A stretch of DNA of 64,000 nucleotides from Escherichia phage UP19, in the sequence record OX638288; one strand, written 5' to 3'. Shown piece after piece: positions 1 to 64,000 of this stretch. Under the pieces are notes generated by a model, which saw nothing but the letters and a program-made list of their open reading frames with translations, searched no databases and was not told the DNA's origin. Numbering within the stretch: position 1 is the stretch's first letter; the number at the start of each line of letters is the position of its first letter. The translations under genes and the position numbers were made by a program.

Positions 1-204
1 ATGACAAACTTTAAAGTCAACATTGATTTGTTTGATAAAGCTGTCCATAAAGAATTCCGGCTAATCCAGAGATTTTTTGATATCAATGCAGCTGAAGATT
101 TTAAAGAACGCTTTAAAGAAATCAGATATAAAATACTTAACGACATCGCTACTAAGGAAGAGCTCCTTGAAGTGGCAGATATTTTTAAACGTAACCTGAA
201 TTGA
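1..204 (+). CDS. hypothetical small protein upstream of rIIA (rIIA.1-like position); may be 5'-truncated by window edge
   Basis: ORF track 67 aa; position only. Confidence 0.3.
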   Translation: MTNFKVNIDLFDKAVHKEFRLIQRFFDINAAEDFKERFKEIRYKILNDIATKEELLEVADIFKRNLN

Positions 205-211
205 GAAAAAT

Positions 212-2422
212 ATGATTATTGAAACCGAAAAAGAACAAATCATTGGCAACGGCTCTAAGTCCACAGGATTTACTATCCAGGCCTCGCCTAAGGTCTTTAA
301 AATTCTTTCATCAGACCTTTATAGTAATAAGGTACGTGCTGTAGTTCGTGAACTAATTACCAACATGATTGATGCTCATATTCTGAATGGTAATAAAGAA
401 CGTTGGAAAGTACAGGTTCCTGGTAAGCTCGACCCTCGCTTTGTGTGCCGTGATTTCGGACCAGGCATGAGTGATTTCCAGATTCGTGGTGATGAAAACG
501 AAACCGGTTTGTATAACTCTTATTTCGCATCATCCAAAACCGCTTCTAACGATTTCATCGGTGGCTTTGGCCTCGGTTCAAAATCTCCGTTCAGTTATAC
601 TGAAACCTTCAACATTACCTCATGGCATAATGGTGAAGTTCGTGGTTATGTAGCTTATATGGATGGTGACGGGCCGCAGATTAAACCTACATTTGTTGAA
701 CCAATGCAGCCTGGTGATAAAACAGGTATCGAAATCACGGTTCCTGTAGATGAAGAAGATTTCCGTAAGTTTGAAACTGAAGTTCGTTATATCATGCGTC
801 CATTCATTGGCCTTGGCGATGTCGATGGGGTCGAAGTTGATTATTTCCCTGAATTTGATGACTACTATGCTGTAACCGATACCGGTTACAGAGATTTTGA
901 ACGTTCAGGACTTTATGCCGTTTATGGTGGTATTGTTTATCCATTGGATTCTGCTTATATTAAAGGCACATGGATGCGTACTCGTCATGATGTGGTTTAT
1001 ATTAAGTTCCCTATGGGTTCGTTGGATATTGCTCCGTCTCGTGAAGTGTTGTCTCTTGATAAACGCACAATGGAAAATATTGTAACTCGTATTGAAGCAC
1101 TGGATGCGGTGGTCTTTAAAAACGACACACAGGAATGGGTTGAATCTGATAATCCACGTCATGTTTATCGTGACCTTTCTAACTTAGGCTATAGTGCTCG
1201 CGACTATCTTTCTAAAAGTGGTGTTACTAAAGAGTTCACAAATGAAAAATTAACATACGAGAAATTGTACCAACGTTATACACTTCAAAACGACCTTATT
1301 AATTTGGGTGTTGTTTACGAAGTTTGTATGGACCCGCGTTTGAAACGAATTAAGCCGAGTGGTAATACTTCTTCGGTAGCAGGACTTAGCAGCCTATTAG
1401 GCATTAATAATAAAGAAATCCATATTGTTTACGATGATGAAAAGGGTCGTGTGCCATTAGTTCGAGGACTTTGGGCCTTAGCAATGGATAATTCTGTTAA
1501 TGCTAAGAAAATTGTTAAAGAGCACAATATTCCTAAATCCGGAACCGACCTTATTTTTGTTGACCCGAATTCGATGTTGCAAATGCAACAACTTGAAAAG
1601 GTTAAAGCCCTTTTTAAAGGTGATACAATTCATTTTTATAAAGTCTCTGAACTGAATAAAATTGTTAAGCCGTGGATTCCGGTTACTGTTCGTTCATCCG
1701 AACCTCGTCCTAAAACACCAAGTGCTTATCGTTGGTTCATTAAAGACGGGCGTTGGCAACAAGAGACCCTGTACTTAACTGCAGCAGAAGCAGAAGAAAT
1801 TACAGGGTACGTACTGTTTGGTAGTCGTTCTGATATCATGGGAATGGACGAAGCTTATGGTATCTTTGACATCAACACCACTACTATGTGTCGTATGGCT
1901 AATTTGATTGGTGCTACCGAATTCCATATCATTCGCCCTCAGATTGCCAAAAAGATTAAAAAGTTAGGCCAATGTGAATGCTTGATGGAAACCACATTAG
2001 AAGCTTATGCTGAAGCATTAGATGCTGTAGATATTGACGACTACCTTGGTAGCAATACTCGAGCTCGGTATTACCTTGAAATCATTGCTAAGTTCCCTCA
2101 GCTTAATTTCATGACCAAGTATTTCAGTGATAAGCCGGTAACTGAAGCATATACTCGTCTGAGTAATTTCTATGATATATTCCGTTACATGAATTTCCAC
2201 GGGTATATCACTGATGACAAGCTTTCAGTTATCAAGAAAATTTGTAACACGACGTTCTATACGTTAACCGAGAATGCTTCAAGTAACAATGATAAAATGA
2301 CTGTACAGTTTGAATCTGATTACCATTTAGTTTCGGACTACATGTATCGTCGTGGAACATCCATTACCGAGGCTTCTGTAGCTCAAATCGTTAAATTCAT
2401 GAAAGCCGTGGAAGCGGCTTAA
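212..2422 (+). CDS. rIIA: rIIA membrane-associated protein (GHKL ATPase-like N-terminus)
   Basis: 736 aa, T4 rIIA-like size; directly followed by rIIB; conserved T4 synteny. Confidence 0.85.
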   Translation: MIIETEKEQIIGNGSKSTGFTIQASPKVFKILSSDLYSNKVRAVVRELITNMIDAHILNGNKERWKVQVPGKLDPRFVCRDFGPGMSDFQIRGDENETGLYNSYFASSKTASNDFIGGFGLGSKSPFSYTETFNITSWHNGEVRGYVAYMDGDGPQIKPTFVEPMQPGDKTGIEITVPVDEEDFRKFETEVRYIMRPFIGLGDVDGVEVDYFPEFDDYYAVTDTGYRDFERSGLYAVYGGIVYPLDSAYIKGTWMRTRHDVVYIKFPMGSLDIAPSREVLSLDKRTMENIVTRIEALDAVVFKNDTQEWVESDNPRHVYRDLSNLGYSARDYLSKSGVTKEFTNEKLTYEKLYQRYTLQNDLINLGVVYEVCMDPRLKRIKPSGNTSSVAGLSSLLGINNKEIHIVYDDEKGRVPLVRGLWALAMDNSVNAKKIVKEHNIPKSGTDLIFVDPNSMLQMQQLEKVKALFKGDTIHFYKVSELNKIVKPWIPVTVRSSEPRPKTPSAYRWFIKDGRWQQETLYLTAAEAEEITGYVLFGSRSDIMGMDEAYGIFDINTTTMCRMANLIGATEFHIIRPQIAKKIKKLGQCECLMETTLEAYAEALDAVDIDDYLGSNTRARYYLEIIAKFPQLNFMTKYFSDKPVTEAYTRLSNFYDIFRYMNFHGYITDDKLSVIKKICNTTFYTLTENASSNNDKMTVQFESDYHLVSDYMYRRGTSITEASVAQIVKFMKAVEAA

Positions 2423-2436
2423 TCTAAGGAAATATT

Positions 2437-3405
2437 ATGTACAATATTAAGTGTCTGTCCAAATTTGACCAAAATCAGGTTGCTTCTCTTTATGCCTCAG
2501 GTAATTATACCCAAACCGAACTAGCTGATAATTTTGGTGTTTCGGTTGATAGCATTCGTAAAGTCCTGAAAAATGCTGAAGAAGCTAAACGTTCGCAAGT
2601 GGTTATTACCGGAAATATTAAAGTAACGGTTCCTAACGAGCCGCGTGTAGTTCCTGTTGAAGCTACTATTGGCGGTTCTCGTCCGGAAATTATTTGGAAC
2701 GCGAGTTCTAAATTCGTATCCATCACTGAAGGTCGCACAGTATGGAACACTACTAATAAGAACAAACATTTTGATGCCATCGTACAGGCTCTTAAAGAAT
2801 CCCGTTTCGATGACGCGATTAAACTGATTTCCATTAAAGAAGCTGTTAAGGCTTTTGTTAAAGGTAACGTTCGTATTGAAGGTGGACGTCTGGTTTATCA
2901 AGGTATCGAATTGCGTTCAGGGTTGATTGACCGTATTATCACCTCAATGGAAAATGGCGAAGATTTTGAATTCTACCTGCCGTTCCTTGAGAATCTGTTA
3001 GAAAACCCAAGCGAAAAAGCTGTACAGCGTCTGTTCGACTTCCTGGTCGCGAACGATATCAAAATCACTGAAGACGGCCACTTTATCGCATGGAAAGTTG
3101 TTAACTCTGATTATACTGACTGCCGTACCGGTACGTTTGATAACTCACCTGGTAAGCCAGTTAAAATGCCTCGTTCGCGTGTAAATGATGACGACGAAGT
3201 AACTTGTTCAAGTGGTCTGCACGTTTGCTCTCGTAGTTATATTGGTCATTTTGGTAACTCTAACTGTAAAATAGTTTCATGCAAAGTTAACCCGCGTGAT
3301 GTTGTTAGTATCCCGGTCGATTACGGTGATGCTAAAATGCGTGTATGTTATTATGAAGTTCTGGAAGACGTCACTGAACAGTTCGCAAACGAATACAAAT
3401 ACTAA
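2437..3405 (+). CDS. rIIB: rIIB protein
   Basis: 322 aa (T4 rIIB 312 aa); adjacent to rIIA. Confidence 0.85.
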   Translation: MYNIKCLSKFDQNQVASLYASGNYTQTELADNFGVSVDSIRKVLKNAEEAKRSQVVITGNIKVTVPNEPRVVPVEATIGGSRPEIIWNASSKFVSITEGRTVWNTTNKNKHFDAIVQALKESRFDDAIKLISIKEAVKAFVKGNVRIEGGRLVYQGIELRSGLIDRIITSMENGEDFEFYLPFLENLLENPSEKAVQRLFDFLVANDIKITEDGHFIAWKVVNSDYTDCRTGTFDNSPGKPVKMPRSRVNDDDEVTCSSGLHVCSRSYIGHFGNSNCKIVSCKVNPRDVVSIPVDYGDAKMRVCYYEVLEDVTEQFANEYKY

Positions 3406-3443
3406 ATCAATAAACGGAGGCTTCGGCCTCCTAATGAGGAATT

Positions 3444-3641
3444 ATGTTAGGTTACCAAGCACGTGTAATTGAAGAATACGACCAACTGGTCTTGAAAATT
3501 AACGCTCTTGAAGAGTTTATTAAAGGTGGTATTTTTGAAACTCTTGATATCCGTCAACAAGGGTTACTGATTGCCCAACTGGATGCGATGGGTGCATATG
3601 CTCATTGTTTAGAGGTTCGTATTTCTTATTTCGGTGAGTAA
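3444..3641 (+). CDS. hypothetical protein
   Basis: 65 aa ORF preceded by UUCG hairpin plus GAGGA ribosome-binding site. Confidence 0.45.
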   Translation: MLGYQARVIEEYDQLVLKINALEEFIKGGIFETLDIRQQGLLIAQLDAMGAYAHCLEVRISYFGE

Positions 3642-3960
3642 AATGATTAATTACATGAACGTCGGCGACGAAGATATCAAAGATAGTTATCTCCAAGGTA
3701 ATCATGTGGCCGATAAGGTTTATTGTGTAGATGTAATCAAATCTGATAAAGCTACAGGCCATCTTTTTGCAACAGATGTGATTTTCGATTCAGTTGAAAA
3801 CCTTAAAAAATTAGACCACAGTAAATTGAGTGAAAACTCTCGTATCTATTTTGGTAATGTTCACGTCGAAGAATTGTATATTGGTGGTGATTATGAATCC
3901 GTCAAATCCGGGTCTAGTTCGACTGTCGAAGATGCCGACATTTACCCTGAAGACATCTGA
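3634..3960 (+). CDS. hypothetical protein
   Basis: 108 aa ORF, start overlaps upstream stop (coupled). Confidence 0.45.
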   Translation: MSKMINYMNVGDEDIKDSYLQGNHVADKVYCVDVIKSDKATGHLFATDVIFDSVENLKKLDHSKLSENSRIYFGNVHVEELYIGGDYESVKSGSSSTVEDADIYPEDI

Positions 3961-3973
3961 TTTAACGGGTGAA

Positions 3974-4450
3974 ATGAAGGTCAAGATTAAGGATACCGTA
4001 TTGTATTCCTTAAGTCAAGACCCATCCCAAGATAAGAAAGAAGTATTGACTCGGTGTGTCATTGCAACATATGCCGAGTACATGGTTGCTGATTGGTTGA
4101 AAGGATATGTTAATAGTGGTCTGGAAGACCATGACGACCCTTACACCTACGCCTGGGATGTTTTAGCTCATCCTATGTACTGTGGACTACGTGTAGAGGT
4201 CAAGACCCATCAGTCAGATTCTAAGTGGATTTCCTGCACTACAGGATACTCCGGTGACTTCCCTTATGGAACAGGGATAAACCTGGGGCCGCTCTTGAAT
4301 CATAAAGTTGCAGATTGTATAATTATATTCGACACTTCAGTAAATGAGGCAGGCGACGTCCTGTTCACTCCTAAGTTCTCCGGCGACAGAGAATCCATCA
4401 AAAAACTAGTCCGTAAGAGCAATTACAACGGCTGGTATCTCGCATTATAA
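3974..4450 (+). CDS. hypothetical protein in the T4 denB position (identity not confirmed)
   Basis: ORF 3830..4450 trimmed to first non-overlapping ATG; start uncertain (alternatives 3893, 3932). Confidence 0.4.
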   Translation: MKVKIKDTVLYSLSQDPSQDKKEVLTRCVIATYAEYMVADWLKGYVNSGLEDHDDPYTYAWDVLAHPMYCGLRVEVKTHQSDSKWISCTTGYSGDFPYGTGINLGPLLNHKVADCIIIFDTSVNEAGDVLFTPKFSGDRESIKKLVRKSNYNGWYLAL

Positions 4451-4459
4451 TTAAAAAGT

Positions 4460-4489
4460 GTTTACATACGCCATGGATGGTGTTACTAT
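4460..4489 (+). promoter_or_regulatory. T4-type early promoter (GTTTAC -35, TACTAT -10)
   Basis: GTTTAC ... 18 bp ... TACTAT upstream of ORF at 4519. Confidence 0.5.
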
Positions 4490-4518
4490 CTTCCTATCAA
4501 CTACGAGAGGAAAACAAA

Positions 4519-4779
4519 ATGGATATCAAATTATATTACGCTAAACACAAAGTTACAGGTAAAGTTGTTGCCGCCATGTACGATGCCTCAGGTGAAGATG
4601 TTATTACGGAATTATCCCTTTCTAATTGTAGATTTCTTCGTCCATTGCTAGCATCAAAAAAAGATTTACAAAAACTTATCGACGGTAAATTAGATAATGT
4701 CGATGGTATAGATATCCATTATGAACTCCGCCATGCACTGAATGATGGGTTTATGGAAATAAAAGAGGTGGTGTTTTGA
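4519..4779 (+). CDS. hypothetical protein
   Basis: ATG with GAGAGG ribosome-binding site; in frame with ORF 4477..4779. Confidence 0.5.
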   Translation: MDIKLYYAKHKVTGKVVAAMYDASGEDVITELSLSNCRFLRPLLASKKDLQKLIDGKLDNVDGIDIHYELRHALNDGFMEIKEVVF

Positions 4780-4869
4780 GTAGCAAAATGTGGTGCCTTA
4801 TTTGGATGGCCTGTATCCCTATTATTTGTGTATGTTTTAGTTTATTGTTGTGGAAATTAGCATAAATCA

Positions 4870-4898
4870 GTTTACATCTCCATTGGACATGATACTAT
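4870..4898 (+). promoter_or_regulatory. early promoter inside stem-loop cassette (PeSL-like)
   Basis: GTTTACATCTCCATTGG...TACTATAGACC...AATGGAGATG; inverted repeat flanks the -10. Confidence 0.55.
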
Positions 4899-4924
4899 AG
4901 ACCTATCAACTAATGGAGATGATT

Positions 4925-5035
4925 ATGAAAAACTTACTTAAAGCAATTTGGAACATGTTTGTATTATTGGTCGTATTGAGCATTTTCCCAATCGTTTTTA
5001 TTATTGACCATGTACGTGTATTCTTTAATTTCTGA
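4925..5035 (+). CDS. small hydrophobic peptide (36 aa, predicted single transmembrane helix)
   Basis: MKNLLKAIWNMFVLLVVLSIFPIVFIIDHVRVFFNF; GGAG 7 nt upstream; below ORF-track length cutoff. Confidence 0.45.
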   Translation: MKNLLKAIWNMFVLLVVLSIFPIVFIIDHVRVFFNF

Positions 5036-5045
5036 GGAAAATATT

Positions 5046-5270
5046 ATGAAACTTTTTAAAGATATCGCAGTTGGTGAAAAATTTGTCTTAGGTAATGGAC
5101 AACAATTGATTCGCATTTCTCCTTTAATGGATAATAGTGAGCGTCCCATTCGTACTGAAAACTGTTTGGATTATCCTTTTTATCAAAAGCGTTTTGCTAT
5201 TGAAAATAATACCGAGTGTTTCACGGTTGATGAACTGATGGAATTATCAGAAGAAGTCGACTCTGAATAA
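5046..5270 (+). CDS. hypothetical protein
   Basis: ATG with GAGGAAA ribosome-binding site; in frame with ORF 5004..5270. Confidence 0.5.
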   Translation: MKLFKDIAVGEKFVLGNGQQLIRISPLMDNSERPIRTENCLDYPFYQKRFAIENNTECFTVDELMELSEEVDSE

Positions 5271-5284
5271 TTGAGGAAATTATC

Positions 5285-5629
5285 ATGTCTAAAGTATTTT
5301 TTGGTAATGCTAAGATTATGTTCTTTGAGCAACTCAGTCTTAAAGAGGCATTGGCAGCCTTCAATCAAGAACTGGTTACTGGGTTAGATTCAAAAACTAT
5401 GGCAAGCGCGGATTTCGTTTTCGTTCAAGACCCGGATACAGGGTTTTATCGATTCATCAAATTCCGTATGAGCATGGACCCTGACTATCGTAGTGCTTAC
5501 TATGTGAGTTACGAAAATGTTATCAAAGAATTACGTGATACCTATGGACGTGCTTTGAACCCACTGAATAAGGTATATAATGCGTCCTTTTATACGAGCG
5601 GATTTATTTTAGAACAGCTACAAAAATAG
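5285..5629 (+). CDS. hypothetical protein
   Basis: 114 aa ORF with GAGGAAA ribosome-binding site. Confidence 0.5.
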   Translation: MSKVFFGNAKIMFFEQLSLKEALAAFNQELVTGLDSKTMASADFVFVQDPDTGFYRFIKFRMSMDPDYRSAYYVSYENVIKELRDTYGRALNPLNKVYNASFYTSGFILEQLQK

Positions 5630-5657
5630 TTTACAACCTCGAGAATCATGTTATAAT
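5629..5657 (+). promoter_or_regulatory. early promoter in stem-loop cassette upstream of ndd
   Basis: GTTTACAACCTCGAGAATCATGTTATAATGGTTCTCG. Confidence 0.5.
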
Positions 5658-5706
5658 GGTTCTCGTTGACTGGATAACAAAACATTAATCTACTGAGGAA
5701 ATTGAT

Positions 5707-6156
5707 ATGAATACTTATATGACTCGCGGTAACGTTCTGTCTGCTGGTGCTACTACTGTTGCTTATGTTAAGAATGGCGAATACCAAAATGGTAAGCCTT
5801 CTAAAGAAATCTCAGCTCAGCCAGGCTTCTACTTCTTTGTTAAAGGTGAAGCAGATTCTCGTGTCGTAGCCGCTCGCTTTTATGTCGGTAACCAACGTTC
5901 AGCTCAAGGTCTTGATGGTATTGTGGCTAACATCCGTAAGAAACGTTCTCAATCAGCTCGCACTATGGCAGTGAATGGTGTGGTGTATGAAGTTCTTTAT
6001 GTGCCAGCTTCTAAAATGAAACCTCTGACTACAGGCTTTGGTAAAGGTCAAATTGCAATGGCTTTCACTCGCAATCATAGTTCAGACCTTCAGACACTGG
6101 AAGAAATGAACCGTATGTTGGCCGATAACTTCAAATTCGTTCTGCAGGCTTACTAA
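5707..6156 (+). CDS. ndd: Ndd nucleoid disruption protein
   Basis: 149 aa; C-terminus ...[11 protein letters not shown]...[20 protein letters not shown] matches recalled T4 Ndd. Confidence 0.9.
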
Positions 6157-6243
6157 TGAGTAATTTCCATAACGAACATGTGATGCAATGGCACCGTCAT
6201 AATCTGAAATTAACCGGTGTCTTCGGACGCCCTTGAGGAAAAT

Positions 6244-6393
6244 ATGAATATTTTACAAGGTTTTGCTGCGGGTATTTGGACTTATCTAGGTATTTGGACT
6301 ATTACGACGGGTGAAACTTCGGTCATTTCTCAGGCCATTCCACAATTCATATTGGCATTTGTTCTGATTCTACAGGCCTTTACCAAAAAATGA
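6244..6393 (+). CDS. small hydrophobic membrane peptide (49 aa), copy 1 of tandem unit
   Basis: MNILQGFAAGIWTYLGIWTITTGETSVISQAIPQFILAFVLILQAFTKK; hairpin plus GAGGAAA ribosome-binding site. Confidence 0.5.
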   Translation: MNILQGFAAGIWTYLGIWTITTGETSVISQAIPQFILAFVLILQAFTKK

Positions 6394-6538
6394 TTAAGAA
6401 ATCTTGGGTTACTCGGTAGCCCTTTCTTCTTTATTGGTAACACTGTATTACGGAGTAATTCCCATAACGAACATGTGATGCAGTTCTATCGTAACAATCT
6501 TAAAACTAAAGGCGTCTTCGGACGCTAATGAGGAAAAT

Positions 6539-6700
6539 ATGATTATCATAGTTTTTATTGAACTTATTACGGCTATAGTCTGTTCGGTTTGCTTCTTTTT
6601 AGGTGTGTGGACCCCTGGTCAGGTATTCTTAAGTTTTCTGTTTATTGGCTGGGTTCTTTCTACTTTTGTCGGTTTACTTAAGATGATTAAAAATGATTAA
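6539..6700 (+). CDS. small hydrophobic membrane peptide (53 aa), copy 2 of tandem unit
   Basis: MIIIVFIELITAIVCSVCFFLGVWTPGQVFLSFLFIGWVLSTFVGLLKMIKND; same hairpin plus ribosome-binding-site leader as copy 1. Confidence 0.5.
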   Translation: MIIIVFIELITAIVCSVCFFLGVWTPGQVFLSFLFIGWVLSTFVGLLKMIKND

Positions 6701-6833
6701 GAAAATCTTGGGCTACTCGGTAGCCCTTGCTGCTTTATTGGTAGCACTGTATTATGGAGTAATATTCGGTCTTATCCAAGTTGTGCTTTTTATTTCCGAT
6801 GTTATTATGGTTATTCATTCACTAGTATGGTAA
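6693..6833 (+). CDS. small hydrophobic membrane peptide (46 aa)
   Basis: [46 protein letters not shown]; overlaps preceding stop; the homologous position in unit 1 (6390..6419) is frameshifted. Confidence 0.4.
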   Translation: MIKKILGYSVALAALLVALYYGVIFGLIQVVLFISDVIMVIHSLVW

Positions 6834-6837
6834 AATT

Positions 6838-8217
6838 ATGGCTGATGTAATTGATACCCTTTTTAAACAATCCTTAGATGTTTACGATGATGCTTTTACT
6901 CGTCGTGACTTAAAAAGCATTATCGACAATGAAGCGCTGGCTTACGCAATGTATACTGTCGAAAACCGCGCCATTCCAAATATGATTGACGGCTTTAAAC
7001 CAGTGCAACGTTTTGTAGTTGCTCGTTGTCTTGATATGGCTCGTGGTAATAAAGAAAAATTCCACAAACTGGCTTCTATTGCAGGTGGTGTAGCCGACCT
7101 TGGATATCACCATGGTGAAGGTTCTGCTCAGGAAGCAGGGGCTTTGATGGCTAACACATGGAACAACAACTTCCCACTGTTGGATGGACAAGGCAACTTT
7201 GGTTCTCGTTTGGTTCAAAAGGCTGCGGCCTCTCGATATATCTTTGCTCGTATTGGAAGTAACTTTGCAAAAGTTTATAAGGATACGGAATATGCTCCGG
7301 TTCATGCAGATGTTGAACACAAGCCACCGGCTTTTTATCTGCCTATTATTCCTACTGTTCTTCTTAATGGCGTTTCCGGTATTGCAACCGGTTATGCAAC
7401 TAATATTCTTCCTCATAGTTTTGATTCTGTTAAGAAAGCTGTATTGCAAGTTCTTCAGGAAAAACGAGTAACCAAGCCGAAGGTGGCTTATCCGGAATTC
7501 CGTGGTGATGTTGTTGAGATTGAACCAGGAAGTTATGAGATTCGTGGAACGTATAAGTTCACATCTCGAACCCAAATGCATATCACGGAAATCCCATACA
7601 AATACGACCGTGAAACATATGTGGCCAAGATATTAGACCCTTTAGAAGACAAAGGGTATATCACATATGACGACGACTGTGACGAGAATGGTTTCGGCTT
7701 CAAGGTAAAAATTCGTAAAGAATATGAATTACCTACTGAAGAAAATAAGAAGCACGAAAAAATCATGAAGGACTTCGGATTAATCGAACGTCGTTCACAA
7801 AACTTAACAGTTATTAATGAGAAAGGTAAGCTCAAGGTTTACGAAGATGCTGTTGAACTGATTCGTGATTTTGTTGAGGTCCGTAAGACCTTTGTACAAA
7901 AACGTATTGATGGTAAAATCATCGAAACCGAACAGGCATTTAAACTGGCACTGGCTAAAGCCACATTTATCAAAGATGTTATTGATGGTGTAGTGGTTAT
8001 CCAAGGTAAGACCCGTAAGGTTTTAACCGAAGAATTAGCCGGTAATAAAGTCTACGGCGAATACGCTGATAAACTCGTAGCAATGAATATTTTCCATATC
8101 ACGTCCGATGAAGCTAAGAAACTGGCTTTGGAAGCCAAGGCTAAGAAAGAAGAGCATCAATACTGGAAAACCACTGATGTTGTAACTGAGTATGTTAAAG
8201 ATTTGGAGGCTCTATGA
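6838..8217 (+). CDS. 52: DNA topoisomerase II medium subunit gp52 (GyrA-like)
   Basis: 459 aa (T4 gp52 442 aa); N-terminal region resembles the GyrA/ParC cleavage-religation domain. Confidence 0.9.
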   Translation: MADVIDTLFKQSLDVYDDAFTRRDLKSIIDNEALAYAMYTVENRAIPNMIDGFKPVQRFVVARCLDMARGNKEKFHKLASIAGGVADLGYHHGEGSAQEAGALMANTWNNNFPLLDGQGNFGSRLVQKAAASRYIFARIGSNFAKVYKDTEYAPVHADVEHKPPAFYLPIIPTVLLNGVSGIATGYATNILPHSFDSVKKAVLQVLQEKRVTKPKVAYPEFRGDVVEIEPGSYEIRGTYKFTSRTQMHITEIPYKYDRETYVAKILDPLEDKGYITYDDDCDENGFGFKVKIRKEYELPTEENKKHEKIMKDFGLIERRSQNLTVINEKGKLKVYEDAVELIRDFVEVRKTFVQKRIDGKIIETEQAFKLALAKATFIKDVIDGVVVIQGKTRKVLTEELAGNKVYGEYADKLVAMNIFHITSDEAKKLALEAKAKKEEHQYWKTTDVVTEYVKDLEAL

Positions 8218-8318
8218 GCCTTGGAGTCGAGTTCTTGCTACTCTGTATCTTTGCTGTTATCCTAGGCCTGGCAACAGGCTTAGCTATAGGTTTAATAGCG
8301 GCCCACTTTAAAAAGTAA
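8214..8318 (+). CDS. small hydrophobic peptide (34 aa)
   Basis: MSLGVEFLLLCIFAVILGLATGLAIGLIAAHFKK; ATGA overlap with gp52 stop; followed by terminator. Confidence 0.4.
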   Translation: MSLGVEFLLLCIFAVILGLATGLAIGLIAAHFKK

Positions 8319-8340
8319 GGAACCTTCGGGTTCCTTTTTG
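8319..8340 (+). terminator. intrinsic terminator
   Basis: GGAACC-TTCG-GGTTCC hairpin followed by TTTTT. Confidence 0.7.
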
Positions 8341-8357
8341 GGTTTAGTGCAAAAAAG

Positions 8358-8387
8358 TGTTTACATCTGCTTTAAACATGATACTAT
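8358..8387 (+). promoter_or_regulatory. early/middle promoter cassette (GTTTAC -35, MotA-box-like TGCTTTA, TACTAT -10)
   Basis: GTTTACATCTGCTTTAAACATGATACTATAGACC; 48 bp identical to the cassette at 8703. Confidence 0.55.
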
Positions 8388-8435
8388 AGACCTATCAAAT
8401 AAATGAACTGAAACAAACAACCCGGAGATACAAAA

Positions 8436-8663
8436 ATGAAATTTAAAATCGAAAACGAAATCGTTAAAGCTAAAAATGCTCTGACTGCTAACAAACTGGT
8501 TGTAGATGGTATTGAATATGATATATGTGGAGTTCGTGAAGAAAAACCCGGTGTTCTGACTTTCTTCACAATGATTTTTAAATTTAAAGGTGACACAGAA
8601 TTCAAACAGTTTGATTTTGCCACTGAAGACGAAATCGAAGTTCGTAATCTGAACATTAAGTAA
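8436..8663 (+). CDS. hypothetical protein
   Basis: 75 aa ORF downstream of promoter cassette. Confidence 0.5.
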   Translation: MKFKIENEIVKAKNALTANKLVVDGIEYDICGVREEKPGVLTFFTMIFKFKGDTEFKQFDFATEDEIEVRNLNIK

Positions 8664-8702
8664 GTACTTTATTAGAGCTCTTGAAAAAGAGCTCAAAATA
8701 AA

Positions 8703-8732
8703 GTTTACTTCTGCTTTAAACATGATACTATA
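8703..8732 (+). promoter_or_regulatory. early/middle promoter cassette, duplicate of 8358 element, upstream of motA
   Basis: GTTTACTTCTGCTTTAAACATGATACTATAGACC. Confidence 0.55.
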
Positions 8733-8768
8733 GACCTATCAAATAAATGAACTGAAACGGAGATTAAA

Positions 8769-9401
8769 ATGTCTAAAATTACTTATATCATCAAAGCTTC
8801 TGAAGACGTCCTGAATGAAAAAACGGCTTCTATCTTAGTACATATCATCAAACACAACTTCATCACTTCAGGCGAAGTCCGTGAAGCCCTGAGTGAGCAA
8901 TTTAGTGCTGCGGTAGTTAATTCTAACATCGGTGTATTGATTAAGAAAGGATTCATCGAAAAATCCGGTGATGGACTGGTGGCTACAGGTGAAGCAATGG
9001 ACCTAGTTCAAAAAGCTGCTGACCTGTTCGCTTCCGAAAATGCTCCAGAGATGTTGGAAAAACGTAAAACTCGCAGTTCACGCGGTGTTACTCCTGAAAT
9101 GGTGGTACTGGCTGATGAAGTTAAATCTTTGTTAGAAGACCGTATCGAGATTCGTGAAATCGCTGAAAACCGTAGCAATCTTGAAGTTCGATTCGCTAAA
9201 CGTACCAACGGTATTCGTCAAATCGAAGTCCGTCGTGACGGAATGATGCGTATCTTCGGTTATAATATGACCGATAAAGAAAAACAAGTGTTTACTTCTT
9301 TGAATCTTGATGTTAAGATTAAGACTGGTGGTAAGAATACTTATATTGACTTCCAAAACGTATCATCTGAAGTTATCAAAACCGTAACCAACGCAATTTA
9401 A
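8769..9401 (+). CDS. motA: MotA middle-promoter transcription activator
   Basis: 210 aa (T4 MotA 211 aa); N-terminus MSKITYIIKAS...VNSNIGVLIKKG...KSGDGL matches recalled T4 MotA. Confidence 0.9.
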   Translation: MSKITYIIKASEDVLNEKTASILVHIIKHNFITSGEVREALSEQFSAAVVNSNIGVLIKKGFIEKSGDGLVATGEAMDLVQKAADLFASENAPEMLEKRKTRSSRGVTPEMVVLADEVKSLLEDRIEIREIAENRSNLEVRFAKRTNGIRQIEVRRDGMMRIFGYNMTDKEKQVFTSLNLDVKIKTGGKNTYIDFQNVSSEVIKTVTNAI

Positions 9402-9419
9402 CTGGCTGAGGAAATTATT

Positions 9420-9749
9420 ATGAACAAGCTGAATATTGTTAATGAACTTCGTCGTTGTGCAGAACCTACTCAAGAAGGTTGGGATATTTGGTACCATGGC
9501 GCTTATCTTGGAACTATTGTTAAGATTAAAGCAGGTAAATACTTAATCATCCGTGGTGGTTCTGAAGCTTCTATGGGAATTCGTAAGAACTTTATGGCAG
9601 CCATCAGCACCTTTGTTCCGGCCGCTTATGAAGTCTATAAAGCGGACTACAAAGAATACCAGGAATCACAACCAGTTATTCGTTCAATTGGTGTTAATAA
9701 AGCTCAACAGAAAACTTTATGGCAACGTGTTAAAGGATGGTTCAAATGA
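9420..9749 (+). CDS. hypothetical protein
   Basis: 109 aa ORF. Confidence 0.5.
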   Translation: MNKLNIVNELRRCAEPTQEGWDIWYHGAYLGTIVKIKAGKYLIIRGGSEASMGIRKNFMAAISTFVPAAYEVYKADYKEYQESQPVIRSIGVNKAQQKTLWQRVKGWFK

Positions 9750-10084
9750 TTCCGATGGAACTTAACTGGGACGGCGAAGGTCATTCCCTTAAATTGATTG
9801 AAGAACAGCGTAATGATTGGGACGAACGTGTAGCTTTGGTAAATGGTATTAAGAAAATTTACCAACTCAATCTCCAGATTGACAATGTTCATCTTGAATT
9901 TGGTATGCAGTTATTGCGGTTTCTTGAGATTATTTTTATAGAAAAAGTAAACATAACTTCGCATGGCGTGGCCCAAACAGTTGATATTAAATTATCATCC
10001 TATTATAAAGGTGATTTAATTGAAACTGCCGCCAAAATTCAAGAATTTGCTAAAGATAACGGTCATAAGGTGATTTTCAAATGA
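9746..10084 (+). CDS. hypothetical protein
   Basis: ATGA-coupled start; ORF track 9737..10084. Confidence 0.5.
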
Positions 10085-10569
10085 ATCCATTAAAAGCTAA
10101 AGAATTATCTTTTAAAGCCCAAATGGCTTTATTGGATAAAGCTCTTTCTCGTGAGACGCCTAAAAGTCTTGCTGCTAAATTACAGGCCTATGGCGATTAC
10201 ACTGAATATTCGGAAGAGGATGTTTTGAATGAAGTCCCGGAAATCTGTTGGCAGATTGCGCATTGGAATAACAATGAAAAATACCAACGTCGAATTGTAT
10301 GTGCTGCCAATCGCTTTAAGTTAAAAGACGGTGGGACTCTAGTTATTCCAGGAGCTCGTCATTATTCTAAAGATATGGCAGAAGTGCTTGACCAAGTAAG
10401 TGATAAACTTGTGTCAGAGCATGTTTGCGGCGATGACCAAGGATTTATCGACCAATACTCAAATTATTGGACTCGCGAAGAAGCAATGATTATTGCAACA
10501 TATGCTAATCAAGTTCGTATTGAACGTGGTGGTAGTGAAAAAGAACTTTACTCTGAGGACCTTTACTAA
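10081..10569 (+). CDS. hypothetical protein
   Basis: 162 aa ORF, coupled to neighbours. Confidence 0.5.
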
Positions 10570-10850
10570 TGAATCTTAAACAACTCCAGATTGATGCAAT
10601 CGAAGCCCATATCAACCACATTAAACGTCTGAATGTTATGGTTGAAGACAACTGGGGAACTTATGTCAACCAGCCGGCTTGGGATGCATTAGACCATGAA
10701 TATATAAAGAATATTAGTTCTAAGACAATTCATGGGAATATGGAAGGGTTGAAGCCGTTCCTACGTGATATGTATATTGCAACTAATAAAGAAATTATCA
10801 GTTCTCTTGAATATCAATTAAGGAAATTACGTGAACAATCTTGTAGCTAA
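10569..10850 (+). CDS. hypothetical protein (T4 arn position; identity not confirmed)
   Basis: 93 aa; position between motA and asiA. Confidence 0.4.
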   Translation: MNLKQLQIDAIEAHINHIKRLNVMVEDNWGTYVNQPAWDALDHEYIKNISSKTIHGNMEGLKPFLRDMYIATNKEIISSLEYQLRKLREQSCS

Positions 10851-11153
10851 GCACGATTTCAATAAGGCTTCGGTCCATAAGGACAAGAAGAAAAATTTTA
10901 AAGAGTCCAAGCGTAAGCAGAAACATAAGGGTAAAGGGTATGAGTCATAACTTAGAGAATACCGTAACAGGTATGCGTACTCGTGAGCAGGAGTGCTTTG
11001 AGGAATTCCTAGGAGCTGATTTTAAGTTCCAGGAACCTATTGAAGAAATGTATCAGGAATATGTTAAAAAGAACGAAGAACATGTTTACAATCCATAAGG
11101 ATATGTTATTATAGCCTTATCAGATAATGTCGTACTGAATTGAAGAGAATATT

Positions 11154-11429
11154 ATGACTAAAATTGAAATCGTTTCCGAAATTGCTACTATTGCTTCCAT
11201 TTTGATTAAAACGGATTGTGAAGACATCATGCAACGCCGTGATGAGTTTATTGCCTTTTTGAATGAGTTGGGTATTCGTAATGAACATGGAAAGGAACTT
11301 AACGGCCTATCTTTTAATAAACTCTTTAAGTCTTTAACTGAAGATGAACGTGATACTCTTATTGAGCAATTTAATGAAGGGTATGAAGATATACACCGTT
11401 ATCTAATGATGTATACCTCCAATTTTTAA
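11154..11429 (+). CDS. asiA: AsiA anti-sigma-70 factor
   Basis: 91 aa; ...IASILIK...FIAFLNE...LIEQFNEGYEDIHRYLMMYT matches recalled T4 AsiA. Confidence 0.9.
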   Translation: MTKIEIVSEIATIASILIKTDCEDIMQRRDEFIAFLNELGIRNEHGKELNGLSFNKLFKSLTEDERDTLIEQFNEGYEDIHRYLMMYTSNF

Positions 11430-12079
11430 CGAGTTCGACCTAATGTCCTCCCGGCCTGACCACACATAGACGAAAGTCTAGGAAATCCTAAATCCGGTTT
11501 GATGTCATACCAGTATAATGATATCGAGCCGGCATAGATGTTATCCAAATTAAAAAACGGGCATGAAAACATATACGTGAATTGGGTTTTCTTCTTTGTA
11601 GGAAGGAACACACTTTCTGTACTTGATTCAAAATAGTTCCCGTTAACTCCAGCCATATATTCTACCGACGTTTTGTCAATCGGAAATCCTCCCGTATTTT
11701 TTGCGTCTACCGTTTCCGGTAATTTACCCTCATAAGCTACCATATCCACAAAATAATTCATGTTGGTCGGCCTAAAAGAATATATTGCTGTGAAGTCTGC
11801 GCCTGAAGAAGAATGCACTATTCGGAGCTGCTCGATAGCCGCAATTTTAAATCTATTGTCCTGGTCTTGTCTAATCATTTCAGTATAAGAGGCATAAGTT
11901 GTCTCTTTATAAAAGTTTAGAATATGCTCGCCTTTATACCAAACTAATGCCATAAAGAACAATAATATTACGACTAGGACCCGGGAAAAAACTACTTTCC
12001 CGGAAGAAGTATCTTTAAAAATTCTATCAAGAAGTCCAAAAAGTAGGTCCGATAATGAAAATCCTACTTTTGGTTCCAT
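11426..12079 (-). CDS. t: holin T
   Basis: 217 aa (T4 holin 218 aa); N-terminal TM region plus large periplasmic domain; ...NLDNIYAG...YWY... Confidence 0.9.
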   Translation of the reverse strand: MEPKVGFSLSDLLFGLLDRIFKDTSSGKVVFSRVLVVILLFFMALVWYKGEHILNFYKETTYASYTEMIRQDQDNRFKIAAIEQLRIVHSSSGADFTAIYSFRPTNMNYFVDMVAYEGKLPETVDAKNTGGFPIDKTSVEYMAGVNGNYFESSTESVFLPTKKKTQFTYMFSCPFFNLDNIYAGSISLYWYDIKPDLGFPRLSSMCGQAGRTLGRTR

Positions 12080-12097
12080 ACTTTTCTCCTTTAAAGA

Positions 12098-12105
12098 TAT
12101 TTATA
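12098..12105 (-). promoter_or_regulatory. T4-type late promoter (TATAAATA) for t
   Basis: reverse complement of TATTTATA reads TATAAATA about 20 nt upstream of the AAGGAGA ribosome-binding site and ATG. Confidence 0.6.
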
Positions 12106-12121
12106 ATTTAATACTTTCGTA

Positions 12122-12898
12122 TTATAACCAAGAGCCATAGATAGTGCCTGTCGCGCCCCATGAAGGACTATTACCACTTACAGCAGGCCCTGCAGCTCCA
12201 GGTGGAGACATGGATACACGGCGTCCATAACCCCAGCCGCCTGCAGCGCCTGCGTCACCACCCCAACCGCCACCAAACTGTCCGCCGGCATCCCCGGGAC
12301 CACCAGCCCCAGCATAACTAGCGTTACCGCCAGGTCTATAACTAGTTGCACCACCTAACCCGAATGGTCTGCCACCGCCACCGCCGCAGGTTGAGCCAGA
12401 AGGATAGCTATTTTGCAATGATGTAGCACCGCCACCACCGCCACCACCACAGATAACACCATAGTTCCATATGCGTAAACGCCCACCAATTTCATTATAA
12501 ATTGCTGTACCGCCTTGTTGGCCTCCACCGCCATTGGTTGCGCCATTACCACCGCGTCCCCACATATGAACCCCGCCATGAATATTCAAAGTAACATATT
12601 CGTTAGGGATGTCACTATTCATAAAGAACAATGGAAGGTCTCTAGTATAAGATACTAAATCGCCGGTGATATTAAACACAATAGGTGCAGCGCCGGCTTC
12701 AAAACAACGGTCTCTAAACCAATACCCATTGAAGTTGTGGTCTGCTCCAAGTGTGTGAATTATTTCAACAGACCGACCTACCATATTACTCATCCAAAAC
12801 GGAGCACCCATTCTCAATCGTTGGGCAGCGCCGCCCATCCAATTTTGTCCCGTATTAGCTAATGCAGAAGTTCCTATCCACGGTCCTGCTACTGCCAT
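12122..12898 (-). CDS. 38: gp38 long tail fibre adhesin, T2-type with glycine-rich motifs
   Basis: poly-Gly segments ([22 protein letters not shown]); N-terminus MAVAGPWIG like T2 gp38; start moved to ATG with GGAGG ribosome-binding site (ORF track 12122..12910 starts at TTG). Confidence 0.85.
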
Positions 12899-12930
12899 AT
12901 AAACCTCCAAGGGGCCGGAAGCCCCTCTTA

Positions 12931-15900
12931 TTATTTTAACAATGATTTAACTAAAGCTTTAAGTTCTTCAATCTCTGATTTCAATTCTGCTATTTCGGCA
13001 GTGTGCTCATTGATTGCAGCTGTATTTAAACCAATTACACCGTTATAGTTCAAACGAAGTAAAGCTTCACCATCAGGGTCACCTTCAACCAATTCAGGTA
13101 AAATAGCTTGAACTTCTTGAGCAATTAAACCGGCGTTAGGTTCCCATTTCTGATTACCTTCTTCATCTAGGCCTCGCTTCTGCATATAAGTGTAACCGTT
13201 AATTTTGGAAAGCTTCTCAGAAGCATTTTCAAATTTAACAAGGTCTTTTTTAACGCGAATATCAGAACGGACATAAACATCACGGACAAACGTTGAATAG
13301 TTATCATTTGCCTGAACGAGATGCCCATGAGAAACGATAGCTCTTCCAACTTCCGACCAAAAAGCCCCGGATGAATCCCAAAGCCCAGGATGAGATTGAT
13401 AGCCTGACCCCCAGCTTGCAATATGCACACCATTGGCAACCATGTTAATTCGGCCATCACCGCCATGGGTTAAACCAGTATCATTATCACCGATGGCGAT
13501 AGATGCTCCACCCCATATAGGAATTGTACCTACGCCTAGGTTTACGCTGGCACGTAAACCAGCAGGTGCAACAAAATCACCATTAGACTGAAATACAAAT
13601 ATTGCATTAGGATGGCTTGCATCGCCGCTTTCAGCAGAACCCACACGAATAACAGCAGAACCCCAGGTAGCCGCTCCACCCAATCTAATAATACCGAAGT
13701 CTGCTTTAGTAGAATATCCGTCAGTAACTAGAGTGCTTTTTCCTTTGATAATTGGCATATAACTATCTTTAGGAACGGATTCACCAAAGTCAACGAAATA
13801 AGGAGCTTCTGTTTGCCATTGATTTCCGTAACCATGACCTTGAGTATTAACCCATGCTCGACCGTTAACATACATGCGATAATAATTCATCTGCATTGCT
13901 AAGCCAGTACCGGAAAGTTCTACGTTGAAAGCCCCATCATTAGTGATGTACATACCCGAGTTGGTAGCATAACTGTAAAGAGCTATCCCGTTATCATCGC
14001 CACCTTTACCGACATACCAGTTGCTGGTACCATTTACATCGGAACGGATATGCGAGCTATTACCTGTGGTTGTTTTTAATACTAATGCATCACCAGGAGC
14101 TTCGATAGTCAGCTTACCTGTCATTGTGTCCCCGCCTTTACCAACACGAGTACTCACCGCTGCATCAAGGTTAGTAGCACCACTATACTTGTTCCAAATA
14201 GAACCTGCAATATTACCATCAGTATTCATGAAAGCTGTACCGGCATATAAGCGGTTCAGAGCTATGAAGTTACCATCTTTGGTAAAGCGCCAATATTTTA
14301 ATCCTGTAACATCGCCATCACCATGCAAATCACCTTGAGCAACAATTCGGTATTCGCTCGTAGCGCGGTCCATACCTTGAGTAACAGTTACATTCGAATC
14401 GATATTTTTCTGCTTAGTAATAGGATAAAATGCTTGGGTTGCAGCATCGAGTGCTTGATACAACGGAGCTTTAGTCGTATTCTGGTTGGCATAAGATGCG
14501 CCGTTACTATTAGGGAATTCCAATGCACCATTACCCCTAAAATAAACCTGGTCTGCTTCTAAGTTAGGGATTTTAACCCGGCCCGTGTCTAACATAATAC
14601 TTAATGGGCGTAATGGGCCTAATCCGCCACTTTCGCCGGCATTAACATTGGTTGGGATAATATGCAGCTGGTCTTCTGAATTTCGGAAAATAACACCATA
14701 TTTATCATTCCAAATACGAAGACCACTAGCAGCGCGGACTTTAATTTCATTGGAAACATACAGATTGCGTTTTAAGGATGTATCTTGACTGACAGACAAT
14801 CCTTCGACGATGTTCATCGTGCCGTTTAAATAAGATTCGACTTTACCTGCTGTGGTTCGTTGAATATAGTGCATCCAGCCTGTAGCATCAGATGTTTCCA
14901 ATACGTTTTTACGAGAACCACCTACCGTATTAAAAGTGTCACCCCAACCTTTGAGCTCTATATTATCAACTGAACTATATCCTGAGGTACTTCCTTTAAA
15001 AAGCACAGTGGAAGCGTTACCACGACCGTCAATATTAACCGAACCACCACGGACTTCAACGTTACCAGGAGTAACCAACAACCCACCATCAGTGTTAACG
15101 TTTGTTACACCTTTACCACGGAAATAATGGTGGTATTTACCACTCTGATGATAACCTAAAAGAGTCTGTCCATCACCAAAGCCGTTTTTATCATTAGTAG
15201 TATTAACAATAACTAATGGATAGTTTTGGGTTGTAGGGAGAATTAAATCAGAACCGTTGGTTGAATAACCCGCAACTAACTGTTTAAGGCTTGTAACTTC
15301 AGTAGGAGTTGTAAGTAAAGTATAAGCCCCATTATTAACTGTATGGAACTGGCCGTCTTGTCTCCATTTCAAACCTGTGTTATTGTCGCCAAGTGCGATA
15401 GCAGACGGGCCTAATGTTGAGTATCCTGAGCTATCCCCAGGTAGGCCAACGGAAAGAGAATTTGATGTTTTGACATCTCCATCTGCGTTAAATGACCAAA
15501 GATACTTAGCTGTTCCGGCTGTAGAAATAGAATGCCATGAAATACCATTTACATTATTAAGTTCACGATACCTAATTCCATCGACAGCGTGTCTACTTAT
15601 TCTAAGATAGTTAATAGATGTTGCGCTTGAACTTGCAGGATTATTATTTGCCAATGAAGATATATCATAATCAAGAGCTGATTTATTACCAGTATCAACT
15701 GTATTAGTATAAATTACTGGAGATTTCACCGATGTTCCGCTGGAAATAGACGGAGCATAAAATAAACCGTCGCCGTTGAATGCAAAAATATTAGATGTTG
15801 AATTAGTATAATCCTGGACACGAACGTTCAAGATTTGCTTGGTATTTCCTGGGCGTGATTGTGAATAAATTATGCCTCTTTCACGCGCATCAGCCAAATC

Positions 15901-16272
15901 CTGGAATCGAACGTGGGCGGTTCCTGCACCCCGTACAAGAACTTCACCATTATCTGTCATTAGGCGAGATTTTGCTGTGATATCACCATTTGCTGTTATA
16001 TTTCCGGATGCTACATAACTACCTGTTTGGGTAAAGGTACCCTTTAGGGCGTAATCGCCGGTTTGATTGTAATTACCGTTATGAATAACATTACCATCGA
16101 TATTACCACCTTTGGCAAAACCAAGGTCGATGATGGCGCCGGTGTCATCTTTAGTAAAAAGTAAGCGGTCTTTCAGGTTGATAGCCAGCTCACCTTCAGC
16201 AAGAACTGTTGGCGCCGGACGAACGCCGGCAACCTTACTTCTTTTAAATTGTATTTGTTTTAAAGTAGCCAT
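12931..16272 (-). CDS. 37: gp37 long tail fibre distal subunit with C-terminal intramolecular chaperone-like domain
   Basis: 1113 aa; position between gp36 and gp38; C-terminal ~110 aa resemble endosialidase/S74-type chaperone domain (...[15 protein letters not shown]...). Confidence 0.85.
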
Positions 16273-16280
16273 AATGCCTC

Positions 16281-16928
16281 TTAATAATAACCAAAATCTT
16301 GGATAGAATCTTTAATAACAATCTGGTCGAAACGCGGAACATGTCCTGCGTCAGAGGCCGGATTTAATGAAATGAAGTTAGGAGCAGCAAGTACCCCAGT
16401 CATTGTTTGCATATTAGTATTATTTATTTGGACCTGTTTTGCGTTATCTACTAATGACAATCCAACTTGGGCTTTAGTAGGGGTGTTGCCTGGGCTGAAT
16501 ACTCGGCCTGATTCATCATATACTTGACGGAATAATGAATCGCCCATTACGGTAAGACGTTTAGCACCAACTGTTGTATTTGGGTCAAATATCACAAACG
16601 GAGTACCATCTTCCGTTTCATATCCAAAAGCACCTTTAATACGGAAAGAAGCTGTGAACGGGGCTCCGCCGGTTCTTGCTCCTAATTTAATACCGTATCC
16701 ATTAGTATCATTAAAGGTCAAACCTTTTTCAAAATACACGTTGTTCTGATAATTACCACCGTTGGCTTTTGAAACGAAATCGTTATCAACTGCTTGAGGT
16801 TTATTGTACTCGGTGTAAACTTTATATGTTTTGTAAAGAAGGTCATTTGATACAGGCGTTAAGGGGAAATTACCTTGGTGCCATAATACCGAACCTCCTG
16901 CTGTAGAACCTAATTTTAAATCTGCCAT
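16281..16928 (-). CDS. 36: gp36 long tail fibre hinge connector
   Basis: 215 aa (T4 gp36 221 aa); synteny. Confidence 0.8.
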   Translation of the reverse strand: MADLKLGSTAGGSVLWHQGNFPLTPVSNDLLYKTYKVYTEYNKPQAVDNDFVSKANGGNYQNNVYFEKGLTFNDTNGYGIKLGARTGGAPFTASFRIKGAFGYETEDGTPFVIFDPNTTVGAKRLTVMGDSLFRQVYDESGRVFSPGNTPTKAQVGLSLVDNAKQVQINNTNMQTMTGVLAAPNFISLNPASDAGHVPRFDQIVIKDSIQDFGYY

Positions 16929-16980
16929 TTGAGTTTCCTTTGGGAGTTATAGCCTTTTATATATTTATGGCTGTAGAAAA

Positions 16981-17004
16981 CGAAAAAGGAACCCGAAGGT
17001 TCCT
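16981..17004 (-). terminator. hairpin plus U-run on minus strand after gene 35
   Basis: minus strand reads GGAACC-TTCG-GGTTCC followed by TTTTT. Confidence 0.5.
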
Positions 17005-18122
17005 TAATATTTTTCTCTAAATTCAGACACCCAAACCTGTCCCGGTTTAGTACCTGTTTTATCGTATAACTGGGCTATGGTAGTACCCATATTCTTAGTT
17101 TCGGTACCGAAATTCATACGAATACCATTTACACCAAATTCGGCCGATTTAGGTTGAGATTCCGGCTCTGATACTTCCCCAAACATCACATTACGTACAC
17201 CGCCAACTCCATCGGCCACCGTTTTTCTTGCATACAATGTAAATGTTTCCGTATTAGCAGGAACTTCAATTACCCGCTCAAAAGTCATCCAAGACCCGGC
17301 AGGGACATTAGGTGGAACTTCCATATTAACCGACCCTGTTAAAGCACCTGAGGCATTAAAAAATCTAACAGACATTTGAGAAGTCCCTAAATCTTTTAAT
17401 TCCTGGTCACACATCATTTGGAATTTAAGGTAAAAGAATTCTCCTGGCTTCATATTATAATCAGCGCAAGGAGTAGTAGGAGATTCGGTTGGGAAACGTT
17501 TTATTTCCTCTCCATCATTACTTAGATAAGTGTTTTCATCTTCCACTATTCTTATAGGATACCCGGTCCCGCCTACATCACTGATATCGTCAAAAACGAC
17601 TTCTAATGGTGTAGAAACATCTTCAACAACCACCCCATCATTATAAAGGACATGTTCCATCACTATGGTATTTCTACCAGACACGTAAAAAGCTGAATAA
17701 GAAGTATCCACTTTATCAATGAGCCATTTATCCGGAAAGGCCGCAGACCCTGCAGCTCTAAACCAATCAATTAACACTTGCGAGGCGTTTAATTTGCCAG
17801 AAGAAATAAAGCAAACAATTCTCCCAGCGGGTATAGAAGAAATATAAGTTATAAATGCTTGAGAAATAACATCATGGTCTTTGGTAAAGGCATATGATTT
17901 TGTAGCCACTATTGTGTTATTTGTTGGGTCTATTTCAACCAAATTTAGCCCGGATTTGAAATCCTGAGGACCGAAGTCCTCATCTTGAAATTTAATATAA
18001 GCCTTTTTAGTAGACTTAGTACAGCTCCCTGCTATACTAAGTTTATAACTAACGGCATTATTTTCAGATAGTACAGGAATTTGAACGTAATCTTGTCCAA
18101 ATTCAGCCATAAATCTTTCCAT
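17004..18122 (-). CDS. 35: gp35 long tail fibre hinge
   Basis: 372 aa (T4 gp35 372 aa); synteny. Confidence 0.8.
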   Translation of the reverse strand: MERFMAEFGQDYVQIPVLSENNAVSYKLSIAGSCTKSTKKAYIKFQDEDFGPQDFKSGLNLVEIDPTNNTIVATKSYAFTKDHDVISQAFITYISSIPAGRIVCFISSGKLNASQVLIDWFRAAGSAAFPDKWLIDKVDTSYSAFYVSGRNTIVMEHVLYNDGVVVEDVSTPLEVVFDDISDVGGTGYPIRIVEDENTYLSNDGEEIKRFPTESPTTPCADYNMKPGEFFYLKFQMMCDQELKDLGTSQMSVRFFNASGALTGSVNMEVPPNVPAGSWMTFERVIEVPANTETFTLYARKTVADGVGGVRNVMFGEVSEPESQPKSAEFGVNGIRMNFGTETKNMGTTIAQLYDKTGTKPGQVWVSEFREKY

Positions 18123-18130
18123 ATTACCTC

Positions 18131-21100
18131 TTATGGTGTATCAATCCATTCGAATTTAACAGAACGAGTTACTGGGTCCGGAATTATGCGAACGTTACCA
18201 ATACGTAACCAATCACGAATGGTCAAGTTACTCATTGAAGCGTTGTCAGAAGGTAGTGCACCTATATCAGACGGTTGAGGTGGGTTACCGCCATCAAATA
18301 CCTGAACAAATCCAGACCAAGCATTTTTATTTTGTTGCCAAGTACGGGTCCAGCGAGTGGTGCTTCCGTCTGCAGTATTTGGATAGGTAATCCAATCCTG
18401 GTAAAGTGAATTCAGAGTGTTACCGAACTGAGTTAACGTACCAGGCGATTTAACTTCTTCACCACGAACCAAATACGGCAACCCTGTTACTTCGTTAATT
18501 TTTTCAACCATTTTAAAATAACCTGGGAATTGGTTATATGTAGCTGAATCATTAACGTCAACAGACCAAAAGCCAGTGTTATCTGCATCAGGTTTTCTAG
18601 AATAAAGGTCTGCAGGTTTAGTACCTTGAGAACGAATTCTTGAGTTAACAGTTAAACCACCGGAGTTAATAGTAGCTCCTTTAGCAATAATTAACCCTTC
18701 ACCAATTGTAACCTGACCGGATTGATTATTAATTGTTAATGGACGTAATGCATTAAATCCACCTGTTTGCTCACCTGCATGAGACAGCACAAAAAAGGTG
18801 TCATTACCAGCATTACGAATAATGAAACCGTAATTACCGTTAATAGCTCGGAAGGCGTTTGGACTATAAGATATGATTTCACCCTGTGCGGTCACCGAAC
18901 GACCGAATGTTGCAACACCATTCACATTCATTAACCCGGAAGCATTCACATTTATCGGCATTACAGTGCCATTAATGCTAAACGCTATATTACCATCTTT
19001 ATTGCGTTGAGAATAAAAATGGTTAGACGTTTCATCACCAACTTCAAACACGGTAGAACGACTCGTATCCGAACCGCCACCATACTGGTTACCCCATACA
19101 CGGATGCTCATTGACTGAACCGGGTTTGAACCGGATGCAGGACCTTTTTCGAAAATGATACTGGTCGGTAATCCTGTATTACGGATGGTAAATGTTCTAT
19201 TAGCAGCTAAAGAACCACCAAATTCACCGGTACCGCCTGTAGCCAACTGGCCATCCACTCTAATGTTTTTACGAAGGGTTAATGTTCCTTCAACTATTTG
19301 GTCGATATCTCTCCTGACGAACTGTGAGCTATCCAGGTTGTCCAATTTATCAGAGTCAAAAGCCTTACCTTTAATCGGAAGATAGTGAGTTAACGCCGTA
19401 TTCATTTGAAGAGGGGAAATAGCAAAGCCATCGTCTTCAAATTTAGCCAGGTTAGCAACAGAACCATTAGTATCGTCACCTTCCCAAGTGGCTGTACCTG
19501 TAGTTAATTTAACATATCCTCTACGGGCAGAAGTAGCTTCCCAGGATTTTTCCTGCTGGACGATATATTTGTAATGCTTAGGACTAAACGCTTTATTACT
19601 TACCGTACCACTAATAACTTCGGTCTGAGTAGCAAGCTGGATAATACCTTCAGCATTTTCGGTGGCCTTTTTAGCTTGAAGCTTAAGCGGAGTAATGATT
19701 GTTTTATCATCGGTTCCGGTATTAACTTCGGTTTGGGTAGCTAAACGAGCCGTACCACGTTGGGTATTACTTGCTTCACGGATATCTAGTGTATAATGGT
19801 TCCATAAGGTTCCTGATTCAACCAAACCACTGGCTGCTGAGACAGAAGTTCTAGCAGTATTATCAAATCTTGTTTTAATTTTCAACGGAGTTGAAATAAC
19901 ATTATCTAATACACCTGCATCAAATTCTACTTGAGTACCAATACGAGCAATACCAGTTAAAGTCTCTGTAGCCTTCCTATCATTTAACGTCTTAGGCGTT
20001 ACCGCACGAGTATAATCAGTTCCAGCATCAGTCTCTGCTTGCGTAGCAATTTCAATTAAACCATGATTAGTATCAGTAGAACGACGAGCACCTAATGTTT
20101 CAGGTGTGACAACCGAGTTACTAAAACCAGGGTTAGTAGCACCAGCATTAACTTCGGCTTGCGTAGCAAGATATACAGCACCTTGGTTATTTTGGTCAGC
20201 TTTATACTGGTCCAAAGCTTTAGGAGAAATAACTAAAGTAGTAGTGTTCTTATTATAAACGTTGGTACCTACAGTGTCCCTAGCAGTCGCAGGAGTGGTG
20301 TCCACCGTAGAGGTATATTTTACAATACCTGAAAGACTTTCAGTGCCCTGGCGCGTCTGTAGCTTCTTAGGAGTGATAATGGTTGTATCATCAACACCTG
20401 CATCAGTTTCCTGTTGCGTAGCAATTTCAGCTACACCACGACGAGTTTCGGTAGCAGTACGTTCGTTTAATTTCTTAGGAGAAATAATCAAATCGTCCTG
20501 GAAAGCGAAAGTTGTATTCTGGTTTACCTGAGCAGTTGTAGCAATACGAGCAATACCACGACGTGATTCAGTAGCTACACGATTGGCTAAAGTCTGCGGA
20601 GTAATTGCAAGTTCTTTTTCAGGATTATTTTCATGGTCGACGTTTGCCTGGGTCTGAGACGCAAGGGCAATAACACCAAGACGAGCACGAGTTAAATCAT
20701 CCTTAGAATCCACACGTTCTACAGTAGGAACGTTCTGAGCAACAACCCAATATTTACCGCCTGTAGTAGTGTCTTCGATATAGCTAAGTTCAATAACCGG
20801 AGTATAACTTAAGTTGCCGTTGAAGGTCAATACGTCATTCAGAACCCATTCAGTATCCGGTGGATATTCCGAACGTTTAGGGAACTGGAGCAATTGAACC
20901 GAAGAAGCAATTTTATCACCTAAAGCGGCCTTAATATTTACTGTCTGTGCTTTACGAAGATAGTTCAATGCGATTTTAATAGTATCGCCTTGTGCTACGC
21001 TAGTAGGTAAAGTGATGTTAATAGTTTGTGGAGTTGTGTTATTAGGACCAAAAACAATAATACTTTCGTTAGCCAAAAGTTCTACGTCATCACGAATAAC

Positions 21101-22030
21101 ACGCAGTCGAGTTTGGCGGTCTCCGTCCCAAACATACCACATTTTTTCAACAGAGTTATAAACAAAGAACCCATCACCAGAGGTACGGAATTCCATGCTG
21201 TGCTGGCCAGGCTTACCTAATGAAGACGACGCATCAAACGTTTCAACTACTAAATGGAACTTACTTCCAAGACCATCGATATCAACGGTTTTAACCATAT
21301 CACCTTGGTTTGCATACTTAGGAAGAGTAAATTTAATTACTGCGCCTGAAGTATAACGACGTAAAACGTTATCACCTGCTTGTGATTGGAACTGTGCAGT
21401 GTTAGGCTCTACACGAATACCGCGTTCTTCATTACTGGCTTCCCAAAAATGCCAAAGACGGTTAGCAAAGATAAGCATGTTATAAGAAAAAGGTTTGGTT
21501 ATCAGAGTTTCAGAGAACTGGTTACCAAATCGAACAATTTTCTGATTACCACCACCTGGAGCGGAACTAGATTGAACCTTGATTTCATTATAACCTACAC
21601 GGCCACCGATGTCCTTGATTACAATGGTATCACCATCAGTAGGGTTAGGAGGCAGAGTAAATGTAGTAAAGCTAGCAGCAGAATCCACTGCGATATATTC
21701 ACCAGAAGCCAGCTGGCGCGTAGGAGATGCTACTGTAATCCATTTAGGGTCAGTACGGGTAGCGGCCCAATAACCAGGTACAAAAGTTCCAGCCGGTGCA
21801 ACGATATCACGTTGGGCAACCCAAATACGTTGGTCATGGATTACTGCAAACCCTTTCTTATATCCGCGCGTCTCGTCGTACGCCTGGATGGTGTTCTCAT
21901 CTATAAAGAATTCAACGTTGACGCCATCATCTAGTACATTGTAATCGGCTTTGGCAACATTGATAACTTTCTCGCCCGCAGCATCGAGTCCGGATGTAGC
22001 ACGGAATGCAGGTTTTAAAATATCAGCCAT
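18131..22030 (-). CDS. 34: gp34 long tail fibre proximal subunit
   Basis: 1299 aa (T4 gp34 1289 aa); repetitive beta-rich sequence; synteny. Confidence 0.9.
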   Translation of the reverse strand: MADILKPAFRATSGLDAAGEKVINVAKADYNVLDDGVNVEFFIDENTIQAYDETRGYKKGFAVIHDQRIWVAQRDIVAPAGTFVPGYWAATRTDPKWITVASPTRQLASGEYIAVDSAASFTTFTLPPNPTDGDTIVIKDIGGRVGYNEIKVQSSSAPGGGNQKIVRFGNQFSETLITKPFSYNMLIFANRLWHFWEASNEERGIRVEPNTAQFQSQAGDNVLRRYTSGAVIKFTLPKYANQGDMVKTVDIDGLGSKFHLVVETFDASSSLGKPGQHSMEFRTSGDGFFVYNSVEKMWYVWDGDRQTRLRVIRDDVELLANESIIVFGPNNTTPQTINITLPTSVAQGDTIKIALNYLRKAQTVNIKAALGDKIASSVQLLQFPKRSEYPPDTEWVLNDVLTFNGNLSYTPVIELSYIEDTTTGGKYWVVAQNVPTVERVDSKDDLTRARLGVIALASQTQANVDHENNPEKELAITPQTLANRVATESRRGIARIATTAQVNQNTTFAFQDDLIISPKKLNERTATETRRGVAEIATQQETDAGVDDTTIITPKKLQTRQGTESLSGIVKYTSTVDTTPATARDTVGTNVYNKNTTTLVISPKALDQYKADQNNQGAVYLATQAEVNAGATNPGFSNSVVTPETLGARRSTDTNHGLIEIATQAETDAGTDYTRAVTPKTLNDRKATETLTGIARIGTQVEFDAGVLDNVISTPLKIKTRFDNTARTSVSAASGLVESGTLWNHYTLDIREASNTQRGTARLATQTEVNTGTDDKTIITPLKLQAKKATENAEGIIQLATQTEVISGTVSNKAFSPKHYKYIVQQEKSWEATSARRGYVKLTTGTATWEGDDTNGSVANLAKFEDDGFAISPLQMNTALTHYLPIKGKAFDSDKLDNLDSSQFVRRDIDQIVEGTLTLRKNIRVDGQLATGGTGEFGGSLAANRTFTIRNTGLPTSIIFEKGPASGSNPVQSMSIRVWGNQYGGGSDTSRSTVFEVGDETSNHFYSQRNKDGNIAFSINGTVMPINVNASGLMNVNGVATFGRSVTAQGEIISYSPNAFRAINGNYGFIIRNAGNDTFFVLSHAGEQTGGFNALRPLTINNQSGQVTIGEGLIIAKGATINSGGLTVNSRIRSQGTKPADLYSRKPDADNTGFWSVDVNDSATYNQFPGYFKMVEKINEVTGLPYLVRGEEVKSPGTLTQFGNTLNSLYQDWITYPNTADGSTTRWTRTWQQNKNAWSGFVQVFDGGNPPQPSDIGALPSDNASMSNLTIRDWLRIGNVRIIPDPVTRSVKFEWIDTP

Positions 22031-22062
22031 TTTATTTCCTTTTCGTTTTCAGGGTATAGAAC

Positions 22063-22070
22063 TATTTATA
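22063..22070 (-). promoter_or_regulatory. late promoter TATAAATA for gene 34
   Basis: reverse complement TATAAATA about 33 nt upstream of gp34 ATG. Confidence 0.6.
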
Positions 22071-22077
22071 GCAAAGT

Positions 22078-22106
22078 GTTTACTTCTTCCAGGGCCATGA
22101 TATAAT
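22078..22106 (+). promoter_or_regulatory. early promoter for rnh
   Basis: GTTTAC ... TATAAT. Confidence 0.5.
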
Positions 22107-22137
22107 AACCTTCTACACTAATTGGACAGAGGTTCAT

Positions 22138-23085
22138 ATGAACGATTTAGATTTTTTACTTCCTGAAGAAGACCAACAAAAAGATGGATTTTTACTCCTG
22201 GATTTCAGCCAAATCATTATGGCGGCAGCCTTCCAAGAATTTGGTGAAAACGCTGGATTTCCTAAAGTAACCACAGCAATGCTTCGACACCTCGTGTTGA
22301 ATTCAATCAAGAAAAACATTAAAGACTTTAAAAAACAAGGTTACAACCAACTAATCATTTGTGTTGATAACTCTAAATCAGGTTATTGGCGTCGTCGATA
22401 TTCTTCTTATTATAAGAAAAACCGTGCCAAGGCCCGTGACGAATCACCATTTGATTGGGAAGGCTTATTCACTGCAATGCATATTATTGTGGATGAACTG
22501 GAACAAAATATGCCTTATATTGTTATGAATATCGATACAATCGAGGCCGATGACCATATTGCTGTGTTGACTCGTATCCTTACGGCTAAAGGCCATCCGG
22601 TTATGATTGGTTCTTCTGATGGTGACTTTACCCAACTTCATAAATTCCCTGGTGTAAAACAATGGTCTCCAATGCAGAAAAAATTCGTCAAAACAAAATC
22701 TGGTGATGCTCTGCTTGATTGTGTGACTAAGGTTATTAAAGGTGACCGCAAGGATAACGTTGCAAGTATTAAAGTTCGTGGTGATTATTGGTTGACAATG
22801 GTTGAAGGTGAACGTACTCCTAGCACTCGTGCTAAGGAACTTGAAGCAATTGCTCTGAATTATTATGACCATGATATAATTAAAACACTTCTTACTGAGG
22901 AACAATATGAACGTTTCTGTGAAAACCAAATCTTAATTGATATGGACTTTATTCCAGATGATATTGTTGCTTTAATTACTGAAAGATATAATACGTATAA
23001 CAAACCTTCGAAATCTAAAGTTTATCCTTATTTCGTTAAATCAGGTTTGTCTAAACTAACTGCTACAGTAGCTGATTTTTATTAA
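22138..23085 (+). CDS. rnh: RNase H (5'-3' exonuclease, FEN-family)
   Basis: 315 aa; ...DFSQI...YWRR..YYKKNR.KAR...DHIAVL...SSDGDFTQLHK matches recalled T4 RNase H. Confidence 0.9.
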   Translation: MNDLDFLLPEEDQQKDGFLLLDFSQIIMAAAFQEFGENAGFPKVTTAMLRHLVLNSIKKNIKDFKKQGYNQLIICVDNSKSGYWRRRYSSYYKKNRAKARDESPFDWEGLFTAMHIIVDELEQNMPYIVMNIDTIEADDHIAVLTRILTAKGHPVMIGSSDGDFTQLHKFPGVKQWSPMQKKFVKTKSGDALLDCVTKVIKGDRKDNVASIKVRGDYWLTMVEGERTPSTRAKELEAIALNYYDHDIIKTLLTEEQYERFCENQILIDMDFIPDDIVALITERYNTYNKPSKSKVYPYFVKSGLSKLTATVADFY

Positions 23086-23095
23086 GGTGAATATA

Positions 23096-23365
23096 ATGGC
23101 TAAAGAAAAAGTGAAAGTTGAATTCAATCAAGAAGAACATGGTAATACCCTAGCCCAGTTGATTAAAACGGCTTCCGATACTAAATTAAAAATGGAAGCA
23201 TATGGTGACGAAATTAAAGATATCAAAGACCGTGCTAAGACTGAACTTGGTGTAGACGGTAAAATGTTTAACCAGTTGTTCTCCCTGTATCATAAAGGCA
23301 CTCGTGAACGTTTCGAAGACGAAAAAACTGAAGTGGTAGAACTGTATGACACAATCTTTGAATGA
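23096..23365 (+). CDS. dsbA: DsbA-like dsDNA-binding late transcription enhancer (assignment by size and position)
   Basis: 89 aa from ATG 23096 (T4 DsbA 89 aa); ORF track starts at GTG 23087. Confidence 0.55.
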   Translation: MAKEKVKVEFNQEEHGNTLAQLIKTASDTKLKMEAYGDEIKDIKDRAKTELGVDGKMFNQLFSLYHKGTRERFEDEKTEVVELYDTIFE

Positions 23366-23648
23366 TTTTGATGGAGCGGTTAATACCGCTTCTGAACCTG
23401 TCCATGTATTGGTAAATAAACAACAGAATGGCCTTGATATTGAGGCCTTTGTTGAGGCTGAAGGGTGTAGTTACCTCGAAGCGGCTACTGCATGGTTAGA
23501 AGAGAACAGCATCCCTGAAGGTAACTTTGCTCGTTATTTGCCTGCAGGAATTATTGATAAAATTATGAACGAGGCCATTGATGATAACTTGCTTCGTCCT
23601 TCAATGGCACGAACGCAAAAAACTAATACCTTGGATTTCTTGTTATGA
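23346..23648 (+). CDS. 33: gp33 late transcription co-activator
   Basis: 100 aa; C-terminal ...SYLEAATAWLEENSIPEG...LLRPS...TNTLDFLL resembles recalled T4 gp33. Confidence 0.7.
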   Translation: MTQSLNDFDGAVNTASEPVHVLVNKQQNGLDIEAFVEAEGCSYLEAATAWLEENSIPEGNFARYLPAGIIDKIMNEAIDDNLLRPSMARTQKTNTLDFLL

Positions 23649-24298
23649 TTAAGATTCGCATGCCACCAAACAATAATCGTATGGTGAATGGTAAGAGCGT
23701 ATATTCACTATACTTAATGCTCAAACATCACTTCAATGCCAAATACGACGTTATCAAATACAACTGGGTCATGCGAATCTCTGATACGGCTTACCAAAAA
23801 CGTCGTGACAAATATTTCTTCGAGAAATTGAGTGATAAATACACTTTGAAAGAGCTTGCTCTTATCTTCATGAGTAACTTGGTGGCTAACCAAGACGCAT
23901 GGATTGGCGACATCAGTGATGCTGACGCCTTAGTCTTTTACCGAGAATACATTGGTAGACTTAAAAGAATAAAACAAGTTTTTGAGGATGATATCAAAAA
24001 CATCTATTATTTCAGTAAGAAAGTGGAAGTTCAAGCGCTTTCTGAAATTTTTGATTATAATAAAAAAGTTAACTCAAGCTATATTTTTAAGCTCCTTCAA
24101 TCGAATGTTATTTCGTTCGAAACGTTTATTTTGCTTGATTCATTTATGGATATAATAAATAAACATGATGAACAGACCAACGATTTAGTGTGGTCTAAGT
24201 ATTCGACTAAATTAAATGCTTATAAGAAAATTCTTATAATCGATAATTTAGAAGCTCGTAAATTGTTCATTGAAACTATCAAATCTTGTAAGTTTTAA
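23645..24298 (+). CDS. 59: gp59 helicase loader
   Basis: 217 aa (same as T4 gp59); ...LVANQDAWIGDISDADALVFYREYIGRLK... matches recalled T4 gp59. Confidence 0.9.
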   Translation: MIKIRMPPNNNRMVNGKSVYSLYLMLKHHFNAKYDVIKYNWVMRISDTAYQKRRDKYFFEKLSDKYTLKELALIFMSNLVANQDAWIGDISDADALVFYREYIGRLKRIKQVFEDDIKNIYYFSKKVEVQALSEIFDYNKKVNSSYIFKLLQSNVISFETFILLDSFMDIINKHDEQTNDLVWSKYSTKLNAYKKILIIDNLEARKLFIETIKSCKF

Positions 24299-24299
24299 T

Positions 24300-24388
24300 G
24301 CTTCATATCAAATGTGTTAATATACTAACTCAATCTGTTAAAAACTGTTAATAAAATACAACTGCTAAAATCTGCTAAGGTAAATAAT
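24300..24388 (+). promoter_or_regulatory. gene 32 mRNA leader / putative translational operator
   Basis: AT-rich leader with repeated CTGTTAA/CTGCTAA motifs before the ribosome-binding site; by analogy to T4 gene 32 autoregulation. Confidence 0.4.
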
Positions 24389-25294
24389 ATGTTCAAACGT
24401 AAAGACCCTTCCCAACTGGCTGCTCAACTGTCTGCAATGAAAGGTGGTTCTTCTTTCTCTTCCGATGATAAAGCTGAATGGAAATTGAAAGATGACAATG
24501 GTGTTGGTACTGCGGTAATTCGTTTCCTACCTTCGAAAAACGAAGAAAATCCATCTCCATTCATTAAGCTCGTTAACCACGGCTTTAAGAAAAATGGTCA
24601 ATGGTACATTGAAAACTGTACGTCTACTCACGGCGATTTCGATTCATGTCCTGTATGTAAATACATGAACCAGAACGATACGTTTAATACAAACAACGCT
24701 GAATACAAACTGATGAAACGTAAAACTTCCTTCTGGGCTAACATCCTTGTTATTAAGGATAGTGCAGTGCCTGCTAACGAAGGTAAAGTGTTTAAATTCC
24801 GTTTCGGTCAGAAAATTATGGATAAAATCAACCAGATGGTTGAAGTTGATACTGATATTGGTGAAGTGCCGGTTGATGTAACATGTCCGTTTGATGGTGC
24901 TAACTTCGTACTGAAATCTAAGAAAGTTGGCGACTTCAAAAACTACGACGATTCCAAATTCATGGGTCAGTCTGAAATTCCTAACATCAATGATGAAGCT
25001 TACCAAGCTAAATTGATGGAAGAAATGCACGACCTTTCTAAACTGCTCGAGTTCAAATCGTTTGAAACTAATGAAGCCAAGTTTAAGAAAGTTGTTGGTA
25101 CTGCTGCCCTTGGTGGTGCTGCCGCTAAAGCTTCTGCAGCTGCTGATAAGATTGGTGATGACCTGGACGCATTCAGTGCAGACCTCGATGCATACGACTC
25201 TAAACCATCTACGCCAGCTCGTTCCACCACTCCTGAACCATCAGTAAGTCCTTCTGATGATGACGGCCTGGACGACCTGTTAGCTGGTCTATAA
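24389..25294 (+). CDS. 32: gp32 single-stranded DNA-binding protein
   Basis: 301 aa; zinc-binding Cys/His region (..[14 protein letters not shown]..) and acidic C-terminus. Confidence 0.95.
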
Positions 25295-25310
25295 GTTATT
25301 GATTTATAAT

Positions 25311-25336
25311 GGGAAGACTTCGGTCTTCCCTTTTTG
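25311..25336 (+). terminator. intrinsic terminator after gene 32
   Basis: GGGAAGAC-TTCG-GTCTTCCC followed by TTTTT. Confidence 0.75.
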
Positions 25337-25346
25337 GCATTTAATG

Positions 25347-25375
25347 GTTTACAAAGCCTTTAAACGTGATACTAT
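25347..25375 (+). promoter_or_regulatory. early promoter (GTTTAC / TACTAT)
   Basis: GTTTACAAAGCCTTTAAACGTGATACTATAGAC. Confidence 0.5.
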
Positions 25376-25404
25376 AGACATATCAACTACATGAGGAAAT
25401 AAAA

Positions 25405-25773
25405 ATGGAAATCGGTAAAATTTACGTATTAGACCAATCTTCTAAAAAACGTTTCATCTCTGAGCACCCAGATGGTAATGCTCTTATGGTTAAGCGGATG
25501 GCAGAGTGTGGTGACACCTTCAAAGTCCTGGATATGTGCTTTGTTGAAGGCGATTATTTTGTTGAAAAAGTTGAAATGAAAGATGGCACCATCCTTAATA
25601 GTCAGGATGACGGTGATGATTACTTTGAACTCTCTGAATGGGAATTCAGATACTTCTTGGAAGTGGATGAAGCTCCGGCTCCTGATGTTGACACGCAAAC
25701 CATTCATGTGCAAGTTAATCACAAAAATGCGGCGGAAGTCATTGCCTTGATTAAAGCTACCTTTGGAATTTAA
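25405..25773 (+). CDS. hypothetical protein (frd.x-type early ORF)
   Basis: 122 aa ORF. Confidence 0.5.
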   Translation: MEIGKIYVLDQSSKKRFISEHPDGNALMVKRMAECGDTFKVLDMCFVEGDYFVEKVEMKDGTILNSQDDGDDYFELSEWEFRYFLEVDEAPAPDVDTQTIHVQVNHKNAAEVIALIKATFGI

Positions 25774-26029
25774 TATGACTAAAGATGATTTCCTGGATGC
25801 GGTAGAAAAAGCCAGTGAGAAATTTGAAGTGATGGGTGTACGAGTCCATAAAGACCGAAATTACGGGCTCGATATTCAAACGTATTCGTTATGGCTTGTA
25901 GGCGAGCATAGTCTTGCAACCACTTTAGTTATGGGTGTAGATACTTATCCTTTATTGGTCAAGTTCAGAAGTATGGAAAAGGCTACTAAAGAAATGATTA
26001 AGCTTGGTAAGTGGCCCGATAAAATTTAA
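25763..26029 (+). CDS. hypothetical protein
   Basis: 88 aa ORF. Confidence 0.45.
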   Translation: MEFNMTKDDFLDAVEKASEKFEVMGVRVHKDRNYGLDIQTYSLWLVGEHSLATTLVMGVDTYPLLVKFRSMEKATKEMIKLGKWPDKI

Positions 26030-26036
26030 AAAAGTT

Positions 26037-26066
26037 GTTTACAACGGTCTATGGTTGAGATACTAT
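26037..26066 (+). promoter_or_regulatory. early promoter in stem-loop cassette (PeSL-like)
   Basis: GTTTACAACGGTCTATGG...TACTATAGACC; GGTCTAT/ATAGACC inverted repeat. Confidence 0.55.
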
Positions 26067-26094
26067 AGACCTATCAACTAATGAGGAAATTAAA

Positions 26095-26322
26095 ATGGCT
26101 AAGGTTAATATTGATATCGTTGATTTTGAATACACTTACGAAGTTATCCGCAATCGTTATCCTTCTTTGTGTATGACTTACATTAAAGATACCCAATTCT
26201 GTAGTATGCAAATTGAAGTTCAAGGTCCTCTTGAAGACCTTACCCGTTTTATGGCTGATGAATATTGTGATGGTATGCACCCTGAAGACACCAAATTTTA
26301 TATGGGCTTAATTCAAAAATAA
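26095..26322 (+). CDS. hypothetical protein
   Basis: 75 aa ORF. Confidence 0.5.
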
Positions 26323-26324
26323 TT

Positions 26325-26354
26325 GTTTACAACAGGCTATGGTAGTGATACTAT
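26325..26354 (+). promoter_or_regulatory. early promoter in stem-loop cassette (PeSL-like)
   Basis: GTTTACAACAGGCTATGG...TACTATAGCC. Confidence 0.55.
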
Positions 26355-26382
26355 AGCCCCTTATCAACTTGAGGAGAATAAA

Positions 26383-26622
26383 ATGAAATTACAACGCGAA
26401 TCAATTAAAGATTCTGAAGTTAAAGGCAAATGGTACTTCACAATCCAAGGTAACAATCCGGAAGCTCTGGAAAAAGCCGAACAAGCTTTGTGTGAAATGG
26501 GCTGGAAAGATGAGTGTGATGGTTGTCCTCTTTATGAAGATGGTAGCTCATCCGGTTTCTGGATTCATCACTCTGACGTCGACCAATTTAAAGCCGACTG
26601 GAAAGTTGCTAAGAAAGCGTGA
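26383..26622 (+). CDS. hypothetical protein
   Basis: start moved to ATG after GAGGAGA ribosome-binding site (ORF track 26323..26622). Confidence 0.5.
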   Translation: MKLQRESIKDSEVKGKWYFTIQGNNPEALEKAEQALCEMGWKDECDGCPLYEDGSSSGFWIHHSDVDQFKADWKVAKKA

Positions 26623-26632
26623 GGAAAATATA

Positions 26633-27754
<1,122 letters not shown>

Positions 27755-27755
<1 letters not shown>

Positions 27756-28615
27756 TGAAACAATACCAATTTTTAATTAAAGATATCCTGGAAAATGGCT
27801 ACGAAACCGACGACCGTACCGGCACCGGTACAATTGCACTGTTCGGTACTAAATTACGTTTTGATTTAACTAAAGGCTTTCCTGCAGTAACAACTAAAAA
27901 ATTAGCATGGAAAGCCTGCATTGCTGAGCTCCTTTGGTTCCTTTCGGGTTCAACAAACGTTAACGACCTTCGTTTACGTACTCACGGTTCATTAATTGGT
28001 GGTAAAACTATTTGGGACGAGAATTATGAAAATCAGGCCAAAGATTTAGGTTATCATAGCGGTGAACTCGGTCCTGTATATGGGAAACAATGGCGAGATT
28101 TTGGTGGTGTCGACCAGGTTGTAGAAATCATCGACCGTATTAAAAAGATGCCTAATGACCGACGTCAAATCGTATCTGCATGGAACCCGGCTGAAATCAA
28201 CCAGATGGCTCTTCCACCATGTCATTGTTTTTATCAGTTCAACGTTCGTAACGGCCATCTTGACCTCCAGTGGTACCAACGTTCTGTTGACGTGTTCTTA
28301 GGATTACCATTTAATATCGCCTCTTACGCCGCTCTTGTGCATATTGTAGCTAAGATGTGTAATCTTATTCCTGGCGATTTAGTGTTCTCAGGCGGCAATA
28401 CGCACATCTATTCTAACCACGTTGAACAATGCCAGGAAGTTCTTCGTCGTGAACCTAAAGAACTGTGTGAACTGGAAATTAATTGGCCTGAAGGATTCTC
28501 TGATTGGAGCACGACATTACAGCTTCATTGGGTAACAGAGCATATGGTCCATGAAGATTTTAAACTCATTGGTTACGAATCACACCCTACCATTAAGGCT
28601 AAAATGGCTGTATGA
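27755..28615 (+). CDS. td: thymidylate synthase, uninterrupted (no intron)
   Basis: 286 aa from MKQYQ...; ThyA active-site region ..ALPPCH.FYQF..; single continuous ORF (ORF track starts at TTG 27743). Confidence 0.9.
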
Positions 28616-28676
28616 AAATTCAAATAATCTGTACTCTGTTTTTGGTTATTATGGTCGGACTGAATTTGGTGCTATA

Positions 28677-28970
28677 ATGAGAGTCTGTAGAGTTGTTAAC
28701 AAGTATAAAGAAGATTTTGATGTCAATATCCAGCGTGGAACCATGTGGGGTAATCCATTTAAAGATGGTACCCGCGAGGAAAACATCAAGAACTTTAAAG
28801 AATACTTTATTGCTAAAATAAAATCGGGTGAAATTAAAAGAGAACACCTTGAAACCCTTAGAGGTATGCGAATAGCGTGTACCTGTAAACCTAAGGACTG
28901 TCATGGGGATGTGATAGCCCTGGTTGTTAACAAACTTTTCAAAGATACGTTCTCATTAGAAGACCTATAA
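28677..28970 (+). CDS. DUF4326-like small protein
   Basis: ...WGNPF...C.C.P..CHGDV... motif pattern; start uncertain (ORF 28551 overlaps td). Confidence 0.5.
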   Translation: MRVCRVVNKYKEDFDVNIQRGTMWGNPFKDGTREENIKNFKEYFIAKIKSGEIKREHLETLRGMRIACTCKPKDCHGDVIALVVNKLFKDTFSLEDL

Positions 28971-29036
28971 ATATCAGTCCATGCTTAACAGGTTCTATGT
29001 TATTATAGATGTAGAACCTAACATATTGAGGAAATT

Positions 29037-31292
29037 ATGCAAGTACAAAAGAGTAGTGGTGTATCCCAAGATTTTGACGCACAAAAAATTATTAAAGTTC
29101 TGACTTGGGGCTGTGAAGGAACCCAAATCGACCCCTATGAATTATACGAAGAAATCAAAACCCACCTTCGTGATGGTATGACTACCAAAGATATCCAAAA
29201 TCTGACTGTTAAGGTAGCGGCCAACCTTATCTCGGTTGAAGAGCCTGACTATCAGTATGTTGCTGCAAAGCAATTGATGTTTGCACTGCGTAAAGAAGTT
29301 TACGGTCAGTTTGAACCACGTAGTTTTATCGACCATATTTCCTATTGTGTTAACGAAGGTAAATATGACCCTGAGTTGTTATCTCGTTACTCTGCAGAAG
29401 AAATTACTTTCTTAGAATCCCATATTAAGCATGAACGTGATTTCGAATTGACCTATGCAGGTGCGATGCAGCTTAAAGAGAAATATCTGGTTAAAGATAA
29501 AACCACCGGTAAAATCTATGAAACTCCTCAGTTCGCTATCATGTGTATTGGTATGGCCTTACACCAAGATGAGCCAGGTAACCGTTTAGCACATATTATT
29601 CGTTTTTATGACGCTGTAAGTACTCGACAGGTTTCGTTGCCTACTCCTATTATGGCTGGAGCACGTACACCGACTCGTCAATTTAGTTCTTGTGTGGTTA
29701 TTGAAGCTGGCGACTCACTGAAATCTATTAACAAAACTGCGAACTCGATAATTGAATACATTTCTAAACGTGCAGGTATTGGTATCAACGTTGGTATGAT
29801 TCGTGCTGAAGGTTCTCGTATTGGCATGGGTGAAGTCAAACATACCGGTGTTATTCCATTCTGGAAGCATTTCCAGACTGCTGTTAAATCATGTTCACAA
29901 GGTGGAATCCGTGGCGGCGCTGCTACTGCTTATTATCCTATTTGGCATTTGGAAGTTGAAAATCTGCTCGTTCTGAAAAACAACAAGGGTGTCGATGAAA
30001 ACCGTATCCGTCATATGGACTACGGAATCCAGTTGAATGACCTTATGATGGAACGTTTCGGTAAGAATGATTACATCACGCTGTTCAGTCCTCATGAAAT
30101 GGGCGGTGAGCTTTATTATTCTTATTTCGAAGACCAAGAACGTTTCCGTGAATTGTATGAAGCTGCTGAAAAAGACCCTAGTATTCGTAAGAAACGTATT
30201 AAAGCACGCGACCTCTTCGAATTGTTTATGACCGAACGTTCAGGCACTGCACGAATTTATCCACAGTTCGTTGATAACACCAACAACTTTACGCCATTTA
30301 TTCGTGAGAAAGCTCCTATTCGTCAGAGCAACTTGTGTTGTGAAATTGCTATCCCAACTACCGATGTTAACAGTCCGGACGCTGAAATTGGGTTGTGTAC
30401 GCTGTCTGCATTCGTGTTGGATAACTTTGATTGGCAAGACCAAGACAAAATCAATGAGCTGGCTGAAGTACAGGTACGTGCACTTGATAACCTGTTAGAT
30501 TATCAAAGCTATCCTGTTCCTGAAGCTCTGAAGGCTAAAAAGCGTCGTAACTTGGGTGTCGGCGTTACTAACTACGCAGCATGGCTGGCAAGCAACTTTG
30601 CTTCTTATGAAGATGCTAACGATTTAACTCATGAACTGTTTGAGAGATTACAATATGGACTTATCCGAGCATCAATCAAATTGGCCGAAGAAAAAGGACC
30701 TTGCGAGTATTATTCAGACACTAAGTGGTCTCGAGGCGAATTACCTATCGACTGGTACAATAAAAAGATTGACCAAATCGCGGCCCCAAACTATGTTTGT
30801 GACTGGTCGGCGTTGCGGGAAGACTTGTCTAAACATGGCATCCGTAATAGCACATTATCAGCACTTATGCCATGCGAGTCAAGCAGCCAAGTTTCCAACT
30901 CTACCAACGGTATCGAACCTCCGCGCGGCCCGGTAAGTATTAAAGAATCTAAAGAAGGTAACTTCCGACAGGTAGTTCCTAATGTAGAACATAACCAAGG
31001 CCTTTATGATTACGCTTGGAGCCTCGCTAAGAAAGGTAATAAACCTTATCTTACCCAAGTAGCAATTATGTTGAAATGGGTTTGCCAATCAGCATCAGCG
31101 AATACGTATTACGACCCTCAGAACTATGAGAAAGGAAAAGTTCCTATGTCAGTAATGCTTGATGACCTGTTATATTTCTGGTACTTTGGTGGTAAGAACC
31201 TTTACTATCATAACACCCGTGACGGCTCTGGTACCGACGATTATGAAATCGAAACTCCTAAAGCCGATGATTGTGCAGCTTGTAAGCTTTAA
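29037..31292 (+). CDS. nrdA: ribonucleotide reductase class Ia alpha subunit
   Basis: 751 aa; N-terminal ATP-cone, catalytic cysteines, C-terminal CxxC tail. Confidence 0.95.
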   Translation: MQVQKSSGVSQDFDAQKIIKVLTWGCEGTQIDPYELYEEIKTHLRDGMTTKDIQNLTVKVAANLISVEEPDYQYVAAKQLMFALRKEVYGQFEPRSFIDHISYCVNEGKYDPELLSRYSAEEITFLESHIKHERDFELTYAGAMQLKEKYLVKDKTTGKIYETPQFAIMCIGMALHQDEPGNRLAHIIRFYDAVSTRQVSLPTPIMAGARTPTRQFSSCVVIEAGDSLKSINKTANSIIEYISKRAGIGINVGMIRAEGSRIGMGEVKHTGVIPFWKHFQTAVKSCSQGGIRGGAATAYYPIWHLEVENLLVLKNNKGVDENRIRHMDYGIQLNDLMMERFGKNDYITLFSPHEMGGELYYSYFEDQERFRELYEAAEKDPSIRKKRIKARDLFELFMTERSGTARIYPQFVDNTNNFTPFIREKAPIRQSNLCCEIAIPTTDVNSPDAEIGLCTLSAFVLDNFDWQDQDKINELAEVQVRALDNLLDYQSYPVPEALKAKKRRNLGVGVTNYAAWLASNFASYEDANDLTHELFERLQYGLIRASIKLAEEKGPCEYYSDTKWSRGELPIDWYNKKIDQIAAPNYVCDWSALREDLSKHGIRNSTLSALMPCESSSQVSNSTNGIEPPRGPVSIKESKEGNFRQVVPNVEHNQGLYDYAWSLAKKGNKPYLTQVAIMLKWVCQSASANTYYDPQNYEKGKVPMSVMLDDLLYFWYFGGKNLYYHNTRDGSGTDDYEIETPKADDCAACKL

Positions 31293-31345
31293 TAAAATCT
31301 GATTATAATTGACTCATGGATGAGTCACTAACAAATGAGAATAAT

Positions 31346-32527
31346 ATGTCTACAGTTTTTAATACTACCCCAGTTGATGTTTTAGCCGAACCGATGTTCT
31401 TTGGTTCAGGTTTGGGTATTGCTCGTTACGATATCCAACGCCATAAAGTATTCGAAGAGCTTTGTGAAAAGCAGTTGAGTTTCTTCTGGCGTCCAGAGGA
31501 AGTTAACTTGATGATGGATGCAGCCCAGTTTAATAAGCTTCCACAATTCCAGCAAAATATTTTTACCAATAACCTGAAGTATCAATCACTTCTGGATAGT
31601 ATCCAGGGACGTGCTCCTTCTGCTGCACTCCAAGCCTTGATTTCAGACCCTAGCCTTGATACATGGGTTGCCACATGGACCTTTAGTGAGACCATTCACT
31701 CTCGTTCTTATACCCATATCATGCGTAACCTCTATACAGACCCATCTAAGGTATTTGATGAAATTCTGTTAGATGATGCAATTATGAAACGCGCTGAATC
31801 TATTGGTCGTTATTACGATGACGTTATTGAGAAAACCCGTATTTGGCAAACTTCTGTAGCAGAAATGGAAAAATTGGAAGAGGAAGCTAAAGTAGAATCT
31901 TTTGCTCTTGTTGGGCTGGATATGCGTATTGCTAAAGAGAAACGCGAACTAATGCGTTCTCTTTACCTCTGCCTCCATGTAATCAACGCATTGGAAGCTA
32001 TTCGTTTTTATGTATCTTTTGCATGTACCTTTAACTTCCACAAGAATATGGAAATCATGGAAGGCAATGCTAAGATTATGAAGTTCATTGCACGTGATGA
32101 ACAGCTTCACCTCAAGGGCACTCAGTACATTATTCGTCAACTTCAACTTGGCACTGATGGCGATGAATGGGTTAAAATTGCTCAAGAGTGTGAACAAGAA
32201 GCAGTTGATATTTTCATGGAAGTTAACCGTCAAGAAAAAGAATGGGCTGCCCACCTATTCAAAGATGGTACTTGCCCTGGATTAAATACTCAGAACATGG
32301 GTGCTTTTGTCGATTACCTGACAGTTTCTCGTATGAAGCAATGTGGCTTACCATGTCCTATTACTGATGCCCCTACTCGCCATCCATATCCTTGGATTCG
32401 CGAATACCTGAACTCTGATGCCGTACAGGCTGCTCCTCAGGAAGTGGAAATCAGTTCTTACCTTGTAGCACAAATTGATAATGATGTCGATGAAAAAGTA
32501 ATGGCATCATACAAGAAATATTTTTAA
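31346..32527 (+). CDS. nrdB: ribonucleotide reductase beta subunit, uninterrupted
   Basis: ferritin-like di-iron motifs; start set at MSTVFN (ORF track 31316); no intron. Confidence 0.9.
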   Translation: MSTVFNTTPVDVLAEPMFFGSGLGIARYDIQRHKVFEELCEKQLSFFWRPEEVNLMMDAAQFNKLPQFQQNIFTNNLKYQSLLDSIQGRAPSAALQALISDPSLDTWVATWTFSETIHSRSYTHIMRNLYTDPSKVFDEILLDDAIMKRAESIGRYYDDVIEKTRIWQTSVAEMEKLEEEAKVESFALVGLDMRIAKEKRELMRSLYLCLHVINALEAIRFYVSFACTFNFHKNMEIMEGNAKIMKFIARDEQLHLKGTQYIIRQLQLGTDGDEWVKIAQECEQEAVDIFMEVNRQEKEWAAHLFKDGTCPGLNTQNMGAFVDYLTVSRMKQCGLPCPITDAPTRHPYPWIREYLNSDAVQAAPQEVEISSYLVAQIDNDVDEKVMASYKKYF

Positions 32528-32554
32528 GGAACGGGGCTTCGGCCCCTTATTGCT

Positions 32555-32968
32555 ATGAAAGAAATCGCAGATGAATTTAGCTTTATCAAGTACGTTACAC
32601 TGGAGCTCCAAACAGATGCTACTATAGCCCCTATCACAGTTCCAAATAAACAAAATGTCATATATGCTATAGCGGTTGATGATATACTAGTCTACATCGG
32701 GAAGACTAAAAATCTTCGTAAGCGCATCAACTACTACCGAACAGCTATTAATCGTAAGGACCAAACGTCGGATTCGACCAAGTCCATTCTGATTCATGAA
32801 GCATTAATGGCAGGTAAAAAGGTAGAGTTCTATGCTAGACAGTGCTTTAATCTGTCGATGACCAACGAACTTGGAACTATGTCAGTTGAGACCATGTCTC
32901 TTGAAGAGCCAATGTTCATAAAGAAATTTAATCCACCTTGGAATACCCAACATAGGATAAAGCAATGA
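32555..32968 (+). CDS. denA: endonuclease II (GIY-YIG family)
   Basis: 137 aa (T4 EndoII 136 aa); GIY-YIG-like ..VIYAIAVDDILVYIGKTKNLRKRINYY..; position after nrdB. Confidence 0.75.
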   Translation: MKEIADEFSFIKYVTLELQTDATIAPITVPNKQNVIYAIAVDDILVYIGKTKNLRKRINYYRTAINRKDQTSDSTKSILIHEALMAGKKVEFYARQCFNLSMTNELGTMSVETMSLEEPMFIKKFNPPWNTQHRIKQ

Positions 32969-34113
32969 TTGAATTATATGATAACTTAATGGGCCTGGTT
33001 AAAAACTCGACTAAATCTAAGTTCTTCTTTAAAGACTTTCAGAGTGCGCTAGGAGTCAACTATCGCATCTTTAGTTATAACTATGCATCGTACAGTGATT
33101 GGTTGGAAGACGGCGCACTAGAGTGCCGAGGCATTATGTTTGAAATGGACGAGAACGGTCCGGTACGTATTGCTGCTCGTCCTATGCAAAAGTTCTTTAA
33201 CCTCGACGAAAACCCGTTGACCATTGGTTTGGATTTATCACAAGGAAATATCGACCTCGTAATGGCTAAGGAAGATGGTTCCTTGATTTCTACCTTCATG
33301 GACCGACAATATCTTTCTGTTAAATCTAAAGGCTCTATCCATTCATCAATGGTGCATGATTCTTTACGTTTCCTTCGACTCCCTGAAAACGAGGCCTTCG
33401 CTGCTCGTTTAGAAGAAATTACTAAAGCAGGCTATACATGTAACCTCGAGTATGTTTCGCCTACTAACCGTATTGTGCTGGCTTACCAAGAAACAAACCT
33501 TATCTTACTTAACGTTCGTAATAACGAAACGGGTGAATATATCCCTTACGCTGAACTGTTTAAAGATGGCGCTCTGCGTAAGCATTTGGTTAAAAGCTAT
33601 GAACTCTCTGAAGGTGATTTTGTTGACAATATCCGTAAACAAGAGGGTATTGAAGGCTTTATCTTTGTACTTAAAGATGGCACGTTCTTTAAACTCAAAA
33701 CCGCTTGGTATAGCGCACTGCATCATACCAAAGATTCCATTAATAATAACGAACGTTTATTTGAAGTTGTAGTGGCTGGTGGAACTGATGACCTCCGAGG
33801 TTTGTTCAGTACGGATTCGTTTGCTATTGAGAAAATCAATACATTTGAACGTATCCATTTAGACTACTTAGAACAGTCCTTGGCTTTGTTAGAAGCAGCA
33901 TATTCTCAGCTCAAGGGCCGCGACCGTAAGGACTACGCTGTTACCGGTCAGTTAATCCTCAAAGACTTCCCAGGGCTGTTCTCTATTCTTATGCAGGCGT
34001 ACGTAGGCGGTATTAATTATGATACGGTCGTAGACCAGATTAACTCTGTGTTCTTGAAAAATCATAAGGCCCAAATCCCTGAAAAATATTTGAAAGAAAT
34101 TGTTATAGAGTAG
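32965..34113 (+). CDS. rnlA: RNA ligase 1 / tail fibre attachment catalyst (gp63)
   Basis: 382 aa; ...YRIFSYNYASYSDWL...ECRGIMFEM...PVRIA.RPM.KFFNL.ENP... matches recalled T4 Rnl1. Confidence 0.9.
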   Translation: MIELYDNLMGLVKNSTKSKFFFKDFQSALGVNYRIFSYNYASYSDWLEDGALECRGIMFEMDENGPVRIAARPMQKFFNLDENPLTIGLDLSQGNIDLVMAKEDGSLISTFMDRQYLSVKSKGSIHSSMVHDSLRFLRLPENEAFAARLEEITKAGYTCNLEYVSPTNRIVLAYQETNLILLNVRNNETGEYIPYAELFKDGALRKHLVKSYELSEGDFVDNIRKQEGIEGFIFVLKDGTFFKLKTAWYSALHHTKDSINNNERLFEVVVAGGTDDLRGLFSTDSFAIEKINTFERIHLDYLEQSLALLEAAYSQLKGRDRKDYAVTGQLILKDFPGLFSILMQAYVGGINYDTVVDQINSVFLKNHKAQIPEKYLKEIVIE

Positions 34114-34141
34114 TTTACATCTCCTCATGATGTGTTAGTAT
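34113..34141 (+). promoter_or_regulatory. early promoter in stem-loop cassette (PeSL-like)
   Basis: GTTTACATCTCCTCATGATG...TAGTATAGACC...AATGAGGAG. Confidence 0.5.
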
Positions 34142-34171
34142 AGACCTACCAACTAATGAGGAGAAAACAAA

Positions 34172-34672
34172 ATGAATATGCAAATGATTACTAACGAAAT
34201 GGTTGTTAAAGCTTTTGGTGATTCTACTGACGGTATCCAAGTTTTTAAAGGTTCTCGTGCGGTAGGTTACCTAACCGATCTTCGTGTTACTTTAGCCAAA
34301 AATGCTAAAAAGAAAATCAAGCAAAAAGAATATTCTACCCGTTATGCAGAAGAAAAGCGTGAAGCCATGCCTGAAGCTGTTAACTCTATGGTTGAGTTTC
34401 TCCAAAACAACCTTTCTAAGTATGATGCTGAGGTATTCATTAATATCAGTCAGCCTAATGTTAAAATCGCAGGAATCACATTCTATTTGATTTGCGACCC
34501 ATTAAGTGACAAGTTTAATCGCCTTGGCATTTCCAGCCCTTACCATACTGCTGAAGAATTGTGTGTGATGTTTGAAACATACAAAATTCAGTGTGAAAAT
34601 CCTAAAACGGTTCTTATCAACTCCCTGTCACGTGATGACATCATCGAGATTATTACCAAATGTCTAAATTAA
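34172..34672 (+). CDS. hypothetical protein (possible Alc by size and position only)
   Basis: 166 aa (T4 Alc 167 aa); no sequence-level confirmation. Confidence 0.4.
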   Translation: MNMQMITNEMVVKAFGDSTDGIQVFKGSRAVGYLTDLRVTLAKNAKKKIKQKEYSTRYAEEKREAMPEAVNSMVEFLQNNLSKYDAEVFINISQPNVKIAGITFYLICDPLSDKFNRLGISSPYHTAEELCVMFETYKIQCENPKTVLINSLSRDDIIEIITKCLN

Positions 34673-35013
34673 GTATTTACCTTTTAGCTGGAGCCATTGT
34701 AGTAGGTGCTTACAGTCTTATTTCGTATCAATCAAGCCGTATTGATACCCTTACTGAAGAACTGAAAACAACCCAGCAAACAGCTAAACAGAACGCTGAA
34801 GCTGTTGATGACCTTCGTGGTCAATACTCTGATATTGAATTCCGTACTACTGAAATGAATGCCCGAATGGATAAAATTAAGGCAGAAAATGAAAAGCTCC
34901 GTAAAGATTCGAAGAAGGCGCACGTGGTGGCAAGTAAGCCAGGATTGGTCGAAAAACAAATCAACAAGTCCTTCGATTCCTTTACAGAAGACTTCAGGAG
35001 CATCACAGAATGA
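34660..35013 (+). CDS. i-spanin (Rz-like; T4 pseT.3 equivalent)
   Basis: N-terminal TM helix, coiled-coil-rich periplasmic region; immediately followed by lipoprotein gene. Confidence 0.7.
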   Translation: MSKLSIYLLAGAIVVGAYSLISYQSSRIDTLTEELKTTQQTAKQNAEAVDDLRGQYSDIEFRTTEMNARMDKIKAENEKLRKDSKKAHVVASKPGLVEKQINKSFDSFTEDFRSITE

Positions 35014-35300
35014 TTAAATTGGCTGCTGTAATGTTATCTATTGGCTTGTTAGTTGGATGTGCCCAGGACATCCCTGTAGCGCCTAAGCAACAACTCCACC
35101 CTTCATGGCCACAACCTATTGCCGAACATAATGTTAAATGGCAGGTTAAGGTAATCGACGGTAAGGCTTGGGTTGGTATGCCATTTGAAGACTCGCAAGA
35201 ACACAGAATTTGGTTGAACGACGTAAAAAGATATGTACAAGACCAGAAATCTATGTTATGTTATTATCGTTCCGGACTAAAAGAGGAGAAGTGCAAATGA
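35010..35300 (+). CDS. o-spanin (Rz1-like outer-membrane lipoprotein; T4 pseT.2 equivalent)
   Basis: signal peptide with lipobox LLVGC; ATGA-coupled to i-spanin. Confidence 0.7.
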   Translation: MIKLAAVMLSIGLLVGCAQDIPVAPKQQLHPSWPQPIAEHNVKWQVKVIDGKAWVGMPFEDSQEHRIWLNDVKRYVQDQKSMLCYYRSGLKEEKCK

Positions 35301-35404
35301 TTGAAGCCTGTATCGATGGGTGGGACGTTTTTAAATTCGGTGCTGCATGTTTTTGCTTTGGTATCGTGTTCAGCCTGTGTATGAATGGTATTTTTGGGAA
35401 GTAG
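35297..35404 (+). CDS. small hydrophobic peptide (35 aa)
   Basis: MIEACIDGWDVFKFGAACFCFGIVFSLCMNGIFGK; strong AAGAGGAGAA ribosome-binding site; in frame with ORF track 35210..35404. Confidence 0.5.
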   Translation: MIEACIDGWDVFKFGAACFCFGIVFSLCMNGIFGK

Positions 35405-35433
35405 TTTACAAACTCTTGGGAGCAGAGTATAAT
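35404..35433 (+). promoter_or_regulatory. early promoter (GTTTAC / TATAAT) in hairpin
   Basis: GTTTACAAACTCTTGGGAGCAGAGTATAATGCTCC. Confidence 0.5.
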
Positions 35434-35467
35434 GCTCCTACGGATTATAAAAATTGAGGAAATTATT

Positions 35468-35946
35468 ATGACATTACGTGATAACAGTTTTGTGGCTAAG
35501 CCTGAATACATTTCAAGTATTAAATCTCCTGTATTACAAAAGCTCCTTAAACTAGGGTCCTGTGCAAGCACTCCTATTGAAAAGAAGGCAACTTTCGATT
35601 TTGCTTGGGCTATTGTGGACGGTATTGATGTAGTAAGACAGGTAACTTTTTATGCTCCAGGGTCTATTGAGCCTTCACAGATTATTAATTTGAACGGAAG
35701 TAATTATATTACCATCCAACAGTGGTATCGTATGATGCGACCTGTTTGGGAATACCCTGAATTCATTGAAGAGTACAATGAAAAAGAACGTATTCGTGAG
35801 CTAGTAAAAAGTTTTGAATACGCAGCTAAACGCCACGGCCAGATGCAGCAAGCTGTGGCTTTAGGTGATGTTGATGAAAAATCAGCATATGAAAGTGGTA
35901 AACTTCTGAAAACCTGTCGCGAAGAACTTTATAAGGAGCTTGGTGT

Positions 35947-35950
<4 letters not shown>
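35468..35950 (+). CDS. hypothetical protein
   Basis: start at ATG after TTGAGGAAA ribosome-binding site (ORF track 35432 begins inside the promoter). Confidence 0.5.
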
Positions 35951-37168
<1,218 letters not shown>

Positions 37169-37169
<1 letters not shown>

Positions 37170-37366
37170 TGAATAATATCGAAAAGATTTTTCGTACAAT
37201 CGAAGAAATTGAAAAACGTAAATGCTTTTTCTTCGGCGTATGGCCTTTAACTGATGGACGTATTGGCCTGGATGTTATGGACTATAAAGATGAGGACAAG
37301 GTCGATGGTGGTATTTTTAAATCCGCTCCTGAACTCCTTGCCTTCTTGGAAGAACATTATGTATAA
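37169..37366 (+). CDS. hypothetical protein
   Basis: 65 aa ORF. Confidence 0.45.
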
Positions 37367-37574
37367 CAAACACCATGAAGTTGAAGAAGAAGCTTATAAA
37401 GAGCTTCAGAAACTGGTAGGTCAGAATATGTCTCCTACCCTCATTAACTCACTAGCGGCTCTCCGTAACGATTTGAATGAACGTTATAAAGGCGAGTACT
37501 ATGTTGAGTTCGTTCCTCTGACTGAAGTCGTTGACCGGTTTATTGTTAACGTGAAGGTCCATACAGTACACTGA
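37359..37574 (+). CDS. hypothetical protein
   Basis: in frame with ORF 37254..37574; start at ATG overlapping upstream stop. Confidence 0.45.
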   Translation: MYNKHHEVEEEAYKELQKLVGQNMSPTLINSLAALRNDLNERYKGEYYVEFVPLTEVVDRFIVNVKVHTVH

Positions 37575-37581
37575 GGTAATT

Positions 37582-37860
37582 ATGTTCCCTACTTATTCCG
37601 AAATTGTTAAAGTAGTTTTTAGTCAGATTGTATCTGATTACCTATACGAACCCGTCGACACCTCGATTGAACTAAAAGTTCACGGACGTTTGTCTGCTAT
37701 TCTGGAAATCATGTTCCCGGATGCAGTTGATGCGATCACTGTCCAACTCACGTCTGGCGCAGCATTTGCAATTGTTCCATTTAAAATTGATAACCACATT
37801 TTGGCTATTTCATGCAAAATGGACTTCCAGAAACAAACGGTAGTTGTCGAAGCAATTTAA
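37582..37860 (+). CDS. hypothetical protein
   Basis: 92 aa ORF. Confidence 0.5.
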   Translation: MFPTYSEIVKVVFSQIVSDYLYEPVDTSIELKVHGRLSAILEIMFPDAVDAITVQLTSGAAFAIVPFKIDNHILAISCKMDFQKQTVVVEAI

Positions 37861-37862
37861 GT

Positions 37863-37892
37863 GTTTACATCATGGTAGGACTGTGGTATAGT
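37863..37892 (+). promoter_or_regulatory. early promoter in stem-loop cassette (PeSL-like)
   Basis: GTTTACATCATGGTAGGACTGTGGTATAGTAGTCCTACC. Confidence 0.5.
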
Positions 37893-37922
37893 AGTCCTAC
37901 CGAAACAAATGAGGAAATCGAA

Positions 37923-38474
37923 ATGGGTAAGTTCTTTGAAGAGCGTAAGTTTTATAAGTTCATTAGCGAATACACTAAAAACAAATTCACTAATAACGGT
38001 GCTTATGCCCTCAATACAGCTTTTGCCAAGTATGTAGGTATGAATCCGTTTGAAGTTGAAATTGATTACCATAATGGGTGTGAACGTGTAAGCCGAATTC
38101 GTGTATATGACGAGATGATGTTTGTCGACCCTAGCAAAATCACCGGTAATCCTGATGATGCAAATACTGTTCTTTTTAATTCAACAGGCCTTTTTGGCCA
38201 TGAATTCGAATACTTCATTGAAGTAGTACGTCCACTGGCCTCGGTGAGTATTCCTGAAAATGGACCTAAACCAGTAAAAGCCACTGCTGATTGGAAAGTG
38301 CTTATTGTTAAAAATGGTAAGATTGAAGTCCATTCTCGCCATAACACAAAGGAACAAGCCGACCGTCAAGCCGAAGAGCTTTTGACCAGTTCGTTCCAAC
38401 AAGTGTGTTATATTGTTAAGGGCGACGTTACCCAAGCTACCACTACCAAACAACTTAAGTTGGAGACCATCTAA
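37923..38474 (+). CDS. hypothetical protein
   Basis: ATG after AATGAGGAAA ribosome-binding site; in frame with ORF 37812..38474. Confidence 0.5.
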   Translation: MGKFFEERKFYKFISEYTKNKFTNNGAYALNTAFAKYVGMNPFEVEIDYHNGCERVSRIRVYDEMMFVDPSKITGNPDDANTVLFNSTGLFGHEFEYFIEVVRPLASVSIPENGPKPVKATADWKVLIVKNGKIEVHSRHNTKEQADRQAEELLTSSFQQVCYIVKGDVTQATTTKQLKLETI

Positions 38475-38707
38475 TGCTGAGCGAACAACCTATTACTGTA
38501 GAGCAGTTCCAAGTTAAAGTTAAAGAATTTGCTCAGGCTCTGATTAATAAGGTTTCTGTACGTTTTCCTGATGCAACTCTGCGAGTAATTCAGGAATCAC
38601 CGCGTGCAGTATTGGTTATCGTTAATCCTAAAGATGGCGACCAGATTACCCAGTTGAAACTCGGTTCTGATGGTCTGGTCGAAGCACAGCGAGTGTATGT
38701 AGAATGA
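38474..38707 (+). CDS. hypothetical protein
   Basis: 77 aa ORF. Confidence 0.45.
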   Translation: MLSEQPITVEQFQVKVKEFAQALINKVSVRFPDATLRVIQESPRAVLVIVNPKDGDQITQLKLGSDGLVEAQRVYVE

Positions 38708-39249
38708 AAGCAAGCACATATCTTCAGATTGCATATCTTATTTCTCAGGAATCAAAATGTTGTTCATGGAAAGTGGGCGCGGTTATTGAAAAGAATGGCC
38801 GCATTATTTCTACAGGGTATAATGGTTCGCCGTCTGGTGGTGTTAACTGTTGTGACCATGCAGTGGAACAGGACTGGACTCGTGTTGTGTATGACACGGC
38901 CCGAATGTCCCATAAATCGATTCTTCTTAAAGAACATCGTATGGCTCATGCTGCATGGTCATCCAAAAATGAAATCCATGCTGAACTGAATGCTATCCTG
39001 TTTGCAGCTCGTACAGGAAGTTCTATTGACGGTGCTACGATGTATGTGACACTGTCCCCATGTGCAGATTGTGCTAAGTCTATTGCGCAGTCCGGAATTA
39101 AAACGCTGGTTTATGCTGAACTCTATGACCGAAATCCTGAAGGATGGGATGATATCCTCCGTGAATCGGGCATCGAAGTTATCCAGTATAACCGTACCGG
39201 TCTCCGTTCTCTGAACTGGGAATCAATTCAAAACTATTGTGGTGAATAA
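38704..39249 (+). CDS. cd: dCMP deaminase
   Basis: cytidine/dCMP deaminase zinc motifs HAELNA and PCxxC. Confidence 0.9.
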   Translation: MKASTYLQIAYLISQESKCCSWKVGAVIEKNGRIISTGYNGSPSGGVNCCDHAVEQDWTRVVYDTARMSHKSILLKEHRMAHAAWSSKNEIHAELNAILFAARTGSSIDGATMYVTLSPCADCAKSIAQSGIKTLVYAELYDRNPEGWDDILRESGIEVIQYNRTGLRSLNWESIQNYCGE

Positions 39250-39482
39250 TGAAATTTCGTCTAGTTAAGTTTTCAGGTCTGAATTCAAAAGGTGAAAGCT
39301 TAGTAGCCTATTCAGTAGAATACAAAAAGTACTTTTTCTCTCGATGGAAATCGTACTATAAATCTGAGTGGGTTTATGCCAACATGAAATACAAAACGGT
39401 GCCTATTCTTGATAATTGCCATAGCCTATTAAGAGCTCTAAAAGAGCGTAATGCAACCACTATTAAAACTATTCTGGAATAA
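39249..39482 (+). CDS. hypothetical protein
   Basis: 77 aa ORF. Confidence 0.45.
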   Translation: MKFRLVKFSGLNSKGESLVAYSVEYKKYFFSRWKSYYKSEWVYANMKYKTVPILDNCHSLLRALKERNATTIKTILE

Positions 39483-39484
39483 TT

Positions 39485-39784
39485 ATGATTTTAACTGAAC
39501 AAGAAACTATTCGACTCCGTGAAAAAGCCAAGACTATTCTGTCTGTAGGTACTCACGAAGTTCTGTTTGAAAAGGCGGATGGTAGTGTTCGTCGTATGAC
39601 TTGTACTCGCGACCTGGACCTCCTCCCGTATAAAGAAATTCAAGCCCCGGGCCCAGAAGCTAATAAAGAACCGGTTAATTATATTCGTGTATTTGATACC
39701 AAGGTTAATGACTGGCGCTCGTTCCGTTTCGATAAACTGATTTCTATTAATGGGCTTCAGACTGAAACTCTGCTTGTCCTGTAA
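39485..39784 (+). CDS. hypothetical protein
   Basis: 99 aa ORF. Confidence 0.45.
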   Translation: MILTEQETIRLREKAKTILSVGTHEVLFEKADGSVRRMTCTRDLDLLPYKEIQAPGPEANKEPVNYIRVFDTKVNDWRSFRFDKLISINGLQTETLLVL

Positions 39785-39842
39785 TATGCTTTAAGAATAG
39801 CGTGTTATTATTAACCTATCAACAAAACAACATGGATTAAAT

Positions 39843-40166
39843 ATGGAACTTCCTATTAAAGCGGTCGGAGAATATGTTATTCTCGTTTCCGAACCAAAAC
39901 AAGCTGGTGATGAAGAAACTACTGCATCTGGTATCGTTATTGGCAAACTTCATCAAGGTGAAATCCCTGAACTTTGTGAAATTTATTCTGTAGGACCTGA
40001 TGTCCCTGAAGGTTTTTGTGAAGTAGGTGATTTGACTCCACTTCCTGTTGGTAAGATTGCTAACGTGCCCCATCCGTTGGTTGCATTGGGTATTAAACAG
40101 CCTAAAGAAATTAAACAGAAATTCGTTACCTGTCACTATAAAGCTATTCCGTGTCTTTATAAGTGA
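39843..40166 (+). CDS. 31: gp31 co-chaperonin (GroES-like)
   Basis: 107 aa; ...[20 protein letters not shown]...PELC...[21 protein letters not shown]...[31 protein letters not shown] matches recalled T4 gp31. Confidence 0.9.
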
Positions 40167-40312
40167 TATAAATAATAATATGGATTGGCTGCCGGACTAG
40201 TTAGTTAACCGGAGAATCCTAAGCGGTGGACTACAACTGAGAGACTTGCCGAAAGGAAGTGAAATTCAGAAGAACGTGTCCACCAATCTTTATCTCGAAT
40301 CGAGAATTTAAA

Positions 40313-40561
40313 ATGAACAAACATCTGAATCACGCTCTTGAACTGCAACGCAACGCTTGGAACAACGGTCACGAAAACTACGGCGCATCTATTGATGTTG
40401 AAGCCGAAGCACTGGAAATCCTGCGTTATTTCAAACATCTTAATCCGGCTCAGGCTACTCTGGCTGCTGAACTGGAAGCAAAAGATGAACTGAAATATGC
40501 TAAGCCTTTGGCTTCAGCAGCTCGTAAAGCAGTACGTCATTTTATTATTACCCTGAAGTAA
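40313..40561 (+). CDS. rIII: rIII lysis-inhibition accessory protein
   Basis: 82 aa from MNKH...; ALELQRNAW...LNPAQ.TLAAELEAKDELKYAKPLAS.AR.AVRHFII.LK matches recalled T4 rIII; ORF track starts at GTG 40259. Confidence 0.8.
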   Translation: MNKHLNHALELQRNAWNNGHENYGASIDVEAEALEILRYFKHLNPAQATLAAELEAKDELKYAKPLASAARKAVRHFIITLK

Positions 40562-40913
40562 AATCGAGGAGCCGTCGAACTGTCTGATTAATGATTTGCG
40601 AATCATTATAGTTTTAAGACCCCAGCAGTTTTACGGTGTACCTCTTGAATGTATTTTATAGCGGCAAGTGCATGCTACCCCGAGGTGATGGCCAATCGGG
40701 AGTACGCCTCAAGGCCTATATATCCATCAGTATATATCTTATCCTCGAGAAATCGAACCCGGAACCTTTAAGCTAACGGTGTGCAACAGATAAGAGCTAT
40801 GATGACGAGGTTTACGGTTATCCTGTCGTTAAATATCTAAAACCTATGTTCCCCTTGAGGGCTTGCGCAGGCAATGTCAATAAGTCCTGCATCCTAATTT
40901 AAGAGATTTAAAA

Positions 40914-41075
40914 ATGGCTAAGAAAGAAGTTAAAGTAGTTGACGGAACCTCTAAACGCGCTGGTTACAAGCGTGCGTCTAACAAGCGTATCAATCAGGTA
41001 GTTGATAAGCTTCAAGCTCGTGCTCGTGCAGTATTGCGTGCAGATGCTGCTTGCTTCGGTAAAGTTATTGCATAA
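40914..41075 (+). CDS. small basic protein (53 aa), hypothetical
   Basis: MAKKEVKVVDGTSKRAGYKRASNKRINQVVDKLQARARAVLRADAACFGKVIA; weak ribosome-binding site; followed by terminator. Confidence 0.3.
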   Translation: MAKKEVKVVDGTSKRAGYKRASNKRINQVVDKLQARARAVLRADAACFGKVIA

Positions 41076-41080
41076 GTTAT

Positions 41081-41106
41081 GGGACTCTTCGGAGTCCCAT
41101 TTTTGT
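41081..41106 (+). terminator. intrinsic terminator
   Basis: GGGACTC-TTCG-GAGTCCC followed by T-rich run. Confidence 0.7.
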
Positions 41107-41129
41107 TTCTAAATCTTTAAAAAAAAAGG

Positions 41130-41158
41130 GTATACATCTCCGGTAGGCATGATACTAT
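41130..41158 (+). promoter_or_regulatory. early promoter cassette with shared leader
   Basis: GTATACATCTCCGGTAGGCATGATACTATAGAC then leader CCAAATAATACGAAAACAAACTGGAGAATAAAATG. Confidence 0.45.
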
Positions 41159-41199
41159 AGACATGTACCAAATAATACGAAAACAAACTGGAGAATAAA

Positions 41200-41532
41200 A
41201 TGAAAACTGTAAACCTGAATGCATCTGTTAAAGCTAAATGTTTCAACGGTGAATATCAAGAAACCATGTGGGTCCTGACTGCAGTTGAAGGTGATATCAT
41301 CGAAGTTGAAACAACTGAAGGTATGGGTACTGATTTCACATTTACCATCGAGCTTCACAACTTCTTTACAGGTTGGATTTATGAACTGAAAACTGTAATT
41401 ACTGGTCGTATCGAAGAAAACAAAATTGGTGAATTCTATTACGTTAATGCCCGTACACGTGCTGAACGTCTGATTGCTCAGATGAAAAAAGTTGGTAAAC
41501 TTGATATGAAAAATTGGAATGTTGTGAAATAA
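41200..41532 (+). CDS. hypothetical protein
   Basis: 110 aa ORF. Confidence 0.5.
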   Translation: MKTVNLNASVKAKCFNGEYQETMWVLTAVEGDIIEVETTEGMGTDFTFTIELHNFFTGWIYELKTVITGRIEENKIGEFYYVNARTRAERLIAQMKKVGKLDMKNWNVVK

Positions 41533-41535
41533 ATG

Positions 41536-41565
41536 TTTTACTTTGGTACAGGTTGTGTTATTATA
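41536..41565 (+). promoter_or_regulatory. early promoter cassette with leader identical to the 41165..41202 leader
   Basis: GTTTTACTTTGGTACAGGTTGTGTTATTATAGACCTGTACC. Confidence 0.45.
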
Positions 41566-41605
41566 GACCTGTACCAAATAATACGAAAACAAACTGGAGA
41601 ATAAA

Positions 41606-41971
41606 ATGAACTACATCAACTTCGAACGTAAATATGTTTCTAACGGTAACGCTGGTTCTTCTGAAGTTATTTGTCTGTGGAAACACAACAACGGCACAGT
41701 GTGCGAAATCGAACAGTGCATGACTCCTAACTACGTTTATATGCGCTTTGAAAATGGTATCACGGTTTCAATCACTATGGAAGGTTCTACTTTTAAAATC
41801 GCTTTGGATGATGATTTCCGTCAACGTGATTTAGGCACCCATCCTTGCTGGAACGGTGATAATCGTAAGCTTCTGGTTAAAACCTGGATTCGTCACATCC
41901 TGAGCAACCGTGCTAAACCTGAACACCTGGAAGCAATCTTTGTTGTAGTTCTGAATGAATTTGATATCTAA
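41606..41971 (+). CDS. hypothetical protein
   Basis: 121 aa ORF. Confidence 0.5.
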   Translation: MNYINFERKYVSNGNAGSSEVICLWKHNNGTVCEIEQCMTPNYVYMRFENGITVSITMEGSTFKIALDDDFRQRDLGTHPCWNGDNRKLLVKTWIRHILSNRAKPEHLEAIFVVVLNEFDI

Positions 41972-42012
41972 TCTTAAAAATGGAGGCTTCGGCCTCCTTT
42001 GAGGAAAATATT

Positions 42013-42300
42013 ATGTTTATGACCACTTATTTCGATACTCGTAAAAATTTCTGTGAAGTTGTTTTCTCTAAGGCAGGTAAAGATGTTCCTGCTGACAAAC
42101 AGCCTACTCGTGAATCCATTAAGGCCTATGCTGATGTGGTTTGTCCAGTAGAATTCCGTACAGTCAATGGTCGTGACACCCTAGCAATCACTAAGCTCAA
42201 CCGCGATATTAACATCGACCCAAGTGTCGCCCGCGAAGTCAATACTTCTGACATCTACGGCGGTAATGTTAAATCACATGGATTTCAGATGAGGTTCTAA
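42013..42300 (+). CDS. hypothetical protein
   Basis: ATG after hairpin GGAGGC-TTCG-GCCTCC plus GAGGAAA ribosome-binding site; ORF track 41980. Confidence 0.5.
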   Translation: MFMTTYFDTRKNFCEVVFSKAGKDVPADKQPTRESIKAYADVVCPVEFRTVNGRDTLAITKLNRDINIDPSVAREVNTSDIYGGNVKSHGFQMRF

Positions 42301-42494
42301 TGCAACTATTCTTATCACAAACCGTTCAGTTAAAAGGTATAGGTATTCCTGGTATGATTTCAAAGGTTCTACCTGCTTTTAAAATTAACGGTAAAGTAAT
42401 TAAAGAAGCCTATGCAGTCCTGTGGGTCGACGGAACTGAAGACGTGCGCATGGGTTCTGAATTGTCTGTAATCAAATGTTTGAAGCGAGGATAA
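42300..42494 (+). CDS. hypothetical protein
   Basis: 64 aa ORF. Confidence 0.4.
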   Translation: MQLFLSQTVQLKGIGIPGMISKVLPAFKINGKVIKEAYAVLWVDGTEDVRMGSELSVIKCLKRG

Positions 42495-42495
42495 T

Positions 42496-42711
42496 ATGGT
42501 CAAGAAACTGATTCAGAAATTGTTAGGTACGGAAATGGTTGAAGTGACTTATCGTGTGACTGATGTTTCTCCTCATACGGCGGACCATTTAGAACCTTAT
42601 ATCATGACAATTAAAATGCCTAAACATGACGGTGGTTTATCCATTGAAGACCGACTGCCTGGTTATGGTTATTGGGCTGATGTCGAAATTATAAGTGTCA
42701 AAGATGTCTGA
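42496..42711 (+). CDS. hypothetical protein
   Basis: 71 aa ORF. Confidence 0.45.
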   Translation: MVKKLIQKLLGTEMVEVTYRVTDVSPHTADHLEPYIMTIKMPKHDGGLSIEDRLPGYGYWADVEIISVKDV

Positions 42712-43162
42712 GTTAGAAATTAGAAGTAACTTTCCGTGGCCATCATGCGCATTAAGTAACTTTGCTAAATGGCCATTCGTTATGGATGGTATCCAATTTG
42801 GTGGACTCGAAGGATTCCTCCAAGGGTGTAAGGTGAAAAATGTTGAACAACAAAGACGTATATTTAGGATGTCCGGGTTAGACGCGCAAAAAGCTGGACG
42901 AGCTTATGCTAGGGCTCAGGACCGTGGCACGTTGTTCTGGCTTGGGACCCCGTTTTCAAGATATTCCGAAGCATGGAAAGAGCTTTACGAAAGTGCGTAT
43001 TTTGAAGCAGCACTCCAGAACAAAGGATTCCGAGAAGCTTTACAAGCCACTAAAGGTAAGGTTTTAAAGCATTCAATGGCAAGCCACCTCAAAGAATGTG
43101 ATACAATACTAACTGAAAAAGAGTTTATCGACATCCTAAACAAATTGAGAGATTTATTATGA
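42704..43162 (+). CDS. NADAR / YbiA-like (DUF1768) domain protein
   Basis: ..LSNFAKWPFVMDGIQF..LEGFLQGCKV.. resembles E. coli YbiA ..FSNFAAWPIKVDGKTW..SEHYFQAQKF..; start ATG overlapping upstream stop (ORF track GTG 42695). Confidence 0.55.
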   Translation: MSELEIRSNFPWPSCALSNFAKWPFVMDGIQFGGLEGFLQGCKVKNVEQQRRIFRMSGLDAQKAGRAYARAQDRGTLFWLGTPFSRYSEAWKELYESAYFEAALQNKGFREALQATKGKVLKHSMASHLKECDTILTEKEFIDILNKLRDLL

Positions 43163-43797
43163 AACCAGTTATCTTAACAGATATCGATGGAGTATGTTTA
43201 AGTTGGCAGTCCGGCTTGCCTTATTTCGCACAGAAATATAATTTGCCTTTAGAACATATTTTGAATATGATTCAGGACGAACGTTTCTTATCTCCAGGCG
43301 AACTGTTTAATTGTGACGACGAATTAGGCGCACGTTTAATCGAGAAATATAACCAGTCAGATTTTATTCGTTATCTGTCACCTTACATGGACGCATTAAA
43401 ACACATCAACAAGCTCAAAAAAGACTTCGATTTTGTAGCTGTGACTGCGCTAGGTGACTCAATCGATGCTCTGCTGAATAGACAATTCAATTTGAATGCT
43501 TTGTTCCCTGGCGCATTCAAGGAGATTCTGATGTGTGGTCATTCAGAATCAAAAGAAGACCTGTTCATAAGAGCTAAAAATACGTACGGCAAACGCATTA
43601 AGTTTTATGTTGATGATTTGGCCCACCACTGTGATGCCGCATCTAATATTCTCATGGATATCCAAGTCTATTGGTTAGCCCGTGGTGAACGCGACTTTAA
43701 ACCTAATTTAGCTGTAAAGGTTAATTCATGGGACGATATTGCAGCTATAGAATCCCTTCGTAATAATGCGGCCGTTGAATGGATTGCACGAGGTTAA
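43159..43797 (+). CDS. HAD-superfamily hydrolase (phosphatase / nucleotidase-like)
   Basis: N-terminal DxDGV motif (ILTDIDGV); 212 aa. Confidence 0.55.
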   Translation: MKPVILTDIDGVCLSWQSGLPYFAQKYNLPLEHILNMIQDERFLSPGELFNCDDELGARLIEKYNQSDFIRYLSPYMDALKHINKLKKDFDFVAVTALGDSIDALLNRQFNLNALFPGAFKEILMCGHSESKEDLFIRAKNTYGKRIKFYVDDLAHHCDAASNILMDIQVYWLARGERDFKPNLAVKVNSWDDIAAIESLRNNAAVEWIARG

Positions 43798-43798
43798 T

Positions 43799-44062
43799 AT
43801 GTTTGTTGTTCATACAATTACTGACGGAACCCCTAAATCCCATGATTACGGAAACGTTAGACAATTCCTTCGATTGAACCCTGTATATTTCCAAGCCAAA
43901 GATGAAGATATCTTTATCCAATGTGTTCGGCGTGGATTTATGTATGTTACTGAATATGATATTAAAGATAAGCGTATTATTTCGTATCACAAAACTTTAA
44001 ATGAGCTTTTAGATGAAGTAGCTTATAATAGAAGTACACAAACTGTAAGGACGGTAAAATGA
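43799..44062 (+). CDS. hypothetical protein
   Basis: ATG after GAGG; in frame with ORF 43766..44062. Confidence 0.45.
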   Translation: MFVVHTITDGTPKSHDYGNVRQFLRLNPVYFQAKDEDIFIQCVRRGFMYVTEYDIKDKRIISYHKTLNELLDEVAYNRSTQTVRTVK

Positions 44063-45582
44063 TTTTAGATATTTTGAACGAAATTGCGGCTATCGATTCT
44101 ACTAAAGCTAAAGAAGCTATTATTGCTCGTGAAAAGGATAACGAGCTTCTGAAACGTGTTTATCGTATGGCTTATACTCGTCGTCTGAACTACGGTATTA
44201 AAAAGTGGCCAGAACCTGGATTTACGTCTCAATCCTTTGGTATGATTACACTTGAAGACCTTCTTGATTTCGCTGAGTTCACACTAGCCACCCGTAAGAT
44301 TACAGGTAATGCGGCTATTGAAGAACTTGCCCAAATTATTGCAGATGCTAAGGGTCCAGACGCTGAGGTACTACGTCGTGTAATGATGCGCGACCTTGAA
44401 TGTGGCGCATCGATTTCTATTGCTAACAAGGTTTGGAAAGGTTTAATCCCTGAACAACCTCAAATGTTGGCTAGTTCTTATGACGAAGCTTTGATTAAGA
44501 AAAATATTAAATGGCCTGCGTTCGCCCAATTAAAAGCTGACGGTGCCCGTTGTTTTGCTGAAGTTCGTAACGATGGCGTAACATTCCTTACTCGTGGTGG
44601 TAATGAATACCAAGGGCTTAATCTTTTGGCTGCTGAATTAATGGCTATGACCGAAGAAGCTAGACAGCGCCATCCTAATGGTGTTATGATTGACGGCGAA
44701 TTAGTTTACCACACTCCTAAAGTAGAACCTAAAGCGTCTAATGATTTGTTTAGTATGTTTGATGAGGAACTTCCTGAATTAAGTAAAGCCAAGGAATTCC
44801 AAACTGTCGCCGATCGTTCTACTTCAAACGGGCTAGCTAACAAGGCTCTTCAAGGAACTATTACTCCAACCGAAGCCGCAGGTATGGTATTACAGGCGTG
44901 GGATTATGTCCCATTGGATGTCGTATATTCCGAAGGTAAAATTAAAGGCGATAAGTATGATGTACGCTTTGCAGCCTTAGAACTTATGGTTGCTCATAAT
45001 GTCGTATTGCATGGTACAACTCGTGTTGAAGCTATCGAAAACCAGTGGGTTAATAATCTTGACGAAGCTAAAGTCGTTTATAAGAAATATGTCGACCAAG
45101 GCCTGGAAGGTATTATCCTTAAGAACATGGACTCCTACTGGGAAAACCGCCGTTCTAAGAATCTTATCAAGTTCAAAGAAGTAATCGATATCGCTTTAGA
45201 AGTGGTAGGTTATTATGAACACTCTAAAGACCCAAACAAACTTGGTGGTGTCGAGCTAGTATCGCGGTGTCGTCGAATTACATCTGATTGTGGTTCAGGC
45301 TTTAAAGATACCACCCATAAGAAAGATAAATCAGGTAAAAAGGTATTGATTCCATTAGAAGACCGCCCTGATTTAGACCGTGAACTTCTTATGAAACAAG
45401 CTCGTGAAGGTAAGTTGATTGGACGTATTGCTGACTGTGAATGTAATGGTTGGGTTCATTCTAAAGGACGTACTGATACTGTAGGTATTTTCCTTCCAAT
45501 TATTAAAGGTTGGCGTTTCGATAAAACTGAAGCTGATACATTTGAAGATGTATTTAGTGATTGGTCTCAAACTGGACTATAA
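44059..45582 (+). CDS. 30: ATP-dependent DNA ligase gp30
   Basis: 507 aa (T4 ligase 487 aa); adenylation motif I KADGAR. Confidence 0.9.
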   Translation: MILDILNEIAAIDSTKAKEAIIAREKDNELLKRVYRMAYTRRLNYGIKKWPEPGFTSQSFGMITLEDLLDFAEFTLATRKITGNAAIEELAQIIADAKGPDAEVLRRVMMRDLECGASISIANKVWKGLIPEQPQMLASSYDEALIKKNIKWPAFAQLKADGARCFAEVRNDGVTFLTRGGNEYQGLNLLAAELMAMTEEARQRHPNGVMIDGELVYHTPKVEPKASNDLFSMFDEELPELSKAKEFQTVADRSTSNGLANKALQGTITPTEAAGMVLQAWDYVPLDVVYSEGKIKGDKYDVRFAALELMVAHNVVLHGTTRVEAIENQWVNNLDEAKVVYKKYVDQGLEGIILKNMDSYWENRRSKNLIKFKEVIDIALEVVGYYEHSKDPNKLGGVELVSRCRRITSDCGSGFKDTTHKKDKSGKKVLIPLEDRPDLDRELLMKQAREGKLIGRIADCECNGWVHSKGRTDTVGIFLPIIKGWRFDKTEADTFEDVFSDWSQTGL

Positions 45583-45583
45583 T

Positions 45584-45754
45584 ATGAAAGCTTATTTAGA
45601 AACAATTGTTGTAACAAACACAAATAACACTGCGGCCTCTCAAATCATCCTAGAGTTTGAGGATGAAATAGCTTTTGCCGATTTTAAAGACGTGTTTGAC
45701 GGCTATGAAAAAGGCCCGACATTCGAAGTATATCGTACGTTGCTACCACTTTAA
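45584..45754 (+). CDS. hypothetical small protein
   Basis: 56 aa; weak ribosome-binding site. Confidence 0.3.
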   Translation: MKAYLETIVVTNTNNTAASQIILEFEDEIAFADFKDVFDGYEKGPTFEVYRTLLPL

Positions 45755-45771
45755 GGCCTTCGGGCCTTTTA
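45754..45771 (+). terminator. hairpin plus short T-run
   Basis: AGGCC-TTCG-GGCCT TTTT. Confidence 0.45.
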
Positions 45772-45804
45772 TGGCATAAATACGGTTATTAAAGAGGAAT
45801 TATT

Positions 45805-47892
45805 ATGACCGAACAATTGAATGAGGTGTTTGAGTCCGAAGGCACCCTGCCTACTGTAAACTTAAACCCAAAACTTAAAGTACCCCAGATTTGGAAGATT
45901 GGCGACGCCGAATCCCAATTAGTTGCTCGTATGGTATCTTATGCCTCTGAAGGCGATGCTATTAAACAGGTTAAATTAGGTGATAAATATGCCCACGTTA
46001 TTTTGATGAGTTTATCAGCTAAAGGTACTCCAGCCGAACTTAAAGGTGGATTAGGCCTTACTCCTATTGATGCTATTAATACCATTTTCGACGTAGTATT
46101 CGAACAAGTTAAAAAGCTTCGTATGGATGCTGTGATGTTCCGTTTTCCAACCAAGAAAATGAAAGGACAAGGACCTATTGTCCAACGGATTATCCAACGT
46201 TTGGTAGCACAGAAAACCGGTGGACGTTTTAAAGTAGTTCCAGCCATGTACCAATTTACCGGTAAACATACTTATATCCTAGTAGTGCGTAAACAAGCTG
46301 ATATCGAAGATATCAAAGGTATGCCTGGAATTAATGCCGAATTATATACTAAGGTAGATTCTGATGTTGGTGAAGTTTATATTTCTAAAAAAGAAGGCGC
46401 TCAGGTTACTAAAGAAACCGCTATTGCCGGCAGTATTGCTAAAGTTGAAGAACGTCGCACTGATAAAATGGTTATAACCAAGACTAAGATTTCTCGTCGT
46501 GCGATTGCGGCAAGCCAGTCATTAGAAGCAGACCGTAATGAAGGTGAATTATTTCAGAAATATGAACAAACTGCCAATGAGTTCAGTGCGCCTGCTACGG
46601 CGGAATTAATTCCACAAGCAGTCGAAGTTGAATTATCATTATCATCCGAAACAGCTAAGGATAAGCTGGCTACGGCTATTGATTTTAAAATTTATAATAC
46701 TATGGATGATTCATTTAAATTTGCGGATGAAGTTTCTTACGGTGATAAAATTAACTCTTCTTTAGAAAAATTTGTCAAAAAAATTAAAAATGAAAAAACC
46801 ACGTCAGTTAAAGCTTTAGCCGCCTTTGTTGAAGCTGCTAATGAAATCGCAGAATCTATTAAAAGTGATTGGTTTGAAGATTATAGAAAAGACAATTTCC
46901 ATTTGGAAAAAGAGATATTGAATGAAAACAGTGAAAGAGTATGGAAACAACGTAAGTCTTCATTCTTGTCTAAGATAATGTATACATACGCTATAGAATC
47001 AACTAGAGAAATTCTTAATATAACAACATCTCGAGACCCTAAACAATATACACTTGCAGAAAAACGAGCTATCAGAGAATACGCCTCTTCAGCTTATATT
47101 GATATTAACAATGTCCTTCTTGGCCGTTATAAACCGGGCTTTTATGAAGTTTTGGACGAAAGCGAAGTTAAACGTGCTATTGATGGAATGGATTCTGCCT
47201 TTAAAAATGGTGACCGTTTACCTGAAGGAATAATGGTTTATAGAGCACAATCTTTGCGCGCGCCTATCTACGAAGCATTAGTTAAAAATAAGGTATTCTA
47301 TTTTAGAAACTATGTTTCAACCTCATTGGCCCCAATCATTTTTGGTGGCTTTAAAGAGAATGCGGCTATTGGTCTTGCTTCCGATGATGTTCGAAAAGAA
47401 TTAAACATTGATAATAATGACGAAGGCGTTACCATCTCGGCTAGTCAAGTGCGTACACATATGTATGCGCCGGATCAAATCCGTGTTGATGTTGGCTGGG
47501 CTATTAGTGGCGCTCATAAGGTTAACGTGATTTATCCTGGCCAATTAAGCATGCATGCCAACGAAAAGGAAATAATTTTACCACGCGGGCTACTTGTAAA
47601 AATAGATAAAATCGTGGATGCATCAGCCAATACTGGTTCTGGGGCGGTGTCTAACAATAAATTTATTCAAGCTGAAGTTATGACATCAGATGAGCTTCAA
47701 GAATCTGTAGTGTATGATGGTGACGTACTAATGGAAACCGGCGAGTTGGTTGTGTATCAAGATGATTTCGATACTTCCGAAAGCCCTGTATCTTTTGATT
47801 CATTTGTTAAATCTACACGGTTTGATGTACTGCCTCTTTTGGCTTCATGCATAGACCTCTATGGCATCCCAGAAAAATTCATCCAAGGGTAA
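45805..47892 (+). CDS. alt: Alt-like ADP-ribosyltransferase (head-packaged), paralog 1
   Basis: 695 aa (T4 Alt 682 aa); ...ELYTKVDSDVGEVYISKK.GAQVTKE.AIAGSIA... and ...FYFRNYVSTSLAPIIFGG... match recalled T4 Alt; R / S-T-S / E-x-E catalytic motif pattern. Confidence 0.85.
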   Translation: MTEQLNEVFESEGTLPTVNLNPKLKVPQIWKIGDAESQLVARMVSYASEGDAIKQVKLGDKYAHVILMSLSAKGTPAELKGGLGLTPIDAINTIFDVVFEQVKKLRMDAVMFRFPTKKMKGQGPIVQRIIQRLVAQKTGGRFKVVPAMYQFTGKHTYILVVRKQADIEDIKGMPGINAELYTKVDSDVGEVYISKKEGAQVTKETAIAGSIAKVEERRTDKMVITKTKISRRAIAASQSLEADRNEGELFQKYEQTANEFSAPATAELIPQAVEVELSLSSETAKDKLATAIDFKIYNTMDDSFKFADEVSYGDKINSSLEKFVKKIKNEKTTSVKALAAFVEAANEIAESIKSDWFEDYRKDNFHLEKEILNENSERVWKQRKSSFLSKIMYTYAIESTREILNITTSRDPKQYTLAEKRAIREYASSAYIDINNVLLGRYKPGFYEVLDESEVKRAIDGMDSAFKNGDRLPEGIMVYRAQSLRAPIYEALVKNKVFYFRNYVSTSLAPIIFGGFKENAAIGLASDDVRKELNIDNNDEGVTISASQVRTHMYAPDQIRVDVGWAISGAHKVNVIYPGQLSMHANEKEIILPRGLLVKIDKIVDASANTGSGAVSNNKFIQAEVMTSDELQESVVYDGDVLMETGELVVYQDDFDTSESPVSFDSFVKSTRFDVLPLLASCIDLYGIPEKFIQG

Positions 47893-47895
47893 ATA

Positions 47896-50019
47896 ATGGA
47901 AAATTTAAACGAGGTTTTTGATAGTGATTCCGCTAAAAACTATCCAGTAACAAATCTTAAACCAGGTTCCGGTATTCCACAGATTTTCTCTATCCAAGCA
48001 CCAGGTAATGATAATCTGGTTGCTCGTATGGTATCTTATGCGTCTCAAGGAGACGCTATTAAAATGGTTAAGCCTGGCGACAAATACGTTCATGTTATTT
48101 TGATGAGTTTGTCTAGCAAGGGTGCTCCGGCTGAACTCAAAGGTGGCCTTGGTTCTGACCCACTTGGTACACTGAATACTATTTTCGATACTGTATACGA
48201 ACAAGTAAACAAACTTAAAATGGATGCAGTTTTGTTCCGTTTCCCTACCAAGAAAATGAAAGGTAAGGGTCCTACCGTTCAGCGTGTATTAGCTCGTTTG
48301 GTGATGGCACGTACCGGTGGTAAGTTTAAAGTTGTCGATGATATGTTCCAGTTTAGTGGTAAACATACATACGTTCTTTTAGTACGTCGTGGTTCTAATA
48401 TCGAAGATATCAAGGGTATGCCTGAAATTGATGCCGATCTTTATACCAAGGTTGAGTCTAAAGTTGGCGAAGTTTATGTTTCTAAGAAAACAGGCCAGGC
48501 CGTAAGTAAGGTCGAAGCCGTAGCGGCATCTATCGCCCAGGTTGAAGAAAAACGTACCGATAAGGCTGTCATCTCTCGTACTAAGATTTCCCGTCGTATG
48601 GCTGCAGCAGCGCAGTATTCTACTTCCGAACCTGAAACTTTATCCCCTAAAGAATTGCAGGTTTATAATGAGTTTGAAGCTTCTGTACCTGTTCATTCGG
48701 CTGAAGGTCCTGAGAACGAAGGTATTGAACAGATTAGCCAGAACTTTAAAAAAGGTGCTATTACTAAAATGCGTCAGGCCTCTCAGTTTAAATCTAAGAG
48801 TGAGGACCTTGCCAACTTTAGATACACCATTGCTCTCACGCACGCTTTAATGACTGATAGTAAATTTAAACTAAATTATGCTAATAGAGATAAACAAGGG
48901 TTTGAAATTTACTCTAATAATATGGCATTTTTTAATACAGAAGTCGATAGACTTTTAAGTGGCCTTTCTCAAATCAATACTACCAATAGTCTGGATATTA
49001 TTAAGAGAATTGTTAATAACCTGAGCGCCCGTTTTCAGGGATCTCCTTCAGAGAAAGCATCCCGAATTGCTTTCGCTATGGAAGCCGTTTATAAACTGAT
49101 TAACGATTCTATTGGCGATGCGTATGCTTATTCAGGTGAGCTCATTAAACCTAAGGGCTTGACTAAAGACGAAAGCAATGCTATTATTGAATATTGCGCA
49201 GCTGAATATGCTCCTATGAACTTATTCCTTTTAGGTAAACCTGAATCCGAAAACAATACAACGGCTATTAAATTGATTAAGGATTTAGACTCAGCATTTA
49301 CTAAGGGTATTAAACTCCCTAAGGGTACTATTTTGTATCGTGGTCAGGATTTGCCATACAAAATTCTGCGTCATAATATCGATAACAAAACATTTTACTT
49401 TAAGAACTTTGTGTCAGCCTCATTAAAGCCTAACATCTTTGGTGAATTCGGTAAAAATTATATGGCCCTCGACAACCAAGCCGTTTTTGTTGGTGGTGAA
49501 GGTTCTTTATCCTCCGCTGATGAGTTGTTTAAATTGGCTAGTGGTAGTTCATCTGATGTGGGTGAAGTCGATGACGAAGAGGTAGAATGGGAAGAAGACG
49601 AGTTTGGTAATCCAATTGCACCTGAAGGCCCTGCAGACAGGATTGCTGAAATCGGTATGGTTATTCGAGGTGCTGAAGCAGTTAAAGTTATCGCTCCTGG
49701 CGACCTTACAGAATATGCTGAAGAAGCAGAAATTATCCTTCCGCGTGGATTATTGATGAAGGTTGATAAAGTAGCGGCTTTTGCTATGAATGATAGGGTA
49801 TCTCACAAATACCTTATGGAAGCTACAGTGACGTCTCCTTCAGAACTCAGTGAATCCGTTTACGATGGCGACCATCTGATGGAAACTGGCGAAGTTAAAT
49901 TGATGAATGGGTTTAAAGAATTCCTAGTTTCAGAATCTGTTTCAGAAAGTAATGAGGCTATGGAAATCCTTGCTGCATCTTTGGACATCTCTTCTTTATC
50001 AAATAAATTCAAAATGTAG
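47896..50019 (+). CDS. Alt-like ADP-ribosyltransferase, paralog 2 (divergent)
   Basis: 707 aa; N-terminal ~230 aa similar to paralog 1; C-terminal ...FYFKNFVSASLKPNIFGEF... and ...EEAEIILPRG...; divergent middle. Confidence 0.8.
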   Translation: MENLNEVFDSDSAKNYPVTNLKPGSGIPQIFSIQAPGNDNLVARMVSYASQGDAIKMVKPGDKYVHVILMSLSSKGAPAELKGGLGSDPLGTLNTIFDTVYEQVNKLKMDAVLFRFPTKKMKGKGPTVQRVLARLVMARTGGKFKVVDDMFQFSGKHTYVLLVRRGSNIEDIKGMPEIDADLYTKVESKVGEVYVSKKTGQAVSKVEAVAASIAQVEEKRTDKAVISRTKISRRMAAAAQYSTSEPETLSPKELQVYNEFEASVPVHSAEGPENEGIEQISQNFKKGAITKMRQASQFKSKSEDLANFRYTIALTHALMTDSKFKLNYANRDKQGFEIYSNNMAFFNTEVDRLLSGLSQINTTNSLDIIKRIVNNLSARFQGSPSEKASRIAFAMEAVYKLINDSIGDAYAYSGELIKPKGLTKDESNAIIEYCAAEYAPMNLFLLGKPESENNTTAIKLIKDLDSAFTKGIKLPKGTILYRGQDLPYKILRHNIDNKTFYFKNFVSASLKPNIFGEFGKNYMALDNQAVFVGGEGSLSSADELFKLASGSSSDVGEVDDEEVEWEEDEFGNPIAPEGPADRIAEIGMVIRGAEAVKVIAPGDLTEYAEEAEIILPRGLLMKVDKVAAFAMNDRVSHKYLMEATVTSPSELSESVYDGDHLMETGEVKLMNGFKEFLVSESVSESNEAMEILAASLDISSLSNKFKM

Positions 50020-50048
50020 TTTACAACACCACAAGGATGTGGTACTAT
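50019..50048 (+). promoter_or_regulatory. early-type promoter in hairpin
   Basis: GTTTACAACACCACAAGGATGTGGTACTATTA. Confidence 0.45.
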
Positions 50049-50076
50049 TACCTTACACAAACATGAGGAGAACATT

Positions 50077-50367
50077 ATGAAATCTGCATTCCGTTTTAAT
50101 GGTCAGGAACTGGTAGTTGAAAACGTTATCCCTGCTTCTGAAGAGTTCGACAGTGCAGTCGGTAATGAATTACGTCGAGTTTTCGGCGAAGACAAACAGT
50201 TCGACTTACGTCCGGTTGAAAATTTTTCACAACCTGAGCAAACCGAAAATATCTTTAATGGCGTAGTAACCGGTCAGCTTGAATCTGAAGCTCCTATTTC
50301 TATCACAGTCTTTGTTAAAAAGCAACCACTAATGACCGCAGCAGGTTTTATCTCGTTCCGTAAATAA
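50077..50367 (+). CDS. hypothetical protein
   Basis: 96 aa ORF with GAGGAGAA ribosome-binding site. Confidence 0.5.
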   Translation: MKSAFRFNGQELVVENVIPASEEFDSAVGNELRRVFGEDKQFDLRPVENFSQPEQTENIFNGVVTGQLESEAPISITVFVKKQPLMTAAGFISFRK

Positions 50368-50373
50368 ACCCCT

Positions 50374-50402
50374 AAAGGAGAGCGTAAGCTCTCCTTTTTT
50401 TG
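50374..50402 (+). terminator. intrinsic terminator
   Basis: GGAGAGC-GTAA-GCTCTCC followed by TTTTTTT. Confidence 0.8.
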
Positions 50403-51356
50403 TTATAACAACCTGGATATTCCATTATTAATAGCACGCCCACCAAACGTATTAACCAATCCGGTCAATCCACTAGAAGCTCCTGAAAGTCTACTTAATT
50501 TAGCTACAGAAGAACTTAATGAGTTACTCTCACTTATGCCTGCTACGCCTTTAAGGACTTTATCTTCCAGCCATTCATAAGCAGCTTGTTTACCAACTGC
50601 ACCCGTCTGTACACTTCTATAAGCAAATGTAACATCAAACGAAGCAATCTGGTTATCGCCATCATAAGATAATTCCGGCGATGAAACACCTACAGGAACA
50701 CATCCATTAAGCATTACTACTGTATGTGGCAATCCATTACGAGAATGAAGGTTGACTTGGATGTCAGCTTCAACATCTTCAGGCAATGCTCTTAATTGTG
50801 TAATAGGGTCTTGGACACTATTGACCCAATCATTAAAAGCACGGTAGTTGGCAGCTTCAGAATCCATGCGGAAGCTTAATACCAATGGAGAATATTCTCT
50901 TCCGGTAATTTTGATATTAGGCGAGTTGTGGTTCAAATCCATTTCATAGTTCAAAGTATTATCCGGAATTTTAACGGCATGGACTAAAAGACCCGCCGTA
51001 GGATAAGCCATATTGAAAAAATCCATCAGATATGTACCTACTTCAAACTCACCTAGTAAGCTCTGCACAACCCTGGATGACATAGCTCCAATCAGATATT
51101 TACTTATACCTGACTTACGAATCAACTTCTGAGTGCCCGCTGTCACTAATGTCGTAACACCTTGGGTTAAATCTCCTTGGGTAATTCCAAACAAATCGGT
51201 ATTCAACGGGATATTGTTAAATAAAGCTCCACCGAACTGGTCGAGGAGCGCTTGGGATTTAGAAGAAGGAACTGTAGCAAATACTACACTAAACAGGTTA
51301 TTCCTTTGTAGGTCAATATTAATTGCCTGGTTTTGAAATTCTTGTAAAGTATACAT
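50403..51356 (-). CDS. 54: gp54 baseplate tail-tube initiator
   Basis: 317 aa (T4 gp54 320 aa); synteny 51-27-28-29-48-54. Confidence 0.8.
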   Translation of the reverse strand: MYTLQEFQNQAINIDLQRNNLFSVVFATVPSSKSQALLDQFGGALFNNIPLNTDLFGITQGDLTQGVTTLVTAGTQKLIRKSGISKYLIGAMSSRVVQSLLGEFEVGTYLMDFFNMAYPTAGLLVHAVKIPDNTLNYEMDLNHNSPNIKITGREYSPLVLSFRMDSEAANYRAFNDWVNSVQDPITQLRALPEDVEADIQVNLHSRNGLPHTVVMLNGCVPVGVSSPELSYDGDNQIASFDVTFAYRSVQTGAVGKQAAYEWLEDKVLKGVAGISESNSLSSSVAKLSRLSGASSGLTGLVNTFGGRAINNGISRLL

Positions 51357-52450
51357 TAGAATCCTTCCGTATAAAGTGAGCCACGGTTCAAAGTAATGAT
51401 TTCACGGAAAGTAACTTCTAAACTAAACGTGGATGGTAAGTTAGGAGCAATAGCCAAACCATTAAAATGTCCATCAGGAGTTTTATCAAATCGTATACTT
51501 TGGATTTGGCACGGTCCAAAAATATCTTCACGTCCGTCATATGAACTTGTATTACCAAAGTTTCGAATATACCAAATAGTTGGGTTACTTACCACAATAA
51601 CATTAGAAAGGAAACTTGTGATACCTTCTCCTAATAGCTTACCATCAAAGTTATCAATAGCTTCTTTTTTAAACGTGGAACGGTACCATGTATCAATCTT
51701 CTCTTTTAATTCGCCGGCGAAGGCAGAGTTGCCTGTTTCACCATAAGAATAGTAATTAAAGATTTCATATATTTTAATAATCTGAATAAGGTCTTGGGCG
51801 TTTCTAGGGGTCATTTCCCAAGTGAATACCTTAGTACGGTTATCTGGCCCTGCATACATACTACGTGCGGTTGTGTATATTTGCTCACCAGAATCGGCCA
51901 TTACACCGTTAGTTACAGATTCCAATGCACCAAATACAGCAGTACTGGCAACGTTACTCAAAATACCCGTAGCAGTACCACCACCTTTAGTGATTAATGA
52001 TTCGCCTACATCATTAAATTTATGCGTAACCGAATCAACATCAGATTTAGAACGTGGGAGCAAAATATTGGCTAAAGCCTGGCTATCAAATTTAACTCCT
52101 TTAGAGTTGTTACTAAACAGGTTTTTAACAGCACTGAACCCACCGGTATTACCGGTAAGTTTACCTGCAGCTTTTGAAAACTTTTTAGTCATTTGGCTCG
52201 AGCGGTCGTTACGTAAATCAGGTGATACGCGAGAGCTAAAATTATATGCCGTAAAAAGTAATCCATTTTTATATAAATCGTTTAACACCATATCTGTAGA
52301 GGTATCATTGCCCGAGGCCCTTTCGGCTGGATACTGGGCAGTTACCGTAGTTTGGGCCGGTTTAGCTTTAGATTGGCCTGCGGAGGTTTTTGAACCTCCT
52401 TTAAATAAGGAGGCTACGTCAATGTCAATTTCTTTTACTTTCATTATCAA
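51356..52450 (-). CDS. 48: gp48 baseplate tail-tube junction protein
   Basis: 364 aa (T4 gp48 364 aa); synteny. Confidence 0.8.
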   Translation of the reverse strand: MIMKVKEIDIDVASLFKGGSKTSAGQSKAKPAQTTVTAQYPAERASGNDTSTDMVLNDLYKNGLLFTAYNFSSRVSPDLRNDRSSQMTKKFSKAAGKLTGNTGGFSAVKNLFSNNSKGVKFDSQALANILLPRSKSDVDSVTHKFNDVGESLITKGGGTATGILSNVASTAVFGALESVTNGVMADSGEQIYTTARSMYAGPDNRTKVFTWEMTPRNAQDLIQIIKIYEIFNYYSYGETGNSAFAGELKEKIDTWYRSTFKKEAIDNFDGKLLGEGITSFLSNVIVVSNPTIWYIRNFGNTSSYDGREDIFGPCQIQSIRFDKTPDGHFNGLAIAPNLPSTFSLEVTFREIITLNRGSLYTEGF

Positions 52451-52452
52451 TC

Positions 52453-54189
52453 CTAATTAACTTTAGTAGCTTGACGCATACCAGGAGCAGGAGTGGAAGA
52501 CTGAGGCGGCAAATTATAACTAGTCTTACTCGTTTTCTTGATATTCGTTTGCTGATTTATTTGAGTTGGAGCTTGCTGACTATATTTAGCATTTTCCTTT
52601 GCTCTCATTTGCTCGTCAACCTTTTTAACCTGGGTATTTTCAGGAGATTCCGCTACAGAAGCAGGTTTAGGCTTTTCAGCTTCGTTAAATTTCTCTAAAG
52701 ATTTATTCATCTTATCAAGTAATTGCTGGATATTAAGGTCTTTCGGTGCTCCACCTTTAGCCATAATAGGGTCAGCTAATTGTTTCTCGATATCCGCTTT
52801 AAATGCCTTAGCATTTTCGATATCTTTAGAATCGGGCTTCATTATATTATCGGCGGTTTGGGTTAAACGGATAATATCAGCCTGAGCTTTATCACGTTTC
52901 TTAAAATACTCTAAACGTTCTTCTTCAGGGAGGTCACGGAAGCTTGTGTCAATTCCGCCAGCGCGTAATTGGTCGGCTTGTTCTTTAGTAAGGTTACCGT
53001 ATTTCTCTGCCTGGTTTATAAGCTCAGGTTTACCCTTATACTTCTTATTCATTTTCTCGGCTGTTTCTAAAGCCTCAGCTGAACGTCTATCATGGTACTT
53101 GGCTACTTTAGTTTGGTCTTCGTCATCTAAAGTGGCTCCGGTATTTTGTTGATACGACATTAAAGCGGATGCCTCTACGTTTTCAGCCAAATCACCCATA
53201 CCAGGTATTTTACTTAAAATAGCAGAAATCAATTTAGAAATACCGAGCATTAACAGTTGTGCCATATTTTTGGTAAGATTAACCATACCGCGAATAATAG
53301 CTTCTGCCAGACCTAGCCAATTTCTTTCGCTAAACATAGCTTCAGCATTCTTGGCCCAGGTCATTAAGCCTTCAAGTACGGGTCCCCACTCTTTAAACTT
53401 ATCGTTAAATTTTTTCCATCCTTCATTAAATTGGTCCATGAAATATTGGAAGTATACACGAATAGCATCTATACCAAATATTAAAAGGGCTAGGCCTGCA
53501 GCCAGTTTAGCGGCTTCTGCAGCAGCAGTAATAGTATACTTAAAAAGCATACCTGAAATTCTATCAGCCACGCCCACAGAGGCTTTAAATCCTTTTTCGG
53601 TTATTTTTGTAAGGGCTTCGATTTTATCAGAAAGAGAAGACTTGTCACCTTCTTTACCTTCATTTGAATTTTTAGGAGGTTCTGGTACAAATTCAGCGTC
53701 AGGTTTATTATCTTCAGGCGGAAGAATATCTTCAATAACAGCAGGAACTTTAGGAGTTTCAGCCTTAGGTTCTTCAGGAATAGAGTCTTCAATAACCTTT
53801 AACGAGCTCCCTTCCGGCGGAATAGAAATACCAGAGAATTTAGCCTCCAACATATTAGAAAGCTTATTAATCTTTTCGTTTAATGCATCCGAAAGAGCTT
53901 TAGATTGTTGGGTTTGTTCTGATATAGCTTCGGCCGTTAATTCTGTTCCGGCGACAACATCTTGAACACTTTTATCTACTCGGTCTATAGAATTAATAAT
54001 CTGATTAGACTTTGTTTCAACAACTTCAGAGAGCAATTCAGACGCCGCCTGGGTTTCTGATAAAGCTTCTGTTATATTTCCTAATTCGTCGTTCTGGGTT
54101 TGGGCTAGCGCCTCAGCACGACGCTGAGGAGCCATTTCTTCAATCAGTTTATTGCGACGAAAACTATTCTGATTAGATTCATTCTTCAT
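52453..54189 (-). CDS. 29: gp29 tail length tape-measure / baseplate hub protein
   Basis: 578 aa (T4 gp29 590 aa); long coiled-coil-rich sequence; synteny. Confidence 0.8.
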   Translation of the reverse strand: MKNESNQNSFRRNKLIEEMAPQRRAEALAQTQNDELGNITEALSETQAASELLSEVVETKSNQIINSIDRVDKSVQDVVAGTELTAEAISEQTQQSKALSDALNEKINKLSNMLEAKFSGISIPPEGSSLKVIEDSIPEEPKAETPKVPAVIEDILPPEDNKPDAEFVPEPPKNSNEGKEGDKSSLSDKIEALTKITEKGFKASVGVADRISGMLFKYTITAAAEAAKLAAGLALLIFGIDAIRVYFQYFMDQFNEGWKKFNDKFKEWGPVLEGLMTWAKNAEAMFSERNWLGLAEAIIRGMVNLTKNMAQLLMLGISKLISAILSKIPGMGDLAENVEASALMSYQQNTGATLDDEDQTKVAKYHDRRSAEALETAEKMNKKYKGKPELINQAEKYGNLTKEQADQLRAGGIDTSFRDLPEEERLEYFKKRDKAQADIIRLTQTADNIMKPDSKDIENAKAFKADIEKQLADPIMAKGGAPKDLNIQQLLDKMNKSLEKFNEAEKPKPASVAESPENTQVKKVDEQMRAKENAKYSQQAPTQINQQTNIKKTSKTSYNLPPQSSTPAPGMRQATKVN

Positions 54190-54700
54190 TTAAGATATCC
54201 ATGATTTTAAGCAATCCTTTAATAGGACCATTAGGACCAGGGATAGCTACAGTAGAAGTTATATCGTCGGCCCATGTAGCAACAAAGGCAGGCATATCCA
54301 GAAAATCTGGTACATCGTCCCCAAGGTAAAGGGATTGTAGTACACTATCAACAGGACCAAATGTTTGGAACGGTTCATGTGATTTAAATTTAAATGTTTT
54401 ACCTTGGAATTGGAATTCAAGACGTTGGCAGATATAAAGGTCATTTAGGTTATACGTAAACCCGTCCTTAGTTACCTTTTCTTTCAACCGTCCGTTGAAT
54501 TCTAAAAGATGAAGAGCAGCGAAATCGGTTTCGGCTGCAGTTAAACCCTTATAAATGGAACTCATTAATATATGAAGAGCTTTATAAGGGTCTTTTTCAT
54601 CTTTGACCAATTTTTGGTGTTTAAGACCCAATTTAGGAATGGAAATCTCTTTATCACCCAGCGTTATTTTCTTGATCGGGAGTATCAGTTTTAAGTTCAT
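54179..54700 (-). CDS. 28: gp28 baseplate hub distal subunit
   Basis: 173 aa from internal ATG (T4 gp28 177 aa); overlaps 3' end of gene 27 out of frame; ORF track 54179..54742. Confidence 0.65.
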
Positions 54701-55823
54701 TTTTAACCTTCGGTGGCTCTTCAATCTTAATAGGCTTACCATTAGTAAACATATAAAGGTTTGTAATTGATGTATTGTTACTCACTTCATGAATAACTTC
54801 GTCTACATAAAAATCGTATTGGAATTGGTTTTTAGGGTCATAAAAATTAATCTTATCACCCGGAGTTAATTCAAAGTTCCCGTATACCTTGCAATGAGCG
54901 TACCCATCATACTGGGCCATTGTAACTAATCTATCAGCTTCTTCAAATCCATTTCGGTAGGTATAATCGGAATAACCACCAGAGCGAGAAACCAGTATAC
55001 TGTTTTGCCCATCACCAAAAGTAATTCGTGTGGCGTTTTTATCTAGGAACGAATGGGCGTATACTGTAGCATTTTCGTAAGGTTTTCGGGTATGTTGGTT
55101 AGCTTTAGTTAACCACTCAAAATCAAATGCAATAGGAGTATCCATATCTTGGACATATTGGCCTATTAAACGAGGCTCACCAACCACAAAATTGATAGGC
55201 TCCTGATTAACCATAAATTCGTAGTCCATAATAGAAATACCATCTATATCTTCCCAGACAAATACAAATTTATCGGATTCAACAGCCATACCAACTTCTC
55301 GTACAAATTCCATATATCTGTCCATAGAATCACACCACGGAACATTAGGAACATAAACGTTTATCCCGTTCAATGGAGGTGCAAGGAGTGGTCGGTCCTG
55401 GTAAATAACACCAATCATTTCTGTTAATGTTTCTTGAACACTAGGGAAGAACATACGTCCGAATTTAAGATTTTCTAAAAAGTGGATAGGGGCGAGTTGT
55501 ATTGTTATGATATTGTCGCCCTTAGAATCCACCCCTACTGCAAAGTGCTTACTTCCGTAAATTCTTGATTGGGTACGTTCCGAGTTGGCATTCTTAACAG
55601 AAACTTGGATAATTTGTTCACCATCCATTTTAGTATGAAGGTTTTTTGCATCATAAAACTGGAGCAATCCTTCATTATTACCATAAAGACCATCTCGCAT
55701 TGTTAGGGTAGTAAATGTTGCGCCTAGTTCAACAAAACGATGCTCTAACCAGGCGTCATAATCTTCGTAAAGGCGTATACTAATATTAGGAAAGCCTTCA
55801 CGCTGCATAGTTTTTGAACTCAT
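54654..55823 (-). CDS. 27: gp27 baseplate hub subunit
   Basis: 389 aa (T4 gp27 391 aa); synteny. Confidence 0.85.
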
Positions 55824-56572
55824 TTCTTAAGGTCCTTTTCAACCAAAGACAAAGCAATACCGCGTTCGATTGGAATCATCTGCATAATGCTTTCTAATGA
55901 ATAATTGTTCTTTACCAGTAAATGGTTTATTTGGTAAAATAAAAATATCTCATCCGGATTGACTATAAGTTTAAACACTTCTAAAATGTCAGTGTATGTA
56001 ATTGTTCTACGATTACAGCATCCATATTTGAGCTCGAAATGAATAGGGCTTGTTTGTTTGACTATATCCTCTAAAGTAGATAAGTCTATAGCATCTATTA
56101 CGGCTAACTGGTCTTCTTCAGAAAGGTCTGTCCAGTTATAAACCCCATTTTCATCTTCTACTGACTGGATGGTATTCAAAATCAATTCAGATTTATCATG
56201 ATATTCTATTTCAGGGAATTTGAATGTCAATTTCAAGCCAGCCACTTCAATTGTAGGGTTATCTAACTTGGTCTGCTTCAAATTGAATAAAACTTGTCTA
56301 TCCTTTTCACACTTACTGCAAGTGTATCGGATAGGAATTTTGGTCTTGCCGAGAGATGACGTATACAATTCAATAAACATGTATGGACGCCATGACACAG
56401 GGTACTCACCAAAGTATTCTTCCAGTAACTCATCTAAAATTTGTTTTTGCTCTTCAGGTGATTTATTATTCATATCATTTCGAATCAAAATAAAATCACG
56501 ATAATCAGCTACTGTAAAAGGTTTAAATCGGTGGACTCCATCAGGCATTTCGCAACGTACTATATTAGCCAT
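55820..56572 (-). CDS. 51: gp51 baseplate hub assembly catalyst
   Basis: 250 aa from ATG 56572 with AGAGGA ribosome-binding site and upstream TATAAATA (T4 gp51 249 aa); ORF track starts at TTG 56623. Confidence 0.7.
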
Positions 56573-56592
56573 AAGGTATCCTCTTATTGATG

Positions 56593-56604
56593 TATTTATA
56601 AATA
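56593..56604. promoter_or_regulatory. overlapping divergent late promoters (TATAAATA on both strands) for genes 51 and 26
   Basis: forward TATTTATAAATA: TATAAATA at 56597..56604 (+) and reverse complement of 56593..56600 (-). Confidence 0.6.
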
Positions 56605-56622
56605 AGCTTAAAGGAGAAGACA

Positions 56623-57246
56623 ATGAATTATACTTTTGACGTAAAAATTAAAAACAAGACCATAAAATGCAGAGCATTTACCCTCAGAGAGTATAAGGAC
56701 TTGCTCCAAGCTAAATTAGAAGACAGAATAGAGCCCTTTATCAATGAACTCATTTTGAATTGCACAGATGCTCGTGGTTTAAACAAGCAAGAATCTGAGC
56801 TTCTGGTGATAAACCTGTGGGCTCATTCATTAGCTGAAGTGAATATAGAACGTGAGTGGGTTTGTAGTTGCGGTCGCTCACAGGTGGTCCCTATGACGTT
56901 AACTCGCGCTACATTAGGTAAAGAGCCTGATATTATTAAGGACTTCGGCAACTTTAAAATAGTGTTCAGATATCCTAAGCTCTTTGAAGACAAAAATAGG
57001 GCTATGATGGTTGCAGGATGTATCGATTATATTTTAACTTCTGCAGGCGAAAAGCTTCTTCTTTCTGATTTAAGTGATGCGGAACTAGACGACCTTTATT
57101 CTGTGATAACAGAAAAAGATGTAAAAGAAGTTTATGATGCTCTAGTCGCCCCTAAGCCTATTTTGGCCATACCTATTTCTTGTGAATGTGGTGAGCATAC
57201 CGTCCACGTTATTGAGGGACTTAAAGAGTTCTTTAAGGTGATGTAA
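56623..57246 (+). CDS. 26: gp26 baseplate hub subunit
   Basis: 207 aa (T4 gp26 208 aa); AAGGAGAAGA ribosome-binding site; synteny. Confidence 0.75.
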   Translation: MNYTFDVKIKNKTIKCRAFTLREYKDLLQAKLEDRIEPFINELILNCTDARGLNKQESELLVINLWAHSLAEVNIEREWVCSCGRSQVVPMTLTRATLGKEPDIIKDFGNFKIVFRYPKLFEDKNRAMMVAGCIDYILTSAGEKLLLSDLSDAELDDLYSVITEKDVKEVYDALVAPKPILAIPISCECGEHTVHVIEGLKEFFKVM

Positions 57247-57635
57247 TGAATATCGATAAAATGTATTCAGATTTGGACCCTGAAATGAGGACGTCTTGGA
57301 ATAGAGACGTCGCTAAAGCTACAGGGGCCCGTGCAGTAAAAAATAGTTTGTTAGGCATTATTACTACTCGTAAGGGTTCTCGCCCTTTTATGCCTGAATT
57401 TGGTTGTGATATCAGTAATCAACTATTTGAAAATATTACCCCATTAATCACGGATACCATTAAGCGTAATATAGTTTCCGCCGTGCGGAACTTCGAACCC
57501 AGAATTTCTGCTCTTGCCGTAGGAGTTACCCCTGTTTATGATGACAACTCTATTATAGTAACCGTCCAGTTTAGTATTGTTGATGACCCGGATACATTAG
57601 AGCAAATTAGAATCCAGCTCTCACAGAGTGGTTAA
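57246..57635 (+). CDS. 25: gp25 baseplate wedge subunit (gpW / lysozyme-like fold)
   Basis: 129 aa; ...LLGIITTRKGSRPF.PEFGCD...QLFEN..PL..DT..RNI.SAVRN.EPRI... matches recalled T4 gp25. Confidence 0.9.
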   Translation: MNIDKMYSDLDPEMRTSWNRDVAKATGARAVKNSLLGIITTRKGSRPFMPEFGCDISNQLFENITPLITDTIKRNIVSAVRNFEPRISALAVGVTPVYDDNSIIVTVQFSIVDDPDTLEQIRIQLSQSG

Positions 57636-57693
57636 TTGCTGTTCAAATGAATAGTGTATAATGGTCCTATGGTTATTACACAGGAAACATGCG

Positions 57694-58131
57694 ATGAGTA
57701 AAGAGATTGAATATAAATTGGAATCATTCCAAGATGCATTGGATGAAGATTTAAAGATTGATGGGACTCGTTTACAGTATGAAGTACAGAACAACGTTTT
57801 GCTGCACAGCAAATGGCTAAGGCTGTATACGAATTGTAAGAAAGAGATAATGCGATTAGAAATCCAGAAAAAGACCTCTCTTAAGAAGCGTTTAGATTTC
57901 TACACGGGACGTGGAGAGCCTGGTGATGAGGTTTGTATGGACCAATACGAGAAGTCAGAATTAAAGACCGTAATGGCCGCAGATTCTAGCGTGATTAAAA
58001 TAGATACATCAATCCAGTATTGGGCTTTATTACAGGACTTTTGTAGTTCAGCACTGGATGCAGTCAAAGCTAGAGGGTTCTCGTTAAAGAATATGTTGGA
58101 GCTCAGGAAATTTGAAGCAGGTGAAAAATGA
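57694..58131 (+). CDS. uvsY: UvsY recombination mediator
   Basis: ...KLQYE...WL.....KKE.LR.E.QKK..LK.RLD.Y.GRG...MD.YEKSE.KTV..AD..V.K.DTS.QYW..L.DFCS.ALDA.K.RGF matches recalled T4 UvsY; start at internal ATG of ORF 57661. Confidence 0.9.
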   Translation: MSKEIEYKLESFQDALDEDLKIDGTRLQYEVQNNVLLHSKWLRLYTNCKKEIMRLEIQKKTSLKKRLDFYTGRGEPGDEVCMDQYEKSELKTVMAADSSVIKIDTSIQYWALLQDFCSSALDAVKARGFSLKNMLELRKFEAGEK

Positions 58132-58226
58132 GACGTACTAAAAATACCAAACCCATTAAAGTAGATGCCGATAAGATGAAACTTCTCCAAGAATTCATTA
58201 ATGCCGCTTTAGCAAGTAATAAATAG
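58128..58226 (+). CDS. small ORF (32 aa) in the uvsY.-1 position
   Basis: ATGA-coupled to uvsY stop; MRRTKNTKPIKVDADKMKLLQEFINAALASNK. Confidence 0.35.
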   Translation: MRRTKNTKPIKVDADKMKLLQEFINAALASNK

Positions 58227-58254
58227 ATATGTAAGTTAAACTAAGGAGACAATC

Positions 58255-58422
58255 ATGTCAGATAAGATTTGCGTTGTCTGTAAAACTCCAATCGATGCTG
58301 CATTGGTTGTTGAAACAGAAAAAGGTCCGGTTCATCCGGGTTCATGTTATAATTACGTTCAAAGCCTGCCTGTTACGGAAAACACTGAAGAACAGCTGAA
58401 CGAAACCCAATTACTACTTTAG
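58255..58422 (+). CDS. small Cys-containing protein (55 aa) in the uvsY.-2 position
   Basis: strong AAGGAGA ribosome-binding site; MSDKICVVCKTPIDAALVVETEKGPVHPGSCYNY...; followed by terminator. Confidence 0.5.
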   Translation: MSDKICVVCKTPIDAALVVETEKGPVHPGSCYNYVQSLPVTENTEEQLNETQLLL

Positions 58423-58452
58423 TCTAGTGTGTATAGCCATTTTATGGTTATT

Positions 58453-58481
58453 GGCCCTTCCGAAAGGTTGGGCCTTTTTTG
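58453..58481 (+). terminator. intrinsic terminator
   Basis: GGCCCTTCC-GAAA-GGTTGGGCC followed by TTTTTT. Confidence 0.7.
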
Positions 58482-58483
58482 TT

Positions 58484-58711
58484 TTAGAACTCTTCTTGCT
58501 CTTCGTCATCCATAGATTCCAATTCAGCTCGTTTACCTGCTAAGGCATCACGAACACTGATATCGTCCGAATCTCGAAGTTCAGCTTCTTTACTACGAGT
58601 TTTGTAATACTTTTCCAATTCCTTCAAACCGTCCATGGTTTGACAAGAACTAATTTTAGACATGAAGCTCTCGATAGAGGCTTCATAGATAACTTCTTTA
58701 AAGGACTTCAT
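58484..58711 (-). CDS. hypothetical protein with acidic C-terminus
   Basis: 75 aa ORF downstream of HNH gene on minus strand. Confidence 0.45.
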   Translation of the reverse strand: MKSFKEVIYEASIESFMSKISSCQTMDGLKELEKYYKTRSKEAELRDSDDISVRDALAGKRAELESMDDEEQEEF

Positions 58712-59403
58712 AAATCCACCTGTTTCATTAAATTTCTGATTTTGTGACGAGAAAGACCCGTGGCTTCGGAAGCTTGTTTCATCGAGCCATATTCAACACC
58801 ATTTATAGTAACCTTTTTAGCTGCTGGGTTTTTAGATGGGTCTTTATATCTTTCTTTAGCTTTATCTGAAATTTTCTTAGAAGCTTCTGGCGTATGATTT
58901 TTACCATACATGCCGTTGCCAGCACCGGAATTTCTTTCAGATATAGCTTGACATTGTTCTTGCATGTATTTATAAGGATTCGCTTTTTTAGTTGCGGATA
59001 TTTTATCGCCCCATAAAATAGGCCTACCTTTAAATAAATTGCTCATGTATTCTTTATGGGCTTCAGTGTGGTGCTTACCATAAAATGGATTTCCTTCGCC
59101 AGTCTGAAGAATTGCCAATTGTCTACGTTCCCACCCGTATGATTTACTAAATTGTCTTTTATGGGTCCTGGAACTCATACCCATAGAAATAACAGCTTTT
59201 ATGAGACCGTAGTTATTTGGATAAATTTTAGCCAGTAATTTATGAGCTATAAAATGTTCTTCTGGGGTAAGGCGTACTCTATTTTCCCGAGTATCGGGCC
59301 CGCCCATACAAGTCGGGATTATATGATGGGACTCGGTGTACCCGAGAGGTTTAGAAGCCTTTCGGCTTCTAATTAAATTGTCATAAATCTTTTGATAATT
59401 CAA
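58708..59403 (-). CDS. HNH homing endonuclease with NUMOD3-like repeats and C-terminal DNA-binding region
   Basis: 231 aa; HNH core ...ESHHIIP...GGPD...N...LT.EEH...H; two ...GxxNPFYGKHHTEAHK.../...GNGMYGKNHTPEASKK... NUMOD3-like repeats; C-terminal HTH-like ...ASEATGLSRHKIRNLMKQ. Confidence 0.8.
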   Translation of the reverse strand: MNYQKIYDNLIRSRKASKPLGYTESHHIIPTCMGGPDTRENRVRLTPEEHFIAHKLLAKIYPNNYGLIKAVISMGMSSRTHKRQFSKSYGWERRQLAILQTGEGNPFYGKHHTEAHKEYMSNLFKGRPILWGDKISATKKANPYKYMQEQCQAISERNSGAGNGMYGKNHTPEASKKISDKAKERYKDPSKNPAAKKVTINGVEYGSMKQASEATGLSRHKIRNLMKQVDL

Positions 59404-60896
59404 ATTTGGACCTCTTTCATTACGTAATTAAAACGTTCATCTGCGTAACGTTGAATACGTTCAAGACCATGTTTAAGAGCGTAGTTTAAATGAACATATT
59501 TCTTTTTAGCCATAGATGATTTAGGTTTCACACCCATATCATCAATAATATCAAATACCTGGGCTGTTGATTTGGAAGCATGCTTACGTAGTACACGACC
59601 TATGGTCTGAAGTACAATAATTTTTGATTTTACCGGATGAGCAAATACAACATGGTGAAGGTTCTTAACGGAAATACCAGTAGAGAACACACCGTAACTT
59701 GCCACAACAATAATACCCTTACCATTTTCCGCCATTACTTTCAGAGCATTACGCGTTTCGGTATTAACTTCACCTGATACGTAATAAACTTCTTTATGTT
59801 GCTCTTTAACCATTTCAAAAAGAGTTTTACCGTGTTCGATGTTTTTAAACATCAGGAATACATTCTCTTCTTTCTTAGCGAGTTTAACAGCTAAATTAGC
59901 AACCCATTTATTACGACGAGTAGCCTTAGTAATGACCTTTATTTCTGATTGATAATCTTTACCTTTCATCTTAACAGTGAATTCATCCGGATAACGAAGG
60001 AAAATACTGTTGATTTTAAGGTCTGTAACCTGTCCTTCTTCCATTAACTGCGAAGTGGATACCGGCTTAAACACATCACCAAACAAACCCATATATTGCA
60101 TTAAATTAGCTTTACCGTCTTTTAAAGAACCGGACAAACCGAATTTAAACATACAGTTGGTTAGGCCTTCGATGATGGTAGAAATTGATTTACCTGTCGC
60201 CAAATGGCATTCGTCATTCATAAACATACCAAACTGAGCAAACCATTCTTTAGGTTGTTTAATAGCCGTTTGATAAGTTGAAACATAAATCATTGCATCG
60301 GAATCACGTGCAGTACCTGAACGAATACCAAGCATAGCAGCTTTAGGGAACAAACGATAATCGATGAAGTCATTAATCATCTGGTCAACAAGGGCAGTAG
60401 TAGGAACTAAAATAAGGATTTTACCTTCATAGTTCTCAACATAATATCGACTCAGGAGCGCCTGAATCAATGATTTACCTGCGGATGTAGGTAAATTCAG
60501 AATTGCGCGACGTTTTGTCAGACCGTTGTATACGGCTTCATTCTGATACCAATGTGGCTCAATCTTGGTAGAACCCGAATAAATCTCTTGTGAGGCTACC
60601 CATGAGTCAAAATCTTCGCGAGAAATATCTTCCTGTTCAAGAATACGTGGGTCAATCCACAGAGAGTATTCAAACTGGTCAGCGAATTTTTTAATTTGTG
60701 GGACTAGACCATACGGAAGTTTACGGTTATAATCTAGAAGACGAATTCTCCCGTCCCATTGCCCGTACCGGTATTTAGGGTTAAATTTATATCCATCAGC
60801 TTCAAAGCTGAAATAGTCTCTGAGTTCGTAGAAGGTGGATTCATCACACTCAATACGAACATGACTAAAATTATCAAAATGTACTTGAATTTGCAT
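59400..60896 (-). CDS. uvsW: UvsW SF2 DNA helicase
   Basis: 498 aa (T4 UvsW 502 aa); helicase motifs LPTSAGKS, MNDECH; high similarity along recalled T4 UvsW. Confidence 0.95.
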   Translation of the reverse strand: MQIQVHFDNFSHVRIECDESTFYELRDYFSFEADGYKFNPKYRYGQWDGRIRLLDYNRKLPYGLVPQIKKFADQFEYSLWIDPRILEQEDISREDFDSWVASQEIYSGSTKIEPHWYQNEAVYNGLTKRRAILNLPTSAGKSLIQALLSRYYVENYEGKILILVPTTALVDQMINDFIDYRLFPKAAMLGIRSGTARDSDAMIYVSTYQTAIKQPKEWFAQFGMFMNDECHLATGKSISTIIEGLTNCMFKFGLSGSLKDGKANLMQYMGLFGDVFKPVSTSQLMEEGQVTDLKINSIFLRYPDEFTVKMKGKDYQSEIKVITKATRRNKWVANLAVKLAKKEENVFLMFKNIEHGKTLFEMVKEQHKEVYYVSGEVNTETRNALKVMAENGKGIIVVASYGVFSTGISVKNLHHVVFAHPVKSKIIVLQTIGRVLRKHASKSTAQVFDIIDDMGVKPKSSMAKKKYVHLNYALKHGLERIQRYADERFNYVMKEVQI

Positions 60897-60910
60897 GTCT
60901 AATTCTCAGT

Positions 60911-60932
60911 TATAAATATAACTATATTTATA
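60911..60932. promoter_or_regulatory. divergent late promoters (TATAAATA on both strands) for uvsW (-) and downstream + strand gene
   Basis: forward TATAAATA 60911..60918; reverse complement of 60925..60932 is TATAAATA. Confidence 0.55.
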
Positions 60933-60951
60933 CACCAACAAGAGACTAATT

Positions 60952-61623
60952 ATGGATACTCAATATATTGAAGAGCTTCGTGCACTCGAAGATAAAAAAG
61001 AAGCTAAAGCTAAGTTAATCGAATACGGCGAACAGTTCGGTTTAAAACTTAAGAAAACCCGTTCGTTTGATAATTTGGTTATCGATATCTCTGAAGGCCT
61101 TAAAGCCTTGGCTGATGAACCACATCCAGAAACCGAAGGTTTGTCTATTTCTGATTTGATTGATGCTGCCGACGAACTAACAGGCGCTAAAGAATTTGTT
61201 GATGGTGCTGAACCTGCCAAAGAAGAGGCTACCCTATTATTTGATGCCCCTGAAGCGGTAGTTGAAGTTATTGAGGTAGCCGAACTCCCTAAGGTAGAGA
61301 TTATTGAAGAAGATGTTCCTTTTGTCGAAGAGAAATTCAAAGAGGCTGTAGCCGAGGTTATTGAATCTGAAAAACCTGTATTCTCTTTGCCTGAAAACTT
61401 TAGTCCTAATCTTTTGCTTATTGGTAAAAACCCTGGTTACTGTACTGTTCCTTGGTGGATTTATCAATGGATTTCTGAAACCCCTGATTGGAAAGAACGT
61501 CCTAAAGATTTCCAACACCCTTCTGCCCACCAAACATTATTCAGTCTGATTTATTACATCAATCGTAATGGCTCAGTATTAGTACGTGAAACACGTAATT
61601 CATCTTTTGTAACTTTAAAATAA
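60952..61623 (+). CDS. hypothetical protein in the T4 inh position (possible prohead protease inhibitor; identity not confirmed)
   Basis: 223 aa; acidic central region; position between uvsW and hoc. Confidence 0.4.
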   Translation: MDTQYIEELRALEDKKEAKAKLIEYGEQFGLKLKKTRSFDNLVIDISEGLKALADEPHPETEGLSISDLIDAADELTGAKEFVDGAEPAKEEATLLFDAPEAVVEVIEVAELPKVEIIEEDVPFVEEKFKEAVAEVIESEKPVFSLPENFSPNLLLIGKNPGYCTVPWWIYQWISETPDWKERPKDFQHPSAHQTLFSLIYYINRNGSVLVRETRNSSFVTLK

Positions 61624-61632
61624 GGGTAAACT

Positions 61633-62760
61633 ATGGCTTTTACTGTAAGTATAGCCGGCACAGCGTCTATTAAAATAGGCGAAAGTGCTAACTACACTGC
61701 TACCGCAACAGGTGCAGCTGTAGAAGGAACCATTACATATGTATGGTCTATTGATGGTGCTTCTAATCCAGAAGCAACCAATGTTTTGAAATATACAGGT
61801 GCTTCACCTGCAGGTAAGAAAGTTTTAAAAGTAGTAGCAACTTCTACTCCAGCTGAAGGCGAACCTGAGGTAGCTGAAGATACTTTTGAAGTTACCGTAG
61901 CTAATAAGACCATGTCTATTTCTTTGGCTTTGGACCCTATTTCTGTTTCTAAAGAAGTTGGCCAATCTCAAGTTGTTACTGCTAACGTGACGGGTGCACC
62001 TGCAGGTGCAACAATCGCTTATGTTTGGAAACGTAACACTAGCGTAATATCAGGTCAAACCGGTAAAACTATTACCATAACCGAAGCGGCGGAAGCAAAT
62101 TACACTTTGAACTGTGAAGTTACTGTTACCGCCCCTGAATATGACCCGGCTACCGCTACCAAAGGTGTTGCGGTAACTTTTGTTAAGAAAACTATGTCAG
62201 GTGTTTCTGTTACTTTAACGCCAACCTCTATTAATGTTCCTGAAGGAACTCCGGCTTCTTTTAAAGCTACCGTAGTCGGCGCACCTGCTGGTGCTACTTT
62301 TGCTTATTCTTGGAAGAAAGACGGTTCATCAGTCGCAGGTGCCACAGATACTTTAGTGGTTGATACTAGTGCTGAAGGTTCGCAGGTTATTGAAGTTTCT
62401 GTTGTTGTTTCGGCTACCAACTATAATCCTGTGACCGTCACAAAATCCGGTAATGTAACAATTACGGCTAAAGTCGCTCCTGAACCGGAAGGTGAACTAC
62501 CTTATGTACACCCACTTCCTGTTCGTAATTCAGCGTATATTTGGGCCGGCTGGTGGGTTATGGATGAAATCCAGAAAATGACCCTTGAAGGTAAAGACTG
62601 GAAAACTGATGACCCTGATAGCGATTATTATCTCCATCGCTATACTCTTCAAAAAATGGTTGCCGATTATCCAGAGGTTGATGTACAAGAATCACGTAAT
62701 GGAAGAATTATCCATCGCACCGCTTTAGAAGCTGGTATTATATACGATTACGTTTATTAA
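61633..62760 (+). CDS. hoc: Hoc highly immunogenic outer capsid protein
   Basis: 375 aa (T4 Hoc 376 aa); three Ig-like repeats then C-terminal capsid-binding domain. Confidence 0.85.
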   Translation: MAFTVSIAGTASIKIGESANYTATATGAAVEGTITYVWSIDGASNPEATNVLKYTGASPAGKKVLKVVATSTPAEGEPEVAEDTFEVTVANKTMSISLALDPISVSKEVGQSQVVTANVTGAPAGATIAYVWKRNTSVISGQTGKTITITEAAEANYTLNCEVTVTAPEYDPATATKGVAVTFVKKTMSGVSVTLTPTSINVPEGTPASFKATVVGAPAGATFAYSWKKDGSSVAGATDTLVVDTSAEGSQVIEVSVVVSATNYNPVTVTKSGNVTITAKVAPEPEGELPYVHPLPVRNSAYIWAGWWVMDEIQKMTLEGKDWKTDDPDSDYYLHRYTLQKMVADYPEVDVQESRNGRIIHRTALEAGIIYDYVY

Positions 62761-62763
62761 TTA

Positions 62764-62784
62764 AGGGCCGCAAGGCCCATTTTG
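62764..62784 (+). terminator. hairpin plus T-run after hoc
   Basis: GGGCC-GCAA-GGCCC ATTTTG. Confidence 0.45.
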
Positions 62785-62863
62785 CATTAAAGTACAAAAT
62801 TCCTGTTTACAAGTTAAAAATTCTATGTTAAGATGGATTTACCAACTCAACTAGAGAATTGTT

Positions 62864-63073
62864 ATGGATAAGATTAAAGTACATTTTTTACACGAATCCG
62901 GGTTGAATTTTATAGAAATTGCTAAAAAAATGGGCGGGACCGCTAAAGACATGGCCAAAACATGGGTTGATGTGGAACAAGCCAAAGAGAAATTTAAAAC
63001 AAAAGAGAAAGTGGTATATCGTAAACGTCTAATCAATAAGGTTCGGCGCAAAGCGCGTTCTAGTTCAAAGTAA
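62864..63073 (+). CDS. hypothetical small basic protein
   Basis: 69 aa ORF, lysine/arginine-rich C-terminus. Confidence 0.45.
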   Translation: MDKIKVHFLHESGLNFIEIAKKMGGTAKDMAKTWVDVEQAKEKFKTKEKVVYRKRLINKVRRKARSSSK

Positions 63074-63188
63074 TATGCTTTAAATTTACGTGTGTTATAA
63101 TGGGTCTAGGTCCTTCCGTTAAACCATTTGGCTTGGTGACAGAAGATTACTAGCTCTTCTATTTAATTATATTTATTATGGTGATTTA

Positions 63189-64000
63189 TGTTCAAGAAAT
63201 ATAGCAGTCTCGAAAACCACTACAACAATAAGTTTATCGAAAAACTCCGTACCAATGGTTTGACTGGCGGTGAATGGGTAGCACGTGAGAAGATTCATGG
63301 AACCAACTTTAGTTTAATCATAGAACGTGACGCAGTCACATGCGCCAAGCGCACTGGCCCAATTCTCCCAGCCGAAGATTTCTTTGGTTATGAAATTGTT
63401 TTAAAGAATTATGCTGATTCCATTAAAGCAGTACAAGATATCATGGAAACTTCAGCTGCTGTATCTTATCAAGTTTTTGGTGAACTAGCCGGGCCTGGCA
63501 TTCAGAAGAATGTTGATTATGGTGATAAAGATTTTTATGTATTTGACATTATTGTTACCACAGAAAGTGGCGATGTGACTTATGTCGATGATTATATGTT
63601 GGAATCATTCTGTAAGACATTTCGATTTAAAGTTGCCCCACTTTTAGGCCGTGGTAAATTTGAAGACCTTATTAAATTGCCAAATGATTTAGATTCTGTC
63701 GTCCAAGATTATAATTTTATGGTAGATAATGTTGGGCTAATCGAAGCTAACGCTCATGTGTGGAATGCCGAAGCAAAAGGCGAAGTATTTACCGCTGAAG
63801 GGTACGTATTAAAACCCTGTTATCCACTCTGGCTCCCTAATGGAAATCGTGTAGCGATTAAATGTAAGAACTCTAAATTCAGTGAGAAGAAAAAATCTGA
63901 TAAGCCTATTAAAGTTGCAGTGGTTTTATCCCAAGATGATATGGATTTGATGTGGCAATTCACTGATTATGTGACTGTTAACCGTATTAACAACGTTATC
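63189..64000 (+). CDS. rnlB: RNA ligase 2 (Rnl2, gp24.1), 3'-truncated by window end
   Basis: [19 protein letters not shown]...[64 protein letters not shown] matches recalled T4 Rnl2; ORF runs off window end. Confidence 0.9.

Follow-up and report, generated by a model that had tools for sequence, protein, structure and literature searches.

The window, that is, the whole stretch of 64,000 nucleotides analysed here, belongs to a JS98/IME281-like Dhakavirus, and IME281 is 96.6% identical to it over 4400-5700. On its plus strand, at 4925..5035, lies an open reading frame (ORF) of 36 codons plus a stop, assigned by its sequence as the orthologue of T4 ndd.4, a gene which is already annotated and not new. 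The ORF has its own early promoter and a GGAG Shine-Dalgarno (SD) sequence, and the latter is predicted to pair, in a stable hairpin, with a segment located inside the promoter itself.

Identity, coding evidence and start codon of ndd.4

Translation from ATG 4925 to TGA 5033-5035, taken from the sequence and the ORF list, gives MKNLLKAIWNMFVLLVVLSIFPIVFIIDHVRVFFNF (36 aa), exactly the peptide written in an earlier note on this DNA. The same note had placed the locus in the early region near rIIB/ndd, and it does lie within the rIIB-denB-ndd region: in the gene maps of JS10, IME281, T4, CIP9, PM2, PEi26 and KLB31, ndd.4 sits between denB and ndd in the rIIB-52 early region. The ORF is named ndd.4 in the JS10 record, whose product is 94% identical to the window peptide, and T4 Ndd.4 shows 58% identity to it across all 36 residues by tblastn. 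In the T4 record the protein (NP_049884, T4p273) is called "hypothetical predicted inner membrane", a product name which is itself a prediction. The peptide also matches PHROG 3098 (E = 1.9e-20), residues 1-36 lying on profile positions 1-36 of 37. What the earlier note did not see is that the ORF is T4 ndd.4 and that its GGAG belongs to the 3' arm of a predicted hairpin, the 5' arm of which sits inside the promoter. A side observation on the neighbourhood is an Ndd.6-like peptide encoded at 4776..4865.

By tblastn the search matched the peptide at full length in 597 phage records, and all of those examined are T4-type phages. An HMM scan of 1.84 billion proteins returned four or five representatives of the family together with one spurious, repetitive protein of 970 aa, and the 40-aa form described below, used as a query in a word-indexed protein search, gave only two clusters. 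The peptide had no meaningful match in scans against Pfam and NCBIfam; PF26889 is found as a precomputed tag on two of its database homologues. A host origin of ndd.4, or mimicry of a host protein, is unsupported, since searches of 185,579 bacterial and archaeal genomes and of E. coli genomes brought up no relative. A full-text literature search for "ndd.4" had a sole match, the PeSL paper.

The substitution pattern indicates that ndd.4 is a real gene under purifying selection. Between its seven lineages dN/dS is 0.05-0.25 with synonymous sites near saturation, variable columns number 29 at third codon positions vs 18 and 13 at the others, and frame, start and stop are maintained in 41 loci from six genera. 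The earlier note had named comparative genomics as a check on its ORF and lack of conservation as the outcome that would tell against it; the peptide is conserved, as these ratios and the 597 records show. The ORF might still be supposed to be a chance frame in a mobile promoter cassette, never translated, since it is short and without a Pfam or NCBIfam match, and since mass spectrometry has yet to show the T4 protein (T4 Ndd.4 is undetected by proteomics, while its RNA falls into the early class; PMC9697503 supplement). However, untranslated DNA does not fit with such dN/dS values at saturated synonymous sites, nor with a frame, start and stop kept in all these loci while the two other coding-strand frames are closed, and this idea is effectively refuted by the substitution pattern.

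As regards the start codon, the earlier note had proposed GGAG followed by ATG, and GGAG is indeed present at 4915-4918, 6 nt upstream of ATG 4925. As to its term "sub-threshold", the mechanically called ORF is 40 aa long, opens at ATG 4913 and is annotated in this way in JS10 and IME281. This longer product (MEMIMKNLL...), to which the T4 annotation is analogous, has in its favour that it is the longest ORF and that the databases have adopted it. ATG 4913, however, has no SD and stands about 8 nt from the predicted 5' end of the mRNA; the position of T4's annotated upstream start reads ACG in every Tequatrovirus locus examined but T4 itself; PM2 has no upstream ATG; the CIP9, PM2 and OE5505 records use the internal ATG as the annotated start; and the PHROG 3098 profile begins at the internal Met, residue 1 of the 36-aa form. 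ATG 4925 together with its SD occurs in 36/36 distinct upstream-plus-ORF sequences examined. The start at 4925 given by the earlier note is, on these comparisons, better supported than the database start at 4913, because ATG 4925 alone combines conservation with a GGAG at the right distance. The 40-aa form is very improbable as the true product, and the start codon in the T4, JS10 and IME281 records probably needs correcting.

Early promoter and hairpin at the Shine-Dalgarno sequence

The promoter scan and the sequence itself place a -35 element GTTTACA at 4870..4876 and an extended -10, TGaTACTAT, at 4890..4898, both on the plus strand, that is, TTTACA (4871-4876), a 16-nt spacer and TACTAT (4893-4898) with the TG of an extended -10. 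This is a sigma-70-type T4 early promoter, and it belongs to the family of repeated early-promoter cassettes named PeSL (promoter-early stem-loop; Arbiol 2010, PMC2839356; Comeau 2014, PMC4122927), so that the earlier note was right both in giving the ORF an early promoter of its own and in calling it PeSL-type. In the -35 element G-T-[TAG]-TAC is invariant across 27 orthologous upstream regions. The window contains about 16 repeated cassettes, and the 23-mer covering -10/+1 is present in six copies at up to 3 mismatches vs 0 expected by chance. Since the usual distance after a -10 hexamer is 6-8 nt, transcription of ndd.4 is predicted to start at about 4904-4906.

A further early promoter on the same strand, TTTACA-17-TACTAT with TG, was found by the promoter scan and in the sequence at 4461..4489, where it drives ORFs of 86 aa and 29 aa. 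Transcripts from it would read through into ndd.4; the terminator scan gave no terminator-like site between 4489 and 4925. At the other end of the gene, the stop of ndd.4 overlaps the SD of an ndd.1-like ORF (ATG 5046) in the junction TGAGGAAAATATTATG at 5033..5048 on the plus strand. This stop/next-SD junction is conserved and the gene after it varies between relatives; JS10 and JS98 have an insertion directly after ndd.4.

The hairpin consists of a 5' arm, CATCTCCATTGG, at 4875..4886, which is an anti-SD situated within the promoter spacer and before the predicted transcription start, and a 3' arm, CTAATGGAGATG, at 4910..4921, which holds the SD GGAG and two non-conserved upstream ATGs (4913 and 4919); both are on the plus strand. 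Within them the arms of the inverted repeat I7 (4875-4884 and 4912-4921) are 100% complementary. The 12-bp hairpin of the window encloses a loop of 23 nt and has a folding energy of -19.4 kcal/mol (z = -5.44), which was reached in 0/200 shuffles. As the 5' arm ends at 4886 and the -10 hexamer lies at 4893-4898, starts 5-9 nt past the -10 fall between the two arms, and the leader from the predicted start folds with only -0.9 kcal/mol. No earlier description of the SD hairpin of ndd.4 was found in the literature searched.

The hairpin is kept in four ndd.4 lineages, with energies in T4 of -20.9 kcal/mol (z = -5.13), in Gaprivervirus of -25.5 (z = -7.49) and in PM2 of -13.4 (z = -3.72); the sequence and even the position of the arms differ, and a promoter-internal sequence is always joined to the SD. 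Because the arms are out of register between genera and there is no single consensus structure, pairs were counted lineage by lineage and not on one all-lineage positional alignment. In these pair counts 98.5% and 97% of the cells within lineages are paired. Within lineages both sides of a pair have changed once (U-A to G-C), one side alone has changed six times with pairing preserved, and broken pairs are only terminal or near-terminal; classical covariation within lineages is thus thin, with that one double-sided change. Furthermore, the duplex between the ndd.4 promoter and its translation initiation region (TIR) has -18.7 kcal/mol, against a mean of -6.2 (sd 2.6, best -17.3) for 240 mismatched pairs from the 16 window cassettes, and shuffling of the spacer gives p = 2e-4.

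The same design recurs elsewhere. The alc cassette (34114 in the window) has it in 5/6 genera, with lineage-specific arms and z = -3.8 to -5.9, and among the six genera compared it is absent in one Mosigvirus. A third hairpin-bearing cassette of the window has its promoter at 41131, and a weaker hairpin is found at the rnh cassette (22079). Of the 16 window cassettes, four reach -11.5 kcal/mol or lower vs 0/100,000 derangements. T4 has hairpins at nrdC.8, motB.2, modB and mrh.2 as well, although those of T4 ndd.4 and nrdC.8 are paralogous copies and not independent inventions. At ndd.4 itself CIP9-type Kanagawavirus (z = -1.7) and the PEi20 group (z = -1.5) have a weak hairpin, and, given also its absence at alc in the Mosigvirus, the hairpin is not indispensable.

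One could suppose that this structure is simply the "stem-loop" of the PeSL, an attenuator or terminator of upstream transcription or a 3' stabiliser of the upstream mRNA, and that sequestration of the SD is incidental. One PeSL stem-loop of RB49 lowered downstream lacZ expression like a strong terminator, the stem-loops of that study lie between -35 and -10 or overlap the -10 (Arbiol 2010, PMC2839356), and the window hairpin is intercistronic, 10 nt past the upstream stop. But the 3' arm is without a following U-tract (GAUGAUUAUGAAAAAC), the loop is as long as 23 nt and the terminator scan is empty between 3431 and 6406; an intrinsic terminator at the hairpin is rejected on the missing U-tract and the lack of a scan match. 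Moreover, the RB49 stems are G-tract/C-tract and not anti-SD/SD, and in all lineages, as well as at alc, the SD forms the centre of the 3' arm, something that neither a terminator nor a stabiliser requires. This explanation is considered unlikely.

It may also be argued that the complementarity is a by-product of a pyrimidine-rich spacer meeting a purine-rich SD, or that it serves to protect the GGAG in polycistronic RNA from the RegB endonuclease, which cuts GGAG/U in intergenic early SDs and from which secondary structure gives protection (PMC3014915). A TCT/TTCC-type tract after the -35 is frequent in these promoters, so part of the complementarity to any SD comes free; foreign promoter/TIR pairs reach -17 kcal/mol, and promoters 34114 and 41131 give -13 to -17 with foreign TIRs. 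The stems, however, run 4-11 bp past the SD core with matched flanks specific to each lineage (ATT/AAT vs AGT/ACT; CGTGGT/ACTA(T/C)G; CATCAG/CTGATG; ATTTGGTT/AACCAAAT), and the spacer shuffles given above also speak against a by-product; protection from RegB can coexist with translational gating. A by-product or another purpose at the RNA level is considered quite improbable.

The proposed translational gate and the predicted membrane peptide

In the explanation which we favour, with some reserve, Dhakavirus ndd.4 would be a self-contained early cassette in which promoter and hairpin together gate the synthesis of a single-pass membrane micro-protein acting as an accessory factor. The gene is identified and under purifying selection, its promoter matches the early type and its hairpin is stable and conserved; the transcription start, the gating of translation, the topology and the target are those that these features suggest. 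The cassette would combine a strong sigma-70-type early promoter, the GGAG SD and the 36-codon ORF from ATG 4925, and host RNA polymerase would begin at about 4905 immediately after infection. The short-leader mRNA from the gene's own promoter would be unstructured with its SD free. Transcripts from upstream, e.g. from the 4461 promoter, would include 4875-4886, which would pair with 4910-4921 and bury the SD in the hairpin of about -19 kcal/mol, so that poor translation is expected from such read-through mRNA. With the SD free on the short leader and sequestered on the read-through RNA, synthesis of the peptide would be limited to transcripts of its own promoter and to a short burst in the immediate-early phase. 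The upstream promoter and the proximal one both belong to the early class, and a temporal logic is harder to see here than in the case of late genes.

A wider proposal, which we put forward tentatively and judge to have slightly less than an even chance, is that anti-SDs in sigma-70 early promoters are a general, selected feature of the PeSLs of T4-type phages, each gene being translated only from transcripts of its own promoter and left silent on read-through RNA. If this is true, the hairpin would be a translational insulator which defines the immediate-early burst. The gene itself adds nothing new, being another copy of ndd.4, a conserved but dispensable early peptide of T4-type phages. In T4-type genomes, however, very strong early promoters follow one another head to tail by the dozen, and putative terminators have so far been the only explanation of how the genes downstream escape cumulative over-expression; an anti-SD embedded in the promoter would be a simple alternative, with insulation at the level of translation. 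For annotation and engineering, a cassette that has been moved, or guides for knock-down targeted to the TIR, would act differently according to the transcript targeted.

The peptide itself has a K-rich tail (residues 1-6), a hydrophobic helix (about 7-27) and an aromatic tail (28-36) which opens with the invariant D28. The earlier note had taken it to be of the hydrophobic membrane type, and this is borne out by one hydrophobic core of 19-21 residues, a GRAVY of 1.56 and an AlphaFold2 model with a single helix over residues 2-35 (pLDDT 96.8). The 18 distinct peptides compared share the same shape, that is, 36-38 aa, one hydrophobic helix, a K-rich N-tail and D28, and specific polar, aromatic and proline positions including W9-N10, F21-P22, D28 and F34 are invariant across genera. 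Hydropathy and charge predict a location in the inner membrane. Because of the K-rich N-tail and the positive-inside rule, the product is most likely a single-pass inner-membrane micro-protein with its N-terminus in the cytoplasm and its C-terminus in the periplasm. The signal-peptide reading of the KLB31 annotation was rejected, as no plausible cleavage site was seen and the hydrophobic stretch is of transmembrane length.

T4 ndd.4 is dispensable in the laboratory; in a knock-down study of T4 it was not scored as a fitness gene (PMC11879866 supplement). From this dispensability and from the invariant residues within the membrane helix, the best inference is that the peptide is an accessory host-adaptation factor which binds a specific inner-membrane protein of host or phage, rather than a general membrane poison. 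The latter would be a non-specific toxin, similar to type I toxins or holins, that depolarises the host membrane, with the SD hairpin there to silence it. A very hydrophobic peptide of 36 aa and the predicted tight control of its ribosome-binding site (RBS) would suit a toxin, and mRNA folds that sequester the SD are a typical trait of toxin mRNAs of the hok/tisB type. On the other hand, a strong constitutive early promoter and a predicted free SD on its own transcript are not the means by which a poison would be silenced, the invariant polar, aromatic and proline positions point to a defined partner, and in the genome and protein searches given above the family had no homologue outside T4-type phages. 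Nor was an antisense RNA or an Rfam match found: no Rfam family matched in 4300-5800, and the promoter scan noted no strong promoter on the opposite strand. The toxin reading is accordingly improbable and an accessory factor remains the preferred one.

Comparison with known systems

Among known systems, T4 Ndd.4 likewise has a single hydrophobic helix, the invariant K2, K6, W9, N10, F21, D28 and F34, its own early promoter directly upstream and a hairpin of like design, and there too the stop is overlapped by the SD of the gene that follows. The two differ in the C-tail (DHVRVFFNF in the window, DVLNVYFGFM in T4), in the promoter spacer (16 vs 17 nt) and in the sequence and register of the hairpin arms, and T4 has ndd.5 upstream and ndd.3 downstream whereas the window has neither. 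Other small T4-type early membrane proteins such as Imm, Ac, gp52.1 and the Ndd.6-like peptide at 4776..4865 are also short, hydrophobic and early and come from the same dispensable region, and at least Imm and Ac alter envelope properties according to their annotation; however, they have no sequence similarity to Ndd.4, and Imm is larger.

Like the PeSLs (PMC2839356, PMC4122927), the locus is an intergenic module that occurs repeatedly, combines a promoter of the TTTACW...TAYWAT type with a stem-loop, an SD and an ATG, and flanks small accessory ORFs in a plastic region. The promoter agrees with the T-even consensus TTTACW-N17-TAYWAT (PMC4122927), although its spacer is 16 and not 17 nt. A/T-rich DNA also belongs to the PeSL module; 4850-4869 has 70% A+T vs 61% for the whole window and is occupied by the end of the upstream ORF. 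Repetition and gene gain or loss are seen in the six 23-mer copies, the roughly 16 cassettes and the JS10/JS98 insertion; a published example of a PeSL-flanked swap is that of ndd.4/ndd.5 between T4 and PST (PMC4122927). A stable promoter-associated stem-loop is present too, but its placement from spacer to SD differs from the published T4/PST description. The described stem-loops, of which those of RB49 have G-tract/C-tract stems inside the promoter and those of PST/T4 lie "just upstream of the promoter", were read as terminators, and the word translation never occurs in the 2010 PeSL paper (PMC2839356); in the window, unlike these, the 3' arm is the SD itself and a U-tract is absent.

In T4 e, soc, 49 and I-TevI a promoter lies inside a hairpin that sequesters the RBS, with about 100-fold repression for gene e (PMC3014915; PMC2988022). 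The ndd.4 locus resembles these genes, and segB and Aeh1 mobE, in that its SD would be held in a stable helix on long transcripts, with a promoter inside that helix, and, as in that type, proximal transcripts without the 5' arm would be translatable and the hairpins are conserved among relatives. GGAG 4915-4918 lies within a helix more stable than chance, and the proximal promoter is so placed that its predicted transcripts omit the 5' arm. The known cases, however, are all late genes with late (gp55) promoters, off early and on late (PMC2988022), whereas the embedded promoter of ndd.4 is a sigma-70 early one, so that translation would be confined to early transcripts of the gene itself. By analogy, the ndd.4 locus appears to work like the e/soc/49/I-TevI class, yet it is a variant and not a member of the class as defined. 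In this way the anti-SD design would carry over to early genes a textbook mechanism known in T4 from late ones. If it is general, it would stand beside the late switch of e/soc/49/I-TevI as its counterpart among early genes, and it may be what the "stem-loop" of T-even PeSLs is really for.

The ndd.4 gene, its start codon and its neighbours

The ORF at 4925-5035 (+ strand, ATG 4925 to TGA 5033-5035, 36 codons) is the orthologue of T4 ndd.4, whose product (NP_049884), MEEQKMKKIIKAIWNVVIILIVLSIFPIVLMIDVLNVYFGFM, is 58% identical to the window peptide by tblastn. Over 4400-5700 the window shares 96.6% identity with Enterobacteria phage vB_EcoM_IME281 and 96.5% with JS10, both of the T4-type coliphage genus Dhakavirus, and the gene order rIIA, rIIB, denB.1, denB, small ORFs, ndd, stp, 52.1 and 52 is the same in IME281, JS10 and T4. 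The promoter, GGAG, ATG 4925 and 36-codon frame read by the earlier note were all found at 4860-5050 as described, and its observation was confirmed also in gene status and conservation. Its interpretation is supported as well. The ORF and cassette are already known as ndd.4 in the context of PeSLs, the published term for promoter-early stem-loops (Arbiol 2010, PMC2839356; Comeau 2014, PMC4122927). The 2014 paper illustrates the swapping of PeSL-flanked modules with T4 ndd.4/ndd.5, exchanged between T4 and phage PST (PMC4122927), so the gene, the promoter type and the modular context were all previously known.

The early promoter consists of the -35 GTTTACA (4870-4876, + strand) and the -10 TACTAT (4893-4898, + strand), the latter preceded by a 16-nt spacer ending in TG, and TTTACA-16-TGaTACTAT agrees with the T-even early-promoter form TTTACW...TAYWAT (Comeau et al. 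2014, PMC4122927). A 23-mer over the -10 and start region (TGATACTATAGACCTATCAACTA) has six copies in the window at ≤3 mismatches where none is expected; with the consensus, this repetition bears out the PeSL-type promoter proposed earlier. Early-promoter cassettes of this type number about 16 in the window.

The comparison set comprised 41 loci from phage records, IMG/VR and metagenomes, that is, 27 distinct ORF sequences and 18 distinct peptides. Pairwise dN/dS among seven lineages is 0.05-0.25 with synonymous differences near saturation, variable columns at codon positions 1, 2 and 3 number 18, 13 and 29, and the two remaining coding-strand frames are full of stops. On these comparisons, ndd.4 is a genuine gene. 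The mechanical ORF has 40 codons and opens at ATG 4913, which has no Shine-Dalgarno (SD) sequence and would have about 8 nt of leader ahead of it in the transcript predicted from the adjacent promoter. ATG 4925 follows the SD GGAG (4915-4918, + strand) at 6-nt spacing and has an equivalent in every locus compared; the upstream in-frame ATGs lack conservation. At the position of T4's annotated start every other Tequatrovirus locus examined has ACG, upstream ATGs are absent from PM2, and the annotated upstream ATG sits within the SD region (ATGGAGG). The internal Met is already the annotated start in CIP9, PM2 and OE5505. Since the upstream ATGs are not conserved, ATG 4913 has no SD and the PHROG 3098 profile begins at the internal Met, the 36-aa call of the earlier note is better than the 40-aa one. 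The T4, JS10 and IME281 annotations probably include 4-5 codons too many (doubtful entries: L003, a T4 locus, 4637-4765, T4 166636-166764; L001, the JS10 locus, 2484-2606), and the re-started T4 and JS10 products are likely 37 and 36 aa.

The peptide has full-length matches in 597 phage records (tblastn) and matches PHROG 3098, there without assigned function, at E = 1.9e-20; no model matched in the Pfam and NCBIfam libraries searched. No relatives were found among 185,579 bacterial and archaeal genomes or in the E. coli genomes searched, and a search of 1.84 billion proteins brought up just four or five cluster representatives. The family occurs in T4-type phages only; all records examined for taxonomy fall in Tequatrovirus, Dhakavirus, Gaprivervirus, Kanagawavirus and Mosugukvirus. 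In OM386655 (ESCO10), NC_019503 (ime09), ON630910 and PP693301 the homologues bear the wrong names 'DNA-directed DNA polymerase' or 'naphthalene 1,2-dioxygenase' by propagated annotation error; in ESCO10 the adjoining products are also misnamed.

In all lineages except PM2 the ndd.4 stop and the SD of the gene behind it overlap (window 5033-5048, TGAGGAAAATATTATG), which suggests translational coupling. What follows varies, with an ndd.1-like gene in the window and an insertion of about 170 bp in JS10 and JS98; 5033-5048 looks like a module junction. Directly 5' of the ndd.4 promoter, 4776-4865 encodes a conserved 29-aa hydrophobic micro-peptide (MSSKMWCLIWMACIPIICVCFSLLLWKLA) matching phrog_8851, the family of T4 ndd.6; it begins at a TTG that overlaps the stop codon of an 86-aa ORF (4519-4779). 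Directly 3' of ndd, a 26-aa ORF (6156-6236) occupies the position annotated in JS10 and T4 as stp, whose product activates the host anticodon nuclease PrrC.

The peptide

The hydrophobic character claimed for the peptide is borne out by a GRAVY of 1.56 and one hydrophobic core (best 19-mer, residues 8-26), and an AlphaFold2 model gives one helix over residues 2-35 (pLDDT 96.8). The N-tail MKNLLK has a charge of +2 (+3 in most relatives) and the C-tail DHVRVFFNF a net charge of 0; by the positive-inside rule, established for membrane-protein orientation, the topology is likely N-in, C-out. M1, K2, K6, I8, W9, N10, V17, L18, I20, F21, I27, D28 and F34 are invariant in all 18 distinct peptides, and P22 is kept in 17. 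T4 ndd.4 RNA is classed as early, the protein gave no detection by mass spectrometry (PMC9697503 supplement), and knock-down scored no fitness defect (PMC11879866 supplement). The gene lies in a host-adaptation region adjoining rII, ndd, stp and ac. Given this location, the dispensability, the phage-only family and the sequence-specific conservation of the transmembrane helix, Ndd.4 is most likely an accessory factor binding a particular inner-membrane protein; the main rival is a non-specific membrane toxin.

Hairpins joining early promoters to Shine-Dalgarno sequences

In the promoter spacer, immediately past the -35, lies an arm CATCTCCATTGG (4875-4886, + strand) complementary to CTAATGGAGATG (4910-4921, + strand), which includes the SD; a repeat finder reports a 10-nt inverted repeat, 100% complementary. 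For RNA spanning the -35 to the ATG the folding energy is -19.4 kcal/mol, shuffled sequences giving -6.8 ± 2.3 (z = -5.44; 0/200 equally stable). The complementarity may in part be a by-product of the pyrimidine-rich spacer, which could coexist with translational gating; shuffling the 13 spacer bases alone gave p = 2e-4. When the promoter segment of each of 16 window cassettes was paired with each translation-initiation region (TIR), none of the 240 mismatched combinations (mean -6.2, sd 2.6, best -17.3 kcal/mol) was as strong as ndd.4's own pair (-18.7 kcal/mol). Four window cassettes lie at ≤ -11.5 kcal/mol against 0/100,000 derangements; besides ndd.4 these are the cassettes at 34114 and 41131 and a weaker one at 22079 (rnh). 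Most cassettes are without promoter/SD pairing, so it is not inherent in the repeat.

Other lineages have hairpins of like design with different arms: Tequatrovirus (CUGUUCUUCCGUGGU / ACUAUGGAGGAACAG, -20.9 kcal/mol, z = -5.13), Gaprivervirus (CAUCUCCAGUGG... / ...CUACUGGAGAUG, -25.5 kcal/mol, z = -7.49) and PM2 (UAGUACUCCU / AGGAGUACUA, -13.4 kcal/mol, z = -3.72), the last with its 5' arm between -10 and +1. The version in CIP9-type Kanagawavirus is weak (z = -1.7), and the PEi20 group has essentially none (z = -1.5). Across Dhakavirus and Gaprivervirus 98.5% of cells are paired, with one double-sided change (U-A to G-C) and three substitutions on one side that stay compatible; in Tequatrovirus the figure is 97%, also with three one-sided compatible changes, and in both sets broken pairs are terminal or near-terminal only. 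The arms are out of register between genera, so the hairpin has been rebuilt and not merely inherited.

The 34114 cassette is that of alc, whose product inhibits host transcription (promoter and TIR 34114-34172, ORF 34172-34672), and its anti-SD sits right behind the -35, as at ndd.4 (TCTCCTCAT / ATGAGGAGA). Among six genera compared, five keep the hairpin with arm sequences of their own (z = -3.8 to -5.9): Dhakavirus (window; UCUCCUCAU / AUGAGGAGA, -15.6 kcal/mol, z = -3.8), Tequatrovirus (RB14; AGUCCCUCGUGUUGUGU / ACAUAACAUGAGGACU, -25.7 kcal/mol, z = -5.5), Jiaodavirus (AUCCUCAUCAG / CUGAUGAGGAU, -21.7 kcal/mol, z = -4.2), Karamvirus (UCUCCAUUUGGUU / AACCAAAUGGAGA, -23.0 kcal/mol, z = -5.9) and Mosugukvirus (PM2; arm past the -10, -12.7 kcal/mol, z = -4.1). 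The Mosigvirus compared has none (-5.5 kcal/mol, z = +0.25). Judged from these upstream regions, alc is a second, independent gene with an ndd.4-type hairpin.

In T4, the nrdC.8 cassette (L044, T4 53886-53960) is paralogous to that of ndd.4 and has its hairpin too (-24.2 kcal/mol), and imm.1 (L043, T4 about 27013-27079) shares only the promoter half (-7.3 kcal/mol), its TIR being different and the hairpin absent; recombination of cassettes in the interval from -10 to SD would be expected to give this pattern. The T4 motB.2, modB and mrh.2 cassettes reach -13 to -15 kcal/mol. Promoter-internal sequence also pairs with the SD at 41131-41200 (TCTCCGGT / ACTGGAGA), before a 110-aa ORF (41200-41532), and at 22079-22138 (AACCTTCT / AGAGGTT, 5' element between -10 and +1), before rnh (22138-23085).

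Predicted gating and known hairpins

Since the -10 is located in the loop, transcripts begun at the ndd.4 promoter are without the 5' arm, and the first 50 nt of the predicted transcript fold at only -0.9 kcal/mol. A transcript entering from upstream would have both arms aboard; a candidate promoter for such read-through lies at 4461-4489, with no terminator-like site between it and ndd.4. The predicted, and most likely, effect of the hairpin is that translation depends on initiation at the gene's own promoter, which would confine Ndd.4 to a short burst in the immediate-early phase and shield it from promoters lying upstream. Instead of gating, or along with it, the hairpin may be a transcriptional attenuator, as proposed for the RB49 PeSLs (PMC2839356), or protect GGAG from RegB. 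In the cassette before a 121-aa ORF (window 41537-41606), the arms of a 9-bp inverted repeat (GGTACAGGT / ACCTGTACC) flank the -10 hexamer, with the SD uninvolved; this stem-loop is nearer to the published RB49 PeSL and differs in kind from the ndd.4 hairpin.

No published description of an SD-sequestering hairpin embedded in an early promoter was found, the older T4 literature being covered in part. In T4 e, soc, 49, I-TevI and segB, and in Aeh1 mobE, the SD lies inside promoter-containing hairpins, so that long early transcripts are silent and short late ones are translated (PMC3014915; PMC2988022), the effect at gene e being about 100-fold (PMC3014915); according to Edgell et al., all known such cases are late genes (PMC2988022). 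The ndd.4 hairpin is the same device as those of e, soc, 49 and I-TevI, but it embeds an early promoter whereas theirs belong to late genes, and this early-promoter-embedded form is the apparently new element, a variant of the classical T4 mechanism.

Follow-up and report, generated by a model that had tools for sequence, protein, structure and literature searches.

Between ndd and gene 52, the window (the whole 64,000-nucleotide stretch analyzed here, from Escherichia phage UP19, record OX638288) carries what we take, with a probability of roughly 85%, to be the known T4 early gene cluster stp-ac-52.1 in two versions lying head to tail. With the same assurance, the tandem appears to result from a join between two diverged versions of this cluster and not from a duplication in a single genome whose copies later diverged. 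The window belongs to a JS98-like, T4-type phage of the genus Dhakavirus, and its positions 5600-6900 are 99.7-99.8% identical to Esco_phi_B-01 and vB_EcoM_IME281.

All components of the locus are known genes, and the tandem sequence has been public in GenBank since JS98. The novelty lies in the dissection only, i.e., the mosaic tandem, an unannotated stp, a start-less stp relic, a stub, a derived in-frame fusion and recurrent, independent stackings. The analysis shows what the genes are, how the repeats are built, where the two units join, that their origin is mosaic and which relatives have the arrangement; expression is judged from the open reading frames, and the functions are transferred from work on T4.

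Gene content of the ndd-to-gene-52 interval

In T4, a single unit occupies this interval in the order ndd-stp-ac-52.1-52, and the preliminary description of the locus, made from the letters alone, was correct in recognizing the region as the one that holds ac. The features of the window, by position, are as follows.

5630..5657, + strand: promoter-like site of the sigma-70/T4-early type (TTTACA-16-TATAAT with TG) upstream of ndd; 11/12 consensus matches
5707..6156, + strand: ndd, nucleoid disruption protein, 149 aa (PF06591, Phage_T4_Ndd; aligns with T4 Ndd)
6156..6236, + strand: stp copy A, an intact 26-aa Stp (PF08133, 55.3 bits against a cutoff of 25, residues 1-25 of 26)
6216..6231, + strand: C(UUCG)G hairpin in the last codons of stp copy A (G-V-F-G-R), -9.2 kcal/mol
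6244..6393, + strand: ac homologue, 49 aa, Ac family (phrog_2501, E=3.9e-20)
6390..6459, + strand: what is left of a second 52.1 gene (92% identical to 6689-6763, E=4e-27)
6406..6432, + strand: terminator-like hairpin GGGTTACTCGGTAGCCC with T-rich tail TTTCTTCTTT inside the 52.1 stub, from folding
6451..6528, + strand: stp copy B, 25 codons (PF08133, 64.9 bits against a cutoff of 25, residues 2-25)
6452..6459, + strand: recombination junction GGAGTAAT, read directly in the sequence
6511..6526, + strand: second C(UUCG)G hairpin, ahead of the 53-aa gene and its ribosome-binding site, -9.3 kcal/mol, z=-2.5
6539..6700, + strand: 53-aa membrane protein in the 'ac slot' (phrog_9347, E=2.2e-25)
6693..6833, + strand: intact 52.1, a 46-aa DUF7396 membrane protein (PF24129, 78 bits against a cutoff of 27, residues 1-46 of 46)
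6838..8217, + strand: gene 52, DNA topoisomerase II medium subunit; it bounds the locus downstream (PF00521)

The window and the T4 cluster have in common the flanking genes, the gene order, the TAATG overlap of ndd and stp (the ndd stop TAA and the stp ATG, at 6154-6158 in the window), the ATGA-type coupling into 52.1, a hairpin plus GAGGAAAATATG ahead of ac, and the families PF08133, phrog_2501 and PF24129/DUF7396. The two differ in extent: T4 has one unit and the window one and a half, the additions being an extra stp allele, a phrog_9347 slot gene, a 52.1 stub and a start-less stp. The ribosome-binding sites (GAGGAAAATATG) and the 49-aa, 53-aa and 46-aa open reading frames reported earlier are all present. 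The site at 5630..5657 is the best promoter-like sequence of the region and, to judge from its match to consensus, is likely the promoter of an ndd-stp-ac-52.1-52 transcript; no comparable hexamer pair occurs on the + strand within either repeat unit. A search of 5500-7000 against Rfam at a permissive E-value matched no RNA family.

Stp is a 26-aa inhibitor of type Ic restriction (EcoprrI, EcoR124I) that unmasks the PrrC tRNA-Lys anticodon nuclease; its N-terminal 18 residues show near-absolute conservation and are functionally important, and loss-of-function mutations in T4 stp cluster at residues 4-14 (PMC3014915). Copy A (also phrog_6763, E=2e-19) has the length, the position and the family signature of Stp; it stands directly after ndd with overlapping stop and start and is followed by ac, as in T4. 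Its protein is identical to that of T4 at 20/26 residues, including all of residues 1-11, and differs by F12W, Y13H and N15H, i.e., within the zone of loss-of-function suppressors of the Stp/PrrC-EcoprrI system. This W12/H13/H15/L19/T20 allele is identical in protein sequence to the sole Stp of the Gapriverviruses VR25, UPEC01 and DCP80, and its DNA is 96.8% identical to that of UPEC01; the adjoining ndd is 75% identical to UPEC01 and 96% to JS10.

The two GGYGTC-TTCG-GACGC hairpins that had been proposed from the sequence both fold (at -9.2 and -9.3 kcal/mol), the first of them directly 5' of the ac ribosome-binding site (GAGG, 6235-6238). Across 14 distinct T4-type sequences, the pairing holds in 100% of cells, with four variable pairs changing to G-U wobble only and no compensatory double changes, and non-T4-type phages encode the same peptide as stp without the hairpin. 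By the pairing across the T4-type sequences, an RNA hairpin structure is supported, not proven.

The 49-aa protein shares phrog_2501 with T4 Ac (E=2.2e-25 for the latter) and displays the invariant W, T, SV, Q, Q and A columns of the Ac-family alignment (A1), in which it is 23% identical to T4 Ac; a pairwise global alignment of the two gives 17/52 columns. The allele is 100% conserved among phages with the duplication, the next relatives being 49% identical. The 53-aa protein matches phrog_9347 only and has no detectable homology to Ac: when profiles of the Ac family (A1) and of phrog_9347 (A2) were compared by hhalign, the probability was 1.5%. The two proteins share slot, size and a two-helix prediction only, and the peptides, previously taken for duplicates, are by this comparison of families not paralogues. 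Matches to the 53-aa protein occur in 76 phage records; the phrog_9347 gene is the sole slot gene in JS10 and Bp7, and genes of the JS10/Bp7 type are about 90-92% identical to that of the window. Neither slot protein belongs to a Pfam family, the lone match, a sub-threshold one to UbiA, having been disregarded.

Each peptide had been credited with one transmembrane helix. The open reading frames are real, but single-sequence AF2 models place helices at residues 3-22 and 26-47 of the 49-aa protein (pLDDT 85) and at 2-20 and 26-52 of the 53-aa protein (pLDDT 83), such that both are predicted to be two-helix membrane hairpins. Ac makes infection acriflavine-sensitive, for which a block of AcrAB-TolC has been proposed (bioRxiv 10.1101/2025.06.30.662393; PMC13250531), a phenotype known for T4/T2 ac only (bioRxiv 10.1101/2025.06.30.662393); the suggestion of interference with host transport made in the preliminary description fits that report. 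By analogy, the 49-aa homologue would be an inner-membrane protein that sensitizes infected cells to acridines and may block efflux. The intact 52.1 gene, whose start overlaps the end of the 53-aa gene and which is followed by gene 52, encodes a protein identical to T4 gp52.1 at 42/46 residues. We know of no function for gp52.1 or for the phrog_9347 family.

Anatomy and origin of the tandem

Two pairs of direct repeats make up the tandem: 6151-6251 matches 6446-6546 at 78% identity over 101 nt, and 6399-6459 matches 6703-6763 at 92% identity over 61 nt, with start-to-start spacings of 295-304 nt. In a pairwise BLAST of unit 1 against unit 2, the left flanks matched at E=3e-18 and the right flanks at E=4e-27, and the self-similarity that had been claimed is therefore significant. 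The repetition is, however, restricted to these stp and 52.1 flanks: the approximately 140-nt middles of the units (6247-6385 vs. 6542-6688) align at shuffle level, with 51% identity as compared to 48±2% in shuffles. Hence the earlier account of a tandem duplication of about 300 bp holds for the direct repeats and fails for what lies between them. Because the unit middles are unrelated, Tandem Repeats Finder reported nothing over 5800-7200. Both flanks are parts of genes: the supposed shared 'leader' is protein-coding stp (PF08133, at 55.3 and 64.9 bits), and the 'downstream motif' comes from 52.1 (DUF7396), of which it forms the 5' end.

The junction at 6452..6459 joins codons ~22-24 of 52.1 (TAYGGAGTAATA) to the first codons of stp (ATGAGTAATTTC). 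Codons ~22-24 of 52.1 resemble the start of stp, the short homology common to the two being GAGTAAT, and the single-unit phages JS10 and Bp7 hold both parental sequences of the junction. The same junction occurs in JS98, IME281, EcWhh-1, Esco_phi_B-01 and one Logan contig, and, since the tandem recurs in at least 6 independent assemblies, an assembly artefact is an unlikely source.

Upstream of the junction lies the 52.1 stub, whose ATG overlaps the ac stop as ATGA. A 1-nt deletion (AAGAAATC; the stub and intact 52.1 read AAGAAATCTTGGG vs. AAGAAAATCTTGGG) leaves a 9-codon open reading frame at 6390-6419. This 1-nt difference had been described as cutting short a counterpart of the 46-aa frame; the difference is real, but the counterpart is a junction remnant, whose homology to 52.1 stops at 6452-6459. 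Because the junction cuts at about codon 23, the stub would be incomplete even without the frameshift. The same stub is found in JS98, IME281, Esco_phi_B-01 and ERR11523140. The terminator-like hairpin within it is, judging from its T-rich tail, a candidate terminator; in the matching hairpin of intact 52.1 (6710-6726), the tail is poorer in T.

In a single genome, a plain tandem duplication of about 300 bp whose copies then diverged would account for the head-to-tail layout, the similar unit lengths of 295-304 nt and the shared flanks, and it would make the two peptides paralogues, with one copy of the 46-aa gene lost by frameshift. It is at odds with unit middles that are no closer than shuffled sequence and with peptides that fall in different PHROG families (hhalign probability 1.5%). 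Nor would it predict the uneven divergence of the flanks (78% identity for stp vs. 92% for 52.1), or that each stp is closest to a different genus, copy A to Gaprivervirus (96.8%) and copy B, apart from its F4S change, to the Dhakaviruses JS10 and Bp7. We consider this explanation very improbable and already largely refuted. Even less credence can be given to the possibility that the repeats are mobile regulatory cassettes of the PeSL type (an early promoter plus a stem-loop), as described for RB49/phi1 and other T4-like phages, with the small open reading frames inserted by way of mini-circles. A conserved stem-loop and a ribosome-binding site do precede each slot gene, and for the ndd.4/ndd.5 region of T4/PST, which lies nearby, swaps of this kind have been documented (PMC4122927; PMC2839356). 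PeSL shuffling also resembles the situation in the window in that small open reading frames, often encoding membrane proteins, are swapped or added between conserved early genes (PMC2839356, PMC4122927). However, neither repeat contains a promoter-like hexamer pair on the + strand; the repeated flank encodes a protein conserved at the peptide level, which non-T4-type phages encode without the hairpin; and the junctions fall at coding microhomologies (GAGTAAT in the window, ATGG in EAWsc9), away from the stem-loop. We rejected the PeSL cassette on these grounds, i.e., the lack of a promoter in the repeats, a stem-loop situated within the stp coding sequence and coding flanks: the substrates in the window are the conserved coding flanks, stp and 52.1, together with microhomology, and not promoter/stem-loop cassettes. 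The locus is a clear case of cassette shuffling and not a new kind of element.

The join between two diverged clusters that we favor would have proceeded as follows. A Gaprivervirus-like unit, consisting of the W12/H13/H15 stp allele, an Ac-family gene and 52.1, would have been placed upstream of the resident Dhakavirus unit, consisting of a T4-type stp allele, a phrog_9347 gene and 52.1, by an illegitimate or unequal crossover at GAGTAAT. Such a crossover would have cut the upstream 52.1 at about codon 23 and stripped the downstream stp of its ATG (now CGG) and of its upstream signals. Judging from intact open reading frames with ribosome-binding sites or coupled starts, the expected products would be Stp allele A, the 49-aa Ac homologue, the 53-aa protein and gp52.1, with the 52.1 stub and stp copy B left as relics. 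On balance, the phage likely acquired another small membrane protein and came to express a different Stp allele.

For the source of unit 1 we rely on its stp and on a 57-aa open reading frame of JS98 and NC-G, the nearest relative of its ac allele being 49% identical, because no donor with the 49-aa ac allele as sole copy was found: in a tblastn search against phages and an exact-protein look-up of contigs, the allele occurred only in phages already carrying the tandem. In both JS98 and NC-G, a Gaprivervirus-like 3' end of ndd and the 57-aa membrane frame (phrog_5941), which also occurs in UPEC01, lie upstream of unit 1. This arrangement suggests that the form found in the window and IME281 arose from a JS98-like form by another exchange, located in the conserved 5' portion of stp.

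The start-less copy of stp

Copy B is the resident allele of the Dhakavirus/T4 type in which the first codon is CGG instead of ATG; its codons 2-25 differ from those of JS10 and Bp7 at the F4S change only. The loss of the start codon is absent from the preliminary description, and copy B itself is unannotated in every record examined. No in-frame ATG, GTG or TTG precedes codon 9 or 10, nor is there a Shine-Dalgarno sequence; initiation in frame could occur only at GTG 6475 or ATG 6478, which would cost the peptide residues 1-8 or 1-9. Residue 4 of Stp is Phe or Trp in all of the 25 or more other copies examined, including those of non-T4-type phages, and is Ser in copy B. Nonsynonymous and synonymous changes stand at 3:1 in second stp copies vs. 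1:8 in single-copy genes (one-sided Fisher p=0.052), which, on counts as small as the 4 substitutions behind the comparison, suggests relaxed constraint on copy B. From its sequence, stp copy B is probably a silent relic.

Copy B shares its frame with the upstream ac open reading frame beyond the ac TGA (6391-6393). A 31-nt deletion, present in NC-G and in two metagenome contigs, has joined the start of the 52.1 stub to the second stp in one open frame. The fusion reads MIKKSWATVLRSNFHNEH..., lies behind the coupled ATG of the stub and was predicted by a gene caller, with a match to PF08133; in NC-G, the fused stp carries V9A and N15I in the conserved core.

These observations bear on whether the second stp might still function, the two Stp alleles together broadening anti-restriction, with expression achieved through readthrough of ac, through reinitiation or from a non-canonical start. 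The shared frame beyond the ac TGA and an intact 14-residue core would permit this, and the fusion formed by the 31-nt deletion in NC-G and the metagenomes hints that expression can be regained. Against it, no ATG, GTG or TTG with a Shine-Dalgarno sequence lies upstream of the core, and initiation at GTG 6475 or ATG 6478 would remove residues within the region needed for function (PMC3014915). Moreover, F4S alters an aromatic residue that is invariant in the 25 or more other copies, the fused copy of NC-G has changes (V9A and N15I) in its conserved core, and the readthrough product, Stp joined to a 49-aa membrane anchor, would be a hypothetical form. Function of the second stp is improbable, and low-level expression via readthrough is conceivable. 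It is doubtful, too, that the start-less stp serves as a silent spare allele that small deletions re-activate, as in the fusion of NC-G and the metagenome contigs, with stp and 52.1 acting as the conserved recombination arms of an expandable slot for small two-helix membrane effectors. If this were true, a phage could change or double its anti-restriction peptide in an arms race with type Ic R-M/PrrC hosts, and the stacking of the Ac family with phrog_9347 would be selected, with the two directed at different host targets, such as efflux/transport or exclusion.

Related loci and the variable slot

Single units occur in T4, JS10 and Bp7. JS10, Bp7 and most Dhakaviruses have ndd, stp (the FYRNN allele), the 53-aa gene, 52.1 and 52, and the unit of JS10 and Bp7 corresponds in gene content and alleles to unit 2 of the window. 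The tandem is carried only by JS98, IME281, EcWhh-1, Esco_phi_B-01, NC-G and three read-archive assemblies. The loci of JS98, IME281, EcWhh-1 and Esco_phi_B-01, all Dhakaviruses, have the tandem and junction of the window at 98.8-100% identity; unlike the window, JS98 and NC-G hold the 57-aa frame (phrog_5941) and the Gaprivervirus-like 3' end of ndd. In the IME281 record neither stp copy is annotated, and the JS98 record omits the 53-aa gene.

Other T4-type phages, like the window, have two small membrane-protein genes between stp and 52.1. The Tequatrovirus REP4 has stp, a phrog_9347 gene, a 15-nt 52.1 stub, an Ac-family gene and 52.1; the Gapriverviruses EAWsc9 and TH40 have stp, a phrog_9347 gene, a 52.1 stub fused (at ATGG in EAWsc9) to the 3' part of a second stp, an Ac-family gene and 52.1; and Tequatroviruses of the pSs-1 type have two genes of the Ac family, separated by a clean spacer that holds no relics. 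REP4 and EAWsc9/TH40 share with the window the combination of one phrog_9347 and one phrog_2501 gene and the retention of 52.1 stubs, but their junctions are others and the order of the two genes is reversed (9347 first). The stackings in REP4, in EAWsc9/TH40 and in pSs-1-type phages arose independently of that in the window. A rule by which every stacking would comprise one Ac-family and one phrog_9347 gene is weakened by the two Ac-family genes of the pSs-1-type phages. Between conserved stp and 52.1, the ndd-52 interval offers a variable slot that accommodates one or two small membrane proteins, in keeping with the plasticity known for the early regions of T4 (PMC2839356, PMC4122927). Mosigvirus mogra has no stp at all.

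The main value of these results, which is modest, lies in annotation and in the evolution of phage genomes; the current understanding of the Stp, Ac and 52.1 systems is unchanged. For annotation, a known anti-restriction gene, stp, goes unannotated in the closest RefSeq genome (IME281), as does the start-less copy in every record. The alleles themselves raise two questions: whether the W12/H13/H15 form of Stp, which may differ from other alleles in the type I systems that it blocks or in the triggering of PrrC, does so, and whether the Ac and phrog_9347 families are functionally distinct. For genome evolution, the locus gives a view at nucleotide resolution of how T4-type phages acquire and stack genes for small membrane proteins, a process that makes use of conserved neighbouring genes and of microhomologies of 4-10 nt, and has done so independently in several lineages.

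Hairpins of stp and of the 52.1 stub

The 3'-terminal C(UUCG)G hairpin of stp, which lies at 6216-6231 and again at 6511-6526 in the window, retains full pairing in all 14 distinct T4-type sequences of alignment A3. Its stem has four variable positions, each of which switches to G-U wobble pairs only, and slid controls reach just 30-60% pairing. The pattern suggests that, beyond the constraint on the peptide, the hairpin matters as RNA, by affecting mRNA stability or by presenting the ac ribosome-binding site. Within the 52.1 stub, there is a site that by its score resembles an intrinsic terminator:

Window 6406-6432: intrinsic-terminator-like site, hairpin GGGTTACTCGGTAGCCC followed by TTTCTTCTTT

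At the matching position, the intact 52.1 reads TTGCTGCTTT, such that the T-rich tail of the stub hairpin amounts to two G-to-T changes relative to the intact gene.

Variation in the small genes from ndd to gene 52

Matches to the Ac family were found by tblastn at 652 places across 608 records. In Shigella phage pSs-1 (L074), two divergent members of this family lie in tandem between stp and 52.1 (positions 1301-1625), the pair comprising a 51-aa protein of the MKFVHG... type and a 52-aa protein of the T4 MNIAKLL... type; the same arrangement occurs in about 40 further Tequatrovirus records, and the spacer of these tandems is clean and without relics.

The interval from ndd to gene 52 is just 287 nt long in vB_EcoM_005 (L014; IMGVR_UViG_2974741249, a 155-kb contig), and after stp it contains no intact ORF of at least 20 aa for either a slot gene or 52.1. 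The 53-aa protein has a near-full-length tblastn match to this genome (aa 1-52, 88.5%). In this phage the slot gene is possibly broken or truncated, and 52.1 seems to be missing.

An optional cysteine-rich membrane ORF of 57 aa (phrog_5941, E=1.6e-22), carried between ndd and stp by some Dhaka- and Gapriverviruses, is absent from the window. Its places in relatives' sequences are:

JS98 (L002), 859-1032: 57-aa phrog_5941 ORF
UPEC01 (L008), 705-878: 57-aa phrog_5941 ORF
NC-G (L004) and sequence L018: 57-aa phrog_5941 ORF

In the annotations, stp is missing altogether from the IME281 RefSeq entry (NC_055740, L001), JS98 (NC_010105) has stp A annotated and the 53-aa gene left out, and an annotated CDS of UPEC01 erroneously joins an upstream frame to stp, yielding a 52-aa 'hypothetical protein'. 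Several records give evidently wrong product names to the small genes, as in vB_YenM_P8, where 52.1 is labelled 'recombination endonuclease subunit'.

Stp-like ORFs outside T4-type phages

Stp-like ORFs of 25-26 aa are also present outside T4-type genomes, where they share the invariant core S-x-[FW]-HNEHVMQ-[FW]-[YH]-R and fall into two types:

Type ending [QH]RIKK[IM]LNSTNC: mainly viral contigs of ~49-53 kb (range ~31-53 kb); sequences L031-L036, L043, L045, L048, L049, L052, L057, L059, L061
Second type, 25 aa: mainly contigs of ~43-45 kb; sequences L044 (4.5 kb), L050, L051, L054, L056

In the ~44-kb phages, the GVFG of the Stp-like ORF is encoded without a UUCG hairpin. Judging from the occurrence of such ORFs outside T4-type genomes, stp appears to have spread horizontally among unrelated types of coliphage.

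Follow-up and report, generated by a model that had tools for sequence, protein, structure and literature searches.

The window analysed here is a 64,000-nucleotide stretch of DNA from Escherichia phage UP19 (OX638288), and the locus of interest lies between gene 52 and motA. The stop codon of gene 52 is overlapped by the start of a 34-codon open reading frame, referred to below as the mini-ORF, and this frame is followed by a hairpin and an early-type promoter. The features of the locus, in window coordinates, are listed here.

6838..8217, plus strand: gene 52, encoding the topoisomerase II medium subunit (phrog_551 match, E 7e-208; annotated in JS10, JS98 and T4)
8200..8228, plus strand: predicted RNA hairpin over the mini-ORF start (-17.0 kcal/mol, 96% of the ensemble)
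8214..8318, plus strand: mini-ORF, 34 aa, ATG start, product MSLGVEFLLLCIFAVILGLATGLAIGLIAAHFKK (open reading frame and phrog_16377 match)
8317..8339, plus strand: terminator-type hairpin (8317-8336), AAGGAACC-TTCG-GGTTCCTT then TTT, or as RNA AAGGAACC-UUCG-GGUUCCUU plus UUU (pattern scan and folding)
8360..8387, plus strand: early-type sigma-70 promoter TTTACA-N16-TACTAT, TG-extended, the promoter half of a PeSL cassette, driving the next ORF
8436..8663, plus strand: optional 75-codon ORF (phrog_10955), between two near-identical PeSL promoters
8675..8731, plus strand: second PeSL, hairpin GAGCTCTT-GAAA-AAGAGCTC plus promoter TTTACTTCTGCTTTAAACATGATACTAT, preceding motA
8769-9401: motA (phrog_1345 match)

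Gene 52 comprises 459 codons, counted from the first start, and ends in CTA TGA at position 8217. These letters are shared with the mini-ORF ATG at 8214-8216, giving an ATGA overlap. The Shine-Dalgarno sequence of the mini-ORF, GGAGG, is located inside gene 52 at 8205-8209, 4 nt 5' of the ATG, and the TAA stop codon at 8316-8318 overlaps the terminator stem. The sequence-only reading had proposed a 34-aa frame in ATGA overlap with gene 52, and we find it at these coordinates with GGAGG upstream. Initiation at an internal TTG (8235) was dismissed, since no Shine-Dalgarno sequence is present there. An overlapping frame at 8192-8311 (39 aa) was also considered as an alternative and rejected; it is broken in ESCO10 and varies freely among relatives.

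The product of the mini-ORF is predicted to form a single transmembrane helix. Residues 7-32 are hydrophobic, and the top 17-residue Kyte-Doolittle window has a mean of 2.72. The AlphaFold2 model is a single helix spanning residues 3-32 with a pLDDT of 92, so that both predictions agree with the one-helix product proposed earlier. The helix is long enough to span a bilayer, as is characteristic of single-pass membrane micro-proteins. It carries a Gly18-x3-Gly22-x3-Gly26 motif and ends in a basic C-terminus, HFKK, which by the positive-inside rule suggests a C-in topology. This basic C-terminus is not conserved in the Gaprivervirus homologue described below, and the topology is uncertain because the tail there, NKIDKD, is not basic.

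We sampled the mini-ORF by searches anchored on its flanks, which are unable to favour intact reading frames, and found it intact in all Dhakavirus-type sequences recovered. It is present in 54 Dhakavirus-type and 27 Gaprivervirus records. Its position on the gene 52 stop codon, with a hairpin downstream, is the same in all the sequences examined (21/21 Dhakavirus-type and 4/4 Gaprivervirus). The 21 Dhakavirus-type sequences represent 15 haplotypes and contain no indels in the mini-ORF. Their 23 variable sites fall at third (17), first (6) and second (0) codon positions. Nineteen changes are synonymous and six are non-synonymous, all six conservative, against a synonymous expectation of 8.25 +/- 2.06; at least 19 synonymous changes were reached in 0/20,000 simulations (P < 5e-5). 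The dN/dS ratio between the window and ESCO10 is 0.04, and the other five frames of the region are interrupted by stop codons in most or all haplotypes. The sequence-only reading had made the gene depend on its presence in relatives and on codon-level conservation, and both are found. Judged by these substitution patterns, the mini-ORF is evidently under selection at the protein level, and we are highly confident that it is a real coding gene under selection.

The Gaprivervirus homologue, MSFGVEFALLCIFAAIAGVIVGMFIGNKIDKD, has 32 codons and matches phrog_16377 at E 1.7e-9, over residues 1-26 only. Its existence rules out restriction of the mini-ORF to one genus. Residues 1-16 and Gly18, Gly22 and Gly26 are kept in Gaprivervirus despite saturated synonymous sites; over codons 2-16, the comparison of Dhakavirus with Gaprivervirus gives a pS of 0.95 and a pN of 0.12. 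The conserved N-terminal half of the peptide reads MS[LF]GVEF.LLC[IV]FA.

The mini-ORF is not new; it is a valid, already catalogued small gene and not a new kind of element. The peptide matches the phrog_16377 HMM at E 2.3e-21, with residues 1-34 aligned to profile positions 1-34 of 34, and the exact sequence is already present in NCBI and UniRef (A0A172Q275). This 34-aa Dhakavirus protein and phrog_16377, whose members include MN04 QIN95986.1, MX01 YP_009324151.1 and WG01 YP_009323460.1, represent the same gene at the same locus and are identical or at least 94% identical to the mini-ORF peptide. As remarked in the sequence-only reading, the mini-ORF is missing from the ORF track, an omission that matches the JS10, JS98 and IME281 RefSeq records. 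The frame is also unannotated in the IME08, Bp7 and VR5 records, and the Gaprivervirus form is unannotated in SP18, VR20 and VR25. A CDS is nevertheless annotated in 27/54 of the GenBank records that match the mini-ORF, and its absence from the ORF track reflects uneven annotation. Searches of Pfam, NCBIfam, PADLOC and PDB sequences returned no match to the peptide giving a functional lead. When the peptide was run exhaustively with HMMER against 1.84 billion cluster representatives, nothing beyond its own cluster came up; this negative says little, since a 34-aa query cannot score enough bits to pick out relatives at ~65% identity from so large a library.

The start of the mini-ORF is predicted to be enclosed in a stable RNA hairpin built largely from gene 52. 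GGAGG lies in its 5' arm, the AUG at 8214-8216 occupies the triloop and closing pair, and the gene 52 UGA (8215-8217) is inside. The last gene 52 codons, K-D-L-E-A-L, supply both the Shine-Dalgarno sequence and the 5' arm, and gp52 residues K454, D455 and L456 are invariant across six genera. The predicted fold has a z of -5.16, and 0/200 shuffles fold as well. It is kept in the variants (-9.8 to -15.4 kcal/mol) and in Gaprivervirus (-8.7 kcal/mol), and within Dhakavirus 98% of the alignment cells are paired. Double-sided covariation was not found in this hairpin within Dhakavirus, where the changes are one-sided and wobble-type only; nor did any pair of the predicted helices in Dhakavirus vary on both sides, with the shuffle control flat. 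A similar stop-codon hairpin occurs in three IMG/VR loci without the mini-ORF (L048, L049 and L053), so the start-site hairpin may have another primary role.

The arrangement resembles that of coupled cistrons. The start overlaps the upstream stop, the Shine-Dalgarno sequence lies in the upstream gene, and the start is occluded, the last as a thermodynamic prediction only. Since the start is held in a predicted -17 kcal/mol hairpin, the mini-ORF probably relies for its translation on ribosomes that complete gene 52. The earlier proposal of coupling to the gene 52 stop codon is in keeping with the ATGA overlap, the Shine-Dalgarno sequence within gene 52 and the predicted Shine-Dalgarno/AUG hairpin. 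On the strength of the predicted fold, we lean towards translational coupling acting through the hairpin.

Downstream of the mini-ORF, the hairpin stem is 8 bp long, four of its pairs being G-C, and is capped by a UUCG loop; the U-run counts 5 U with the stem end included and 5-7 in relatives. This hairpin had been described as a strong terminator; the hairpin and U-run are present as claimed, but the terminator, which folds at -11.4 kcal/mol, is of moderate and not of very high strength. The stem is kept in the 15 haplotypes with a single G-C to G-U change, and the loop is UUCG, UUUG or UUAG. A compensatory A-U to C-G change separates Dhakavirus (GGAACC/GGTTCC) from Gaprivervirus (GGACCC/GGGTCC). 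The G2285 record annotates this hairpin as a terminator.

Together with the early promoter that follows, this terminator makes up a PeSL cassette, of which it is the stem-loop half. PeSL denotes the promoter-early stem-loop cassette (Arbiol et al. 2010, PMC2839356; Comeau et al. 2014, PMC4122927), in which a stem-loop or terminator is followed by a TTTACW...TAYWAT early promoter, as is seen downstream of the mini-ORF. The promoter at 8360..8387 fits this published T4/PST consensus. PeSL cassettes lie at presence/absence and recombination junctions between close relatives and are likewise repeated in the window, which contains three hairpin-plus-promoter composites. The crossover in G2285 falls at the hairpin, and positions 8346-8414 are ~98.6% identical to some Tequatrovirus genomes. 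Among relatives, JS10 and NBG2 carry the phrog_10955 ORF, JS98 has a different ORF in its place, and IME540 and ESCO10 lack it. The PeSL is a regulatory cassette 3' of the mini-ORF, and the mini-ORF itself is flanked by a core gene and the first PeSL, not by two PeSLs. No MotA-box middle promoter (WWTGCTTYA) was found on the plus strand from 2282 to 24296, which takes in the entire ndd-52 unit.

The same slot between genes 52 and motA is occupied in T4 by motA.1 (UniProt P39512, phrog_3487), titled 'uncharacterized 4.8 kDa protein in motA-Gp52 intergenic region' in UniProt. T4 motA.1 has the same 4-nt ATGA overlap (L007 2820-2969; gene 52 end 2823) and, like the mini-ORF, encodes a small hydrophobic product and has a hairpin and an early promoter downstream. 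The two differ in length (49 residues against 34), and at the T4 junction a GAGG 7 nt upstream is open, with no hairpin sequestering the Shine-Dalgarno sequence, unlike at the mini-ORF. The mini-ORF and phrog_3487 (MotA.1) gave no cross-match at E <= 1 and an hhalign probability of 0.7%. The sequence-only reading is to be corrected as to the T4 counterpart: the slot there holds a named gene, which corresponds by position only and has no detectable homology. The literature search on motA.1 yielded one incidental mention. Small hydrophobic peptides are hard to detect in proteomics. In the T4 proteome study, motA.1 belongs to the early transcript class and the protein-level class of MotA.1 is 'none'. 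A CRISPRi-ART screen in T4 found motA.1 dispensable, its knock-down having no fitness effect, and gene 52 required.

Small ORFs overlapping the gene 52 stop codon recur in at least eight clades. Elsewhere the slot holds hydrophobic forms of 23, 45/46, 46, 59 and 77 aa that are unrelated in sequence. The Mosigvirus occupant is a TTG-initiated 26-aa ORF, unannotated in all records inspected; its changes divide equally, 5 synonymous and 5 non-synonymous. The three genera Dhakavirus, Gaprivervirus and Mosigvirus share the fusion of the ORF stop with the terminator stem. The slot is empty despite a normal gene 52 in L043, in L048/49/53 and in Acinetobacter- and Krischvirus-type loci. T4 also encodes Ac (phrog_2501), gp52.1 (phrog_3595) and Ndd.2-Ndd.4, early small membrane proteins of 26-60 residues with one predicted transmembrane helix. 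As with the mini-ORF, their genes are early, clustered around gene 52, and often overlap at start and stop codons. None has a sequence relationship to the mini-ORF peptide, and Ac has an acridine-sensitivity phenotype (T4 record annotation) whereas the mini-ORF peptide has no known phenotype.

We weighed several other accounts of the mini-ORF. The simplest is that it is a chance frame in the 3' untranslated region of gene 52, where the DNA would be a spacer or a structured RNA before the terminator. The frame is indeed very short and is missed by the JS10, JS98 and IME281 RefSeq annotations, and the 156-nt region folds better than its shuffles (z = -4.06). However, the region has no Rfam match and its internal helices lack covariation, while the frame has a third-position bias, 19 against 6 changes (P < 5e-5), no indels, and stop codons in the other frames. 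These substitution patterns, and the persistence of amino acids across genera at saturated synonymous sites, effectively refute a chance frame, and we consider this account extremely unlikely. It is also quite unlikely that translating the mini-ORF matters while its peptide is incidental, with ribosomes modulating termination or read-through or protecting the mRNA 3' end. Such a role would fit the fused stop codon and terminator stem of Dhakavirus, Gaprivervirus and Mosigvirus, the unrelated hydrophobic ORFs in the same slot across genera, and the knock-down of T4 motA.1 without fitness effect. Against this, dN/dS is 0.04, and residues 1-16 and three glycines are conserved across genera, which shows selection on the peptide itself; roles for the peptide and for its translation are not mutually exclusive.

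Alternatively, the mini-ORF and T4 motA.1 could be one gene, orthologues that have diverged. The separate PHROGs (16377 and 3487) without a cross-match at E <= 1, the profile-profile probability of 0.7%, the lengths of 34 and 49 aa, and a nucleotide similarity to Tequatrovirus that ends with gene 52 and restarts at the promoter all make this unlikely, even though the two share their position, the ATGA overlap, a Met-Ser start (ATGAG[CT]), a hydrophobic Gly-rich product, and the hairpin and early promoter that come next. A dedicated topoisomerase partner, coupled to gene 52 as a membrane tether or regulator of gp52/gp39/gp60, would account for the recurrence, in at least eight clades, of ORFs tightly coupled to gene 52 and for small membrane-protein genes on both sides of it (52.1 upstream and the mini-ORF downstream). 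Older work reportedly placed T4 gp39 and gp52 in membrane fractions, which counts in favour of such a partner; our literature search on membrane association of the T4 topoisomerase found nothing usable. We judge a topoisomerase partner very unlikely, given that some clades have a normal gene 52 but nothing in the slot, that its occupants are unrelated in sequence, and that T4 requires gene 52 but not motA.1.

Overall, we consider it probable that the mini-ORF is an early phrog_16377 gene for a 34-residue single-pass inner-membrane micro-protein coupled to gene 52. It would be transcribed as the final cistron of the early unit ndd-stp-...-52.1-52, which would end at the hairpin at 8317-8339. 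The Shine-Dalgarno sequence and AUG would be locked in a stable hairpin made from the last gene 52 codons until a ribosome that reaches the overlapping UGA at the end of gene 52 melts it and either re-initiates or lets a new ribosome load. Such coupling would tie mini-ORF output to gp52 synthesis. We infer that the peptide inserts into the membrane and oligomerises or docks. The sequence of its conserved N-terminal half and Gly18/Gly22/Gly26 face suggests helix-helix packing, which could serve self-association or docking on a membrane protein. By analogy with its neighbours Ac and gp52.1, the peptide probably plays a non-essential, accessory part at the inner membrane of the host. Our confidence in any specific molecular role is low.

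A broader and tentative view, which we regard as possible but rather doubtful, is that the junction between the gene 52 stop codon and the first PeSL is a 'cradle' for membrane micro-proteins, born de novo or swapped in repeatedly and kept by selection. The conserved C-terminal gp52 codons K-D-L-E (AAAGAYYTNGAGG) would provide a ready-made Shine-Dalgarno sequence and the TGA would give ATGA or TTGA, so that any inserted sequence would be translated. In a stronger form, the slot peptides may share a function tied to the topoisomerase or to replication machinery at the membrane.

The current view of T4-like early regions, rich in small membrane proteins and shuffled by PeSLs, is unaffected by the mini-ORF. 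The 34-codon gene deserves consistent annotation, since many records omit it, and T4 motA.1 gains a set of positional counterparts for comparison. A nonsense mutation that spares gene 52 offers a concrete target for probing such peptides. Most enterobacterial T4-like clades have a small hydrophobic ORF joined to the stop codon of gene 52, a core replication gene, with sequences unrelated between clades. Through these recurrent but unrelated ORFs, the gene 52 stop would offer a compact, naturally occurring setting in which to study the birth, exchange and retention of phage micro-proteins.

The window comes from a Dhakavirus, a genus of T4-like phages, and is 97.6% identical to JS10 (7700-8800) and 100% identical to IME281 (8100-8440). 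Along the + strand the genes keep the early order of T4: ndd - stp - small membrane ORFs - 52.1 - 52 - mini-ORF - 75-aa ORF - motA - arn.4. Gene 52 encodes the topoisomerase II medium subunit gp52. The sequence-only reading had placed a transmembrane mini-protein, coupled to the gene 52 stop and followed by a terminator, at this junction. That reading is supported, and the 34-aa ORF, the ATGA overlap and the hairpin are all correct at their positions.

Features of the gene 52 stop junction
8205-8209, + strand: GGAGG, Shine-Dalgarno of the mini-ORF
ending 8217, + strand: gene 52 3' end, ...GAG GCT CTA TGA, its stop overlapping the mini-ORF start as ATGA
8214..8318, + strand: mini-ORF, ATG start, 34 codons, MSLGVEFLLLCIFAVILGLATGLAIGLIAAHFKK
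8316-8318, + strand: TAA stop of the mini-ORF, merging into the hairpin
8317-8339, + strand: hairpin AAGGAACC-UUCG-GGUUCCUU plus UUU, fold -11.4 kcal/mol
8360-8387, + strand: early-type promoter TTTACA-N16-TACTAT, 3' of the hairpin

Upstream of gene 52, unlike JS10, the window also has about 300 nt duplicated in tandem (6151-6460 and 6446-6763; spacing 295-304 nt, 78-100% identity between copies). The duplication has left the 52.1 N-terminus present a second time, frameshifted or truncated (ORF 6404-6478), together with an additional 53-codon membrane ORF (6539-6700, phrog_9347). A perfect palindrome within the 52.1 coding sequence, GGGCTACTCGGTAGCCC (6710-6726), scores as terminator-like on both strands and reads GGGTTACTCGGTAGCCC in the duplicated copy (6406-6422).

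Presence in relatives and codon-level conservation, whose absence was to refute the earlier reading, both favour a genuine gene. Our sample drew 21 Dhakavirus-type sequences from GenBank isolates, from IMG/VR contigs and from a single metagenome contig; part of it was gathered by patterns anchored on the gp52 C-terminus, not on the mini-ORF, and it is therefore not biased toward intact mini-ORFs. All 21 contain the uninterrupted 34-codon frame with no indels, and the other five frames have stops in most or all haplotypes. The 15 haplotypes differ at 23 sites: 17 third, six first and no second codon positions. With every allele counted a single time, 19 changes are synonymous and 6 non-synonymous, the latter all conservative (L3F, V5I, V15I, L23I, H31N, K34N). 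If mutations of the same transition/transversion mix fell at random, 8.25 +/- 2.06 synonymous changes would be expected, and 19 was reached in 0 of 20,000 simulations. For the most divergent pair, the window and ESCO10, dS is 0.75, dN 0.03 and dN/dS 0.04.

A homologue is present in Gaprivervirus, where TH55 has a 32-codon ORF at the equivalent ATGA junction (MSFGVEFALLCIFAAIAGVIVGMFIGNKIDKD) that recurs in 27 more phage records, including SP18, VR20 and VR25. It matches phrog_16377 over residues 1-26 (E 1.7e-9), the family that the mini-ORF peptide matches over its full length (E 2.3e-21). Across codons 2-16 the two genera differ with pS 0.95, synonymous sites being saturated, and pN 0.12. Judged from sequence comparison, the peptide is under long-term selection across both genera. 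AlphaFold2 predicts a single helix (residues 3-32, pLDDT 92), with the hydrophobicity of a transmembrane segment. Gly18, Gly22 and Gly26 are kept in both genera while the intervening residues differ, and these retained glycines point to a functionally important Gly-x3-Gly-x3-Gly helix face.

The mini-ORF is already in databases and is a familiar kind of gene. The exact peptide has uncharacterised entries in NCBI and UniRef (A0A172Q275), and tblastn places it in 54 phage records at at least 94% identity. The earlier remark that the ORF goes uncalled holds for the JS10, JS98, IME281, IME08, Bp7 and VR5 records but not for 27 of the 54, where it is called as a hypothetical protein; the missing calls are an annotation inconsistency, no discovery. 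Pfam, NCBIfam, PADLOC, PDB sequences and Rfam gave no match for the mini-ORF or its product.

The 35 nt around the mini-ORF start are predicted to form a hairpin of -17.0 kcal/mol (96% of the ensemble; z = -5.16; 0 of 200 shuffles fold equally well), with GGAGG in the 5' arm and AUG in the triloop and closing pair. The gene 52 UGA lies inside this hairpin; a ribosome terminating there would have melted it, and mini-ORF translation would then be coupled to gene 52 through termination and re-initiation or through hairpin opening. Dhakavirus variants retain the hairpin (-9.8 to -15.4 kcal/mol), and L3F (CTT to TTC) preserves pairing, with one G-C becoming G-U and one G-U becoming G-C. The Gaprivervirus hairpin is weaker (-8.7 kcal/mol), in Mosigvirus a 6-bp stem places the UUG start in its triloop, and no structure is predicted for the junctions of T4, the MY742-type loci and Marfavirus. 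Translational coupling is probable; we infer it from the predicted hairpin, since double-sided covariation is absent within Dhakavirus and a similar hairpin persists at the gene 52 stop of L048, L049 and L053, which lack the mini-ORF. For this latter reason the stop-codon hairpin may have an additional role independent of the mini-ORF. In these three IMG/VR T4-like contigs gp52 is about 65-67% identical, the stop is TAA with no start codon, and the hairpin lies on equivalent gp52 codons (GAGGCUCU-nUA-AGAGCUU, -7.5 to -13.3 kcal/mol).

The terminator assignment is supported for the hairpin following the mini-ORF. Its stem is retained in 15 haplotypes with one G-C to G-U change (loop UUCG, UUUG or UUAG), differs from that of Gaprivervirus by a compensatory A-U to C-G change (GGAACC/GGTTCC vs GGACCC/GGGTCC), and is annotated as a terminator in its G2285 equivalent. 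Combined with the promoter that lies 20 nt further downstream, it matches the PeSL of T4-type phages, a composite of a stem-loop plus TTTACW...TAYWAT (PMC4122927). The window carries three such hairpin and promoter composites. Two near-identical ones (8317-8387 and 8675-8731; promoters TTTACATCTGCTTTAAACATGATACTAT and TTTACTTCTGCTTTAAACATGATACTAT, each with a hairpin before it) flank the 75-codon ORF 8436-8663 (phrog_10955), which JS10 and Tequatrovirus NBG2 possess and IME540 and ESCO10 lack, and in whose place JS98 has another ORF. This unit is a textbook PeSL-mediated cassette. The promoter and leader (8346-8414) share 98.6% identity with several Tequatrovirus genomes.

Two further observations concern these stem-loops. 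G2285 (vB_EcoM_G2285, MK327933, locus L031, 677-835), classed as Mosigvirus in GenBank, has a Dhakavirus-type gp52 3' end, the 34-aa ORF (100% aa identity) and the hairpin, and changes to Mosigvirus-type sequence (TTTTTGTGCATTTT) exactly at or directly after the hairpin, in what looks like inter-genus recombination at the stem-loop. In LF82-8 (L087) and JS09 (L088), the Mosigvirus terminator loop just after the mini-ORF stop is reverse-complemented (GGGAGC-CGAA-GCTCCC vs GGGAGC-TTCG-GCTCCC), a sign, on sequence grounds, that the palindromic element has flipped.

We surveyed the slot between the gene 52 stop and the following hairpin in 49 IMG/VR gp52 loci and in GenBank loci. In most enterobacterial T4-like clades a hydrophobic mini-ORF overlaps or abuts the stop, with sequences unrelated from clade to clade. 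The slot is empty in L043, L048/49/53, and Acinetobacter-type and Krischvirus-type loci.

Mini-ORFs in the slot, and second ORFs following them
Tequatrovirus and MY742-type loci (L010, L036-L038, L080): 49 aa, MotA.1 family
Mosigvirus: 26 aa, TTGA overlap (ATGA in LF82-8), annotated in no inspected record
L050-L052: 23 aa
L054-L057, L077: 45-46 aa
L044: 46 aa
Marfavirus: 59 aa
L059: 77 aa
L010 ~2706-2783 (MY742) and L011 ~2738-2818 (PWKp16, Marfavirus): second hydrophobic ORFs, MTFYGLFVGMIFFLWIIYLVIEYFF and MITLHGLFVGMVFSLVVITLIIDYTF

The Mosigvirus ORF (L008 2517-2597 in AV110; also L019-L023, L039, L081, L084-L088) is a hydrophobic frame of 26 codons, MSA[LI]ALGFL[GS]AIA[AV]LVIWLYWL[DV][KN]HD, and is intact in 12 of 12 sequences, with a TTG start (ATG in LF82-8) and a TAG stop fused to the GGGAGC hairpin. 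Its codon counts are 5 synonymous and 5 non-synonymous, and the one variant looked up was absent from a collection of 15 billion proteins. The second ORF, of 25-26 codons, follows the first with a further ATGA overlap and is recognisably conserved between the two genera; it is unannotated in PWKp16, and in MY742 an annotated 47-aa CDS (2642-2785) that begins at an ATG further upstream spans it in frame.

T4 motA.1 shares the position and 4-nt ATGA overlap of the mini-ORF and is likewise followed by a hairpin and early promoter, but it has 49 codons (MSPFIGITSAALVSGSILLAGLGVVPAVAGGLLAFGIQRVIMTVITVMQ, UniProt P39512) rather than 34. It falls in PHROG family 3487 with no cross-hit to phrog_16377, and profile-profile comparison of the two families gave a probability of 0.7%; we therefore treat motA.1 as a positional analogue, homology not being demonstrated. 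Public records repeatedly misname the 49-aa MotA.1 (P0009-P0023) 'flagellar motor protein MotA' or 'transcriptional regulator', evidently through propagation of the gene-name string 'motA'.

In T4, motA.1 belongs to the early transcript class and is unassigned at the protein level (PMC9697503 supplement), and a CRISPRi-ART screen scored it 'Not Fit' (-0.09) and gene 52 'Fit' (PMC11879866 supplement). A dedicated topoisomerase partner is a possible reading of the peptide but a disfavoured one, given that some clades have nothing in the slot and that T4 can do without motA.1. The product is probably an early, gp52-coupled, non-essential inner-membrane micro-protein acting via helix-helix contacts. 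The Shine-Dalgarno for slot ORFs sits in the gp52 codons K-D-L-E, invariant in six genera. The finding is of modest interest in that unrelated membrane mini-ORFs recurrently fill the gene 52 stop junction, which provides its own Shine-Dalgarno.

Follow-up and report, generated by a model that had tools for sequence, protein, structure and literature searches.

A probable T2/T6/RB69/S16-type distal long tail fiber module in a Dhakavirus-like coliphage, with an S74-type chaperone domain in gp37 and an adhesin-type gp38

Phage T4 has a receptor-binding extension on gp37 itself, and its gp38, a separate and unrelated protein, serves as an assembly chaperone and does not form part of the virion (Trojet et al., PMC3157838). 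In phages T2 and T6, the C-terminus of gp37 is cleaved and gp38 then forms a cap, and this adhesin type is the predominant one (Trojet et al., 2011, PMC3157838). The T2 cap is about 260 aa long and contains glycine-rich motifs (GRMs) and hypervariable segments (HVSs) (Drexler et al., 1986; PMC3157838); the T2-type architecture comprises five GRMs and four HVSs (PMC3157838), an arrangement of glycine motifs and variable segments that has been tied to receptor specificity (PMC3157838, PMC12032242). The gp37 of phage S16 is cleaved at DLNVS^SDRRIKK, after which N-terminal tryptophans of gp38 dock on the surface bared by the cleavage, and the corresponding site in the fPS phages is DVYIR^SDGRLKI (PMC7917993). 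Receptors mapped for gp38 adhesins include Tsx, OmpA, OmpF, and OmpC. FadL is also among them, and the variable loops of S16 gp38 bind Salmonella OmpC. The S16 gp37-gp38 structure (PDB 6F45) is reportedly that of Dunne and colleagues from 2018. In the T5 fiber protein pb1, cleavage occurs between Thr1263 and Ser1264 by a Ser-Lys mechanism with Lys1269 (PMC4690869). A literature search for Ser911/Lys916 of the endosialidase found nothing, and the Ser-Lys mechanism is therefore cited here from the T5 paper.

The locus described here lies in a 64,000-nucleotide stretch of Escherichia phage UP19 (sequence record OX638288), which is called the window below. The window belongs to a Dhakavirus-like T-even phage and is about 95% identical to phages JS10 and MN04. 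We regard the locus, with a probability of about 0.9, as the standard distal long tail fiber module of the T2/T6/RB69/S16 type in such a coliphage, based on profile membership, conservation of catalytic residues, predicted fold, gp38 homology, gene order, and purifying selection. All features lie on the minus strand. Gene 36 (16281..16928; PHROG 1425, E 5e-58) encodes the small distal fiber subunit or hinge connector, gene 37 (12931..16272) the precursor of the distal long tail fiber subunit (1113 aa, 119.3 kDa), and gene 38 (12122..12898) the putative tail fiber tip adhesin (258 aa, 26.0 kDa, 25% Gly), which has gene 37 on one side and the holin gene t (11426..12079; Pfam Phage_holin_T, 225.6 bits) on the other. 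The resulting order 36-37-38-t is common to T2, vB_EcoM_HZ_ZJUN4 (ZJUN4), JS10, RB69, and JS98. Gene t is the usual downstream neighbor of gene 38 in T-even phages, and gene 36 adjoins gene 37 upstream.

Between the stop codon of gene 37 and the ribosome-binding site of gene 38 we found a GC-rich hairpin (12910..12926; GGGGC-UUCCG-GCCCC), followed on its 3' side by GGAGG, a 7-base spacer, and the ATG of gene 38. At this place, the hairpin of ZJUN4 and T2 has a C(UUCG)G tetraloop on another stem sequence. The true start of gene 38 is the ATG at 12898, as homologs begin with MAV.GPW; the TTG at 12910, given as the start in the list of open reading frames, falls within the hairpin. T4 late-promoter motifs were located upstream of just two genes, 34 and t; the sequences immediately preceding genes 37 and 38 have none.

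The gp37 protein matches PHROG 1699 (long tail fiber distal subunit) over aa 1-1112 (E=0), and its matches to Pfam gp37_trimer and Gp34_trimer both lie upstream of the C-terminal domain discussed below. It shares its locus and its role in the distal half-fiber with T4 gp37, to which the N-terminal and trimerization regions are homologous (Pfam gp37_trimer) and for which gp38 and gp57A are the chaperones. The shaft is a mosaic, with identity falling to 26-60% across Dhakavirus, Mosigvirus, and Tequatrovirus. Overall, gp37 is 60% identical to its counterpart in ZJUN4 and 79% to that in Esco_phi_B-01, and a stretch at around aa 700-950 diverges. We considered the single HGH motif shortly ahead of the cleavage site (aa 982-984) as a metal site resembling the His-x-His of T4 gp37, but rejected it since the motif is not conserved (YGH in RB69, JS10, and B-01; NGN in S16).

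An earlier interpretation made from the DNA letters (the sequence-only reading) had assigned positions 12931-13260 to a self-cleaving chaperone-like domain resembling those of endosialidases and T5 L-shaped fibers, and had proposed a profile search for the S74 domain. The C-terminal residues that it quoted match the end of the open reading frame 12931..16272 exactly. The interval covers codons 1005-1113 plus the stop codon, but the first codon of the domain, that of Ser1003 (13264-13266), lies two codons upstream of its start. In the profile search, aa 1003-1062 aligned with positions 1-57 of the 58-position Pfam profile Peptidase_S74 (PF13884); the score is 48.6 bits (E 1e-12), the gathering cut-off being 22, and the resemblance is well above what chance would produce. 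The domain thus delimited, aa 1003-1113 (12934..13266, with the stop codon at 12931-12933), is 111 aa long (12.3 kDa) and occupies the extreme C-terminus of the 1113-aa protein; it is C-terminal in most relatives too, and we found no second S74 domain elsewhere in the window. Resemblance to the T5-like fibers is borne out by pb1 of phage fuchur, which is 44% identical over aa 1002-1112 (E 2e-23). Searched as a whole against the PDB at E<=0.01, gp37 matches a single chain, the S16 gp37 construct 6F45_A; these sequence matches reach E 7e-35 for the last 120 aa and E 4e-45 for aa 920-1113. An initial homolog search with a 145-aa query returned 13 short proteins, too few for diversity, and was replaced by a search of cluster representatives, 16,596 of which match the chaperone domain at E<=1e-3.

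The domain was modeled alone as a monomer with AlphaFold from a 36-sequence alignment (model residue 1 corresponds to aa 998), replacing an earlier run on aa 973-1113 with a 10-sequence alignment, which was discarded at a pLDDT of 56.9. The retained model (pLDDT 94.7) shows the mixed alpha/beta fold with a hairpin and terminal helix expected of S74 chaperones. Its long beta-hairpin spans aa 1026-1049 (13126..13197), with strands at aa 1026-1035 and 1041-1049 (model E29-38 and E44-52), and is, by analogy, probably the counterpart of the T5 pb1 ‘tentacle’ that grips the fiber tip (PMC4690869). The long C-terminal alpha-helix, aa 1076-1112 (12937..13047; model helix H79-115), has a heptad pattern in which one register places seven hydrophobic residues at a/d positions, and is predicted from the model to form a trimeric coiled coil that nucleates trimerization. 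The best Foldseek matches in the PDB are the ICA domain of MyRF (7dc3; E 3e-6, TM 0.77) and the endosialidase intramolecular chaperone 3GW6. The latter is matched with a probability of 0.98-0.99, but with weak E-values (0.035-0.09) and a large rmsd, and this fold match bears out the proposed endosialidase likeness. Taken together, profile, catalytic motif, and predicted fold support the identification of the gp37 C-terminus as an S74-type intramolecular chaperone.

The predicted scissile junction is Arg1002/Ser1003 (13264..13269), in which Ser1003, the first residue of the motif SDIRVK (aa 1003-1008), is the predicted nucleophile; Lys1008 (13249..13251), five residues further, would act as the general base that completes the Ser-Lys pair. 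This spacing equals that of Ser1264/Lys1269 in T5. Among 164 related domains, Ser1003 is conserved in 162 and both Asp1004 and Lys1008 in all; Lys1008 is likewise invariant in two alignments. The junction DVYVR/SDIRVKK aligns with the S16 cleavage site (VR/SDIRVKK versus VS/SDRRIKK). The residue preceding the scissile Ser differs, being Arg here, Ser in S16, and Thr in T5, and the exact bond is therefore assigned by alignment only. Cleavage at R1002/S1003 is predicted, by analogy with these systems, to release 111 aa (12.3 kDa) after trimer folding. The mature gp37 would then comprise aa 1-1002 (13267..16272; 107.0 kDa; putative boundary), and its terminal strand (...FVRDVYVR) would make the docking surface for gp38.

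The sequence-only reading also took gp38 for a glycine-rich tip adhesin rather than a T4-type assembly chaperone, which the database matches confirm. Pfam PF05268 (GP38 adhesin) is matched over its full profile by aa 45-258 (248.6 bits) and PF21721 (Gp38_N), again over its full profile, by aa 1-40 (72.3 bits), while no Pfam family besides the adhesin ones is found at E<=0.01. Two solved gp38 chains are matched, namely 9v85 (E 4e-68) and 6F45_D (E 5e-49), the latter over the full length 1-258. These matches support placing gp38 among the adhesins and apart from the assembly chaperones of the T4 kind. The N-terminal attachment domain, aa 1-40 (12779..12898), corresponds to the Gp38_N match and contains Trp7, Trp20, and Trp35. 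These three positions do not vary in an alignment of 10 gp38 proteins, those of S16 and T2 among them, and by analogy with S16 the tryptophans are predicted to insert into the gp37 tip after its cleavage. The specificity domain, aa 114-258 (12125..12559; approximate boundaries), contains glycine-rich motifs, GRGGNG (114-119), GGGGQQGG (123-130), a run of seven Gly (151-157), and two further motifs of 12 residues (172-183) and 15 residues (209-223), with variable segments between them at roughly aa 131-150, 158-171, 184-208, and 224-233. In the alignment the Gly columns are invariant and the intervening segments vary, as had been read from the sequence; their role in receptor specificity would follow from the literature on other gp38 adhesins.

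Among 50,697 phage records, the specificity domain (aa 105-258) has one close relative, that of Esco_phi_B-01 (98.7%), all others being at most 72% identical. This rarity is the sole mildly unusual item of the module. The nearest characterized relative in this domain is phage FL31 (68% identity), which depended only weakly on OmpF and TolC; we did not adopt a receptor assignment via FL31, as the identity is too distant and the dependence too weak. The rare gp38 domain and the new mosaic of the distal gp37 shaft might mean that the phage recognizes a receptor in the outer membrane, or receptor loops, differing from those mapped, but apart from the rarity of the sequence nothing points to this, and we consider it unlikely.

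The closest described modules are those of RB69 (Mosigvirus), JS10 (Dhakavirus), and ZJUN4 (Tequatrovirus). Their chaperones have the same length (111 aa) and are 98%, 99%, and 100% identical to the one described here, respectively. They also share the junction YST(F/Y)VRDVYVR/SDIRVKK, the gp38 N-terminal subtype (MAV.GPW...), and the order 36-37-38-t, whereas their gp37 shafts are a different mosaic and their gp38 specificity domains are only 62-75% identical overall. The S16 pair (PDB 6F45) likewise has an S74 chaperone after the fiber tip, cleaved just before SD.R.KK, and a gp38 that has a polyglycine core and docks by three tryptophans, but with only 57% (chaperone) and 48% (gp38) identity to those here. 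T2 is more distant: in addition to its processed gp37, with the junction NVYIR/SDIRLK (compare DVYVR/SDIRVKK here), and its glycine-rich cap, it has a chaperone of 99 aa that is 35% identical, a gp37 of 1341 aa that is about 30% identical overall, and a gp38 of another N-terminal subtype (MAIVGVPGW...) that is 51% identical. Placing the fiber tip in the T2/S16 class, as previously proposed, therefore holds for the adhesin architecture, but in sequence the chaperone and the gp38 attachment domain are of the RB69/JS10/S16-like subtype and not that of T2, as the chaperone identities indicate. T5 pb1 (PMC4690869) and the K1F/NF endosialidase (3GW6) belong to the same Pfam family and share the Ser nucleophile with a Lys five residues on, the beta-hairpin, the C-terminal coiled coil, and the terminal position on a trimeric fiber or spike. 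They differ in having unrelated upstream domains and no reported gp38-type cap; there, the exposed tip or the enzyme itself binds the receptor.

Three other explanations of the locus were weighed. The S74-like domain might fold the fiber and yet stay uncleaved on the mature fiber, forming part of the tip or leaving gp38 to bind at another site. This would agree with the fact that cleavage is deduced here by comparison and that the residue before the scissile Ser is unlike that of S16 and T5. However, the Ser/Asp/Lys motif is intact and essentially invariant, the junction strand DVYVR/SD is shared with the fPS phages and T2 (VYIR/SDIRLK), where processing has been reported or predicted, and gp38 retains the N-terminal domain and the three conserved tryptophans that in S16 dock on a cleavage-exposed surface, making an uncleaved fiber very improbable. 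The domain could also be an inert relic of recombination with other fiber genes that plays no role, given that tail fiber genes, including this gp37, are highly mosaic. The chaperone is nevertheless the most conserved part of gp37, with 98-100% amino acid identity across Dhakavirus, Mosigvirus, and Tequatrovirus, in contrast to the shaft values given above. Its codons differ from those of ZJUN4 by 15 synonymous and 0 non-synonymous changes and from those of RB69 by 15 and 2, which points to strong purifying selection and leaves the chance of an inert relic close to negligible.

A last explanation concerns gp38, which might be a T4-type assembly catalyst absent from the virion, with gp37 itself binding the receptor. 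The records of JS10, RB69, IME281, and JS98 do describe gp38 as ‘distal long tail fiber assembly catalyst,’ but this name was carried over from T4, as the RB69 record's own note states. Moreover, along its full length gp38 matches both adhesin families as well as two solved adhesin structures, with no non-adhesin Pfam family at E<=0.01. The receptor-binding tip of T4 gp37 is a solved structure, and no PDB chain other than 6F45_A is matched by gp37 at E<=0.01, so the T4 tip domain appears to be absent here. Neither a gp37 receptor-binding extension nor a chaperone-family gp38, the marks of a T4-type distal fiber, was thus found in Pfam or the PDB at this threshold, and we consider this explanation extremely unlikely.

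Under the preferred assignment to a T2/T6/RB69/S16-type module, gp37 would be synthesized as a precursor of 1113 aa, with the C-terminal 111 serving as its S74-type intramolecular chaperone. Three gp37 chains would associate through their C-terminal helices into a coiled coil, and the alpha/beta part and the long beta-hairpin would then template the folding of the trimeric, beta-structured fiber tip. After correct folding of the tip, Ser1003, with Lys1008 as its activator, would sever each chain between Arg1002 and Ser1003, and the chaperone would come off as a trimer, baring a flat tip of ...FVRDVYVR strands. One copy of gp38 could then dock on this tip via its N-terminal domain (Trp7, Trp20, Trp35), so that its glycine-rich core presents variable loops that would bind an E. 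coli outer-membrane protein and thereby set receptor specificity. We infer the cleavage, release, gp38 docking, and receptor-binding role from the work on S16, T2, and T5.

The arrangement is already known and ordinary for T2/T6/RB69-type phages, and the understanding of T-even tail fibers is unchanged by these results. Their main value is correct annotation, as many records of close relatives give gp38 the T4 function of ‘distal long tail fiber assembly catalyst,’ and in some public records the chaperone part of gp37 is separated from the rest or bears the label of an E. coli protein. Three points bear on the prediction of host range and the engineering of phages: residues 1003-1113 of gp37 are probably no virion protein, the variable segments of gp38 are the place to look for receptor specificity, and swaps of the gp37 tip must retain the matching gp38 N-terminal subtype.

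The gene 37 open reading frame (12931..16272, minus strand; 3342 bases, 1113 aa) encodes the distal long tail fiber subunit, matched over its entire length in PHROGs (E=0). The interval 12931-13260 is its 3′ end, and the last gp37 residues quoted in the sequence-only reading match the end of this frame exactly. Gene 36 (16281-16928) adjoins it, with genes 35 and 34 further upstream; gene 38, a glycine-rich ORF of 258 aa (12122-12898 read from ATG), and holin gene t (11426-12079) follow downstream, all on the minus strand. Elsewhere, the window carries rIIA, rIIB, denB, ndd, motA, and asiA. Given these T-even genes and ~95% identity with JS10 and MN04, both Dhakavirus phages, across 24 kb, the source is a T-even coliphage of the JS10 group.

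Four independent lines (profile, alignment to a solved chain, catalytic motif, and predicted fold) identify the C-terminal domain of gp37 as an S74 intramolecular chaperone. The profile search proposed by the sequence-only reading placed Pfam Peptidase_S74 (‘Chaperone of endosialidase’) on aa 1003-1062 with a score of 48.6 bits (curated cut-off 22). The gp37 construct of Salmonella phage S16 aligns with the final 120 residues (6F45_A, E 7e-35), as does, weakly, the self-cleaving domain of MyRF (7DC3). The domain opens with S1003-D-I-R-V-K1008; it occurs in 16,596 cluster representatives, as counted by an exhaustive search, and an alignment of 165 instances retains the Ser in 162/164, the Asp in 164/164, and the Lys in 164/164. 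In T5 pb1, the Thr1263-Ser1264 bond is cut and Lys1269 activates Ser1264 (PMC4690869), the same spacing as Ser1003/Lys1008 in gp37. An AlphaFold model of aa 998-1113 (input alignment of 36 sequences; pLDDT 94.7) predicts a long beta-hairpin at aa 1026-1049 and, at aa 1076-1112, a terminal helix with a clean heptad register. Among PDB folds, it best matches the MyRF ICA domain (E 3e-6, TM 0.77) and 3GW6, the ‘Intramolecular Chaperone’ of an endosialidase (probability 0.98-0.99), in line with the proposed endosialidase resemblance. The likeness to T5 L-shaped fibers also holds at the sequence level, since a T5-like L-shaped fiber protein from phage fuchur shares 44% identity with aa 1002-1112.

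S16 gp37 is autocleaved within DLNVS^SDRRIKK, releasing the last 113 residues, and DVYIR^SDGRLKI is the predicted site in the fPS phages (PMC7917993). The corresponding junctions are DVYVR|SDIRVKK in UP19 and NVYIR|SDIRLK in T2. By alignment, the predicted scissile bond is Arg1002-Ser1003, where cleavage would convert the 119.3 kDa precursor into a mature subunit of 107.0 kDa and a released piece of 12.3 kDa. The domain thus does lie at the C-terminal end as first placed (12931-13260), but spans 12934-13266, as 13260 corresponds to codon 1005, two codons inside the domain. The sole His-x-His of gp37 (HGH, aa 982-984, window 13321-13329) is found 19 residues ahead of the predicted site; the Tequatrovirus vB_EcoM_HZ_ZJUN4 (hereafter ZJUN4) has the same motif, which reads YGH in RB69, JS10, and Esco_phi_B-01 and NGN in S16. 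It could conceivably form a metal site on the three-fold axis but is not conserved.

As had been proposed, the partner protein gp38 is of the tip-adhesin type and not a T4-type assembly chaperone. Pfam recognizes PF05268, the adhesin body, over its full profile with 248.6 bits, and PF21721, the attachment domain, with 72.3 bits; S16 gp38 (6F45_D) aligns end to end (E 5e-49) and the gp38 portion of 9v85 with E 4e-68. Among ten gp38 sequences, Trp7, Trp20, and Trp35 are invariant, as are the glycine-rich motifs GRGGNG, GG..GG, G7, GGGGGRPxG.GG, and a fifth block, with variable stretches between them. UP19 gp38 thus has the described layout of five glycine-rich motifs and four hypervariable segments (Trojet et al., PMC3157838; Lutz et al., PMC12032242). 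No T4-type arrangement appears to be present: gp38 matches adhesin families only (Pfam), and gp37 matches no PDB chain at E<=0.01 except 6F45_A. According to Trojet et al. (PMC3157838), the C-terminus of gp37 is cleaved off in T2 and T6 and gp38 then caps the fiber, and it is this adhesin, in preference to the T4 arrangement, that predominates across the T4 superfamily.

Assignment of the fiber tip to the T2/S16 class is correct for the gp37-gp38 architecture, but the sequences belong to the RB69 and JS10 lineage: chaperone identity is 100% to ZJUN4, 99% to JS10, 98% to RB69, 65% to JS98, 57% to S16, and 35% to T2. The gp37 tip and the N-terminal subtype of gp38 vary together. UP19, Esco_phi_B-01, JS10, RB69, ZJUN4, and S16 all have the ‘MAV.GPW’ subtype, and the coliphages among them pair it with the tip ‘...YST(F/Y)VRDVYVR’, while the S16 tip differs; the ‘GIPGW/GVPGW’ subtype (T2, JS98, Ec2-ASingh) is paired with other tips and other chaperone variants. 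Trojet et al. (PMC3157838) had pointed out a lock-and-key pairing, with which this pattern is consistent.

Alignments portray gp37 as a mosaic. Compared with the Dhakavirus Esco_phi_B-01, otherwise the closest phage, aa 1-700 are mostly 80-100% identical and aa 701-950 only 42-58%; aa 800-950 are nearer ZJUN4 (78-88%), and the chaperone is 98-100% identical to both. The mosaic block thus occupies the distal shaft (aa ~700-950, window 13420-14170); over 13522-14116 there is no nucleotide alignment to Esco_phi_B-01, bar a 90-base stretch (13738-13827, 79%). The 111 chaperone codons show 15 synonymous and no non-synonymous differences from ZJUN4, and 15 and two, respectively, from RB69. Within gp37, purifying selection is therefore strongest on the chaperone, although this domain is predicted to be lost from the virion; the pattern fits an essential role in folding and speaks against a relic. 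Nearly all 13 differences between gp38 and its closest relative, that of Esco_phi_B-01 (95%), fall in the attachment domain, at residues 1-35 (window 12794-12898, compared with 5001-5105 of the Esco_phi_B-01 locus L002). The specificity domain is 98.7% identical, and this distribution suggests a recombination joint inside the 5′ end of gene 38 or the 3′ end of gene 37.

Past the stop codon of gene 37, a GC-rich hairpin (GGGGC-UUCCG-GCCCC, 12910-12926, minus strand) directly precedes the gene 38 Shine-Dalgarno (GGAGG, 7-base spacer, ATG). The equivalent spot holds C(UUCG)G tetraloops in ZJUN4 (GGGGC-UUCG-GCCCC) and, with a different stem, T2 (AGAGGGC-UUCG-GCCCUCU), and a CUAG loop in Esco_phi_B-01; the structure persists despite sequence changes, the UP19 loop having one extra C. 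As no T-run follows on the coding strand, this hairpin probably acts in mRNA stability or translation and not as a terminator. Between genes 35 and 36, an 8-bp perfect hairpin (AAGGAACC-UUCG-GGUUCCUU, 16986-17005, coding minus strand) is followed by a T-rich tail and scores as terminator-like on both strands. T4 late-promoter motifs (TATAAATA, minus strand) lie just upstream of holin gene t (12098-12105) and of gene 34 (22063-22070), within a window total of nine against 6.7 expected, which is not above chance. Genes 35-38 have no such motif directly before them, so one late transcript may cover genes 34-38.

The observation on gp37-gp38 is thus confirmed and its interpretation supported, for a system that is long established. 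GenBank already contains the chaperone sequence itself, with 100% identity in amino acids. The S16 structure reportedly dates from 2018. T2 gp37 processing goes back to Drexler et al. (1986, as cited in PMC3157838), gp38 modularity to Trojet et al. (2011; PMC3157838), and gp38-receptor mapping to Lutz et al. (2025; PMC12032242).

The gp38 genes of many relatives are mislabelled as T4-type assembly catalysts: GenBank names the adhesin-type gp38 of JS10, RB69, JS98, IME281, vB_EcoM_005, and others ‘distal long tail fiber assembly catalyst’, the T4 function, and a note in the RB69 record itself concedes the difference. Gene 37 of vB_EcoM_005 is annotated as fragments. Contigs of 60-167 kb carry five proteins of 121-183 aa (P0002-P0004, P0006, P0009) labelled ‘tail fiber domain-containing protein [Escherichia coli]’. 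They begin MVANG... and correspond to the gp37 C-terminus, comprising the chaperone and ~60 further residues. The contigs are apparently T-even phage genomes submitted under the name E. coli, their gene 37 having been split or truncated during annotation. In the phage collection, the gp38 specificity domain (aa 105-258) has one close relative, that of Esco_phi_B-01, all others reaching <=72%. The nearest experimentally characterized relative found is FL31 (68% identical in this domain), whose dependence on OmpF and TolC amounts to about one log only (PMC12032242). The residual value of the finding lies in the annotation correction and in this rare gp38 specificity domain.
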